Shown piece after piece: positions 1 through 64,000 of a stretch of DNA of 64,000 bases. Every line of letters begins with the position of its first letter. The first letter of the stretch is position 1. Source of the DNA: Raillietiella orientalis (lineage: Eukaryota); contig JAYWIR010000034.1 in NCBI GenBank assembly GCA_036172245.1, positions 806,001 to 870,000 of the forward strand, in the 5' to 3' direction. Both the position numbers and the translations under genes were made by a program. The notes beneath the pieces are model-generated. The model saw only the letters and a program-made list of their open reading frames with translations, did not search any database and had not been told where the DNA came from.

Positions 1-3000
1 AGGGTCGGCTTCCCGTTTCACCCAAGGAGAGGAGTTTCGCGGAAGCGACACCGTCGCTTTCCCTGCGTCGCACCGGTCATCTCTCTGGCGACCGATGCGC
101 AGGGGGTATAGGCGAACAGTAGGAGGGAAAACTGATCCTCCGCTTCCAAAGTCCAGTCCAAAGAGTGGTTTCGCTGTCGGCCTGGAAACCATTTGGTAAA
201 CGAAGCTTCCGGAATGAGAAATCGCCACTTCGCTATCGGCCATAGCGAGGGAGCCTGCTCTCGAGCGGTCCAGGCTAAATCCGTGTCAGCTGCTCTCTTG
301 GGTTCCTCCAGCAGCGAAAGTGAAGAATGCTTCTGGTGCTTCTCCTCCAGCACGTACGGCACAAAGAGCATGAGGTTCCAGAAGTCGTCTTCTGAAAAAA
401 AAACCCTTGTGATGATCCAGGGAATCGCTCGGGAGGACCCCAGAAGACCCGCTCTAGCGACTCCCTAGCGCGCAGGATGCCCAGAGGCTAACGAAGACTG
501 CGAACCAAAGTGGGGACGAGAGTCAGTCACGGGAATTCTCTGGAGAGGACCGAAACTGCCGAATCGACCTTCAGGATCTCCAGCACCTCCCAGCATGCAG
601 CATCCCGGATGCAGAGGGCGCGGTCCATAAGACCAGGAACCTTCCAGAGATCCACGCCTGGTTCCGCTTCTCACGAGAAGACGCACATGCACTCTTGATG
701 GTGACAGAGTTCCCACCCAAGTGGCTGAGGAACGTTGCCTGCCCTGATCTGCAGCTTGCGATGCGGTTTGCACTCCCCTCTGTCCCACAGTATCACAGTG
801 CTTAGACCACCTTTGACGATTTCGAAATCACCCGGCACTGGAGCGAGATGATAAACCCGCAATCGACGGGCCTGAAGCTCATTTTCGGATCCTTCGGGAT
901 CTTGGAGGGACCAGACTCCTGGACTGTTGCGTTAACGGGCTCGTTGGCTCCAGAGTTCTTGGAACGGAGAAGACGGAAAGGGAAGGCGCCTTTCAGGGCA
1001 AGTGGTCAGCCCCCTGGTGTGAAACGTCCGAGAACGCGTCTTCGGCCTGAGCAAAAGTCCCATTACACTCACCCGGAGAGCGGTTCCTGCATCTGGACAG
1101 GAGCCAGCAGCACCGGATTGGAGTTCAGTGCTACTGCTGCAAAGTGGGGTTTCTCTTCCCTGGCCTGACGGTGGGCCCGAGCAAACAGCTCCACCTTTCT
1201 TTCTGCTCTTTGCTTGCTAGTCTGCTAGTGCAGCAGGGTGAATCAGCAGCGCACAGGTGCTGCTGCGATGGCACAGCAGACCGAACGTCTTCGACTTCTG
1301 ACCCTTCCGCTGGAGGATCCCATGGAGCTCAAAGAATGATGGGCGGGGAGGGAAACCTATAGGCGCTTCTCGCCACCACGAGGTCTGCCTAGAAGCACAC
1401 TGCGTCCAGGCAGCTCACCGGACACTCTTTGATTTCCTGTCTTGGAAAAAGTGGAAAGTCGTCTCCACTCCTCTGAGACGGGCAGCCAACCCTTCCTCAA
1501 AAAGAATAGAGGTGTACGTAGCAAACAGACGCATGATGTGGGGAAACGGATTACATCCGCGCGTGCCTCAGGTATTTGACAATCCCGAAGGAATTCGGAA
1601 CCGAATCGAGTCGGCCCCGGGACTCCCACAGAATCTCCCAGGAGAACTGGTTCCCGACCGGCTTCCCTCCTTTATAGTTGCTTCGGTACGAGGACGACGT
1701 CTTGCGCACCGGACTGCTACCATCTCGGGGGGAAGCACCAGGTTGCCGTGACGGCGGCATTGCGGGACTGCAGGAAGCTCGCGCGCGCTAACGGCCTCCT
1801 TGTTGGAGAGCGCACGCGCTGTACCAGAATCCGGAACGAAGGACGCATCTTCGCTGTTCTCCTGCATCCGCTTCACTCACGCACTTATGCTCGCCCTACG
1901 TCTGAGGAACCAGGAGATGTCGCTTCCCACACATCTTCCGGGTTGGAATCAGCCCCATGGATTGTGGCGATCGAAGGAACGTCTTGAATTCTCCCCCGAG
2001 AAGGAGACAGAATGTCTGCTGGATGCTCAAGTGCGGAGGGCGATACCTGTCGAGGCAAGGAGGTTCCAATCCTCACCTCCTCTCTACCTCGGCACCGGGG
2101 TTTTTCGCCACTGAGACAAGCACGGGAGGAAGCAAGGATGGTAACAGCGAGAGGGAAGAATCTCGGTTCAAAAGTGGGGATATGGAATCGAAGACGTCCT
2201 TGGACGTGTTCAGTGAATGCATCTTTGCCCACGATCCAGGAAGGCTCGTCCATCCGAACACGTTCCATGAGCAGGAGGTGGAAATGATGCTGCCAACGTG
2301 AAGCAAGCCATCTGGTCTGCGCGCGAGATCGCCTGCCTGCTATCGTCCCAGGATAGAAATTGCAAATTCTTGTGCATTCGACCTGCCCATTTGCAACAAA
2401 TCGCACGAACGTCCTTCACACGAAGGAGGCTGCGACTTTTAGGTGTTTGGCCTTCCAGATGGAAAAGCTGCTTCCTTGCGTTCATGCTCTCTGCTTCTCT
2501 TTCTCGAGTCAGGGAACTTGCAGCATCCACTCAGCAACAAGGCGTTGATTAAGTTTTATGGTCCGATTCGAGCTGGACTCCCATCATCTTTTCCCCGCTA
2601 TCGAAAGAGCTGCACGCGGGGAGTGCAAAACAAACCAGAGATGCGGCAAGCAGGAATCATGTCAGCAGGAAACTGGAACGATTCCTTTGATCTCCGCTTT
2701 TTCCTGGATGCAAAATGCTTCCAGATCCTGACGTTCCGTCCCAAGACGAAAATCCTTTCATCAAGCAACTGGATGCTTGCATTCAACGCGATGGCCTCGG
2801 GTAATGAAGCAGCAAAGGAAATCGAGTGCGAGCGTAGCAGAGTATCCAGAATCGTCGGGTGCCACCACGAAAAAGGTCATCCCTACCTTTCCCCCCTCAC
2901 CCCACCCTCACCCTTTTTCCCTGTGCAGCGAAGCGATCTCTTGCTTTTCCGGTAAATTCATCATGAAATTCCTCCCAAGACAAATTTCTTGAGGTCCGAA

Positions 3001-3820
3001 CATCAGCGGGAAAAGAGCGATAACGTCCTGTAGGGCAATTAAGGTGGAAACGTCCGTTGGGTCTGTCTGGCGTGCATTCACCGGCAGCTCCGACAGACAC
3101 CGGCGGCTCCATCTGCCGACGTTCAGCTTGACGATAGCAGGCCGAACTCAGCAATGTTTGGTCCCGAATGAATCGATTGATATCATTCCATCTCCCCATC
3201 TCCCGCTTCTACAGCCCATGAGTGATTCCTGGACCTGCAGCAAAGTATCTTTCTTAGGGAAGATAAAAACGTGCTGTTTGCGATGTTCGTGGACAGTGAC
3301 GGCTGCAAGAAGCGAAAAGATCCAAGCAGGAGTTCGGGGTTGCTATAATGACTTTCCTCTCAATTTTAGGGGTCAGCCACCCGTGCGAAGACAAGGGTTG
3401 AGGCATGTGACTAATTGAGTCCCGCTCGACAACTCTCGTAAGAGTCGAACGTGCTTTGACAGCTTGAAGACACCTTTGGACATCTTTTTCGGTACATCCG
3501 TCCACGTTTCCCATCTTCCTGGTTTAAGGGATGCGAGCTGGCCCCAGAGCTTCCATGACAGGCACGTCTTCGAGAACCCAGCAGCACCTACTGGTCTTTT
3601 CTTACCGCTCGTCTCCCCCCACCAGCTATTCCAGCAGGCTATCCGACCCTCGGGGTTCTTGTGCGTGCGTTTCAAGCAGAGCTAGTTCCTTGCTCTGCTT
3701 GAGACGAGCCGCCTCCGGCAAGGAGAACTGCCTCCTCTGGCAAGCAGCCCGCTCGCTGAGAATGCACTCCTCGATTCGAAAAAAGGAAGAAAGAAAGAGA
3801 AAGGAGAGAGCCTACTCCGC
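1..3820 (-). mobile_element. Heavily degraded APE-type non-LTR retrotransposon (L1/Tx1-like), running off the window start
   Basis: Minus-strand fragments in the expected order: decayed CCHC knuckle (KTCLSWKLWGQLASL, ~3530-3570), post-endonuclease 'MNASIQLLDE' (~2780), KSPGPDG-like 'TSPGSSD' (~1910), and a C-terminal Trp-rich segment (18-371). Many stops and frameshifts. Shares a ~140-bp segment with the adjacent copy. Confidence 0.5.
2501..2644. repeat. Dispersed direct repeat, copy 1 (partner 4853-4996)
   Basis: Both copies contain GCATCCACYCAGCARCAAGG..TGATTAAGTTTTAYGGTCYGATTCGAGCTGG..CATCATCTTTTCCCCGCTA; about 80% identical by eye. Confidence 0.85.
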
Positions 3821-3821
3821 T

Positions 3822-4996
3822 TATACTCAGGATCTCCGGTACCTTTATTGAAAAACCATAAACGTTACAGGATGATAGGGTCATTGGTCCTATCAAGTCC
3901 TGGTGTGTGCACAGCCTGCCGAGTGTCCGGTGCACAGGCCGGGGAGGATGGTCTCAACAGCAGAGGGGGTGGGAAGAACAAAATTTTTTTTAAAAGAATT
4001 CAAAAGTAGCTATAAATAACTCCGGAAGGCACGGGAAGGGATCACTGCCTGCTGGGGGCCGTCCCCCGCATCCTCTGCAGGATGCCGGCAAGTTCTTTGG
4101 TTTTCTTCGAGTGGGCCATCTCGTTGCCCTCCGCCCGTAGGGCGAAGTGAATGACGTCCCTGCCGCTTCCTCCTCCTCTGGCTGCTCTCTAGGCCGCTAC
4201 AGTTCCGCGTAGGCAGCAAAGAGCTGTGCTAGGGATGCTGCCGGGGGCATTGCGGAGAGCCGAGGTGCGAAGCGCAGGAGTCTTCGCCAAAGAGTCAATT
4301 CAACCTGACTTCTCTGAATCTTTCCCGTCCTTCCTGTCCCTCCTCTTCGACCCGCTGCAGCATCGGATCGCGAGCTGGAGATCCCATCACGCGCCGGGAA
4401 CGCTCTGTGCAAATGGACTGCTAATTCGGGAAATAGGCTGATCCGGACTCCACTGTGTTTGTTTGTACCCAAACAGGACGACGATACCGTGGCGTCAGAT
4501 GCTTTCAAGGGACACTTGAGGATAACTCCAGGCTTGTCCTCTTAATAAGGCGGTGACGGATCTTCGGCAAACGAAGACTTTTGGCGGACCTTCCTTCTCG
4601 ATCAATCCGAGGAACGCGATAAAGAACACCCCACACTCCCTCGACCAAAGTGCCCGTTCGTGTAACCTTCTCGGTCTGAAGGAACCCTACAAAGTCTGGA
4701 GGCAATTCATGAGCGTGTGCGGGGTCAGCTCGCTTGTTCATTTCGGGATGAATTGCAGACTTTTGTACATCCGAAGTGCCCACTTTCCATGTATAATTTT
4801 TGGACCTCAGCAGGGTGTTTTTTTGCTTTTTTTCCTTCTTTCCACACTTTTTTTCTTGAGTAGGGAAACCTGTAGCATCCACCCAGCAGCAAGGCTCTGA
4901 TTAAGTTTTACGGTCTGATTCGAGCTGGGCTTTCATCATCTTTTCCCCGCTACCCGAAGAGGTGCACGCGGAGAGCGGCAAGACAAACCAGAAACG
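3822..4996 (-). mobile_element. L1/Tx1-like non-LTR element, internally deleted, with recognisable 3' end (family copy A)
   Basis: ORF2 C-terminal remnant LCCLRGTVAA*...RDVIHFALR...ELAGILQRMRGTAPSRQ* (stop 4042-4044), followed by TCCCTTCC, a T-rich tract, hairpins and AATAAA (3844-3849). Confidence 0.7.
4853..4996. repeat. Dispersed direct repeat, copy 2 (partner 2501-2644)
   Basis: Direct sequence match to 2501-2644. Confidence 0.85.
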
Positions 4997-7312
4997 CACT
5001 TTTATGCACACGCGAATCCAATAACACAAAGAGCAATGTATGTGTACAGTACGGTACACTTTAGAAATTTTCATCAGAAAGATGATGTGTATAGAAGGAG
5101 CGCAGCTAAGAAGGAGCCTTTTGTCGTATGTGCCAGTACAAAGACAAGGTGTTTCGTTAAATATTATTTATTGCACTCTGCTAACTGACAAAAGCATTTT
5201 TTTGCCACAGTCACGACAGGATCCAAATTTGATTTGCAGTCCCACAGAGGGCTGCATCCCTCTAGCAGAGGTGCAGAACCGGTTCAAGAGTCCCTAAGCT
5301 GCACGTAGGGGATCCAGGGCTCCGAATTCCTCAGCCTCGAACGCTGCGGAAGACTTTTCAGTAGCTTTGGTGCCTCTTTTTTCTTCCATTTTTTTGTCAG
5401 CATCAGGAAAGCAAACTCAAGAGGAGCTGCAGTGGGAAAGTAAATTTCTTACCGATTGCCGGCGTCGCTGATTTTCTTACCGATTTGCCTTCCTTTCACT
5501 TGCAGCTAATCAATCAACCGTACCGTGCTCGTTTGCCAGAAAGGCAATTCGTGATCGCTTTCTCCGTGGTCACTTTTGTTTTCGTTCGCTAGAATTAACC
5601 GATTCGCGCAAAGTACACCTTAATGGGTGTTCTGATTTTTCAATAAGCTAAGTCTCTTTAATTTCCAAACTTCGGAACCACGCAGAGCTTCTAGCATATA
5701 ATTGCTGGAAGTTTTAAGACGGTAGAGCTTACAAGCGTGACGAGAGTTCGGTGCCCATGAAGGCATCGGAAAAGAAACCGAGTGAATTAAATTCTTGCGA
5801 ATATAAAGTGAAATATGGAAAGTTTTGTCACTCTTGAATGCAATTTACAATATCTACAGATTATCTTGGACCATTCAAAAGTAGCACACCTGTCTTTTCA
5901 CATGATATTCGTAAGTGCATGATATTCACTCGATTAATGAACACTGTAGCAAATAAAAAAAAAAAAAATAGTTCCATTTCTGAGGGTGTGGTGCTCATTT
6001 GTTTTCGATTCTTTAAAACAGCATTTCCCAAACTTTTCCTATGACGGGACACTTCACAAATCCTAAAATTTTAACGGAATGCTCTGGTTATTTTATAGAG
6101 TAGGTAGATATTCATAAAAAGTAAAGTGAACAAGTACAAATAAAAGTTAAGAAAACAAAACAAACATTTACTCTCAAATTTTAATTATGTAAAACAAAAC
6201 ACATGAAAATAGTAAAATAAACTTAATAGCTTTTGAAATATATTAATTTTCATAATTATTCACGGAGACACTTCTTGACTTTCCGCGGAACACAGGTTGG
6301 GAAACGCTGCTTTAGGAGATTCCCAGAAGTTCCGAAGGATTTCTGGTATCAAATACATCGGAAGCACATTGGGAATACTGCTTTTGGTTTTATTGTCACA
6401 TCTTATGCTTCTCGATCAATGGCACATCCTGCATTGCCAACCGGGAAAGGTTGCAAATTTATCTAAATCCAGCCTCTTGTTTTTCTAACTTTTAGAACCG
6501 CTTCGGCGCAAAGCTTCGAAATTTGGATTAGCCGATTTAAAGTCGAGACGGTTCAAGTGAAAAAGAAAAGGCAAAAAAAAAAAAAAAAAAAAAAGAATGT
6601 GTTATTTAGCGTCGTCTCCATCCTCACAGTTTACGAACGCAAGCAGGAGCAACACAGGAGCGTTGACGATCACGGTAAGAGACGAAAGTCTTATTTGCAT
6701 ATGAAACGGAATCTGCTACCGTCGAAAACGGCCACTTTCGGTTTTGAAACCGAAAATCGACGCCGAAAAGTGCAGAATCGAGCCGAAGTCGCGTTTCGCA
6801 ATTCCGGAACGCACGTGCGTTCGAGGCGTCGGCACGTTTTTCCCGCACCACGCGAGATGGCAGCGGTGCGCTTTTCGAACGAACGCTGCCCGAGCGCCGC
6901 GAGAGCCGACTGCCCCGCGTTGCCCATTCCAAACCCTGTGGTTCGTGCTGACTCGGCCCGAAACAAAGACGCACGTTTGCATCCAGCCCCATTAAACACA
7001 CAGCTCATTCGAAAAGTTTACTCAAATAAGCCACGAGCCACGAGGACGAGCAGAATAGGTGAAGATAACTGCTCTTTTTCCTTACCCAAATTGTCCGCTG
7101 CCCACTTCCTCTCCGCTGCTATGTTTTTGAAAAAGTCAAGATATGGAAGTAGTTAAGTACCACAGTAATCCATGCAGGTACCAGAAGAGTCCTCTCGGGC
7201 ATTCTGGAGTTGTTGTTGCTGCTCGAGTAATCTGCTTTTCTTGTTTTTGTTTTTTCTAGTTTCGAAATGTAGAAGAATCAAAAACAAAGCATGAACTTCA
7301 AAATGCATTATG

Positions 7313-7342
<30 letters not shown>
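7313..7342. repeat. Compound (TC)n(TA)n microsatellite
   Basis: Run of TC dinucleotides followed directly by a run of TA dinucleotides. Confidence 0.9.
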
Positions 7343-7343
<1 letters not shown>

Positions 7344-8200
7344 CAGCAAGGATAAAATCTGCTTCATCCCATAAATTTCATCTAGAAAGAGCAGTGACAT
7401 TTACAGTAGTGAAGTGGTTTCAGTTGCCTCCCTCTTGTGTTGCTATTAAACGATCGAATTAAATTAACAAAAAAAAAAAAAAAAGGAAAGATCGAATGGA
7501 AACCCTGGAATCCATGCATGAAAATGTAGCTCTCAGAGAACTTGCGAATGATGCATGGGTGCCACTTGCAGAAGAAAAGTAATAGTTTCGAGTAATCACT
7601 CAGCATTTAATTTAACTGCTTCTTAAGCCATCCGGAGGAACAAATGGCAACCGCACTCATCGTAAATGCATTGATTCACAAAGCGGATAGATGCTGCATA
7701 AATTTCATTGAAGGGAAAATTCACGAGATCTCCAAGACCGCGATCAGCAGCACCGTATCCCCCTTCTTCGTCTTTGCGTGCCGAGTTGAAAAAGACAATA
7801 AGTGGCATGAGAATGGTATGCAACCATTAGAACTCCGTGCCTACAGGGGAATCGAGGGGCTGATACCTGGTAGGGAAATCAGCCAATCCAACTCCAGTTG
7901 ACCTCTCACCCAACCCATTCGGAGGCTGGCGCGCACTTTGTGTTCCATGCCAGTTTCGACAAAACTCTGACTGCCTTGCAGCTGTTGGGGAACAAGGAAC
8001 ACTTCTGCAACAACACAGCAGAGCAGATAGGCAGTGGAAACCAAGAACTACCTTACCGTGACCACGGGAAAAAAAAGAAACGTCGCTAGGTAAATCCCGT
8101 CGATGCTATTTAGAGCTTCTTCATTCTCGCCAAAAATACGTATGTAACCAAGACCCTGGACTCCGGTTTAAACTCTCCAAGAAAAAGCCTCCTTGATGAA

Positions 8201-10220
8201 ATTTTTTTTTTGATTCGCCAAATGCTGAAGAACCGTCCGCTTCTTCAGGGGGCTACGAAATTGCTGTCCACGCCACTCGAGGGTACTTGTTAACAAGTAA
8301 GAGGGTATCCCGGGAGGGGGACCACCCTTTGAATCCGGGAAGGCTCCGGGGGAAGGATTCGTTTCCTCTCTTGCCTAGGGGAACCCGAAGGGAGCCCTCG
8401 CCATGGTTATCTCTGAAGAGGACCCCGACGGGAACCCCTTCCTTATTCTCTTCAGAGGGACCCCCTGGAAAGGATCCGCTCCTTGCATCCTTCTCTGAAG
8501 AGAACCCCGAAGGGACGCTTCTCAATTTCTCTAAAGGGCTGCTCCCCGAAGGGAGAGTACGCTTCTTACACTCTGGAGAGGCAACCCTCCGATACGGCTC
8601 TCCATGCTACGGCTCCATTTTCGCAACCTAAGGGGCATCCCAAACTGAACCAGCGCTCCTTGATTCCTGGAAGGAGCCCGGAGGGTCAACTTCCCATCCC
8701 GGCCAGTGTACGGGGCATCCGGCTTCCACCAGTGCCTCGCCCGAAGGCCATAGGCCACCCAGCGTCGACCTGAGAGCGGGGACTCGAAAACCCAGGACGC
8801 CTCCCCCATTTCTCTAGCGTCGATCCTTTCCCCGTTGGGGCTCGTAACCACAACGCTTCGCACCACGCGCGGAGGCCGCCACAGTCCCGCGAACGCGCAC
8901 AATTAATGGAATCTTCGTCTGTTGACGGAGATGGGAGATCCCCCCCCCCCCTTCTCCCTTCAAACCCAGTGAATGAAGTGTGCGTGATTTCCGTTTTTAT
9001 CGGCAAATCAAGGAGTCCTGAGCTATTTTCCCATCCCGAGGGCTCTATTGGCTTGAGCGTGAACTGAAGGAGACTTGGGAAAATCAAAATCGCTGCAATG
9101 CAACGCGAGCTCAGTGCGAGGATGAACGTCTACCGGGCCACCCAATATGGATGCCAAGCAGAAATGGCTCCTGATGTTGAACTTCAAGAAGAAGCTCGGT
9201 TTTGCGTTGGGCTGTTTTGACTTCGAGAGATGTGAACTCGAAATCGCAACTACAGGTAGAAGACTTTCCTTCAAGCCAAGTGGTGTCTCCTCGCATCAGC
9301 CCCTCTGGTTCGAGACATTTCCATGTTTCGGCACCGGACTCAGGTGGCTCCGTGTCACTTAATTTCTTCCACCCTTTTGGAAACACTCCAAATGACGACA
9401 CGATGCAGTGCACAATCTCCTCTCCATGCAAGGAAAATCTCATCCCATTGCCATCGGCGTCAGAGATCTTCACTACTCCATGTAAAACTGTTCTCGGTGT
9501 ACGGGGTTTTGATTGCTTAAGAACGCCATCAGCACTTTTAATGGTTGCCATAGCACCGTACAATATTTTGGGCAAATAGCAAGCGCCTGATACTGGACGG
9601 ATTGATGTGCACTCAGATAACTGTTTACGCATTTCGTGTCTCTCTCGAGCACTTGACCAACCATCATGAAATGTCCTCACATCAAGTGCTTTCAACGTGA
9701 TCCACCTTCGTGCATCCACTCTTTGATTCATAGAGTGCCGCTGAAGCTGAAATGAAGTATCTGACGTTCCCTGTAGAGGCGAGAACTTCGGAAAAGGTTC
9801 TTCGGAGCAACGTGCGGATTTCATCCGCGAGCATCGCCCTGAAAGTGGTGTCAGCACAGCAGCGACAGCAAAAAAATCGAGAGCTTTCTAGAGCGCGAAG
9901 CTGCAAGGCTGCAAGGCTACTTCCAAGAGCAGCCAAAGCCAACATCAGCGTCTCCTCTTTATTACCTCGCCGGAAATCCCCACACGCCTTCCCTCACCCT
10001 CCAGTACCCTCGTGAAGCTAATGAAAATATGTTTTTGCGGTACCCGGGACAAGCGCGTTCGGCGACGTCTCCGAAGGGACACCGTGCTTGCACGCGCGTG
10101 TCCCCGGATTACCGTGGATTCGGTTTCGCGCCGAGCCTTGTGGTGGTTGCGCTGACTTGGCCTGATCCGCTGCAGTCCGCAAGCAGCCGAGTGGACCTGC
10201 CGCTCTTTGAGTAACGGCAC
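8201..10220 (-). mobile_element. Degenerate RLE-type non-LTR retrotransposon (NeSL/Utopia-like), copy 1, with poly(A) tail
   Basis: Minus-strand remnants in order: 'LLAD' (YADD-like, ~10170), 'GSSLAALQLRALESSRFF...DEIRTLLRRTF' (thumb, cf. SxLAPWQxxDAL), 'LYESKSG', 'KTAQRK..RSHF..*TFIL' (cf. KPDQGK..SNHF..WRFIHRARLN). Then a ~500-bp 3' UTR and an A-tail at 8202-8211. Homologous to 11.3-12 kb and 13.8-14 kb. Confidence 0.6.
8370..8595. repeat. About six degenerate tandem ~40-nt units in the 3' UTR of the RLE element
   Basis: Recurring TCTCTGAAGAGRACCCCGAAGGGA-like core at about 8410, 8448, 8491, 8528 and 8571. Similar array at ~11470-11730. Confidence 0.65.
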
Positions 10221-10312
10221 GGGAGACTTTCTTTCTTTCTTTTCGTTAAAAACAAAGAAAAAAAGGTCAGTAGCGACCTCCCGAGGAGATGGTCACTATT
10301 GGTCTAGGATGA

Positions 10313-11200
10313 TTATCCCCCGGTTATGCCGGGGCATTTATTACATAAAGCAATAAAAAAACTTTGGTGCGGTAGAACCGTTGGTTCTACTACGTGCAAC
10401 GAACCTGGCGAAGAGCGGTGCTCAGACAGGCGAGGTCCGCTTCGGCCGCGTGAGGGAAGGGGAAACAATAAACAAATAAATAAATAAACATGCAAAACAG
10501 GAGAGGGAAATTATACACAGGGAGAGGGAGGAGGACCGAGGAAGGGATCACAATACGCTGCCAAGCGTCCTCTGCATCCTGCTCAAGAGTCTAAGTTCTG
10601 TCCGTGTCGCCCAGGTGGGCCATCTCGAGGCAGTCCTCAGGAAGATCCGCACCCAGTGGATGGAGTCCCTGCCATTTCGGCCTCTTCTTTTACAGTTCCA
10701 GGCCTCCACGATCCCGCGAACACTGGCGAGGGATTGGGCAGGTGGCAGTGCGGCACACGCAAAGAGGCGTCTGAAAATGTCCCTGGGGACGCCCGCAGGG
10801 ATAACTAGGGTCATAGCGAGGCGATCCCAAAGGGAACGGAGGGCAGCATAGTCCAAAATAAGGTGTGGTACGGTCTCTTCCTTCCCCCACCGAGCGACCA
10901 CGCTATCCCGTGTCCAGCGGTGAAGGTGCTCTTTGTATGGGATTCCTCCATACAACACCAACAGCGCCGACCCCTGCCACCTGAGGGAGAGGGCATCACT
11001 GTTCCAGCACGCCGGGGCCACTTCACGTCCTCCGGAGGGATGTCGAGCAGCTCTCCCCAGCGTAGAAGTCCTTGGGATGGGACGCTCGGGGTCGCAGCGT
11101 CCGTCACTTCCCGAGTTGTCCACGACCCCAGAAGTTTCTTCTTTGTTGCTATGCACGTCACTTTCCACCTTAACTGAATTACGCTATTACTTGGATTTCT
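10313..11200 (-). mobile_element. L1/Tx1-like non-LTR 3' fragment (family copy B)
   Basis: ORF 10548-11168 carries a decayed C-terminal zinc motif (WGKEETVPHLILDY..LW) and 'VRGIVEAW...LRTASRWP...LLSRMQ'. Then TGATCCCTTCC, T-rich tract, hairpins, AATAAA (10337-10342). Confidence 0.75.
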
Positions 11201-11276
11201 TAAGGAGGGCAACACTGGGGTAAGGGGGGTAGAGGATATCCTTTTGGGTTCTTCTGTTTTCGCGAATTCCCTTCTA

Positions 11277-13700
11277 ATTTTTTTCTTTCTTTCTTTTGGT
11301 TCGCCGAGTGCTCAAGAAACCTTCCTCCTCTTAGGGGGTGCTCACGAAACTCTTTGACACTGTCCACGCCAACCTAGGGTGCGTGTAATTCATCAAGTTA
11401 TAGGGAGTACGCCGAAGGGACCACCCTATGAATCCAGGTAGGCTCCGGAAAAAAATGTCCATTCCTCTTATGCTTGGTAGGAGAACCTCCAAGGGAACCC
11501 TCGCCCTGGTTGTCTCCAAAGAGAACTACCTCTTCCATATTCTTTCTGGAGGGAACCTGGAAAGGATTTGATTCTGGAATTTCTTCTCCGGAGGAAACCC
11601 GCAAGGGAAATGCTCTCTGTATCCCCCGAAGAGGACCCCGAGGGGACGGTTCCCAATTTCTCTGAAGGGCTCTCCCCGAAAGGAGGAGCGCGCTTCTGAC
11701 ACTCTAGAAAGGCAACCCTCTGAGGGGGATATCAACTGGTTTCATGGTGTGGCTCCAGTTTCACAGCCGAAGGGAGCCGGCTCCTTGGTTCCTGGAAGGA
11801 TCCTGAAGGGTCGACTTCCAGCCCCAGCCAGTCAACGGCACTGGTTTCCACTAGTGCCGCACCTGAAGCTCACGGACCAGCCAACGTCATCCTGCACAAC
11901 GGACTCGAAACCCAGGACGCATCCCGCATTTGTGGATCTTTCCCCGGGCGGGATTCGAATCCGTGACGATCGGTGCGAAGTGCATAGGCAGCAGCTGCAT
12001 GGCTGCCAGCGCTGGAGGCTTTCATGGGCACGTGGGTCGCGGCCTCGCAGAAATTCGGTTATCACGCTACCAAAGTGGTCCAGGCGCATCACCGAATGCA
12101 AGTGGAGGTTCATCGCAGCATCCATCTGGCTGATTTGGCTTTATGGGTTTCGAGCGCCGCTGCTGAACTCTTCGGATGAGGAAGCTGATCGTCGTAATGA
12201 TCAGGGTGTTTCCAGATTCTCAGGGACTCTTCCCGACGGTCCGTTCATGACGGCAAGAAACTGCAACCTGATCCGTTGGGGAGCTCCATCTCTTGCCTTA
12301 GCCAAATCCACCAGGAGAGAAGTGATTTAACCAGATCAGAAGATGAAAGCCATGGCCCTGTGGTTCGCTGAGGACCCGTAAGTCCAGAATTTCGGCATCT
12401 CTAAGGAACGGAGAGAGTGGTGGTCTCGGTCACTCGGGAGGTGCCACAGTGGCGCGTCCCTTTTCAGACGCCCATCAACTCTTTGGGCAAATTTTCACGA
12501 GAAGCATTCCCTTCATGTCGGACCGGTGACCGGCCGGCAGATGGGAGGCTGCGCCTTCGGGAGAGCTGTGTTCATCCCTGAAAGTGAAAGGGGAAGGCAC
12601 GAAAAACGAACGGAAGCTCCACGCAACCGCGGACGAAGATCTCTTGAAGGCTGTGCTCTTAAAGCGCAGGGCTCCTCTTTTCAGCCCCCACTCGTGAGGG
12701 GGTACAGCGAGAAGGTTCTTTCTTCGGACCGTTCCTTCCGTATATTTGCCAAGGCGAGGCTGCAGGTCTAGAGGTGCTTTCAGCGAGGGCGCTAACGCCC
12801 ATCCGATGCTGCCCACATGCATCCTGGCATTCCTGCTGGATGTTTGAGTCCATCACTTTCTTTTCTTCTTTTTCACCTGGCGGGCCTCCTTCGGGGGTGA
12901 AAGGTAGGACTGTCCCTCCTTCGATTCTGGAGCTGGGGCAACCCCCATCACCACCTCTAAATGCTCCAGCCTTCGCGACCATGGTTGACAGCTCGTCACA
13001 TCGGTAATTTTCGTCGTTGGCGCAGCGTGCGAGGATGGCGTCCCGGGGATCTCATCCTCTCTGCACACCTCCGACACACACGATCAGCTTCGCGCCTAGT
13101 GGGCGATGCCCTCACTGGAAGTTAGTCGCGCCACGGGAGCACATCCAGAGGTGATCTCGCCCGTCGAAGGGAAGCGGCCCGACCCACGATTCCTCCTGAC
13201 CCTTGATCTGAGCTTCCGCGGAGAGGGAATTTCGCGCCGCCTTGAGCTAGACAGTGCTCGAAGCCGAGGTCATTTTCTTGCCCGTCTGCCTATCAGGCGT
13301 GGGATCTCCCAACATAATGGGCGCGCTGCGTTTCCAAACGGGCGCACTTTACCTCCGTCCAGTCGGACACGCTCGCCTGCTCACCGCTCGAGTGCTTTCG
13401 ATGCCGCCACTGGGTCTGCCCCATTTTTGTCTGACGAAGACGGAAGGTGCTGCCGCTACCGGGCTGGGCATCAAATTCTACTGCGATCTTTCTCTTTCGT
13501 TAACATCCAGAATTCGCTCCGAGCGCTCGGAGGCAGATGCCCCGTGAAGAGACTGCCACAGATCTTTTCTAAGTGGTCCTTTGGACGTTTCCACCCCACC
13601 CCACCCACCTTTGTATCTATAGCTCCTGCTCTTTTACTGATGATGTCAGCTTCAGTTCCGTCGGAAAAATATCGTGCAAGGGTCTCACCCGAGGCGGCGG
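11277..13700 (-). mobile_element. Degenerate RLE-type non-LTR retrotransposon (NeSL/Utopia-like), copy 2
   Basis: RT remnants 'QKWGRPSGGIES' (cf. QKGFxPxDGxxEH), 'SRIEGGTVLPF', 'AASPWQ', frameshifted 'FIF*S..LNHF' (cf. FIHRARLN), 'PDGCCDEPPLAFGDA', 'QDDVGWS'. 3' UTR clearly similar to 8215-8830; A-rich tail at 11277-11297. Confidence 0.6.
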
Positions 13701-13779
13701 CTGTCTCAGTGCTTCCGATTACAAAAGAATTCTTTGCTCTGTTGGCTGCTGGACTTTTTCCGTCCTTTCGTTACTGAGA

Positions 13780-15650
13780 GTGCTATTTAAAGCCAAGTGT
13801 TTCCCTGAGGAAGGAGGGGGTCTCCTTTGCACAACTGAGGGGAACCCCGAAGGTAACCGGCTACCTGATTCCTGGAAGAACCCCCAGAGGGTCGACTCCC
13901 GATCCCTGCCACTCATCGGGGACATCCAGTTTTTCAGCTGCCAGTGCCGCACCCGAGTGCAGGCCAACCCATCAGCCATCTTTCAGAAGGAACTCAGAAC
14001 CCATTTTTCTGGCGTCGATTCTTTCCGAGTATTCGAACGCGGACAGATTCTTTGGATCCCTGCCGCCTTTCTGTTCTCCCTCTTCTGCGATTCGCAAGCC
14101 GACCCACCCCGGTCGTGAACTGTTAGAACTCTGGCAAGGTCCCTCGCGAAACCACCGCAGGATCTCCTCCAAATGCAGATTGCTTTCTTGCAATGATCGG
14201 AACGCAGTATTCGATCTTCATCGGCCCGCGCATCCATCCGGAAGTCGGTTTCGCATCCCAGGAACACCTCGTTGCAATCATTCTTCTCCGTTCTCTCACG
14301 TCTTCTCTTTCTGTTCCTCAGAGATCGTCAGGGTGCTGTCCCTGTGAAGCACCAAAACCCCAACTCTGGCCAGAAGTACGAGTGAAGAGGGGTCACTCCC
14401 AGCCTCACGCGTGCTGGAGACAAACTGGAAATTCGGTCAGCTCCAACTGGGTAGGGAGCAATGCAGATGTCTACTTGTCCCGGGAGGGAATGAATGGACA
14501 CGGAGGACTGGCTTAGGATGATCAGAATACAAGGTACGTGGATGTCCGATTTTGAGGGCGGCAGGTTCGAATCTTCGAGATCATCTCTGGAATGGCGCTT
14601 GCGGTTATGCAGGGCCGTCTCGGTCGCTGGTACTGCTTGCATCTCCAGAAAAAGAGGAAGGTGACCTTGAATCTTGTCTCGTCGGTTCTCATCTCACCAG
14701 AGTAGACTGAACCCTCTCTTTGGACCACTGATTTTTCTTTCCCGAGTCCTCCAAGCAGCACTCCAGCGACACGGACCGTTCACCATCGTGGAAGTCAGCC
14801 GTCTTGCAGGCATCACGACCCCTCTCGAATGAGAGCACACCTTGGGCAGCCCCCCTCTCACAGTGTGGTTCCTGCTGCCCTGAGGCCCTACTCCCCCCTT
14901 CCTTTCAAAAGGAAGCGATTTTCGATTGGGGGGGCAGCAGCCCCTTCGCTACCGGTTAAGAAGAAAAAACCACAGGGGAATTCATACCCTCCGAAAGGCA
15001 ACTTCAGGTCTCCCCCTTGCCCTTGGCGACCGAACGAGCGAGGAACGATGAAGGGGAGAATCCGTCCCGGTGAGTTCTCCGTCAAAACGCTGCGGAACAA
15101 GAATCATCAGGTTGGCTCCATCGCAGGTCCACCTGGAGATGCCCACCTACCCACATCCACAAAGACCTGGATGCGCATTGGTGCAGCATCTTCACTGAAA
15201 GGAGACTTACTTCCGAATCTCAATGCACAAGTGATTCCCCTCAGAGCTGCAGAGAACGACCCGATGCACCGTCCCTCCCAGGACTGCAGTTGGAGAGAAA
15301 TTCTTCCCCCAGGGAAGTCTCTTTCGCCCATTCGGCGTTTAGCAAGAGGAGAGGAGGATCTACAATGCTCCACTTAGTAGACCATCCTGAGGGATCCCAA
15401 TCAGCGTTCCAGGAGTCACACCTGTGGGGACGAGTAAACACATTGAATCCTGGAAGGGATTGAGGTTTCTAGACCGTCTGCCTCCAGGTCGCTTGCTTTG
15501 TTTGTAAACAAACCGTAGAATTGTTGGACTACCTATTCCGTGGAAAATCTGGGAGAATAAGGAAGTTGGGTTAATGGAAGAAAAATTTCTTTTCAAAGAG
15601 CAACGACGCATTTGACCTTGGAAAAAGGCAACACTGAAGAGTGGTACTCC
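13780..15650 (-). mobile_element. Degenerate RLE-type non-LTR retrotransposon (NeSL/Utopia-like), copy 3
   Basis: 'GIPQDGLLSGAL' (QG motif, ~15370-15400), 'LRFGSKS', 'LKLPFGG..FFFL..EG', and an RLE-like tail 'NTAFRSLQE..LEEILRWFREG...GGRDPKN..RIDARKMG' (cf. GSWDPxN). 13830-14010 aligns with 8625-8830. Confidence 0.6.
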
Positions 15651-15784
15651 CGTGGCAAATGGCATGGAGATGCTAGAAAAGAATCGAAAAAATTGATGAT
15701 TGTGGATTGTGGATCGATCCTTAGTCGAGTGTGGAATACAGAAAAGGGAATGAACAAAAAAAAGACTTCTGAAGAAACGAATGT

Positions 15785-16030
15785 TTTTATAATTTTTTTT
15801 GTTGGAAGGGCACCAAGGGCTGTCGCTTCATGTCTTTGCCCCTAGAGAAACCTACTTGAGATTGTGGGTGTGACGCAGAGCCTCCATGAGAAGGATCTGT
15901 CCTGTATGTATGAGGCAGGCTGGGGGTAGTTTTATAGATGGGAGTGAGGATGGAATGAGAATGGGTCAGGGTCTGTAAGGTTGGAGGGAAAATGATTGGT
16001 GGATTGTCATTGTGGATGGCCAATTCCTTA
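15785..16030 (-). mobile_element. Possible 3' terminus of another non-LTR element
   Basis: C/T-rich UTR-like stretch, then a GGGGCA...TGCCCT stem, then an A-rich tail (CAACAAAAAAAATTATAAAAAC). No coding remnant identified. Confidence 0.3.
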
Positions 16031-17899
16031 GTCCTGTCATCTTCTAGCTGTGCCAGAGAGCAGCACAGAAGACCCAGAAAAGTTTAATCAAAAACTCAAA
16101 ACTTGACATGTCTGCCGGGGAAGAAGACGCGACGGAGTTGGTCTCCTCAAGTTTGACCCATCAAATGTGGAATTGTGCGTTGTTACTCCTTCTTGCTGCT
16201 GCAGAAACCCCACCGGAATTGGCCGTCAATGGACTCGGGATCTTTGGCGATATTATAGGTCACATTTGCTTTGTCACGTAGTACTGGTCAGGAAGCAGGA
16301 GATTTCTGACATCTGTGGTTCCCCTGATTGTGAAGAGCAACTTGAGTCCGTAACTCCTCCCTCTTCTTCTCGGAAACGAGGAAATCGATCGATAGATCGT
16401 CTTCATCTGAGCCTCATTGATGAGCTGAGGTTTTTCCAGAGATGTTGAATCCTCGACAGCTTTTAATCCATCATGCGTAACTACGAAGGCATGAAAACGG
16501 CCATTTTGAAAATCACTGAATTTTAACAGCATACACAACATGTGCAGAAGGAATGACGACAGATGGCTGCTCAACCGTCTTCTGCGACCCTGAAAACAGC
16601 ATTCGGATAGAAAAAAAATCCAAATGACTCGGCGGGAAGAAAGCGAAAAACAGTGACTAAGCTACTCATCTTTTCTAAGGCATCTCCAGCTTGCATCCAT
16701 GACTTCGCTTCCATCCAAGAAGCTTTTTCCTATGATGTGCATGTCGCATTTTCGTATACCCAAATGACCCGAAAGCTGTGCTCTTTCGATGAAAGCAAGA
16801 AATAGAATCACCCAGGATTGTCGAAAAAGACATACTTTCCCATTCACTGCGTAATTCAGGAATCTTCAGCCTCAGGGAGCTGAAATATGCATCTCGCATC
16901 AATCGAGACGAAGCATCTGAGGCACCCAGATGTCATGAAGTTCGAAGGGTCTTCAGGGCGATTTATTAAGGGGTACGGGTTATCTTCTTTTTCAATTTCT
17001 TTCTTGCAAGAAAACTTCGGAGAGATACAGTGAGACAACAGTCCAAGACACCGGTTCTTTTATATACGGGAAAAAGGTTCTCTCTATAGGTCAGTGATCC
17101 CAATCTGTACTCAGATCGATATTATAAACTATCCTAGACTTCTTGTAGCACCGGAAGTAGTTTTTGGCGTAGCAGTAGCGTCAGTCACTCCCCTCTTAAG
17201 ACCTCCATTTTGAGAAGGCATGCCTTCATTCTCTTCCCGTTCCCTCCCTTTGACCCCGCTGAAATGATCTTACCTCCTCGTTTCCTTCAAAGGCAGCCCT
17301 AAGGAGACCCTGTATTCCTCTCAAGTTTCAGACTTTCCCATGGGCTAGAACCCTTTGATGTGTTTTCTAGAAAGTTTATTTGGCCTATCCTCAGAAGAAG
17401 CTGAGTCCTTTCCTTCTCTTCTCAGGCGGAATCAAACCTTCACTCTCCTTTGGAATTCCACCCTCCCTCATAAGCTCATTTCATCCTGCATCCAAACAGG
17501 ATCAGCGTTGCTAAAACGGCTCTTCCTATTATCTCTTTGTCGATTCTACGCTTCTACCGTTGCGGTAAGCCAACAGAGAGATTCTGAGTTTCGCTTCCAA
17601 AGCAGCAACCGTGCTCGCACATGTGGATCTCAGTCACCCACAGTGGTGGGGAGCTTCACCATTCATCAACACATTCACCTTCTCTGAGAGGAGCCTAGTC
17701 AATAACTAAGAACGATTTCTTCTGGAATCTTTAAACGCAACGCAACTGTAGACAGCAAAATCCCAGTACTCTGGAGATCGCAAACAGATGAGTTTCTTTG
17801 CAGAAAAGATGCAGGAAGGACCCTTGAGTAAGCGTATGGGATAACCGGAAATGAATGCAAAGTTTAGTAGGAGAACTCACCTTTCTGGTGTGCAGAGAG

Positions 17900-19900
17900 A
17901 TCTCAAGAAGCTGTCATACGAGAAGCAACCGTTCAGGAATCTAGGAGTCAAGATATGAGCGAGGATTTTGAATCAGGAAGGAACAAAGTACGCGAGCCCT
18001 CCCCTTGGATAAGAACATTACTGGACAAAAGGGAGTCATCTCCCAGGAGCTGCTGCCATTCGACTTCAGCGAATAGAAGGCGTCTCTCCCGTCCCACTGC
18101 AAGAAAGCAGTAGCAGCCATGTTGGAATCGGAGGCTCCACTAACGCAACTGCCAGTGGGGGAGTCCACATGACCCTTCAGAATTTCCGAAGGGCTCTGCA
18201 AGGCACGGTGCTTTCAGCTTGCCGATACCAAGAGAGGCACTTCTGTTTCCGCCAAGATCGGAAGACTGCAGGGGACCGCATGCAGGAGCGAGAATCTTGC
18301 TCGGCGCTGAGAGACGTCCTCCATGGCTGAATGAAAACCCTCCAACGCCTCCTGCAGCTCTCAGCAGGAAGGAGGGGACACCGCGTTCCTCGCAGAGCGC
18401 AACCCCGCGGGGAAACCGCATTATCCTTCTGAGCCCTCCCCGCTTCCCGGGGCTCCGGCTAGATCTCTCCCGTCTGATAACCAGTCGGCAGCTACCTCTG
18501 CCAACGTCCCTCCTGCTTCCCATCTCCCAGCCAAAAAATCATCTGCTTCCGGGTGTAACTAGGAGGAAGACTCTCGAAGCAAGAAGGCATTTCCTCTCTG
18601 GGAGACGGTAGGAGCTCCCTGGGTCAGTGGATCAAGCAGAGCCGTGATCGCGCCACCTCCCGACCGCTTCCGTCGAGGTGCAGCCTCCAAAGTCCTTGCA
18701 GGAATGCGTGTTCGTCTTGTTCTCGCTGTTGCCCCTGGAGCATCCCGTTATGACCATTTTGCAAGGTCCAACAAAAGGCATGTAAGAGCAGCGCTCCCAT
18801 GCATTATTACCGGTAGGTCAAGAGGGGACTTGGGTCCTCCTGAAGCTTTGCCAGGCTACGAAGAGCTAGTTTTTTGGATCGGGAGTTTTCTGGAAGCTCA
18901 AATTAAGCTCTCCAGCCATCTGGAGAGATACAACCCCGCCTTCCTCTTGCGCTACGTAGATCAGCTTGTCCTCGAGAACGCTATACGCAGGAGGTCCAGG
19001 AGATTTCCTCACAGTCCTGTTGTGTTCAAAGCCCCGGTCCAGAAACCTTCTCCATGAACTGACTTTCCCCCAGCCGGAAGCACAAAGGAGGGATCTATGC
19101 ATGTCCATGTAGGGGATTGGCTTCTCTGGGGGGATGGAGTTCCTGAAGTTTGCTGGTTTTTGTTTTAGCCAGTTCTGCCGCCGCCTCCTTTTCTGCTCGC
19201 GGGTCTTTCAAGGAGACATCAAGCTGCTCTTCTCCGCTTGTCCTGTCAGTCCAAACATCTCTCCCTCGTAAAGCAGCCCTCGGTCTTCACTCCATCTTCT
19301 TAACTGTTGATCAATGGTCTACCTCCTCGTCCATCCTCTCATTGATCTTGCGGTTGAGAAACCAATTCTGTAAAGAAAAAAGGAAAAACCTATGGGCGTC
19401 AGGATTGGATTGTCTTTGTTCACAACATCTCCTCCGAGGCACCTTCCAAAAACCATGGGACCTTCCTCTCGAGCGTTCCCACCCTCGATTCCCCCGCCAC
19501 GCAGACGAGCCCTAGGAATCGGACGTTGAGAAGAGTCTTGCGGATCGCTCTCTCTCCGGAAGTCCAAAGGATTCGTTTTTATTTGTGGATTCTCCCCTCA
19601 GAAACCTCAGCCGCCACGAACACGAAAAGCATGTGGAAGGGAGGTAAGGGGAGCGTCTCATGGAAACAGAACTGCCGGGAGACGTCCTTTACGCCTGTGG
19701 CAATTTTTGTTGGTGTTGTACAGAAAGAGCAACTGTCCTCTTGGCGCTCGACACCGTGGCGACAGGAAGAAAGGAGCTCCAGAGGATCGTTGCTCCCAGG
19801 ACTTCGAGAGAAGTGCATCTCTTCTACTTCTTTCACCCCCTTCTTCCCGTGAATCCAGATCCCCCCAGTCTGTGCTCGGAGTGTTTGCAAAATCGCCTCT
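17900..19900 (-). mobile_element. Degraded L1-like ORF2 remnant
   Basis: 'KSPGPP' followed by 'EEGGVVSLQ' (cf. KSPGPDG...GVISLI) in 18866-19108; 'LLLDLAK' near 18765. Many stops. Confidence 0.4.
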
Positions 19901-22900
19901 CTGCCACTCCTGCGGGCCGCTTCCGCAGATCACGCAATGGATTCCCTCGATTTTGCGGTGCTTTCTCCCTGGATCGGTCTGTCGCATTTCCTGGACGCGT
20001 TCGCGTGTGTGCCCTCGGAGAAATCAGCGAAGCCTCACTCGACTTCCTTCCGCAGCAGTCTCTTCCGGAAACGAAGCGGCGGGAAAGGCGCGTCCAGAAT
20101 CCCTGGACCGCTTCCTTCCTTCGTTCAGTCTACTCAGGTGAGCAGAAATCCTGCGTTCTCTCGCCGACTGACGGATGAGGACGGGAAGCCGGACGACGGG
20201 GATAGGATGAGGAGGGAAAAGAAACGCCGGCTGATCAGCGGAGAGAGCGGCGCCTCCCCTCGCTTCCTTTCGGGATGTGAGATTTCGCTTCCTTTCCCTC
20301 TCTCCCATCTGAGCTGAAGCGTCGTCAAAGCGGAAAAGAGAACGATGATTCTGTGGGGCGCTTTGGGATCGAAGCAATCCCTGTGACTGGTGGTTTCCAG
20401 AGATGAGGAAGAGGAAATGGGAAGCTGAGCCGCCGTCGGAGCGTGACCGGACGTGCTTGGTTCGGCGCAGCGGCTCGAGGAGTCGACCTTGCGACCGGTA
20501 ATTGGATTAGCGGACATCCGCATTTCCTTGATTCTGGAGAGCCGTCCGGGAGGCTCAGAGCTAGGGAAGAGAAGCAGGCGCACTGCTGCAAGCACGTGAA
20601 CAACCGCGTTGACGTACTCACCGGAGAAACTTCGAGTCTCGGAGCTCGACTTCGAAGCTGAGCTTGAACGAAAGACGAGTTCTCGTGTGGGAACAGCAGC
20701 TTCAGTGATTAAGTGGAGCTATAATTTCCAAGAACACCATTACTGGGGAAAAAGGGTTAAAGTACTTAATCGAGTGAATCTCCTGTAATGCGTCCGAACG
20801 GAGCGATGAGCATGCACTGGAATAAAAGATTGCAGCCGAGCAGGGATACTCGCGATCAAATTATGCTGCATCAGGATGTCGTCATGTTTAAACAAACAGT
20901 ACATTTTGTGTAAGAACAAGAGCAAGGTTGCTCATTAAAGAAACGCAGCGATGAATTCTCAGGAGAAAATACGAAAGGAGTCGTGCAAGGAGAATGAGTC
21001 GGAAACTTGGCTGCTCCATAGTAAAGAGAAACCCAAGAATTATTAATACAAATTACAGGAGCCTATAAAATTCCTCCTGAAGTTTAGCATGTTTGTTCGG
21101 TGTGTAAATTTCGGCAAGCACGAACGGATATACCCGAAGACATGAACATTCAAATCACAGACATAGTGACTGGGAAACAGCACGTAATGATACCAAAAGA
21201 TTGCACCTGAATAAAATTGAATCCTGAGGTTCATCACAATAATTTCAATTCGGATTTTGATTTTCTATAGAAAATTATCAATTCACTGCTACATAAAAGC
21301 GAATTAGTTTACCTCTAAAATGCAGTGCTAAGTCGAGCCTCGTACACACTTTAAAGAGATACTTTGAAAGGGTGCGCAACGCGGTCGCTGAATAAAAGTT
21401 AAGCCTATGCTGGATAAAAAGTTAAGCCTAACCCGAGCAAGTTTCTCAGGTTGCCAATGCCAACAACAAAGCGATTGTTCGTATGCGGAGTCTCGGATCT
21501 TAACCGGCGGCCTGATAACGTACGCTAAAGTGCAAAAGGTCTTGGGGAGTCACGGCCCTTTCGCTCCCGTCAGTTTCAGAGGAACATTTAGAAAATTTCT
21601 CGTATTATGAGAAAGGAAGGGAACGAGCAACTTGTTGATGCTGCAAAAGTGCGATAGCGTGAGCGTTCCGCGTTACCACGGATCCAGGTCAGACGCTCTA
21701 TGGAAGAGGCTTGCCGCAGTATGAGGCACAGTAGTAAGTTGAGGTGGTCGGGGAAGAGGGAAGGAGGTCCTGAAGAAGCAAGGGCAGGAGAGGGAAATGC
21801 GGGCCATTTGCCGTGGTCACCCTGGCGAGCTTCCACTCGAAGCGACACACAGGGAAATGTACGTGGAAGCGCTGCGAGCAAACGAGAGATGCGTGCGCCA
21901 CAGTGCAGTCTCAGCAGCCTTTTCGTCGCCCCCCGCTACAACGAGGCTCTTGGGGAGAGGAAAGTGGCATTCTGGCGGTGGGCAGAACTTGTGCGCGCGT
22001 GAGAGAGCCGCGTGTGAGCGAAAGCGCAGACGAGAAGAGCGGCATATGTAGAAGGAAGAGGCGTGCTCTCAAGTTCTTGGGTTTTGCCCAAGGACTTGAG
22101 AGCACGTACAAAAAGCAAACATTCCCCCTTTCCTTTCCATCGTTCAACCCCACCCCCTTCTTTTTCTCTCAACCCTTGCTCTGATAACCCCGCCGTAGCG
22201 TCTGAAAATTCGGTGGCAGGGCAGGCGGAGGGCTCGTGCTTTCCAGGGTGCCTTTTTCTCGGGATGAGTTGATAGGGGGAGTAGGGAGATGAATTTAAGG
22301 TCAGAGAGAACGGGGAAAACGAGGATGGGGAGAGGAGGCATCAGACAGCAAGTGTCTCGCCGGTGTGGAGCCAACGCTCCTATCAGGAACCACCCAACTG
22401 CCTCTGCTGAGAAATCTGCGGCTCCGAGAGTAGAATTCCAGCGATTGAGAAGCACAGGAGGGAGAGGAGAGAGGAAGGAAGAGATTAGGAGGAAACCACC
22501 GAGGCCGGAAGTCGAAGTTTTCGTGGAGGAGGAGTTACCTCCGAGATCCTCGTATCGAGCATCCTCCTTCCCGTGTTCGCAATTTTCAAGAAATTTATGG
22601 GTACTGGACGGTCGAGGTCCTCTCCTCCCGAGGGAGAGGCAGCTATCCTAAAGGTATCCCGGAAAACGATAAAGGCATTCCAGGGCAATGGAGGAGTGCT
22701 TCATCCCGGCGTCCAGATGCGTTCCCTTCCCCTTTCCCCACCTCCTCCGCCCCCCACGCCTCCTTCTCTTGCCTCTCCTCCCCCTTCATCCTGACTGCTC
22801 CAACATCCCTCGTAAATTTCTCTGATTTACCGCCGGTGCGCACCTGGCGTTGCCGTCGAGGGTCAGCAAATATTTGCGTCCCGAGGGGAGAAGACGCGGC

Positions 22901-23399
22901 TGCTCCCTCACATGTTCCCACGGCGAGACCGGAAGGAAGTGCGCGCGCACGAGCCCGGGAACAGGAAGGAAGAGAGAGAGTAAGACTGTGGAATGTTTTG
23001 GGTTTGTTCCGAAGTGCTGGAGCTCGGAGATTTCTGGACTGGAAAGAGGAGATAGAGGGAATGGCTTATGGGGATCGATGAACCCTTTGAGAGAGTCCGA
23101 CAGGGAGGGGTTTCACGAAGAGAAACGGAGGAGAAAGGTCAGCTGTTCTTCCTCTACTGAGCCCTCCTCACCCCATCTTTTTCCTTTTCTCTTCCTCTCG
23201 CTTATCTCCACAGCTCAAATCGGGAAGTGTTTGAGTGGTAGCATGTTGAGGGGACCACTCGAGTACAAAGACCACTCGCAGAGAGGTGGAGTGGAGCAGG
23301 ATATAGAGGAGTGTAGAAGAGGAGTGTCCGATCACCTTCGTCTCCTCTGATCCCTTCATTCTCGTTTCTGACACTCATCAGGAGGCTGGCTGTGCGAGA

Positions 23400-24900
23400 T
23401 CCCCAACGGCGAGAGGCAGCAGCTTGGACATGCCTGATAGTGCATAACATCAAGAAAAGCTCAGAAAACTCTCGAAGAGGAGTCTACACCTTCTTTAAGT
23501 GAAGGAGTCTGTCTGGTCTGATGAGAAAGCAGGATGAGGGAATCTTCGAGAGCCACTGCGAAGGAAGTCCACAGTCATCGGAGCTGGAAGGATACGGTCC
23601 GGCAGACGCTCCAAATCGATGCAACGTCCTCGCTCACTTCACCTTTTATCTTCTTTGGGGAGACAGCGTCACCGTAAAAACACTCCTTCTATAGTCCCCA
23701 GTGATGGGAGTGGCGCCGTCAGATTCTCTCTGGCTTCGACCACAAAACTCCTTCCCCTTTCCTAATACCAGCTTTGAATCTCTGCTTCTGTTCCCTCTCT
23801 TTCTACTCTCTCCAGGGAGCTAGCGGAATTCTTCGTTCGAAATAGACCGATGATCTTTCCTGTGATGGTAACCATTCCCTTCCCTGAAGGTTGATCATGT
23901 CCCGGATACTACTTGAGGACGAGGCATTCAGTTCTGAAAGGAAATGGAGGGGCGAGGCCGAAATCGGGGTGAAGTAGCGAATGAGGTGTCAGCAAAGGAT
24001 CTCTTCCTTCGTTTCCCAATGAATAGACATCTAAGAGCGGCTCTCACCACAAAGGGAGACCTTCGTCTATGAGAGAAAAGGAAAGCAGCGGGATCCTGGA
24101 AGCTCCTCTGATAAAAGAAGGAAAGCTGTGGAGCAGAGTGGGTCAGAAGAGTGGAGAAGCGGTTTCTGCCTCCCGGTCTAGGATGCTGACCTGTCCTCCT
24201 GAAGGTACCTATCGGAAGGAAAGGGATCCAATAAGGAAGGATCGAGTGGCAAAGGCAAATAGGCTTCTTCCTCCAGGAAGCTATGGAGAGCGAAGGAGGA
24301 AGGCGGCAACTTCTGATCAGAGACAGCAACTAGCCGCTTTCGTAAGTCCCTTCCACATTCCTTCCGCCACTGCGAGCACTTCCGGAAGGAGGAAACGGAG
24401 GAATTATGAGGAAAATGTGATGTGCATCTCAATGGGTGAATGTTCCAAGGGAGAGGGATCTCCTGGCTGAGGATACGCTCATTTCGTCCCAAGAGAGAGC
24501 TATCCTTCTCTTACGTTTGGATCATCTAGCAAGGGTGATGGCGTCCTCAGCTTGGATCAAGAGAAGCAGTAGGGATCTTCTGGGATTCCTGTAAAACACA
24601 GAGGGAAGAGTCGGTTGTCATGGACAGTGGGGCAGGCACACTCGACCTCCCACGCGATACCTTGGAGGTAGATGCCTGTAGGAATGACCGCTTGTCGAGG
24701 TGAGACTCAACTAGGTATAAATGAACGGAGGATCATTGGTACAAGAGCGTTCTGGAAAGGAAGAAGAGAAAGGAACTTTCAGGAGCACGGGAAAAAATGC
24801 AGTAGTCTGATCTGTTCGGAAGTGTTCTTCCCGAGATCCATGAAATCCGGCAAGCTTGTCTTGGGCAGGTGACGCTGATACCCCGAAAACTCCGGGCAGA
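23400..24900 (+). mobile_element. Degraded L1/Tx1-like ORF2 remnant downstream of and antisense to prospero
   Basis: GTC CTC AGC TTG GAT CAA GAG AAG = VLSLDQEK at 24543-24566 (cf. L1/Tx1 RT LSLDQEKAFD). Upstream decayed 'FDHK' (~23736) and PGL (~24170). Confidence 0.45.
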
Positions 24901-25098
24901 ATGGCCCATCAGTTCTGTTCTCTCTCGAAGTGGTGTCTATCGCCTTCCTTCTACCTCCAGAACAGTCCCTCAGAGAGGGAATGTGGAAGAGTGAAGGTCG
25001 AAAAGACTCACGTCTTATCCAAGGGAGTGTCTCCCATTTTCCCTTCCCCATTTTCCCAAGTCAGACTCTCCCCGTGTGAGAAAAACTATTTAATGCCT

Positions 25099-25278
25099 TT
25101 AGTCGAAGGTTTCCCAGAACTTCAGGGACTTGAAGTACTCTGGAAGGTGCTCGTCTAGGCGGGCAATGACCTTGTAGATGGACTTCTTCCAGGATTGTTC
25201 CCGGTCCTGATTCAAGAGGATGGACTTGACGAACTCGTGAGTCGTTCTCTCCACCACGCTCCGAAAACCCTCCGGAGC
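25099..25278 (-). CDS. pros: prospero last coding exon (Prospero domain C-terminus)
   Basis: CAG acceptor at 25281-25279; [59 protein letters not shown]. Confidence 0.95.
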
Positions 25279-28200
25279 CTGTCCCGAGGAGAAATTGGGA
25301 GAGGAGAAGGAATTAGGTCTGGATTCTCCAGGAGAAGCGAAATCTCTACCTGTATCTGATTGTTCCTGTTGTAGTGCAAGTTCAGGACACGGTACAGTTC
25401 GCATCCCTCGCCTATGGAAACATCCTCGCTCTTCCTGAGCCCGTCGTTGATCATCTGGCGCGCGTACTTCTCGATCTGAATGTAGTAGAACTCCCTGAAG
25501 AAAAAAAAGACCGTCCATCGCGGAGGAAGAAAAAAGTAGGGGAAGGGATATCAAGGAAGGGAAAGTCTCCCACGAGGCACCAGAAGAAGACCTCAAGCCT
25601 CGAGACAGCAGCAGTAGCGACTTCTCGAGAGGATTCCAGTGATAATCCCTCTCCTGTTAACGTGCTCAGCACCACTCGAGATAGAAGGCCTGGATCGGGA
25701 AGCACCGTTCCTAGATTTCGATTGCAGATCTCGTTCTGTGGCGGGAGATGAGCCTTTTTGCTCCTCCCCCCCTTTTTATCCTTCCCTGCCAACTCTTTCC
25801 TTCGACTTGGAGGAATACCGGACATCTGGAGCTTCCGGAAAGCTCTAATGAAGACTGAAGAAGGAGACTTTTCATCCTAGCGACGAGGACACGCGTGTCT
25901 TTCGGTTTCGCACTCCTACAGGCGACTGTTTCATTTCTCCCGAGATCGACCGCTTCCCTGATCCTTCCTCTCTCCTTCTCCGTCTCCAGAACGCGCTGGA
26001 CGGTCATTCCTCCTGTACCTATCAAGGCGTTCCCGTCTCGCATTCTCTCTTCCCGAGCTCTCGAAAGGCGCGCGGCGGCTGGGAAACCGCCCGCGTTACC
26101 ATGGCTACAGCCGATGCCTCGATTCGAAAGAAGAGGCACCATCACCACGGTTTGTTTCCGGAATATCTCTTGAAGAGCCACAGACTGTGTAGGAAAGGGA
26201 GGGGCGGGCTTTTTTACTTCCTCTGTCGGGTCCAAGGGACTTTTGGTATTCGCGTGCTTTCCAGGACGAGTCCGGACGGGAAACAACGAGAAACCTCCAA
26301 AGCTTCTCAGAATGCATGCCTAGAGCAGCACCCAATGTGTGTGCGTGGGGAACAGAATGTGGATTCCGGTTCTTAGGGTCAACAGGAAGTCACAGCTGAG
26401 TGGGACAGGAAGGGGAAGGAACCGATGATGGAGGGGAGCGGATCAAGGTACATCTCTTCTGAAGGAATATGCCGAACTATCAGCGGGTACGCGGGGCGTC
26501 TCCGAGGCTCAGTGTGGCTTTGAGAGAGCCGTTGTGTTGCGAGTCATCGCCTTTCCCCATGGAAACCGGCGTTAAATGCCGTCTGCAGTCTCTCTTCCGC
26601 ATCCGTATTTCCTTTGCTCTCTAGACGAGAGAAAAGGGCGCAAGGGACGCGTGTCGAGAGGAGAGGATACTCTTCTTCGAAGGAACCGCCAAAGGCAAAA
26701 GAGAAAGCCGGGAAATTCTCAGAGTAGAGCATCCTTCAGCTTTCCGGAGTGTTAGGATCTGTTGTTCTGCCGAGTCAGAGATCTGGAATCTCCTGCAGAG
26801 TGGTCATCGGCTTGCATTGAAGGTCTCTGCAGATACGTGATCTTTCATCTGAACGGACCTCTCTGTGTGCCGGGCTCTACCTGAGTGGGAGCCGACTTTT
26901 ATCCTCGTCTTCCCTCTTGGATCGCGCATGCGCTAGAGTGGCTAGCAGGAAACGAAGGAGGTGAGCAAGTGAGGAGAGAGCAGTATTCTTGAAACGCCTG
27001 CCTTTTACAGCCGACGACTCCCTGACCACCCAATCACTTGGGAAGTCTTCCCTCTTCTTCCTCCTCCTTTCCTGTTAGTTTCTATAAACTAGGAGACCTT
27101 ACAGTCGATTGCCTCCCTGTCACTCCCTAAGGATCCAGCAGCAGAAAGCAGTACGAAGATCTGAGTTCCTTGTTGTCATAATAGAGGACAACAAGGAACA
27201 AGGAAGTTCCTTGTTCTCTTTCTTGACGCCTTCCCCCTTGCTCCAACTCCTCCTTCTTCTCTCCCTCGTTGCTTCCTGAGTTCTGACGCGCGCGTGGGAG
27301 CGAGTGCTGCTTTCCTATTCCAGGGAAAATCTCCATCCTGCTTCATAGCAAAATTGCCCTGTAGGCAAAGGCTCTAGCCTTCGAGAGGTGGGTGTCCCCA
27401 CTTTTTTTAAGATCGGGCGGTCAGGTTGAGGAAATATAAGAATTTCATGCGATAAGAGGGATGAAAGCCGGCCGTTTCTCTCGGAGAGAGTCCTTGTGCC
27501 CATGATACAGACCCGATGAGGGATTCTCGGCGGTCATCTCCCAGACATGCACTTGAGTTCGTCCCTTTTTTTCTTTCCTTTTCTTCTACAGGACTTTGGA
27601 GCACTCTCCTTACCCAGACCCTCTCTTTCCTTTTCCTGTTCCACAAAGAGTGAGAAAGGGAACTAGCACGCAGGAGGCACGAAGAAGGCGTGTGTAAATG
27701 TCGGCCATTTCCTGCTTGTGGCATTGCCATAGAAGCCGCATGGCGATCGCACGGAAATGATCATCCTAAAGCACATTTTGGGGGATCCGGGAAAAATGAG
27801 GATTCGAGGGAACACTCACGAGACTTTTTCTTTGCTTTCTCCCTCGCATGACTCCACATGACAGCGCCCATAGCAACACCTACCGCACGAGGTCCAGATT
27901 GGACTGCGAAGTCCTCCTGCTCCTCGACTCGGTCATTCGGAAAGGTCTTGATCTTTCCCTCTCCAAACTCTTTCCCCCCCCTCCCTCTTTGATGACGTCC
28001 TGGTGCTGCAAACGGAACGGCTTGAAGCTCGGGGAATGGCAAAACCTTACAGGGAGGGAAGGGAACACCAGGGAGAAAACACATTCGACAGCTGGGCGTG
28101 GAGCCTGCAGTCCAGTGCCTCAAGTGGATGCGGCACTCTCTGGTTGCAGCAAACGCCCTCAACCTCCACTCTTGGAATGCGGGCAACCTGGAGCTCTCTG

Positions 28201-31200
28201 GGAAGGGTAACGACATAGCTCCGGCGACGCGGCGATACTGTTCTGACAGTCCCCCGCTTCGGTGGGGAGCAAGGGAACCTCCCCTTCAAAACCCAAGACA
28301 CTGAAGTGCCTGGAGGATTTTTCCCTCAGAAATCTGTGATTCGCAGAGATCAAGGCTGAAATCCCGGTCGCCTTGGTGGTCTTCCGCGGTGTCGGGAGCC
28401 AAAAACTGCCTTTGGCAGCTCAACCCACGTGCCCCTTTCCTCCTCGCACAGGAAGCTTTCCTTTGCTCGCTCTTGGAGGTTCCCTGAAGAGGTCGATCCA
28501 CAAAAGTTGTCTCTTTACGTTGGCGGTCCCTCACTAGGGGTCATCTGCTCCAGGAATCAACTCGAGACAAGTTTACTTGGCGCCAGCAGCGCTCACCAAG
28601 GATCGCTCCGGCACTTGGGCCATTTCCTCGCTTCTCTACCAAACGGAATTCTGAAACAAGGATCCGTGTTGCTTGCTGGTACTCAGGGAACATCCGGAGG
28701 AGACAGGAGAAGGGGTCTTCCTGCAGCACCAGCCAGCAACCTCAGAACAGCAGTACCAGACAAGGAGAGCATCCTGCCAAAGGATGCAGACTGATGGGAG
28801 AGGCTAAAGAACCCTCGAGGTCTGCGTTCTACGAAGCAGCAGCCCCCCATGCGCTCTTTTCTTCCTGCTCCCTCAAGTGTAAATGAGTGCTCGTTTCCTC
28901 AAGAGAGATGAACCAAATGCCACTGGAGTCTACTCAGGACTCTTGCAGAGGGAAGAGTTCCTGTGATGAGTTTCCTTAGACTTCCGGTATTCCCGAAAGG
29001 GAGATTCCCGTCATTTCTAAGGAACTCTCCCTCATTCTTATAGCAAGATCCTTCCGGTGGTCGCTGAAATCCTCTTCCTTCCCTGTCATAAGGAGTCACA
29101 AGCACGGGTTCCGGGTCAACAAAGACGTCGTCAGAAGGCGGCAGCTGTGCAGAAGGAAGCCGTAGTCCTAGTGATCCCCTGCTCCCTGTCTATGGCTCCC
29201 AAAATCCCTTGTTGAAAGAAAAAGACGTGGAACTCCCAGAAGGGGGGAGAAGAAAAGAGAGAAAGAATTTTGGGAACCATGAGAGGAAGATATCGCGGAG
29301 ACACCAATCCAAAGGGAGCTCCCAGGAACCCGGAATAGGTTCGATCCAGAGCGACGAAAGATGCGAGAAGCTTCCAAGCAGCACGCACGTCCCTCGAGAA
29401 GAGGAGAAACTGTTGCTATTGGATGTTGTTCTCGCTCTCCGGGAACGGCAGTAAGGACCTCTTCCCTGGGGAGAAGAGGTGGAAGGGGTGCTCAGTGACG
29501 GGAAGGTAAGCTCTACCATCGCCGGCCCTGGAGTGGTCTCTGATTGACTCACGGAGTGGAGAACGATCCCCACTTCGGAAACAGGCGAGTGTTCGGTGGT
29601 CCCAAAAGACTCCTCCGTTCTCGTGCAAGGTCCTTTCGAAGGAGAATCCAGAAATCGGGATGAGGGGGAGAAGGATCTGTTCCATCCTGCCATGACCGAA
29701 GCATCTGCAGTCCCGTAAAAGAAGGGAGAGGCAGCGGAAAGCAGGAGAGAGAATCCTCCAGAGGGTGCATTGAGGATATCCTGATATGGGTTCGGGCACT
29801 TCGCAACCTGGTTCAGGATTCGCCAGCCTGGGGTGAGGCGCGCAGCTCAGGAAAGAGTGTGGGTCTCACGAAAGGAGGACTAAAGACCTCCTTTCGGTCC
29901 CCAATAGCCGGAAATCTACCTGACATCTGACCTTCTCTTGCAGAGGAAGGGTCGATCGACCGCTGGCGTTCTGGAGGACACTCCCCTTCCCCCATCTTGG
30001 GAGCCACTGCAGTCCCCCCATACTCAAGGAGAAGCAGCAGTAGAGAGGAATCCTTCAGCAGACCGACCATTCCTCCGCTCTCCCCACCCCATCCCCGAGG
30101 GCACGTGGATCCTGCCACCCCTCTCCCGTGAACCATCGAGGTTCTTTCTTGCCCTTTCCCTCCTTCGTAAGGCCGTTCAGCCCTCGCCCCCGTTTTTCTG
30201 TTTCCCGGAAGACTCTAAGGGACAACAAACTCTTTAGGGGTCCGTCGAGGTGCGTCTATCCCTGGAAGTGACACAGTCCTCCTGTCGTCTCCTCGGGCAC
30301 TCCTCAAAGGCGCATCCCGGGAACACCCGGTCCGATCTTCGGAACGCACAGACGCATGCACTTCGCGCCTGGGAGCCGCAATCCCGGAGTAGAGGACCTG
30401 AGGCAAGGCTTACTAGAATGGTCTTCCCGGTCATGGAACCGGGACTCTGTTCCCCGCCAGTCCTGTTTTACGAGGGAATGCACCAATCCTATAGGTTTTG
30501 TTTGAACGCTTCCTGATGAAAAGAACCTCTCCTACGCTTCCCGGGAGGATCCTTCCTTCCTATCCCGGCAGGTTAGGAAGGATCCTCCCAAACATACAGG
30601 ATCGTTCGGAGAGTGGAAGGTGGGTGGGAGGTCATGAGCAATGGACCATTTCTTCCTCCCAACCCTTCGGTTCCCTCACTTGCGTATGGGACGCTCTTCG
30701 TGAGGAGGCCACGAGCCGTAGGGAGAAAAATCCTCGGGGAATCCTTCCCTCACCCTTTTTTCGTTTGGAGAATGAGAAGCTTCTACCACTTCCCCTTTCC
30801 CTTCTCCCGTTCTCAGCACATCCCCAAGCCGAGCCGGCTGAGGTAGGGTCTGATAGGACCAAGGAGAAGCGTGATCCCGGGACCCAACTCCGCTTCTCAC
30901 CCGCGTGTTTCCATGGAGATCGGCCTCTCTAGCTGGCGATAGCACCTTGGTGGTCCGAACTCTTCCGGCTTTTCTTTTCTGCGACATGGGACCATGCCGA
31001 CTCCAAGCACTCTTCTCCTGTTTCGCCTTTCGCGCCCTCCTCTCCCTCCAGTCTTCCCTAATCTCTGCTCCCACCTTCCTCCTCCTTCTCCATACGCTTT
31101 CGCCTCCCCTCTCGGGTGAGAGGAAGCACCCGGGAAGAAGAGCAGAGAGCCTCTGCCCGCTGCCTGGAGGTTCGAGCACCCAGAGAGGTTTCCGCCACAA

Positions 31201-34200
31201 GACTACGACGCAGCGAGGCCTTCAGATCCCAAAAGGAGAAATCTGCAGCAGCCTCTCTCGCCTGACCAACCCTGCCACAAGGCTTCCGGAAGCTTCGGTG
31301 TCCGGAGGGAAAGTGTGGGAAGCAGCGGGTGGCCCACAGGGAAACAGGCATTCTTGAGCCCTCTCTTCAGCGACGTTGGTGGCGAGGGAAAAAATGGACC
31401 GAGTGCGGAAAGGGGGTGATGGGGTGAAACAGGGGGATGGGGAGGATAAAGGCGATTCCTCTCACTTAAATGCTTCTCGGTGTAGGACACTGCAGCAGCG
31501 TTACTGCCCTTCCAGTCACTGTGGAGGTGGCGGCTCCTCGGCCAGAAGGGACCATTCGAGAACTCAATGCTCCCTCGGGCGTGTTCTCCGGGAACCTCCC
31601 TTTTTTCATGAGAGAGGCGCTAAACCTGAGCAGGGCCCCTCGAGCAGGGATAGAATCTCTAGAGGGGAGCCACAGTACCCGACCTCCTGAGCCAGCAGGT
31701 TTCATGCGGGTCTCCTCGCGTTTACTCAGAGGGTCCGAGGTCGGCAGCGGGCAGATGGCGAGGCAATCGCTCCATAGCTCTTTGGCGAGCCTCGGAGGAT
31801 GCCAGCAGGGGGCCGCAAGCGCCCCCAGCTGCACTCCGTGCACCCCTCGTCTTCCCCCTCTCCCTCCCGGGAGATCGGCCCCCGGCTGCAGCCAGTGTCT
31901 GCCCACCATATTTCCTGCGCCCGCGCCGTTACCGGGGTAACCAGCGGCGGAATCCTATCTAATCAAGGTTGCTTCCGGGACAAGGGATGGGGAGTGAGGT
32001 GCGCGCATTCCGGGAGACAACGCCCACCCCTTCCCTTTCCCCGGTTTGCCAAGAACCTCGAATTCGGGAGTGCCGTCCTCCCTCCGCCCCGGAATTCCCT
32101 GAAACTCCGCCGGAGGGACTGTTCGGACGGAAGTCGCTCTAATAGAGGGTTCCGGTATTCCTGAGCATCGCATGGGGCCACCGGCAGGAGAGGACGGTGA
32201 GTGATTCCCGCAACCGGTGCCTCCCTCCTCGGGTCATCCCGGAAGGGAGAAGAAAGGGGGGGAGAGAACCCGCCGCCTGGCATCCCTTCCAGGGATCATC
32301 GGAATCGACCTGGCGAAGGGATCTTCCACGTGCTTCACGACGCTCACGAGGACGGGATCGCTGATTGCTTCCCGGTCCCGCGAGTGGGGATCGAAGCATC
32401 CCGCCCCTGAGAGATCGTCTGGGAGCGTTCGGACGGGAAGACCGGCGCTCGCGAGTGCGGGCGGGAATCAGCATCACGCGCTCGGCAAACATAGGGAGAG
32501 GCGCACTAATCCCGGACGTAATCGACAGATCATGCCCGCGCGCCACGGGATGAGCAGGGAGAATAGGGCGCCCTCGGAAGGGACCGGTTCGCTCGCACCC
32601 CCCCCCCCCGGCCGCCTCGGAGGAGAGGAGGAGGAACAGACCCCACTTTCCAGAGTGCCCACCCCCATCCCCAGTTCCCGGAGGGAAACTCAGCTATCGA
32701 GCGGCGAGGAGCGGAGAGGTCGTCACCCTGGCCGCTCGCCTCCCTTCCTGGATCTCCAGGGAAGCGGAGAAGGCGACTCCTCCCACTCCCTTCTCCCAGG
32801 CGGAAGCGGGCGAAGGGTAAGGAGAGAGGGAGGGAGAAAGGGAGGAGCCGACTGCATCCCGAGGAGCGCGCGGGAGCCTCTTCGGGCAGGGAGCGGAGGG
32901 AGGAGCCGAGGAGCGGGAGCGCGCGGGAAGGAGCCCGCGGCGGGGAAACGGGGCGGAGCGACAGCTCCCCGCCGCCTCTCCCTCCCCGGAAGCGGCGGAG
33001 GCGGCAGTGGGGAGAAACTCACCGGAAGTTGGAGTACCACTTGACCAGCTGGGCGGTGTTGTTCTTGTTGAAGCGGACGTCCGGGAAGTAGGTCTTCAGC
33101 ACGGAGGAGCTGGGGTAGCGCGTCCAGAAGAACATCAGCTTGGCCTTGCGCAGGTGCAGGGGTGTCAGCGTGGCGAAGTGTCCCTGCGTTAAGGATCTCT
33201 CGGGAAGGCCATTGGCGCCGCCGCCGCCGACAAAAGGATATGGCGCGGTGGTGGAACGCCGCGCAGCCTGGACGCGCCGGGACGACGCCGCGGCAGAAGC
33301 CCAGGAAGCGGCCGTCCTTCCCCGAGAGCGAAGCGTCCGGGAACGACGACGCTCCCCCCTGCGAGGAGCCGCCGCTGCCCCCAAAGAAGGGAACGTGTCC
33401 GCAGGCGGACACCAGGAAGGGGCCGCGCGGCAGCTCCTCAGGGTCGGGAGGCAGGGGGAACTTGTCCTCGGCCCCTCCGGGGGCGCCCGGTCCGCCGGTT
33501 CCCGAGGGTCCCTCCGGTAGGGCTCCCGGATCCTCCAGAACCCTCTGGTTGACCCGGGTGTCCGTGACCTTGGTCCGCCGCCTCTTTGCGGCGGCCAGCA
33601 CGGATCCCTCCAGGGGGTCCAGGTGGAGGAGGCACCCGTGCGCGGCTTCCGGGCGGAACGGGGCGTGGTTCGTGAACAGTCCCGCCGCCGCCGCGGGCCC
33701 AGTGCCGCCACAGCCGTCCTGCGCTGCTGCTCTGGCGTGAGCGGGGAGGGTGCACGGCAGGGGCTCCGCTCCCCTGCCGAAGATGGCGCTTGCCTCCGGA
33801 CTGCCGGAAGGGGCGGCTCCTGTGGCCGCCTCTGGGGGACCCTCGTCGTGCCGTTGGTCCACGGAGAAGGGCCGATATAGACCGCCGCTGCGCAGCGAGG
33901 CGGAGGGGCCACCTGCCTTGGGCGCGGAGGGGCCGCTCCGCAACAGCCCGAGGACGTCTCTGGCGTAGGCGGAGAAGGAGTGCGCCAGGGCGTTGGCCAG
34001 CCGCTGGGTGAGCAGGTCCAGCTCCCGGACTGGGAGGGACTCGGCCCTCCCTGCCGCCTCCCGAACGCACTCCGCTAGCATCTCCTTCGATCTCCTTTCG
34101 TGCCGGCAGATGAGACCCCGCAGGGCGGCCTCCTCCTCCTCGTCCACGGAGGGGCTACTCCTCCTCCCGGGAGGCGGACGTGGAGGCGGCTCCGGCCCGG

Positions 34201-34876
34201 CGCGCGCGCCTCCGTCGCTTCTGCTGCCACCGCCGCAGCGGCCCAGGTCGCCACCACTCTCGATGGTCCGGGGGGCCTTCCTCCCCCCTGCCTCAGGCGG
34301 TGCGCCGCCTCCCTCTCCCTCGCTCGAGTCCCTTCCCGGTGGGCCTTCCTCTCCACGAAGGGACTCCTGCGAACCCTCCTCCGATCCGCGGTCCTCCGCC
34401 CGGAGGCACCCGTGGGGGGGGAAGCTCAGCAGCCTCTTTCTGCTTGCCCGGTCGGCCCTCGGCGCGCGGAAGGGGTCGCCACACAACCGCAGGAAGGCCT
34501 CGGCGGGCAGCCGGCCGCCGAGGAAGGGGGAGGATCCCGCCCGGGGGAACAGGTAGGAGGAGGAGGAGTCCAAGAGCTGCTGGAACTTCACCGGGGGCAG
34601 ACGGCAGACGTCCGCCAGCGCCAACGGGAAGTGGGCTGCTGCGGCTGCGGCTGCGGCTGCGGCCGCGGCGGAGAAGGGGAGCATGGCATAGGGACAGTCG
34701 GGGCTGGGGGTTGTCTTGCCCGCCAGGTGGTGGTCGGCGGAGCTCCTTGGGAAGGTCCCCAGGCACGGCGTCCGAGACTCCCCCGCATCCACGCGCTGGC
34801 GCATCCTGCGATGCTTCTCCTGCAGCCACTCCACTTCCAGGCCGGGAAGGGGCGTCCCTGACGCCGCGGGCTCCAT
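25099..34876 (-). CDS. pros: Prospero/Prox homeodomain transcription factor; join(34876-33242, 33177-33023, 25494-25350, 25278-25099), about 704 aa (752 aa if ATG at 35020 is used)
   Basis: Spliced product reads [11 protein letters not shown]...[64 protein letters not shown]...[27 protein letters not shown]...[25 protein letters not shown], i.e. the homeo-prospero domain. All three junctions keep frame. Confidence 0.96.
25350..25494 (-). CDS. pros: prospero coding exon 3
   Basis: TTTTTTTTCTTCAG acceptor; [18 protein letters not shown]...[14 protein letters not shown] donor at 25349 opens a 71-nt intron. Confidence 0.95.
27850..28800 (+). mobile_element. Degraded non-LTR ORF1/endonuclease remnant in prospero intron 2
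   Basis: Decayed knuckle '[10 protein letters not shown]' (~28100) and frameshifted 'VIC/LQES' (~28540). Confidence 0.3.
28900..29900 (-). mobile_element. Degraded non-LTR RT remnant in prospero intron 2
   Basis: '[12 protein letters not shown]' (cf. GVPQGSVLSPLL) followed at plausible spacing by 'SDDVFV' (cf. YADD) at ~29120-29135. Confidence 0.35.
30900..31700 (+). mobile_element. Degraded non-LTR RT remnant in prospero intron 2
   Basis: '[10 protein letters not shown]' (cf. QxGFRxxRST) at ~31180-31210. Confidence 0.3.
33023..33177 (-). CDS. pros: prospero coding exon 2 (homeodomain)
   Basis: [22 protein letters not shown]...LVKWYSNFR; ends in phase 2 at GTGAGT donor (33022), opening a 7528-nt intron. 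Confidence 0.95.
33178..33241 (-). other. U12-type (minor spliceosome) AT-AC intron, 64 nt
   Basis: 5' site ATATCCTTTT (33241-33232), branch site TCCTTAAC (33195-33188), 3' AC 10 nt later (33179-33178). Removal joins the long upstream ORF to the homeodomain frame. Confidence 0.93.
33242..34876 (-). CDS. pros: prospero large first coding exon (low-complexity N-terminus, poly-Ala, [11 protein letters not shown] motif)
   Basis: Part of the 765-aa ORF 32723-35020; contains the Prospero KxxRxKVTDTR motif and '[11 protein letters not shown]'. Start codon ambiguous (34876 vs 35020). Confidence 0.85.
34634..34669 (-). repeat. Coding (GCAGCC)n repeat giving a poly-alanine tract of about 12 residues
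   Basis: GCC GCG GCC GCA GCC GCA GCC GCA GCC GCA GCA GCC on the minus strand. Confidence 0.9.
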
Positions 34877-35020
34877 CGTGGGCGCTACTAGCGCTCTGCG
34901 GGCGGAGACACGGGCGACAGGTAAAAACAGCCGGGAGACACATACACACACCCCTTCCCCACGCCCACGCGCACGCCCACGCCTCCCTTCATCCGGGAAA
35001 GTTCCCTGCGTCCTCTCCAT

Positions 35021-38000
35021 CTAGGTTCCTTCCCCTCATCTGGGAGGGTGGAGCATTCACGAAAAGAAGCAGGATGGGGGCGGGAAAAGGTGGTGCTCCG
35101 CCCCGTACCTTCCCTTAGAGGGGACGGACAGGCCGGGGACACTGAAGGGAGGGAGAGGGGTGACGCCTCGGCGCATGCTGCCGGCAGCATCCCCTTTCCC
35201 ACCGCCCTCTCTTCGCGGGAAGCGGGGAAGCAGAAGGGAGGGTGTCCGGGAAAAGAGAAAGAAAGAGGGGACCTTCCGCTCCTCGAGGAGAGTCCCGCCA
35301 CCAGTGCGCAAGGCCAGCAGAGATGGCCCCACTTGCTTCAGGGATATATCGGGAGGTGATCCACTCACGCAAGTGGCTTCTCTTTCGACACCCCTCCCTC
35401 ACCCTATTGAGAACCCTTCCATGTGGGAGAGAGTCGCGGAGCTCTGCTCTCGTTTCTCCTTCGTCTCCAGAAACGGAAGGGCGCCTCTCCTACCCCCATC
35501 CCTCCCTCGGACGATCCCATCGACCCCGTCCGGAGGCCTCGAAGGTCGAGCAGCTCCCCGCTCCTGCCAGGAGTCCAGGAGAGCCGCTTCCCGAGAGACC
35601 ACGGCGAGTCCATCGAAGGGACTCCCGGACCCTTTCCCCTCCCGGCCTCGGGAGGGGTGTGAAACTCCTGACGAACTTTCCGCAAGAGCCGAATGGCGCA
35701 CCCGGAAGGAGGACCATCTCTCCCTCCAAGGTCCCAGAAGGAGTCGTCCAGACTGCTCGAGGGAGGAGTGAGGGCAGGGAGCCTGGGGCGGGACTTCTCT
35801 TTTCGGAGGGTTCCGGAGGGGACTGGAGAAGGGAACGGGAAAATCCGTGGAAGGAGGAAGCGGCATGTTCTCTCTCTTCCTCTCCCCCCCTCCCCTCCCA
35901 TCCCGCTCTCCCGGAGATCCCTATGACTCTCCATGGACCAGCCCGAAACACGAGACCCTCGTTACCTGGACGGTGCGGGCGCCGAGAACGCCCGTGCGAG
36001 GCCGCGGGAGTGGCCCTTCCCGCCATCACGAATCCCGGAGCAGTGAGGGAGCACTCGGGAGGGCGGCCTCCTTTAATCCCGGCAGGAGGAAGACGTTCCC
36101 GGAACGGGACGCGGGGTGTGCTCTCGGAGGCGCGGCGGCCAATCATCTCTCGGAGAGCCGGCGAGTACCCTTCCCGTCCCGTCGCCGTGGAGACGACGGC
36201 CGGGAGGAGCGCCCTTGTGCAAGGCGGGCGGGCGTCCCTCGATCCGTCCGTCCGGCAGGGAGCGGGGTCCGGGGAAGGAAGACGACTGGGAGGAGGAGGC
36301 ACGGGGTGTGCGAGGGAGGGAGGGAGAAGAAACGGGGAGAGGGGGGGGGGGGAAGGAAGGCGGCGGTAATTTGATTTGGCGGGACGAGTTCCAGACGGTC
36401 CCGGGAGCCGGGAGGCAGGGAGGGAAGCATCGATCAGGACACGCGCATTACTGCTAATTGGATCCCGGAAGGGCAGGAGTTGCCCCGCTCGGAAACCAGC
36501 CGCCCGGCCGGCAGCACGTCCTCCCACCCTCGCCCCACCCCCCCAAGCAACCCGTCCAAGCTCGGGAAAGATTCCCTTGGGCGGCGGGCCCCGCGCTTCT
36601 CGGAAGGCCGCGTGGGAGGGAAGATACTCAGGGGAAGAGTCACAGGGCGGAATCAGTAAAGGGAAGAAGGAGGGAGCGGTCGCCAGGAAGGAGAGGAGGA
36701 GGAGGGAGAGGCTGTGGAGGCGCTCGAGCAGGAGGAAGAGGGGGAGAAGAAGGAAGGCTCCCCGGGATCCTGAAGTTTAGGGGCGGGGGCGGGGCTGACC
36801 TTTCTTAAGGATGGGAAGGGGCGTCTCTGACTCCCCTCCTCTTCTCCTTTCCAATGCAGCGAGGTTCCAACTGACGAGCTCTTCGAAAGAAGCTCTGGAG
36901 GCATTCCAGGAAAGGAGTGTTCCCGTCGGAGCCTCCCAGCAGACTCGGGAAGTCACCTCCGCCCAGCGCATCCCCTCCATCTCTTTTCTCCCTGTCCTTC
37001 TCGGGGGTCTTTGAATAACTTCGCTCTCCTCCACAAGGGAGTGGATCACTTCGGAAGGGGTTCCGAAGAAACTCTGGCTGGAGGAAGGGGAACCTCGGAG
37101 GAGAAGCAGGGCCACTCCAAGGAAGACCAGGAGCCGTCGAGCGATGCCGTCAAATTTTGAATAGCGGGATCCGGAAAGGGGAGTTCTCTCCAGGATCTCT
37201 TCGGCTTCTCTCTGAGTCTGAGGGGAAGTAGGGGCTCCTGAAGTTCCCGAAGGGCCACACCGCCGCAGGTCTCCGGCAGCGTCGGTCTCGAGATTCCGGG
37301 GTTCTCACCTCTCAGCAAGCACGTCCCAGGTGCTGGAGCACCGCAGGGAATCTTGCATGGTGGGTCCGAGATTCGCCCTTAGGATGAGGGGGGGGGTATG
37401 GGTCGGAATGAGCATCCCCTCCCATATCACTTGGCATCGGAAATAATGGGCTCGGAAGGAAGGCGCGTGCACTCCCGGTGCACCCCGAGTACCCCTTGGG
37501 ATCCCCAGGATCCTTCGTTTCCAGGAGAGACACTGCCAGCCAGGAAACGTCTTCACTCCTCGAGGGGAAAGGGATGGAAGGAGTAAGAGAGCACCGAAGT
37601 GGACTCATACGACTCCAGGCAGACTCTGGAGGATGCCATGGTCTTTTCAGGACTTCTGGTTTGTTCAGGGAGCGCGTGCCGCTGGACGAGGTTTCCAAGA
37701 GCAGCGGCGTCTCCTGCGGAGTTGCTGGGAGACGTAGGAACCCGCAGATTTGCGCCGGGCTAAGAGGGCGGAGAAGCCGAGGGAGGAGGAGGAAGGGAAG
37801 GAAGGAGCGGAACGGGGAGGGACATAATCTGCGTGGCGGAAAGGGGAACAGCAACGGCTGGGATGCGAGAGCCTCTCTTCGGACAAGAGTCATCGGGATG
37901 ACTCCGAAAGAGGAGAAGGAAGGTCTCTGTCCCTTCTCTGCCCCTCCTCCGCCCTGAAGTCAGCGAGTTCGCCCCGAGGCTGAGCGGGTCTTGAGCGGCC

Positions 38001-41000
38001 TGCCCGGAGGAGGCCTTCAGCTCGCCCCATCGCTCCGCCCTGACTGCGAACCTCGGCCGGACCTCTCGAAACTCATGTGAGGGTGGCGGCGCCACCCGTT
38101 TTTCTGACAAGCTCACAGGCTCTGCACGCGTCCCGAGCTACGACGTTTTCGGCTTCCTCCTTGGCAAATCCTTACGCCGCCCAGTTGTCAAGGCAACCAA
38201 GACCCGCCTGGTTGACTACTGAAGTCTCTCTGAGGAAGGGAGGGGTAAAGGGACAGGGAGTGGAGGAGGGAGGGAAGAGAATCCTTTCTCAAGATCCTTT
38301 CTCCTCCTCCCTTCCTCCTCCTCCTCTCCAGAAACAGCCGCCGCTTTCAGTTTTCACCTCTCCAGTGGGCTCTCTTCAGGAAGAAGGCGCGGCTTTCTTG
38401 AATTGAGAGGAGAAAAAAGACCGGCTTAGAGGGAGAGGGGTGGTCACGGCTGGATGCTGCCTTGGCAGCGCCCTCTTGCCAGAGGCGCCTCCCTCTGCTC
38501 TACATCCGTTCACCCACTCGACAGAGACGGACGTCCACCGCTGGCCTCCGCAGCTTTCCCGAAGGAAAAGGGGGGCGGCGGTGGAGGGGAGGAAGGGGGA
38601 AACTCGACGCGCTCGGGAAGGTCCCCGCCCTCCAGTCTTTCTGGGGATGCACCCCCTTCCGTGCTTTGGGATCGTTTCCCGCGTGGTTCCGCTTTTACGA
38701 GTCTCTCCTCCCGGGAGCGCCGGCTTCCCCTCCGTCCACGGCATGCGACCGGCACTACCGACGGGCTCTTTGGCTAGGCGGCCGCCCTCCGGCTGCCCTT
38801 TCGCCCTGCCTGCTCCATTTTCGACTCCCGGCACCCAACCTGCTCCACACCCCCATCGGAGGCTGCCACTTCAAGCTACTCCTCCCCGATGTGGGCTTCC
38901 GGAGAAAGGCGGGATCGTCCTCCGTATCCACCTCCCCAGGTCTTCCCCTGCATGCCTGAGTCCTTGTGACACCGTCGACTTTTCAGAGGTGCCTAGAGGC
39001 AGTGGGGAAATTTCACGAACACCCAGTCCTCGATCTCCAAAGGAGACTCTGCCGAAAGGGGAGATGGGTCCTGCGGTGCAAAGAGAAGGGGAGCGAGGAG
39101 GGTTCTCCCTCTTCCTCCCTCCACCTCGCGTCTCCTCACAAGGCGACCGGAACCCCGGGCTTTCCCGTTAATTGGATTTCCTGAGGAAGATTCGGGGGTG
39201 GCGCTGGTCCATCCGCAGGCGCTGCGGCCCGCGGGCTGATTAATTGGTCGCCGCGGAGGGGCTGGCGGCGGCCCCTGCTTGTCGCGCGCGATCCCTGCGG
39301 ATCGAATTAAGGGAGGAAGGAGGAGGAGGGGACGACAGAAACATGAGGCGAGCGCGGACCCCTGGTTCATTGGCAAGCGGTTCCGGCCGGCGGCGCCGGC
39401 AGAGGTGCAGAGCAGGAACAAGATATATGCGAGGAAACGGAGTGGGCACTAGGAAACAGGGAGAGGTCAAGCGGCGACGTAGTCAGGGAAGCTGGCGTAT
39501 GGCGCGCCTCGCCTTCCGCTGGGGGGGGAGGCGTCCAGGGCTCTAAGGGACCCTCTCGGGAGGCGGGTAAAAGAGATGAGGTCCCGCTCCTACTCTTGTC
39601 GCCACCCCCCAAAGCGGCGTCGGCACCAGGGAGGGGCGACCACGGCACAGTCGCCCTCGCGACCTGGTCCGGAACAAAAGATGGGAGGACTCCTGCCCTA
39701 CGCTTGCCGACATCACAGGGAACGAAAAAAGGAGGGACAAGGCCTCTTGACCCGAGGCTCCCAGGAAAGAGGACGCGCTCCCATCCCTTCCTTCCGCGTC
39801 TCCTACCCCTGTCGGAAGGGGAGCGCTCTGTGCCCACACTCCCTCCATGCTCGCCGATGGGAGAGGGGGGAAAAGGAGGAGAGAGAAAAGGAGAGTCCCA
39901 TCGCATCTCTGAATCCTCCTCGAGCCCATTAAAAAGAAAAGGTAAAGGACGCTTTACTTTTTCTTTTCCTCTTTCTCTGCCTCCTGCATCCTGGGCTCCC
40001 CAGCCCTTCCTCCTCCCTCCGCGCGAGAAAGCAGGCTCCGGAAAAAAGGGAGGGAGGGAAGGAGGAAGGGAGGGAGGGAAGAGAGGGAGACAGACCTCGG
40101 GAGGGGAGTCGGTGCGGCGGAGTCGAAATCAACTGCAATTTTTTTTGCCTACTCAGCTGTGGATCCCACGTGGTGATGGTCCAGGTCCAGCTTCCCGCTT
40201 CCTCTCCCGATCCTCGCTGCTTCCTGCCCGCCACGGCCGGATCTGCTGCTTTCGAAGCACTTGAGCGACGTGCTCCTCCCTCCCATTCCTCTCTTCTCTA
40301 TTCCTGCGCGCTGAGGTCGGGAGCCGCGCACGCTTGCGCGGGGAGGGGGGGGGGGCGAGAGGAAGGGGTGGGGAACTCCAGTACGCGGACGGTCCGGACG
40401 GGCAACAGGTCGTCTTCTGGGACTCAGAGGAATGCCTGCCTGCTCGCCTTCCACGTACGGGATTAATGGATCAGAAAAACGGGACACGATGGGAGCGCCT
40501 CTGCCCAGTCTGCGGCAGCGCAGAAAAACAAAGAAGCAAAAAAAGAAAAAGGGACGAAGAACGGGGATTAAAAGGAAGAGATGGGAGAGGGAAGGGAGCG
40601 GAAGAGAGGAGCTGGCGAAGGGTATCCTTGACCCAGATGGACCTCCCCACTAGGAGGAACGGAGATGGCGGCGAAGTCTTGATCTCATCGGGATGGTTTG
40701 CCTCCTCCACGTAGCCCCCTCCCGCTTAGTCTTTCGGTGTACAAGGAGACCTCTTCCCTTGCTCCTTCCTTCCCTTGTCCTCCTGAGACTTTCCTTTGCT
40801 GCTGCTGCTACTGCTGCAAGGTCTCGCCACGGTGGTTCACCCTGTTGCTGCATGCATGGACGGAGACTCGTATTCCATGCCGGAGAAGAGTAGGGGGAGG
40901 AGTCGAAGAAGGCGTAGGGGACGCACCGTCATCTCGCTGATCCCTTCTCCTTCCTCCCCTCGCCGAGTGACATCGTCTGGCATCCGGTCGGCGTGGAGGA

Positions 41001-41100
41001 TGGAAGACTTCCCTCCGTCACCGAGGACGCACGCGAAACTGCGACTCCACTCGTCTCTCGGAGGAAAATGTTTGTTTTTTTTCGTTTTCTTTGTTCTTCT
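35021..41100 (-). promoter_or_regulatory. GC/CpG-rich upstream region of prospero (candidate promoter/enhancer domain)
   Basis: Very GC-rich with abundant CpG, polypurine tracts and isolated TAATTG/TAATCC motifs; no convincing coding ORF. TSS not identifiable. Confidence 0.4.
36850..37700 (-). mobile_element. Degraded non-LTR RT remnant
   Basis: 'NPGISRPTLPETCGGVALRELQEPL' (cf. PxNYRPISLxSxxGKxLERII) in ORF 37046-37318. Confidence 0.3.
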
Positions 41101-43393
41101 CTTTTGCTAAGAACTTCCGGAAGAGAGAATTCGTTCTTTGTCCTAAGTGTCAAAAAGTAGCAGGAGCCCCACTGCAGCGATGATCCTTCTCTCTCGGACG
41201 AAGACTTCCACTTTTCTCTTGACCAACTGAAGGACGGAGTTGCTTCTCATGAGCTGCTGTCAGAGTAGCCATGAACCAGGAAACGAGATGAGGAGTCACT
41301 ATTGCCTTGAGCAATGACAGACACACATCGCCGCTATTATCTTCCTTTATGAAAGAAAAACGATCAATCTCGTCCAATAATTTTTTCCTTTTTAACACAC
41401 AAAAAACAAACACACAAAATAAAACAGGACAGAATTACAATGGACAAAAATGAAAGCGGCTTTCGTAAAAGCTATTGCGTAAGGGTTGCCAGTTGGCTAC
41501 TTGCTGCGACATCTGTGAACATTGTACAGCACCAGTTTTCTCGTTCGCCGAACAACCGTTAGAGTGCAGTGAGAGATTCTATGCTTGAAGAGGTTGCACC
41601 CGAGCATCCCACGAAGTTTCCTGGGAAGATACAGGAATCTTTGCTCCCGCTTCAGAGAGAAGGACTCTCAAGAACATCAGAACTTATTCCCCAAGATCCA
41701 GAAAAACGCCGTCAACGAAGTCGAACAAGAGGAAAGAGAACCCCAATCCATGCTTTGTGTGCTTTTTCTCAGGAAAGACATCGGAAAGCAAAACGGATTG
41801 TTCTCTCCGCTTGACGGTGGCACTAGGAAGTAAACTTAACCCTGAGAACTGCAAACACGATACTCCGTGTGCAAGTCGATACCTCTGCAATAAGACATCA
41901 GTCCAAGAGCTATAAGGGACCAAAAAAACATGCAGTGCATGTGAGAAAGATGGGGGGAGGGGGAGTTGAAACCCAACCGGATTGTAGGAATATCTGGTGA
42001 AGCATGTGAAAAAATTGCGGAGGAAGATGCCTCGTCCCACCAGAAAATTACAAATACTGAAAGAGATGGGAAATTCAGAGAAAAATCAAACTGGTCTCAT
42101 CCTTGTGGAACCTGTCGTCCATCAGAAGATTTCGGCCAGTTCGCAGTGTCAGTGGATCGAGGAACCCAGAAAAGAGTCCAAGAATCATACACGATGGAAA
42201 ATTCACTGCATCCTAGAGATCCATGAGCTGCCCCATTCTACTACTCGTGAATTCAAACGAAACGAAAACACAGCTGTTCAGCAGCCAGGAGACATGACTG
42301 CGAAGAGGTGTGACCCGTCAGAACAGAGTTCGCTTCCATTGTTCTTGACATGCCCACCCTAAAAAACGAAAAAATAAACCAGTCATTGATTCATAGTTCC
42401 CGGAACATTCGTCTATTCCTCACGAGTCTCCTTTGGTCTCGCAGGAAGGTGAAGCGAGGAAGAACTCCTCAGACAGCAGTTCGACTCGAAGATACTCTTT
42501 CTGACCGTGGAACGCCGACATGAAAAGGCGAAGGCTAGTGGCTCCGCTGGCGCCAAGACTTCCGCGTTCGAGTTATGTTTAAGCCCACTCTCGAGTTGAT
42601 CCTGTACCCTACATCAGGGCATTTCGATCCTGAAAGAGGGTGCCAAGAAGAAGAAGAAAAAAAAGGCAGAGCCTCTGACCTCCAAAGAAGTGTGAAATGA
42701 AGTGAAAGTGTGAAATGAAAGCGATCTCCTAAGAAACAGGAAGAAAGGAGCTCCTCACATGAACCGAGAGAAACAGCGTGATACCTACCTTGTTTATGAG
42801 GAAGCAGTTTAGGCGATCCTTCAGGACTTCATCCAGGAGTCTTCGACTACCCAGATGAAGATCCGTATGGGAAGTCGAAGAGTGGCAGCGAGCATTAAGC
42901 ATTCTCTTCAACTCTCCCTGATGAAGATGCAGTACGAATCAAGAGGGTGTGCCCACTGGGCACAAGAAAAGCACTGATGCTGAGGACCTCTCTTATCATG
43001 CTCCCTGACATCAGTACAAGAGACGCCACCATAGGACAACACGCTCCTCAAGGAAGAAACATGAAGATGAACGTATCATCGTGCATCTGCAAGATCCTTC
43101 ACTAAGATAAGGTATGCAGCAGACACAACTACAGGAATACTAAGAACATTACTAACACACTACTTCTAGTACTAGCACGACCGAGTTTCTGATAAAAGTG
43201 GACCCTGGTAAGATCCATTCGGCGATGCATTTCATCCCTTGTAGTTCTCCGAGACCTTATTCAGAACCTCTACAGAAAGCGGAGCCAGAGAAGGATCAAA
43301 AAAAAAAAAAAGAAGCTTGAAAAAGGAATCCAGGTTCTTGTTTCCCAGAAAGGAGGACGTCCTGGTTTCAAAGTTCTAGTATCTCGATCATCA

Positions 43394-44460
43394 CCCGGGT
43401 GCTCCAGGACATTTATTTCAAGAATAAACACATTATGAGAACTGTGATTGGACCAGTGGTCCAACCACGCACAATTTAATGGAGACCTGCTGGGTCACCG
43501 GTTCGAGGACCAGCGCGGTCCACCACGGCAGCAGAGGGGAAGGTACAAACAAAACGAAAAAAAAAAGAAAACAAAAATAAATAGAAATATAATTTGGGGG
43601 GTACGGGAAGGGATCACTGTCTGCTGGTGGCAGTACTGCGCATCCTCTGTAGGATGCCGGTAAGCTCTAGCTGGATATTGCTGTCCAGGTGGGGCTATTA
43701 CGTTGCTATCCTGATGAAAAGGACCGGGAAATAGATAGCATTCCTATTGCTGGTTCCTCCTGGGGCTTTGCTCCAGGCAGCGACGATCCCGCATAGGCAG
43801 CACAGGGCTGCTAGCTTCAGTGTCTCGACAACCAATTGCAGTTAACCAGCCTTCTACGTCCACGATGTCTCTCCTGATTCTCGGCATCCTCAGGAATTCC
43901 ATTTCGATGCATCAGTCGAGTAGATGGACAACTTTATTCTGCCTCTTTTCAAGAATTGTCCCTGGCCTCCTCTCCCTGCTAGAGCAATGAATCTCCTCGA
44001 ATGTACAATTCTTTTTTTTGCCTTTCTCCTTCCCCTGATTGGAATCCTCTTTGGAGGTAGAACACTCCTGAAATAGCATCTGGGAAGACTTTCTTCAGAT
44101 TATGAAACAACTAAACATTACCCTTGTTGGCCTTCAGTGTGTTTGCTATATGTTCTTCCCTCTATTCTCTTCATTGGTGATAAGAAAAAGCCCGATACCT
44201 TTCTCGCTCTTTGGATATGCATCTCGTCCAGATTTCCCTGTGATGGTCGTTTCTTTTACAACCTCCACAGATCTCTGAGGAAGATGTGAATTTCCTGAAA
44301 TTTTGTTTAGGGATGTTCCTGAACGATCCTTCTGCATTCACTGCTTTCCTTGAGGTCGATTTAAGCATACCATCGTGAACAGAGCGTAGCAGACCTCCAC
44401 TAGGTGAATCGCCCTTAGTGTCTGTGATGCTTCTCCAGGATTCCCATCAGATTCTAGCAG
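43394..44460 (-). mobile_element. L1/Tx1-like non-LTR element, internally deleted (family copy C)
   Basis: Knuckle-like CGGCKRNDH (~44245-44270) joined to ORF2 end ALCCLCGIVAAWSK...ELTGILQRMRSTATSRQ* (stop 43614-43616), T-rich tract, hairpins, AATAAA (43412-43417). Confidence 0.72.
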
Positions 44461-47400
44461 CACATAGAAACCAAACAGAAGCATGGATGCATCCGGATGT
44501 ATAACTTAAACACTATATTATGTGATTGCGACCGGTGTCAGTTTTTTAGCATAAGCGAATGATTTTATTTGGGTTTGAAGATCCACATACTTTCCTTCCA
44601 TCAGAGAAACTTCTAAAATTTTTGCTTACCCATCCCTTTATCAAGCTACAATGCACTGTAATTATGTATTGGTAATTGATAGTTTTATATGAGCAAATTA
44701 TTGATGCTGTGTAATACTTGAAGCATAACATCACTAGAAGATTATAAACTTTAGAATGTACTTCTTCAAAAGTTAATTATTGGAACTATCTAGCTAAGAC
44801 ACTGAATTTGAAAAAAAGAAAATTTCATTGGAGAAGAATAAGAACCAAATGCAAATTTCAATTCATTTTAATGAATAGGGGGCTGTCTTTCGAGTCAATT
44901 TTCTAAACAAGCAATCAATCATCTATATCGTAACCTGATTATTTTTGTAGTTCTGTATTTCATTTTAAGAAATGCACCTTTTCTTAGTATGTTTTCCCTT
45001 CATTTTATTTCCATTTTCCTTAAATCCATTTAACAATTTTAATTCTACTCCCAATCCTCTCCTATACTTGATTCTTGATTCTTGTGGAAGACACTAAATG
45101 TCCACAATGTTGGTTCATTCTTTTACACTGTCACCTTATTTGGCGTGAGTTTTGTTTTCTCTGAATTAGATTGCATGAAGTAAAAACAATAATAAATTAA
45201 TTCTCGTTTGTGTTGGGTCCAAGGAATCCATGTTCTTTTTCGTTTCCATTTCACGAAATAATTAAGCTCTTGCTGAGAAATGTACTTATTCTCATATTTT
45301 CCTAGTTTCAAAAGATCAAAGCTTTATTGTTGTTGTTTGTGTTAAATATTTATTGTTTATAAAAGTGTTATTTATTGTTTTATCCTCAGAATCTTGAATT
45401 CGGCGTTGCCTGCGAACCCTCAAAAGCAGCGGGAATTTCGTTTTCTCGGCCTCCACGTAGCGGCAGCATAGCCGATGGTGAGTGCCTGCATGGTCAGTGT
45501 CCCTTATGTGCACAGCAATGGACAGCGTACAGTTCCCCTGGAAATCAAATAAAACTTAATCCAAATTGGAGTATATTTTCCAGTGTGTGCAAAATGATGG
45601 CCATTTGCGACGAATGCAGGGCAGGGCATTATTAGTTTCCTTTTCAAAATTATGTTACATTTACAGTTGTTTAGATGATTCTTAGTTTGTAGTATTTATG
45701 CACAATAACTGCATAATATTATCTGTTTTTCAGCGTTTATTGTATACACGCTACAAATATGCTATTTATATGGTGTGGTACATGAGAAATAGCAAATGAG
45801 TATCCTGCTCCCGAATAATTGAGATCAAGTGGGAACCAAGCAGAAGTTGAACTTGCCTTTTGAGGACGTTGGACCCTGTTTATGTAATTTTCGGCACTGT
45901 TAGTGTAAGGGCATTTATTTCTTCCGCCTAAATGCAAAAAAGATTCCAAAAAACGTTCTAAGGAGAAGTTTTCTCAGAAATTCCAATTGTGTTTTGTTTT
46001 AAATAACCAAGTACGCGAAGCCTAAGCAGATATTTTTGAAATGTCATGTTATATCGAATTATGAAATCAGTTGAATTACATTCTTCATAAAAAGCATCAT
46101 TTATTTTCCATTACTTTGAATCCTCGAATACCAAGCCCTGTTACATGTGAACTAGATTTTGGAATCAAAATAATTTCAAGAATTTATTGTACTGAACTGC
46201 AGTTTACTGTAACATATCTCAGTCATGAGTTTTTTATTGTTTATCTTGAAAACACCCTGATAATAAGTTTTTACAATTACCTAAAAGTCACTCAGTATGA
46301 TGGCTTTGTTTTAAGAAAAGCATCCTCAAAGAAATAGATGAGAAGATTAGGAACCTTGATAACTCAGGAATAATTAAATTAATTTCTACAGAAATGAAAA
46401 TATAGCAGGAAATAAAAAAAACTTGAATTGTCAATCAGATCAGGCAATTAATGTCAGACATCAAGAATTTCATTCTCAAGTTTTTGATCCTTAATACTTA
46501 TGAATGCTGTTTAAAATCTGTAGCTCAAGAGTTCAAACAGGAATGAAGGTGAATAGATGATTTTGCTATGTGATACACCTCATTAAGATCCACTTAAAGA
46601 CCTGAAGAAGACTGTTTCAAGCTTTTATTTGAGTACTTAAATAGACTATTTTATTAAAGATTTTCCATAGTTTGTAATCTTTCCATATGTCTATTTGCTG
46701 GATAATATTAAACAGCACTTATTTTTCATGCTCTTCATTGATTGAATGAAGTTGCCTAATTAATTGAAGTAAATTTGTCTTTACCTTAGCTTCATAATTG
46801 CAAATGTTTGTGCATAGTGCTAAAGCTTCAATCTTGGATACATAAATTTTATTATGGCCTTTGGTTTATGTGGTAAGTTTATGGCCAAATGTATTATCAT
46901 TTTGGAAATTAAAAAGAAAGTGTGATGGATGAATCAAATAGATTTTCACTTGAACAAAATAGTCAAATCGAGGTGACAGTTGCAAAAGGCAAGTATCCTA
47001 TTGAATGAAAATGCTTCGATAGGCCTGTAATCTCTATCTTGTGTGAAACATGCTGTGGAAGTCTGTTTCCAGTTTGAACCAATATCATCAGAAGTATGAC
47101 ATCTGATAAAACTTCTTCAAAGGATATTGCACCCTATTGGTTCATGAACCAGATCCCCGGCACTCAGTAGACAGTTGTTTTCAGAATGATTTGAATTCCC
47201 CTATTATTGTGTGGATCATGTATCGTGAAGCAAAATCAGCATCCTCGCATAGCTGGTGTATCCAAAAAGTGGTGGAAAGAATTCCAAGACTCTGGTCTCG
47301 CATTGCTATTTGGACAAGCTCCCCCAAATGTCAATGGTGGTCATCACTATGCACAGGTTTTGTTTAGATGCAAGAACGATCACCCATAGCAAACTAAGCA

Positions 47401-49458
47401 ACATACTTTAAACATTGAAGTGTCTGAATGCATGGAAGTGAGTTTGTCAAGATGAAGATTATGGAATAATGGAGTTTTGCCTTGCACATCTTTTTTGCTG
47501 TGTTGTGGTCGTCACCATGTGTGACTTTTTTTTTTGGATTTGGGTGACATGATGAACTTGTGGTATGGGGTACCCAGTTGAGGAGGTGAAAACGAGTCTA
47601 GATACCGAGTTCCTCCTCTTTGTCGCACATTCCTTAAATATCTGATCACCCTTCTGTACTTTAGAAATGAAAATGGAAAGAAGCACGGAAAGTATTATTC
47701 AGCTGATCACAGATGCAGCCGTGGATTCCAAGAAAACCAAATGTTCTTCCGATTTGAAAAATATGATAGACAGTACCCCCCAAGGTATACTATAGTGTGC
47801 CACAAATTGCACCCGTTACACAAACTGTATTAATTATTGGTGATTTCAAATAATATTCAAAACTTCTAAAGTAATATTCCGTAGTCTTAATTATCTAAAT
47901 TTCAGTAAAAGTTAAAATTGATCATAAAATATGAAAGCATTTTGTCAGTGTATAAATTTTATTGATCCCGCTTTACGAACACTTGCAAATTTTTTGAAAT
48001 AATGACGATCATTGAAGCATTCATCTCAAATGATGGCTTTAAATACTGTAGAGGTGAAGACCTGTTGGAAAATTATTCCTGGCACACTGCATGGTTGCCA
48101 ACCAAACGAAATCATGCACGGGTTTATGGAATCCTCTTGTGCTTTTTGCATTTTCCTTGCTTTGTATTTTGCTTTAAAAGGACGCTCAGAAGATGATATG
48201 TGTGATCCATCATATTGAGATCGAATGCTTAAACGAAAATGAATGACGTTTTCGTGGATCATCGAGTTATCTTAGTACTCCTTATTAGTTTGGAAATTGG
48301 TTCAAACGAAATAACCGTAATGATTACGTATAACGGATCTCGGAATGAATTCTTCAGATACAAACGACTTTTTGCATATTTGCGTTTTCCATTTGAAGAA
48401 GTGACTGAATTGTTCCCCATGATTTCAGAAAATGCGCTGTGTTATGATCAGGAAAACAAGGAATGTAAAAGTACTCAGAAAGCGTCAAGCAAGTAAGTAA
48501 CTTTTATTCTTCCCATTACCAAATCCCAGGTTGCATTGCTTTTCCTGTGCAATCATAACACTCATCGTTCTGGCCATACCTCAGGGTTGTTCTTGAGAGA
48601 ATCCTTCGTTTGCTTTACTAAGCGATGATCAAAAGATGGCATTTGGTTTCTGTCATACTTTATGTTTTCCTGATTTTTAGCTTTGTGTGCGCATGGCTTC
48701 TCGTGGACAATTAATTCCTGAATAGCCGTCAGCAAATTGGGTGTTCGTAATGTACTCTTGTGTCACAAATGTCCCTTATTCGCACATACTTCTCCGGCTT
48801 CATTTGTTTTGCCGTTAAATATACCTTTTGTATATCTCATGTGAGCTGTTCATCCGTTTGGACTGTTCGTGCCGATCTTTCTAATCATATTTTTAAAGTT
48901 GGCTTCTGTAAGACATTTGCTGAAGACTTCATTCCCTATCAAACTTACTGCATCATTTAAAGTGATTGTTACTCAGCATTTTTTTCCCTACTATAACATG
49001 TAATTTTAATAATAACTATGGCTTATAGTACATCGCAATGTACAGCGGAAATAATGGTTATGGACTCTCTCCACTGCTCGTATGTTCATTGCTTCGTTGC
49101 TTGGAAATGCTAAAGACGCTCAAGATCGATTCCAGCAAATTACTTCTGAATCGCGACCACCCACCTTTTCAGGTTGTTTTTGTTTTCAATATTGCAGTCA
49201 CCAGCATAAGAGTAATCAGCATTTAATTACTGTACGCGGAAAAGAGGTACAAAAAACTGGTACTCCGTCCAAGTGCTCGCCATCCGAGCGCGTTCTTAAT
49301 TCGGTTAGCGAAGAAATCCATGTTTACTCTCATCACTGCTGCCAGGGATACTTGTGTTTTCCTGTCCCTTTATCAGTATTTATTGAGCCTTTCGCGCGTC
49401 CCATTTCGGTTTGCCTAAATTGCATCCTGAGCCGAGCCACTCGTGCCACAAAGTCGGC

Positions 49459-49766
49459 ATGGCCCTGCCGCTGCTGCTGCTGCTCTCCCGCAGGGTATCG
49501 TGGTGCCTCCCCGGTTCCTATGGGAACATGCTGAATCTGAGGAAGTTCGCCCTATTCGGGAGAGAGAGAAAAAGTTTTCGGAGTACTTTCGGTGGTCAAC
49601 ACGTTCAGTCTGTAAAAGAAAATTCTGCAATGGAGAGCTACACTCGTCATTCGACACAGTTCATATCAAGCCAAACACTAAGTAAATTACGAGGATATCG
49701 ATGCAAGTACTCAAAACGAAGCACACGGGAACAGTTCTTTGATGATTGGAAGATGGACCCAGCAAC
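49459..49766 (+). CDS. Candidate first coding exon of RAD54B
   Basis: Open frame from ATG 49459 (or 49528/49753) ends AC|GTGAAA in phase 2, matching the phase of the acceptor at 50177. The donor is weak and I recognise no homology. Confidence 0.35.
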
Positions 49767-50177
49767 GTGAAAGTGTATTGAAAGTAAATAGTGGTGCTGC
49801 GTAAAATTTCGAGACGGTAATGCAAGCGTTGTTTAGAAGATCCGCCTTTTCCTCAAATCGCAGGAAGTGGTGAACTGGAGAAGGGTGTTCCGTTTTTGAT
49901 CAAATCACAGGGCATCCACAATAATCTCAAGTAGCCACCAAAGACGATTTTTTTTAGGAACCACCATTTTCCCTATGCGTTCACTTTGCCATCTTCTCTC
50001 CGTTTTCCCTTTCCATCATTTAGCCATAACTTCTAACTGCCATTGCAAGCACTGCTCCATTTCTTATGTAGCCTTGTTCGATAAATTTGGGCCATTTTCT
50101 AATCTAACCTTAGCTGTTTTTAAAGATTCGTAATTTTAGCTGGGATTTACGTTTTTTTTTTTTTTTATTCTATCCAG

Positions 50178-53100
50178 ACGATACTCAGTTTTATGGACGA
50201 AACCAACGACGAGGAAGCACATTACATGGAATGGTGATGGTATCCTCCTACTCAATGGGCAGTCAGCGACTTTGTTTGTAAGATTTCTGAGTATCTGTAT
50301 GTGTGCATTCAATGCTTCAGGATGCCGAAAAAAATGTCAAAATAAGCACTGCGCGTCTGACCCTCAAAGAAACTGAAAACCTATCTGATGGTGTCGTACT
50401 CAACCTTGGTGCCAAGTTGGTGCAGATCTGTTATGAACTGCAAGGTCACGCCGAAACAGAGACGACAAGAGTCGAACATCCACAGCCTCAACCAAAGCTC
50501 AAGCCCAAATTAAGCAGGCTGAACAGCACCAGTGAAAAGTTCATCTTGCCTCATCCAGAGCCTGCTCATCAGGTGCATAATTAATCTCGCCATTTTTCAA
50601 CAGCTTACTGTAGCAGTGCCTGAGCGTATACGAAATTTGCGAGCTTTCCTATGTTGCTCATTGAAGCATTATGTAAGTTAAGTCTAATAATAAATTTGAT
50701 GACCATGAATGACATGCAAACTGGTTCATGCAGGTTCATTTCTCACTTATTTTATAGCCTTGTGTCAGCACTCGCGGTTCAAAAACTTTCGCATCATCTC
50801 AGATAATGGCCTGCTAATGTTATACTCGAGTGATTCCCACGCCTATAAGTACGATCCGGAAACCTGGGTTTCGAGTTGTTATAAGGCAAAATGTTTTCTG
50901 CACATTGGAGAATGTGTTGATGTGTTCACCCTCACCTCTTCACTTCATGTTCGCCGTTTTGATTGTAGCTGATGTTCAATACGAAATTGCTGCCGTTGAC
51001 CACCGTTTCCGTGAGCTCCCATCTGACCAAATACCTGCGGCCTCACCAGAAAGAAGGAATTGCATTTCTGTATCGATGTGTTCTGGGATATCAGTTGGTA
51101 GGTGGGAAGGAAATCTTTCACGGATCGATTCTTGCGGATGAAATGGGTCTCGGAAAAACACTGCAGTGTGTCGCCTTGATTCAGTAAGCGCTCTTTCGAC
51201 TGCGCACCCCACTTCCCCAATTGTAGCACCTTGCTGAAACAGGGGCCGTACGGAAACCTCCCGGTGCTACAGAAAATTCTTGTCGTGACCCCGGCAACGC
51301 TGCTGAAGAATTGGATGGCAGAATTCAAAAAATGGATCAAGTTTGATTGCATCAAGATCCATATGTTTGAGCAGGTGCAGTTCATGTTGTGCCAAGTGTT
51401 TGATCACATCGTTGTTTTCAGTCTTTCACGCGCTTCGGCGACTTCAACGTGTTGCTTATTTCCTACGATATGCTGCTAAGATACTTCCAGAGGATAGTCG
51501 AGAACGTAAAAGTCGATCTCCTCATCTTTGATGAAGGGCATCGCTTAAAAAATTCACAGTCCAAAACCTACAAAGTAAGTTCAAGTGAGGTGTGTGCTTT
51601 CCCGTGATTTGTCTGTCCAAGCGTGAATGGATTCTGGAAAAGCTCATTCAGGAGTCCACCCTTTCGGGCTGTCGGTTTGCAAATCGAACCTTAGGATGAC
51701 GATAAGAATGAAGCGATTCAGTTTGATGAAGTTTCGGACTCGTGTCTTTACGTATAAAGGCGTCGAGCCGGAAAAGTGTAAGATTCTAAAAACAGAAAGT
51801 TGGGGAATCATTTCGGATCAAAGAACATTTCCATGCCTTACTTTGCATTAAGTGTTGCTCAGCAAAAGTAAGGCTTGGAAAATTTGAGGAAACGTCATCA
51901 ACACTGAGCAAATTTAAACGCAAGCAAAGCACATATATATATATATATATATATTCTTGCCTTGAACGGCTGTCCAAAGTCTAAAAAGTTTGTCTAGGTT
52001 TGGGTTTTCAACGCAGCAGCTCTCTGTGAATTTAGATTGGGTTAGGTCATGACTTAAAATGCGTGACAGTAGGGAGACAGAGATGTACTCACCTATGAAT
52101 GTGTACATGGGCATGTCTGCGCACTTTGATTTGGACTTTGTCATAGATGTGTGCAGAATTTCGTCTCTGTGTTTTTTGTAGTAGGATTGCAAAAGACCGT
52201 GAAATGGCGAAAAGCGAGCCGGCTTATTGGGGTCAAGCGATGCCATGACAAGGAATGCTGCAGGTAAACTACAAACACCAGCGCTCATCTGCTCTCGTGG
52301 TGGCCGTGAAATCGTAAAAAGCGAGACCAAAAGCAAGATAAAAACTGGTATATCTCTTGCTTTTTTTTTTTTTTTTTCTTTTTCTGACGATCTTTCCATT
52401 CCGATTTCACGGAAGCTCTTAGTATTATACTCTTCCTGAAAGTTATCTCAGATTGTTCTTGTAAATACAAGATCTCGAATAATGGAAATCATTGGGAATG
52501 CATGATTCTGTCCAGTTATGTTTGGAAAAATCCCTGAGAATGCTTGGGGATTGAGTCTGATGCTTTGCTCAGTTCCTCATGGAGAGAAATGGGAAGCTTT
52601 CGAGTGGGGATTAAGAATTATTCTGGACGAGCGTAACGAGCTGCTGGTAAACCTTTTTCTCGCCTTGAAATGGCCGAAGTTCGAGACTCTCAATTACACT
52701 GGTGAAAGAGCTGAAAACTGCGGAGATGCAAACGCTTTTCAGTGTCACGGAAGTATTCGCATCTCTGCATCCGAGAATTCAGAAGGCAGAACGAAGATTC
52801 GTATCAGCCGAGGAGAGCAAATCATCACAATTGCATGGCTTCCTCGAAGAGATACGATTCAGTTTGTTTTGCTCGCCCCTGGCACCATACGATGCGTGCT
52901 TTCGTATTTTTTTCTGTTGCCGTGAGATTTGGGATACGACGTAATACGAAATCAACTGGGAATTTGCGGCTGGAAAGGGATGCGACGCCTCGCAAGTGTT
53001 GCCTATGTTTCGTTCGTTAGGGAGATGAGGCATCTCATCCATATGCATCCAGTTTGATTAGGGCTGCGTGATTCTGATCTGCCAAAACTCTTCCTTTCGA

Positions 53101-55578
53101 TTTTTCTCTTTTCTGTTCTTCCAAGACCTCGGCGTGAGACACCCAAACTTGAGCTCATTGCAGTATGAGGCTTGCGTGTTGCGGTCTTTGCCAGTGACGT
53201 ACGATTTCTGTTGCCACAACTTGCATTCCGTTCGGAATTCCTTAGCGTTTGCTATGAAATTGCTTTCCTTAGGATGTCAAAGTTTCGCGTGTAGTTTCTA
53301 AAAAGTATATGGCATTTTTCGATCGTGCTACAAGTCCTGTTTGCTTGTCCCTCCTATCTGCTGAGAGGAGGAACCAAACGATATCTGGAGAAGCATTTGA
53401 TCTCAGTGAAGTAGCCTCGGGCACTTTCGATTGTCGTTACCTTCGAGTTGCATGGATTGTGATTTATGGCCTGCATGGTGATTTGCAACGTTAAGGTCGT
53501 CTCTCATTACTGAGGTCCTGTTCGGTCGGGTCCTCTTCAGGATTGTGGTCGGCAGGATGCTGTTGCCAGGTTCCCACTGATTCCATATGCTCCTTCTTCA
53601 TTCCATTGTGTTCAAACAGAATCAGCATTGCCCCTACGTCTAGGTTGAGATTGTCACCGATTTCAATCTGTTGCTACCTGGAAAAACGATTGCAATCTTC
53701 TCGCAGCTCGTGTCGCTTTTTACAGAAGTGACCATGACTCGTTAACGTCTGTGATTCATTTATTCACCAAGCATTTGCAGGAAAGAAGAACTTAGGCTAC
53801 CCAAGTAAGGAAAGATGGTCCCGGAAGATGGTTGATAATTACATAAAGGTTTCGTCCGAAAGTGCAAATGTAAATAATAGGCGGATAATGAATCATACTT
53901 TATTGATTCCTGGGGAGAACAGTTGCCAGAAACCATTAAAATTGTTCATTCTAGGTAATTAAGTGGTTTTACAAATTGATTGCACACCTGGATTATTGGG
54001 GGGGGGGAGGTAAAAAGATACCTTATGAGTACATTCTTCGGCATTGATAGCCGATTCATTACCGTGTGTTCCAACGCATTTACGAATTTCGAAGGAAATA
54101 TTCAAAGTCGATGTATAATAAACTCGTTGGACTTTTCCATTACCTGATAGTTGTTTTGATTCCAGATGTTGTGTAGCTTTCCATGTGTCCGAAGGATTAT
54201 CTTGACAGGCACCCCTCTTCAGAACAATCTATCAGAATACACAGCTCTCATAAACTTTGTAAACCCTAACATTTTAGGATCCGATTATGGTAGCAGTATG
54301 CGTAATAGGATGTGCCATCAGTGTATTCTAGAATCCGAGTTGCAAGGAAATGACGATGTGCTTCCATCCGAGGTTACGTCCGTTTTTATTCTTCGGCGTA
54401 CTCAAGAGGTCGTAGGGAAATACCTCTCTCCCAAATCTGAGTATATCGTATTCTGCAAAGCGACTTCCCTCCAAGTAAGGGCGAGGATCGAAATGTTCCA
54501 ACTGCTTAGATCCGACCAGACTGCAACTTACAACGAATATTTGGAGCGCGAAGAAGAGTGCTCCCTCGCACACCAAGGTCGGGCCTTCAGTACCATTTCG
54601 ACTCTTCGGAAAATCTGCAATCACCCGGCGTTCGTATTAGGAGGATTGGTTGGTTATTCATGGCGCACATAGGGCCTTGTATTTTTCCTTCCTCAGTTTG
54701 CGGCTGAAGATTCAGGGAAGTGGCAGATCATCAGAGATCTACTGGCCTCGTTTGTGAAATATGAAAATGAGAAGTCAGTTGTCGTCTCCCATTTCACCGA
54801 AGTGTTAGACTCTGTTCAGGATCTCTGCCTGGAATTAAACGTGAAATGGCTCAGACTGGACGGAAACACTTCTCTGTCACAGAGGCAGAAGTTGGTGGAT
54901 CGTTTCAATGATGCGCGGTCTTCGGAGAGTAAGCTCAGACGCGGCAGATGAATCTTAGCCAAAAGTGCGCATTTATCAGGAGTATTTTTTCTTAGTGCAA
55001 AGGCCGGAGGTCTTGGATTGAATCTCATTGGGGCATCTAGACTGATCCTCGTTGATTTGGACTGGAATCCAGCTACGGACCTGCAAGCCCTCAGTCGCAT
55101 TTGGAGAGACGGGCAGAAAAAACAAGTGCATCTGTATAGATTAGTCACCTCTGGGTCGATCGAAGAGACAATGCTGTGGAAACAGATGAGCAAGTCTCAG
55201 TTGAGCTGCTCAGTGATTGATCAGGATGGTTCCCTGTGCCCTCCTGACTCCGAACAGCTTAAGGTACGAGCAGCGCCCGTTTCCATGAGAAAAACTTGTA
55301 CGTAGGAGATATTCGCTCCTCTCACCCCTGAAAGAAGCGTAATCCAGTCGATCGTTTCATCTAGAGAGGAAGCTGCCCACCCAGATGAAGAAGAGGAACC
55401 CTGGGGAGAGTTCCATCTTTTTGGCAACCTAGACCCGAAGAAGCAAAAGAAAGCTGGTGTGAACGAGTTGTTGAATTGGGAGTATTTCGAGTTCCCCTTA
55501 GTCGAGAGCATCCAGGATAGTCACCTGGAAAAATGTTCGCTGGTCTCATTCGTACTTAGGAATAAATTTTTCACGTGA
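50178..55578 (+). CDS. RAD54B: RAD54B-like SNF2 DNA repair/recombination helicase; join(50178-50277, 50321-50572, 50969-51183, 51227-51374, 51422-51574, 54166-54474, 54520-54648, 54697-54928, 54980-55263, 55306-55578); first exon uncertain
   Basis: N-terminal [22 protein letters not shown] (RAD54B/Rdh54-type), [103 protein letters not shown]. All introns GT-AG and frame-consistent. Confidence 0.93.
51933..51954. repeat. (AT)n microsatellite in RAD54B intron
   Basis: Uninterrupted run of about 11 AT dinucleotides. Confidence 0.9.
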
Positions 55579-58402
55579 AAGCGCATTTCCGAATCCATCT
55601 TGGCAAGATTCTGTAGATTCCGCATCTGCGGACAAGAAAATCGGGCAGTCCACGGTTCCCTTCATGCATGGATCAGGACGTGGTGTTGGCGCAGCTTGGT
55701 ACGGGAGTGCTTGATTTTATTCGTCGCCCTTGAAGCGTTACTGGAAACTATGGATGGAATCGCAATGAAAGGTGGTGGCATAAGTTTTGCGAAATTATCT
55801 GGGCAACCAATGCGGCTCCACCACCACAGGATATTCCGATTGATAAGAACCGTTCTGCTCCGTTTGAATGCCATGGTCTTACGAAAACAGAATGGTTTTC
55901 TTTCCTTTTTCTTCTGTTTTTCGACCTCATCCTCGTTCCTACTATCTTGGACACCATCGTCTGATGGGAGGCAAAAGCAGAGGCAGAAACGTTGCTTAAG
56001 AATACTGCAGAGTTCTGCGAAGGGTTCATTTGAGTTTTGTTTGAGGCATTTTCGTTTTTTAAGTTGCGCGCAACGTTGGCTGCTGCTGCGTTCAGAATGA
56101 TTTGGTTGCTAACATAAAATTGTCTCTCGACAGTCCAGTTCGTCGCTTATTCTCTGCTTCGAAAGTCGGGACCTGCTAATAACGAGCTTTCACCACCTTT
56201 TTTTCTATGACCTTTTGGTCACTGTTTCCAAAAGGGTTCACAGCTACAGTTCTTTTCAAAAGAGTGTCCAAATAAGTGTTTCACGTGAAAGTGATAACTT
56301 TCACGATAAGATCTGCCGAATTTCTGTAGATTCTGAAGAGGCATACTTGTTGTGGAGGACATTTTTTTTTTTTTCTTCTCCTAGACGAGTGCAACTTTGT
56401 TCGACTCCTGCCTACTCTTAAGCTGTTGTCTCTGAATGTATTTTGCCTGCCGTTAAGATGGAACTGCAAACTAGATCTCGGCAGATGAGGACGGACGATC
56501 ACTGGAATAAGCTCGTTCAAGCAGCCCTGCTGATCAGACTGCGCGCGCACGCAAAACCGGACTGAGGTGTGCCTTGCAATCTCCCTCTTTGAGTAGGCAC
56601 GCCTGGAAGGTGCCTTCTTCATCGAGCCTTCTAACTATGTACTTCGGCGCGTCATGAAGTCGAATTTCGTTCATATCGTCCCTCACTTTTCCTCACGTTG
56701 ATGATCATTATGCAGCATCTCGTTCTCCAATTTGGTTGTCATTTGATCTCCTTACCGACTGGGGCAGAAGCCTCGAAAACAAATAACCACCATCTTTTGG
56801 ATTCAGCTTTATGAAGACAGAAGGGGCAGTATTTCCTGAACACAGGACTCGAGCAAGCATTTTGTTGTTTCGGTTGCATGTGTAGGTCTGCAGACGATCC
56901 CGGAAAGTCTTAGTCTATATAAAAACAATTGGTATTGGCAATCTTCGCATTTTGCAGGAGGAAACTTTGAAATAGTGTCAAGAAATAAAAGTAGTCTTGA
57001 TGGAAGCGGCAATCAGAATTGCCTACTTGAGAGCAGCAGAGCGGCATTCTTAGTCTTGTGCATGCATCACTGCTCGATTTCCTGAAGAAAATGTTCATTT
57101 ATCGACGTTCCTCCAGATAGGTGTTCTCATCTACCTTTGAATCTAGAGAATGCTCTGCCTCTCTTCACCCTCTTAGCTGTCAAGAGTGCATCTACAAAGA
57201 AACATTCCCTTGCCTATGAACTCTAGCATTCATGGTCCGGAAGCTAGTTTAGCAGCAAAATTGGGAGAAGGGAATACCGTGGTACGTGGTGCGCTCCGAT
57301 TTCAGTGCCATGAAGTCATTTTCATAAATTATTGCTCTCTCGTTTTTGAACTCGCTTATTTGGCACAATCCTTTTCCTGTGTTTCTGTTTGTGAGGTCAT
57401 GTTCCTCGTCCTCTATTAGACCGTTGGCCCCACGGATGGCGGTTGACTTGCGCTCTACGCATAGTTCTCATGGGACTCTGAATCAAAACTCCAGAAAATA
57501 ATTGGTTTGTACGAGACTTTGGATGCTCAAGCGTAGAAATTTTGGAGTTACCAATATGTTTTCCACCAGGAGTGAGGAGAATGCTCGACATTTCTGGCTT
57601 CCTTAACCGGAAGAGTGGAGCTAGCGATGGTCGCCTAGGTATCTTGTTACGTATTGAATAGACTCGTACTATTATACGGGCTGTTAATTCGGCATATGAA
57701 CTTTCAAAATGGCCTAATTCCCGTGTCGAGGACGGGAATTAGGGCTTAATGCCTATAACGCTAGCTATAGACCTTAAGTGATACCGGTAAAAGCCAATTC
57801 TTGTGTACAACCGGACTTTCTTTAATGATTCCTCAATTGAGCGGTTATTTTCTTCCTTCATTTAACAGACCTAGTGGTGATCTACCTACGTTCTGGTCCA
57901 TTGTGCGTGAAGCGTCTTTGCCTTTTAAAGGAGACAATAGTGAGGGCAGACTTATTCTATCAAGCCCAATGATACTTGTGGGTAAGTACCTCGACAGTTC
58001 CTGTCGCTGTCAAGTCGCGCGATCGATTCGTTTGTTACTTCGGAGCGTCGAAAGTCATTGCTCCTGATGAAAGCTGACCAGGGCCGCATAATCGAATGGG
58101 TTGGCCTTCATAGGACCTTTAATGTCTTTTCTCCCCTTCTGCGACGGTCTGCGATTTTCCGACTGGAGCTAGACTTTGTCAACTAGTTTTGAAAGACAAC
58201 TGCAAACGTCAAGGGTTTCATAAGAACTTGTCTAGCTTGTGGTCATATGAGACTCTTGCACATGTTCTTTTCCATTAACCTATCCATCTTACGGCACTCT
58301 TTACCCACAAACATGATAGGTTGGTTGACTTCGTTCCCTTGTCTAGCCGATTGGGTTATGGAATAGTCGTCCTACCCATACCTACTGCTCTTCGGCCGAG
58401 TA

Positions 58403-58900
58403 TCATACTGCAAGCTGTCTACTAGCCATACTGGTGTAGCTATTCCTTTTGAGAACCGTTTGAACAAGCCAGTGAGACAAGGCATCGTAAATACTCATTT
58501 CTGACATGCTCAGCATGGAAGCAAAAACCAGAAAGTGTTGAAGGGCGCAATCACTGTAGGCTTTCTTGGTTCTTGGGATCCACATAACCATCCAACATTT
58601 GGGATCTGTGGCCTTACCACCTCTCAAATCGAATTCCTGAGTGCAAGCCCAATAGTGGAGACAATCAAGTGTTCTCAAAATATTTACTTCTTCCACATTT
58701 GGTGGCAAAGCATGCAGGGAGAGGGATCCATCAATCCCCTAATAAATAAATCAGCAAATACTGTCCTTGCTGAAATCACTGGTCTTATGATCCATAACCT
58801 CCTCCAGACGCGGTTCCGATATAGCAATGAAGCTCTTGCAGCTGTTCAGGATGAACTTAGCATGTTGTCCCAGATGCGACGAACTTTCCGTTTGTGCATG
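58403..58900 (-). mobile_element. Degraded L1-like ORF2 C-terminal remnant
   Basis: Frameshifted 'PCMLCH../..EEVNILRTLDCL..WA', resembling the CxxC..ET..H...C..W zinc region. Confidence 0.3.
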
Positions 58901-60289
58901 TGTTCTGTAGTTTCCTTGCCCCCCTCCCCCAGCTATTTTCGAAATTCTATCATCATCAAAGCGAAAATAAAGTTTTTCAATGTCAATTTTAGTCTTCCCA
59001 ACTTAAAACCAATTGCCTTCCCAGTTGTGTGATCCAAGTGAAAGAGGTTTAAAAACTTCATTTTCAAAAAGAAATAACAAACTGTTTCCAATGTTGCAAT
59101 CTTTTAAGGATTTTCAGATCTTATTGCCTACTCTAAAAGTTTATTGTGTCCCTGATACGAATGTCTCTAATAAAGCTAAAATCAATTAGCTCCTTCTGTT
59201 TAGCATACGGTCACTATTATGACTGAAAGCCTTAACAAAACAGTTGTTTTGTCTTGCAGTTTTTATCTCGACGCCTTGATTTAAAAACGGATTGTAATAT
59301 TTATCGCACAGTGTATTTAAAAAAACAACTGAGTGTACAGTGATATTTGCAATCAAAAGTGCATATACGAGGCTCATCTCAAAAGTAAGGGACGATAGCG
59401 TATAAAGAAAGAACGAACAAGCGAAACAAAATGTATTCGTGGTTCTAAACACATACATCCCCATTTCACTTTTCTACGTAGTCACCATTTTTTTTTTCCA
59501 AACACTTTTGGTACCGTGGAAGGAGCTTTTTGAAACCCCTCTGCATGAAGTTCCGTCGCCTGGGAGTTGTTCTGCCAGTTCAGCAGCAGTGCAGCTTTCA
59601 ACTCCTCACTTTCCTGAAATCGTCAAGATGCAAGTCACTTCTGGAGGTGCAGTAAGACGTGGCAGTCACTCGTGGTGGCGAGGTCAGGATTGTAAGGGAG
59701 ATGATCAAAAAGTTTCCATTCGAATTTCCGAATTGTCGAGAATGGGTGAACGGCATGCGTTGCCAAGATGCGCGTTGTCGTGGAGGAGAACAACCGTTCC
59801 TGATCTCAGCATTCCACGTCGTCGTTCTGAATGGCACGCCGCAGTCTTGAAAGTGTTTCACAGTAGAGTTACGGAGTGATGGTTGTTCCAGGCTCCATAA
59901 AGTCCACCCTTCGAAAGCACACCCTTTTGGTCCCGCACACTACCCCTGTTAAAACTTTACCCTGACCGGAGAATAACCGCAAGTGAAACGGATAGGACAG
60001 AGTGCTCTCTGAATTTAAAAGCCCGACATGAGGAAGAGCCATCCCCCGAATTTGTACAGGATCTAAGTACAATTCACCATTACGTCTGCGATGCTTTTGT
60101 GTACGTAGAATTGTCCCCAGCCCGACTAGCGGTGGGATAAATTAATTCGAACGACTTGCATACAAAGGCAATGAAAGACACAAATCACTAAAACCACATT
60201 CGTTTCCAGGCTTTGTCGTTCATTACACCGAATGTCACTTTTGTAGGTCAGATCCAGAGTTTCGTGTCGCCAGGGTCTGGTCAAAAGAG

Positions 60290-60864
60290 TATGTTGGGCG
60301 TTCTGCTCACCTGGGCAGTATTCTCATTCTCAAGATGTAAGAATATGTCCAAGCTGGAACTCGGCCACAGTTTTCGGGCAGTGCGCCCAGAGACGTTTTC
60401 CGGCTTCTCTTCGTGCGGGACGCCCTGGAGCCAGCCGCGGCCGTTGCAGCACTATGCTGCATCCGAGGCATCGTGGCGGCTTGGAGCGATGCCCACGACG
60501 AAGATAGCCACAACGAGAGGGACGTCATCCCATATGCACTTCGCTTCCTGAGGAGAGCTGCCGGATGGCCATCCGGCAGCTCTCCTCAGGTGGGTGGGAT
60601 GCGGATGGACATAAAGGGCATCCTGCGAAGGATGGGCCCTCCTCCAAGTGGACCGTGATCCCTTCCCCTCCCTCCAAACTCTTTTTGTTTTTTCTTTATT
60701 TTTATTTTTTTTTCTGTTTTCTCCCCCATCCCCTTCCACTGCCGAGGAGAGTCACGCCGGGCTGCGTCCCGGCGCCCCGGCAGGTCCGGTGTTGTGTGGC
60801 CGTTAGTGGGGCCTAGTACCACGTTTGTATACAGTTTTTAATAAACGCCCCGGGATTACCCGGG
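60290..60864 (+). mobile_element. L1/Tx1-like non-LTR 3' fragment (family copy D)
   Basis: ALCCIRGIVAAWS...RDVIPYALRFLRRAAGWP...DIKGILRRMG..* (stop 60656-60658), TCCCTTCC, T-rich tract, hairpins, AATAAA (60840-60845), CCCGGG-ATTA-CCCGGG. Confidence 0.75.
60547..60590. repeat. Perfect 44-bp spacerless palindrome
   Basis: CCTGAGGAGAGCTGCCGGATGG followed directly by its reverse complement CCATCCGGCAGCTCTCCTCAGG. Confidence 0.98.
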
Positions 60865-60879
60865 TGGCAACCACAGTTC

Positions 60880-61180
60880 GAATGCCGATCTACTTCTGAA
60901 TCTTTTCCTCTTAAGATCTCCATGGCAAGGGTAGATCTTGTTTTTTTCCTTCTTGTCGCAATGCTTGTGATGAAGAGCTCAGTCCTTGTTCTTACCATAG
61001 GATTGTATAAGTGAACATTGCCGTTCCCTTCGACCACTTCCTTCAAAATTTCCAATCTGTTCATTGTTCGCAGTCCCGTCACCTTGAGCTCTGTCCAGTC
61101 TTGGCACAGCGTGGGACAGGTGAGCACGTAAGGATGGAGCCAAGGAAGTCCCAGCTTCACATACCTTGCAGAAGACCATC
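60880..61180 (-). mobile_element. Probable non-LTR ORF1 (gag-like) fragment
   Basis: 'LPWLHPYV...VTGLRTMNRLEIL' resembles the RRM-like region of L1/Tx1-type ORF1 proteins. Confidence 0.35.
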
Positions 61181-61620
61181 CGAGGGCATTATTTGGACGT
61201 CTCTTCACTTGCGGCGGGATGTCGCCGGCCGCACCGTTCGCGGAATCGTATCGCTTAGAAGCCCCGACAACAGAGGCAGGTACTACAGGGAAACTGTCAT
61301 CTTCGTCTTCTCGCTCCTGAGGCTTGCGGCGAGATGGCCGCACTTAAGGCATAACCAGGAAGAACTTGTGGGCATCTTTAAGAGGCCGCTAGGGAACAAT
61401 CTGTGATCCTTTCCTTTCCTCCTCACTCTTCCAGACATTTTTTTGTTTGATATTTATTAACCTTTTTTTTGTTTATTCCCTTTCCCCCTAATTTCCCTTC
61501 GCGGATCTCTTCCAGCGACTGCTCCAAGCAGAGGACTCTTCCCGAACATGCGGAAGTAGTGGCATTGTACTGCTCCTACGCACCTTTATGAATGACTTAT
61601 TGTTAAAATTTATATATATA
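61180..61620 (+). mobile_element. L1/Tx1-like non-LTR 3' fragment (family copy E)
   Basis: VRGIVS...LLRLAARWPHLRHNQEELVGIFKR..* (stop 61404-61406), TCCTTTCC, T-rich tract, two hairpins; AATAAA and last hairpin absent. Confidence 0.65.
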
Positions 61621-62049
61621 TTTTTCTTACAATGGCATGAGCTGGTGAAAATGCAGAACCCGTCTGGACCGTCGCCTGTCCGATGTTTTTTTGTATTCTC
61701 GAACTAGTCAGGATTTCTCCGTGCTAAAACACAAGGAGGTCGTCCTGAGTGTCGTTGGTAGGCCGCTTCTAGCAGACTGTCTCTTTGACCGTCTGCAGGT
61801 TCATTTGGCAGATCCCGTAGCGTCTGGCAGTTGCGACAAGGACGTCGTGGTTTCCTTCTTTTGTGGAAACAAGTTCTAGTCTGAGTTCCATATGTTCTTC
61901 CTTTTTGTTTCAGCCCCCGCATGGCTCTGATTTTTCTACACTTCGCGTGTCATCTGGAACTCTCTACACTCTCCTGCTCCTCTGAATCATTTTATCGTAC
62001 TGGTACTAGTACTTCGAGAGGGAGCGCTCTTAGACGTTCAGCTTTAAGT

Positions 62050-63600
62050 AAGGATGCTCGCTGTTAGCCGCTGTAGTCCGAATCTCTCAGATAGCTACCG
62101 TCATGCCGTCCTTCCTCAGGTATCTTTAGTCTGGGTGATGTTATCCAATATTTTGAAATCACCCACGACCACGATGATGTCTTTGGGCATGGTCTTGAAG
62201 CACAGAAGGGTCTGCACTGCCTCCTGACACCGATACTTTCCTTCGTGCAATCCGTGCATATTTACCAGGGATAGGTGGACGCTTCCGAACCAGGACATCT
62301 GGACTCCAACGATCCAGCAGGGCCATGGAGAAGTTTCCAAGTTGGCATGGAATATCTCATTCTTCACGAGGATCGCCACCCCTTTCGTCTTCTCGCCGGC
62401 ACTCACAAACAGTTTGGCGTCCAGGAGTCTCTAGAGTTCGAGACAGGTCTAGTGATCCGTCCTGTGGGTCTCCGACATGCTATGCCATCGTGCTCGATGG
62501 TGCGCATGATTCTTCTTTTCTCCTACTTCCTAATGACGTTGATGTTTTAGGAGGCAATCTGAAGGCTCCTGGAGGACTTCAGGAAGCAGACCATCGAGAT
62601 TTAAGTCGAGAATTTGCCTTTTTGTTTCTCCTTCTGCTTTGGAGACGCTGCTGGTCTCCTCTCCGCTTCTATTGTATCCCCTAGGTCGCCTTCCGTCTCT
62701 GCGTGGTCGGTGCTGTCTTTTGAGGGGTTGCTCTCTTGGGTTATACGCTAATTTCCTTAGCGCACAGCGTGGTCACCTCTCCAATTTGCATGAATTCGGT
62801 TTTCACCAAATTCAGTTGGCTACTCACACCCCGATGCCTACTGCTTCTCTTTGATCACGTAGATTTCTACCGGCGCTTCCGAAGAAGGAGGAAGCTCTTC
62901 TGCAATTTGCTCCCTCTTATTTGTTCTCTTCCTTTTAACCTCAGTGAATCCCGGGTCGCAAGCTTCTTTTGAGTTTTCTTTATTTCCTTTTCGTTCTCGT
63001 TCACTCCACGGAATGGGGACTGTCCCTGGCTGATCAGCCACTGCAAGCACCGCCTGCTCTCGTGCTTGGTATGTTCCGAGAACTTGCATTGATAGCATTG
63101 AGGCGGCCTCGAGCATGCGCGAATGAGGTGATCGTCCTGTCTTCACTTGTCATATCATGCCTTCGGGTAGGTGCGGACCTGTGCCTGAACTGCTTGTAAC
63201 CAGCGCAAAAGACAGGTAGCAGTCTATAGCGGATCAGAACATGCTGTTGGGAGTTGGCATCCTGTGCAGCAGTCTTCCATTCAGAACGATGCCCTGCTCT
63301 TTGATGGCCTCCTGTAGCTTCTCGTTCAGGATGAACACCATGAAGCCGATGGCGTACAGACAATCGCTTTGATGTTGTTGAAGTACACTGTTTCTCACAC
63401 GTGGCACGTAAATGTCTCATAGATTTGCGAGATGCTGGGTTCCTGTTTTAAAGGTCACCACCAGGAGATCTTTTTCAACCATTGGATTTCAAATAGGGAG
63501 GGTGTTGCTGCGCTGTGTTTACGGACGTGTCCGTCGCTGTCGCCGCGTACGACGCAGAAGGCATCGCTGCCCACTCTGACGCCTCCCTGAAGTTCAACTG
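62050..63600 (-). mobile_element. 5' part of an APE-type non-LTR element (ORF1 plus endonuclease), degraded
   Basis: Decayed knuckle 'FCAGYKQFRH' (~63180-63210), endonuclease start 'NINVIRK*EKRRI' (~62545), 'KGVAILVK' and 'IIVVVGDF' (ORF 62116-62406). Confidence 0.7.
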
Positions 63601-64000
63601 CAGGGATGCCTTCATGGCCGTTGCGGTCGCTGGAAACTGTGATCTTGATCAGCACAGAAGTCTTTATCTTTTCATTGTGCTCCAGTAAAATCCTAATGTC
63701 TCTAATTCCCGAAATGTGCAAATAACATTCATTCATTATCGTGGCATTTTTTTTAAATATATGAATTTACTCATTCTTATTTGTTCTAACTCCATTCGCT
63801 TTGGGTTTCAATGTAATTTTCATATTCAGAGAAAAATGAGTTATTCTTGTCTCACAAAAGATCAGTGTATCAAATTTCTGCGTATGAAGTTTACTTGTAT
63901 CAATTAAACAGTGAGAGCGCGTTTCTTTCAAATGAGAACCGGCTTTTCATTAGAAGGATTTAGGGTTTGTTGAGTTATCACGAAAATTGTTAAATTAAAT

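Follow-up and report, generated by a model that had tools for sequence, protein, structure and literature searches.

The prospero gene of Drosophila (CG17228, pros) is listed as carrying an AT-AC "Twintron" and its human ortholog, PROX1, a U12 intron (Lin et al. 2010, PMC2831892 Table 2). According to Janice et al. 2012 (PMC3291851), every insect and vertebrate analysed there has the prospero U12 intron and the twintron is confined to insects, so that absence of the twintron outside insects is the expected state. The U12 intron of pros has been described as ancestral, with the U2 sites arising early in insect evolution (PMC3564746), and the nested U2 GT-AG intron of Drosophila gives rise to a form of the protein that is 29 aa longer (PMC3564746, PMC3291851).

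Splicing of U12 introns favours a short distance between branch site and 3′ splice site, with a reported optimum of 11–13 nt; combinations of AT with AG ends are described as disfavoured and the choice of U12 3′ splice sites as error-prone (PMC3584512). Very short minor introns are on record: in the protist Blastocystis—where introns have been miniaturised genome-wide—their mean length is just under 42 bp and their median 39 bp, and they are mostly AT-AC and often in phase 0 (Larue & Roy 2023, PMC10639083). The same study reports that the median length of minor introns correlates with that of major introns from species to species (Spearman 0.903) and that the surviving minor introns of insects are disproportionately long (PMC10639083), while honeybee, fugu and maize are described as having large short-intron peaks in both classes (PMC7367187). 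No minimum length of U12 introns for animals was found in four papers on the subject (PMC1557818, PMC7367187, PMC11347168, PMC3291851).

The 64-kb stretch of DNA analysed here (the window) carries on its minus strand, at 33241–33178 and directly 5′ of the homeodomain exon of a prospero gene, a 64-nt intron with AT-AC ends. The gene belongs to the same Homeo-prospero domain (HPD) family as Drosophila pros and human PROX1, and in the window, as in Drosophila, an AT-AC intron directly precedes the exon in which the homeodomain starts, the match being one of boundary rather than of exact Drosophila coordinates. Unlike Drosophila pros, the window intron is only 64 nt long and holds no productive nested U2 pair.

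Gene model and splice signals in the window

A search of stop-to-stop ORFs with Pfam recovered a complete HPD (PF05044), with profile positions 1–152 of 154 distributed over three minus-strand exons (Table 1). Joined together, exons 2–4 give 160 codons with one stop, which a script confirmed to be terminal, and the two U2 introns between them have T-rich acceptors. Exon 2 shows 80–90% identity to the 120 prospero homologues listed, the named ones being arthropods or a nematode, and a homologue search with this exon gave E ≤ 0.001 in 488 of 491 candidates. Exon 4 is more divergent, at 59–72% identity to prospero from centipede, scallop, krill, chiton and Trichinella (10 matches in total), those of centipede, scallop and Trichinella being the closest. 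This divergent C-terminus speaks against an insect. A downstream exon of prospero here reads QIEK rather than QMEK. On sequence, the locus is thus supported as a prospero gene with four coding exons and one AT-AC intron.

Table 1. Features of the prospero locus, with positions counted from the first nucleotide of the window.
Feature	Positions	Strand	Remarks
Large upstream coding exon	33242–35020	−	Open from 35020; stop-to-stop frame 32723–35020; true 5′ limit may differ
U12-type AT-AC intron (predicted), phase 0	33178–33241	−	Removal fuses ...FHHRA to FATLTPLHL
U12 5′ splice-site motif ATATCCTTTT	33232–33241	−	One of two ATATCCTT on the minus strand of the window
U12 branch-site motif TCCTTAAC	33188–33195	−	Exact consensus; sole TCCTTAAC on the minus strand of the window
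3′ terminal AC of intron	33178–33179	−	GGGACAC offers two AC ends
Exon 2, 155 nt, ...KWYSNF(R)	33023–33177	−	N-terminal part of Homeo-prospero domain; GC3 0.98
Intron 2, U2-type GT-AG, 7528 nt	25495–33022	−	GTGAGT...TTTTTTTTCTTCAG
Exon 3, 145 nt, (R)...NRNNQIQ	25350–25494	−	HPD profile 46–101
Intron 3, U2-type GT-AG, 71 nt	25279–25349	−	GTAGAG...GGGACAG
Exon 4, coding part, 180 nt with TAA stop, APEGFRSVV...KFWETFD*	25099–25278	−	HPD profile 98–152
HPD profile 1–50	Stop-to-stop frame 33022–34074	−	E 2.6e-25
HPD profile 46–101	Stop-to-stop frame 25215–25550	−	E 6.8e-21
HPD profile 98–152	Stop-to-stop frame 25102–25656	−	E 6.4e-15

The upstream exon is GC-rich and encodes a low-complexity stretch of 593 aa that ends in ...AAFHHRA. 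GC content at its codon positions 1/2/3 is 0.73/0.63/0.81 (0.77/0.65/0.84 over the last 294 nt before the donor), with flanking non-coding controls flat by codon position (0.68/0.67/0.67 and 0.65/0.61/0.64). A word-based search with the 593 aa found no homologue at E 0.001 among 8000 scored candidates, and BLASTP against barnacle prospero returned nothing significant. Nematode prospero shares two collinear short motifs with the exon, one of 13 letters (E 0.016) and the other KRRRTKVTD (E 0.28); the KVTD motif, found in the window some 115 aa ahead of the donor, is also present in fetched insect and crustacean proteins. Codon-position bias and the KVTD motif together argue for coding in the upstream frame as far as 33242.

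In minus-strand orientation, the boundary runs ...CACCGCGCC / ATATCCTTTTGTCGGCGGCGGCGGCGCCAATGGCCTTCCCGAGAGATCCTTAACGCAGGGACAC / TTCGCCACG..., where ATATCCTTTTGTCGGCGGCGGCGGCGCCAATGGCCTTCCCGAGAGATCCTTAACGCAGGGACAC is the intron; the exon that follows it opens with TTCGCCACGCTGACA. The 5′ splice site is a perfect match to the /ATATCCTT of the U12 AT-AC subtype. Counted from the final base of the intron, the two A residues of the branch site lie at 12 nt (33190) and 11 nt (33189), a spacing inside or adjacent to the optimum; only 46 nt separate the first intron base from the branch-site motif. In keeping with the same subtype, the intron closes with GCAGGGACAC, which has no polypyrimidine tract and a terminal AC. 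No unusual RNA structure was found in the intron (fold z-score 0.71; 157 of 200 shuffles folded equally well or better), and Rfam, run over the whole 64-kb window at gathering thresholds, gave no matches and hence no U11, U12, U4atac or U6atac snRNA.

How readily such signals meet by chance was gauged within the window. With both strands scanned, the combination ATATCCTT-N30-60-TCCTTAAC-N6-12-AC matched a single site, that in prospero, which the scan lists twice because of its two AC ends; none of 100 dinucleotide-preserving shuffles contained the combination. The one TCCTTAAC and two ATATCCTT on the minus strand form just one pair less than 1 kb apart, namely that of the prospero intron.

The intron position in other prospero loci

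Gene callers used on metagenomes do not splice, so many database proteins run from intron into exon and preserve the end of whatever precedes the homeodomain exon. Among 35 fetched ORFs from genomic contigs, 12 have ...SLTxx(H/N/Y) immediately followed by (S/A)TLTPMHL or, in two cases, by SMLTPIHL. The stretch SLTxx(H/N/Y) corresponds to TCC-TTA-ACn followed by two codons, the second ending in AC, and its frame and spacing match those of the window prospero. In others of the fetched ORFs, GYG... or GYS... follows an AG, suggesting that a U2-type acceptor lies further upstream, and six cladoceran-like contigs (P0069, P0073, P0091 and P0097–P0099) have one ORF running across the intron position, which suggests intron loss.

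We then compared nucleotide sequences at the boundary. A scan of metagenome contigs gave 492 matched stretches, of which 156 encode a relative; the best 80 of these were kept as loci and, after removal of one unusable locus and of 24 with identical 40-nt upstream sequence, 55 distinct loci remained. Among these 55 (from the best 80 of 156), a U12-type branch site stands at the exon boundary in 32: it lies 10–16 nt before a terminal AC in 14, 16 nt before a terminal AG in 17 and before AA in one. The search pattern found no branch site in the other 23, three of which nonetheless end in AC after an ACTTAAC-like motif. Loss, conversion or an mRNA origin would account for the 23, and on this comparison the U12 intron is not universal at the position. 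Five distinct loci (L023, L030, L035, L040 and L076) have the same 11-nt branch-site spacing as the window.

Nine loci also carry a ATATCCTT-type donor after an open phase-0 frame and hold apparently complete AT-AC introns of 81 (L040), 162 (L035), 308 (L025), 605, 705, 1435, 1712, 3217 and 3424 nt, the donors of L020, L064, L072 and L079 being assigned by motif and open frame only. In five of the nine, the upstream frame contains the KVTD motif 169–226 aa before the donor. No donors were found up to 4 kb upstream in the loci with a branch site and AG. The window locus agrees with these relatives in position—the exon begins three codons upstream of the L in a 14-letter stretch of the protein, as in the 32 loci—and in phase, which is 0 as in the nine loci with identified donors. 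The equivalent stretch in other taxa is non-coding, being AT-rich, interrupted by stops and 81–3424 nt long, with only the branch site and the AC conserved.

At 64 nt, the window intron is the shortest of these ten complete examples at the pros intron position. The two next in length, L040 and L035, share with it the ATATCCTTTT donor, TCCTTAAC 11 nt from the AC, phase 0 and a KVTD motif in the upstream frame; they differ in being 17 and 98 nt longer, and L040 has a GC content of 0.27, against 0.61 in the window intron. In position, phase and signals, the window intron matches a widely conserved minor intron.

Reading frame and rival explanations

Given a coding frame up to 33242 and the HPD frame from exon 2 onwards, the reading frame must switch between about 33560 and 33177. 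The intron does exactly this: 64 = 3×21+1, so its removal puts the upstream and HPD frames, which differ, together in phase 0. The original prediction that splicing is needed to bring the homeodomain into frame holds good on this arithmetic. Its further claim, that retention leads to an ORF ending at 32723, is right only if intron 2 is retained along with intron 1; with intron 1 alone retained and introns 2 and 3 removed, the frame continues uninterrupted across the three exons downstream. DNA of 69% GC also yields long open frames by chance, and several overlapping ones were seen here.

It could be argued that a conventional U2-type intron, with GT-AG or GC-AG ends and lying at some other point from the KVTD motif to the homeodomain exon, makes the switch instead, and that the AT-AC signals arose by coincidence. 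Neither reading frame is closed by a stop from 34074 to 33178, so that on paper frame-restoring pairs abound, and enumeration of every GT-AG, GC-AG and AT-AC pair of this kind in 33560–33165 gave 93. The best U2-type donors among the 93, however, match 5–6 of the 9 positions of MAG/GTRAGT, none has a GTRAGT donor, and the acceptors, unlike those of the gene's own two U2 introns, lack T-rich pyrimidine tracts; the U12 motif combination is not what chance produces in the shuffles, and the AT-AC intron sits at a boundary where 32 of the 55 distinct loci likewise have a U12 branch site. We consider such a U2 intron barely credible. An assembly indel that breaks a continuous coding sequence, with no intron at all, seems to us extremely unlikely: the stretch is 69% GC and its sequence is known from the assembly alone, but the 64 nt hold both U12 motifs at canonical spacing, and the equivalent stretch elsewhere is plainly non-coding and of variable length (81–3424 nt). 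A prospero paralog in decay or without function, in which intron signals persist unused, would fit an N-terminal part of 590 aa without a significant homolog and a last exon only 59–72% identical to any prospero found. Against decay stand three intact HPD exons with one terminal stop, six intact splice sites, an exon 2 that is 80–90% identical to the listed homologues with its GC3 of 0.98, and a codon-position bias in exon 1 that argues for selection on coding; we rate this possibility as highly unlikely.

There remains the question of whether the U12-type intron has more than one outcome. The sole GT inside the 64 nt is at 33231, and the AGs that end at 33199, 33197 and 33184 would give nested introns of 33, 35 and 48 nt. 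None of these lengths leaves a remainder of 1 on division by 3, so a nested U2 intron would not be productive, as had been predicted, and no nested pair occurs among the 93 that restore the frame; the insect-type twintron, with its productive nested U2 GT-AG intron, is absent. Regulated isoforms could in principle come from alternative 3′ ends, of which the sequence holds two: an in-frame CAG at 33186–33184 that would add Gly-His, and an AC at 33181–33180, 2 nt upstream of the terminal AC, that would yield a 62-nt product and a frameshift (62 mod 3 = 2). The error-prone choice of U12 3′ splice sites lends this some plausibility (PMC3584512). The CAG, though, is 5–6 nt from the branch A, where the optimum is 11–13 nt, and would require a disfavoured AT-AG pair (PMC3584512)—the original prediction had likewise placed it very near the branch site—while the upstream AC is out of frame and, at 9–10 nt from the branch A, closer than the optimum. 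Regulated use of either end strikes us as very unlikely. A point against the main reading is that this AC, only 2 nt away, could act as a competitor of the productive one.

A probable ancient minor intron in compact form

We put at roughly 0.88 the probability that 33241–33178 on the minus strand is a genuine U12-dependent AT-AC intron in a divergent protostome prospero, orthologous to the ancient pros/PROX1 minor intron. The splice signals, the frame logic, the conserved position of branch site and 3′ splice site, and the lack of U2 alternatives can all be read directly at the locus and its relatives; from them we would expect the intron to be spliced in the animal and the genome to retain a minor spliceosome. 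By analogy with established U12 splicing, the U11/U12 di-snRNP would pair with ATATCCTTT and TCCTTAAC, the 5′ splice site would be attacked by one or other of the branch adenosines, and the AC 11–12 nt downstream of the branch A would serve as the 3′ splice site. This would join ...FHHRA to exon 2 with the Homeo-prospero domain in frame and, because there is no productive nested U2 intron, a single homeodomain N-terminus would be made.

Proposed originally from the letters of the window, the U12 AT-AC intron in prospero has gained from the Pfam identification of the HPD, from its full set of signals at the homeodomain boundary and from their uniqueness in the window and absence from the shuffles. 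The interpretation attached to it is partly supported, in that it is only partly new: the ancestral pros/PROX1 U12 intron was already in print, and the lack of a Drosophila-type twintron, although real, is not news for a structure limited to insects (PMC3291851). The description "near-minimal" went too far, given the median of 39 bp in Blastocystis (PMC10639083) and the 71 nt of this gene's own U2 intron 3. With such a U2 intron in the same gene, 64 nt looks like the ordinary short-intron size of this genome; for a minor intron of an animal the length is short, yet it does not approach a known limit, and no special adaptation appears to be required. It may just possibly rank with the shortest minor introns of any animal, although we think this rather doubtful. 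Blastocystis shows that a minor spliceosome can remove introns of less than 64 nt (PMC10639083); the difference is that Blastocystis is a protist with genome-wide intron miniaturisation (PMC10639083), whereas here we have one intron of an animal gene that also contains an intron of 7.5 kb.

In practical terms, a gene finder restricted to GT-AG introns would truncate or frameshift prospero, and the four-exon model is a useful product of this work. The locus would add one more lineage that keeps the ancient pros/PROX1 minor intron, in compact form and without the insect twintron. Across different invertebrates, this one intron position appears with AT-AC ends, with an AG 3′ end, as U2-type or converted, and as an outright loss, a variety that illustrates known minor-intron dynamics rather than a new principle. 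If our reading is true, and if minor introns throughout this genome tend to match its short U2 introns in shortness, there would be a contrast with insects; the intron would also offer a natural substrate for asking how near to each other 5′ splice site and branch site may lie and still be bridged by an animal U11/U12 di-snRNP.

Sequence context of prospero in the window

A GC-rich island (32000-40000) takes in exon 1 of prospero together with several kb of DNA upstream of it; its GC content is 0.62-0.69 compared with 0.34-0.55 in the remaining window. As a result of this composition, both strands of the island carry numerous overlapping chance ORFs of 200-430 aa, none of which has a Pfam match. 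Further right, where the window is richer in AT, the plus strand holds a second gene, as evidenced by a match to a helicase domain (see table).

Features of the window and prospero sequences from other sources (L, metagenome loci; P, fetched protein homologues, read as ORFs)
Feature	Position or sequences	Strand	Remark
Second AC	33180-33181	-	2 nt upstream of the productive AC
Exon-sized ORF	54160-54669	+	C-terminal half of SNF2-related helicase domain, PF00176, E 1.3e-21
Branch motif and CAG	L026, L029, L037, L042-L044, L047-L049, L056, L058-L060, L063, L065, L067, L075		Last ~25 nt before homeodomain exon
Continuous ORF, cladoceran-like	P0069, P0073, P0091, P0097-P0099; L001, L002, L006

The 3′ end of the minor intron

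The prospero U12 intron terminates in GGGACAC and so contains an extra AC, use of which would frameshift the homeodomain, making this dinucleotide a possible source of splicing errors.

Among the 55 distinct loci retained from the best 80 of 156 metagenome stretches encoding relatives, 17 have a terminal CAG at the exon boundary seen in the window, with TCCTTAAC or TCCTTGAC 16 nt before it. A search of their available upstream sequence (up to 4 kb) found, in none of the 17, a GTATCC or ATATCC donor preceded by an open reading frame. The placement of the motif before CAG at this boundary suggests that, in some lineage of invertebrates, the 3′ end of the U12 intron has changed to AG.

Possible intron loss in cladoceran-like sequences

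In cladoceran-like contigs, a single uninterrupted prospero ORF crosses the U12 position and stops at the following exon-intron boundary, except in P0091, which reads through. These sequences suggest that the minor intron of prospero was cleanly lost in the cladoceran-like lineage.
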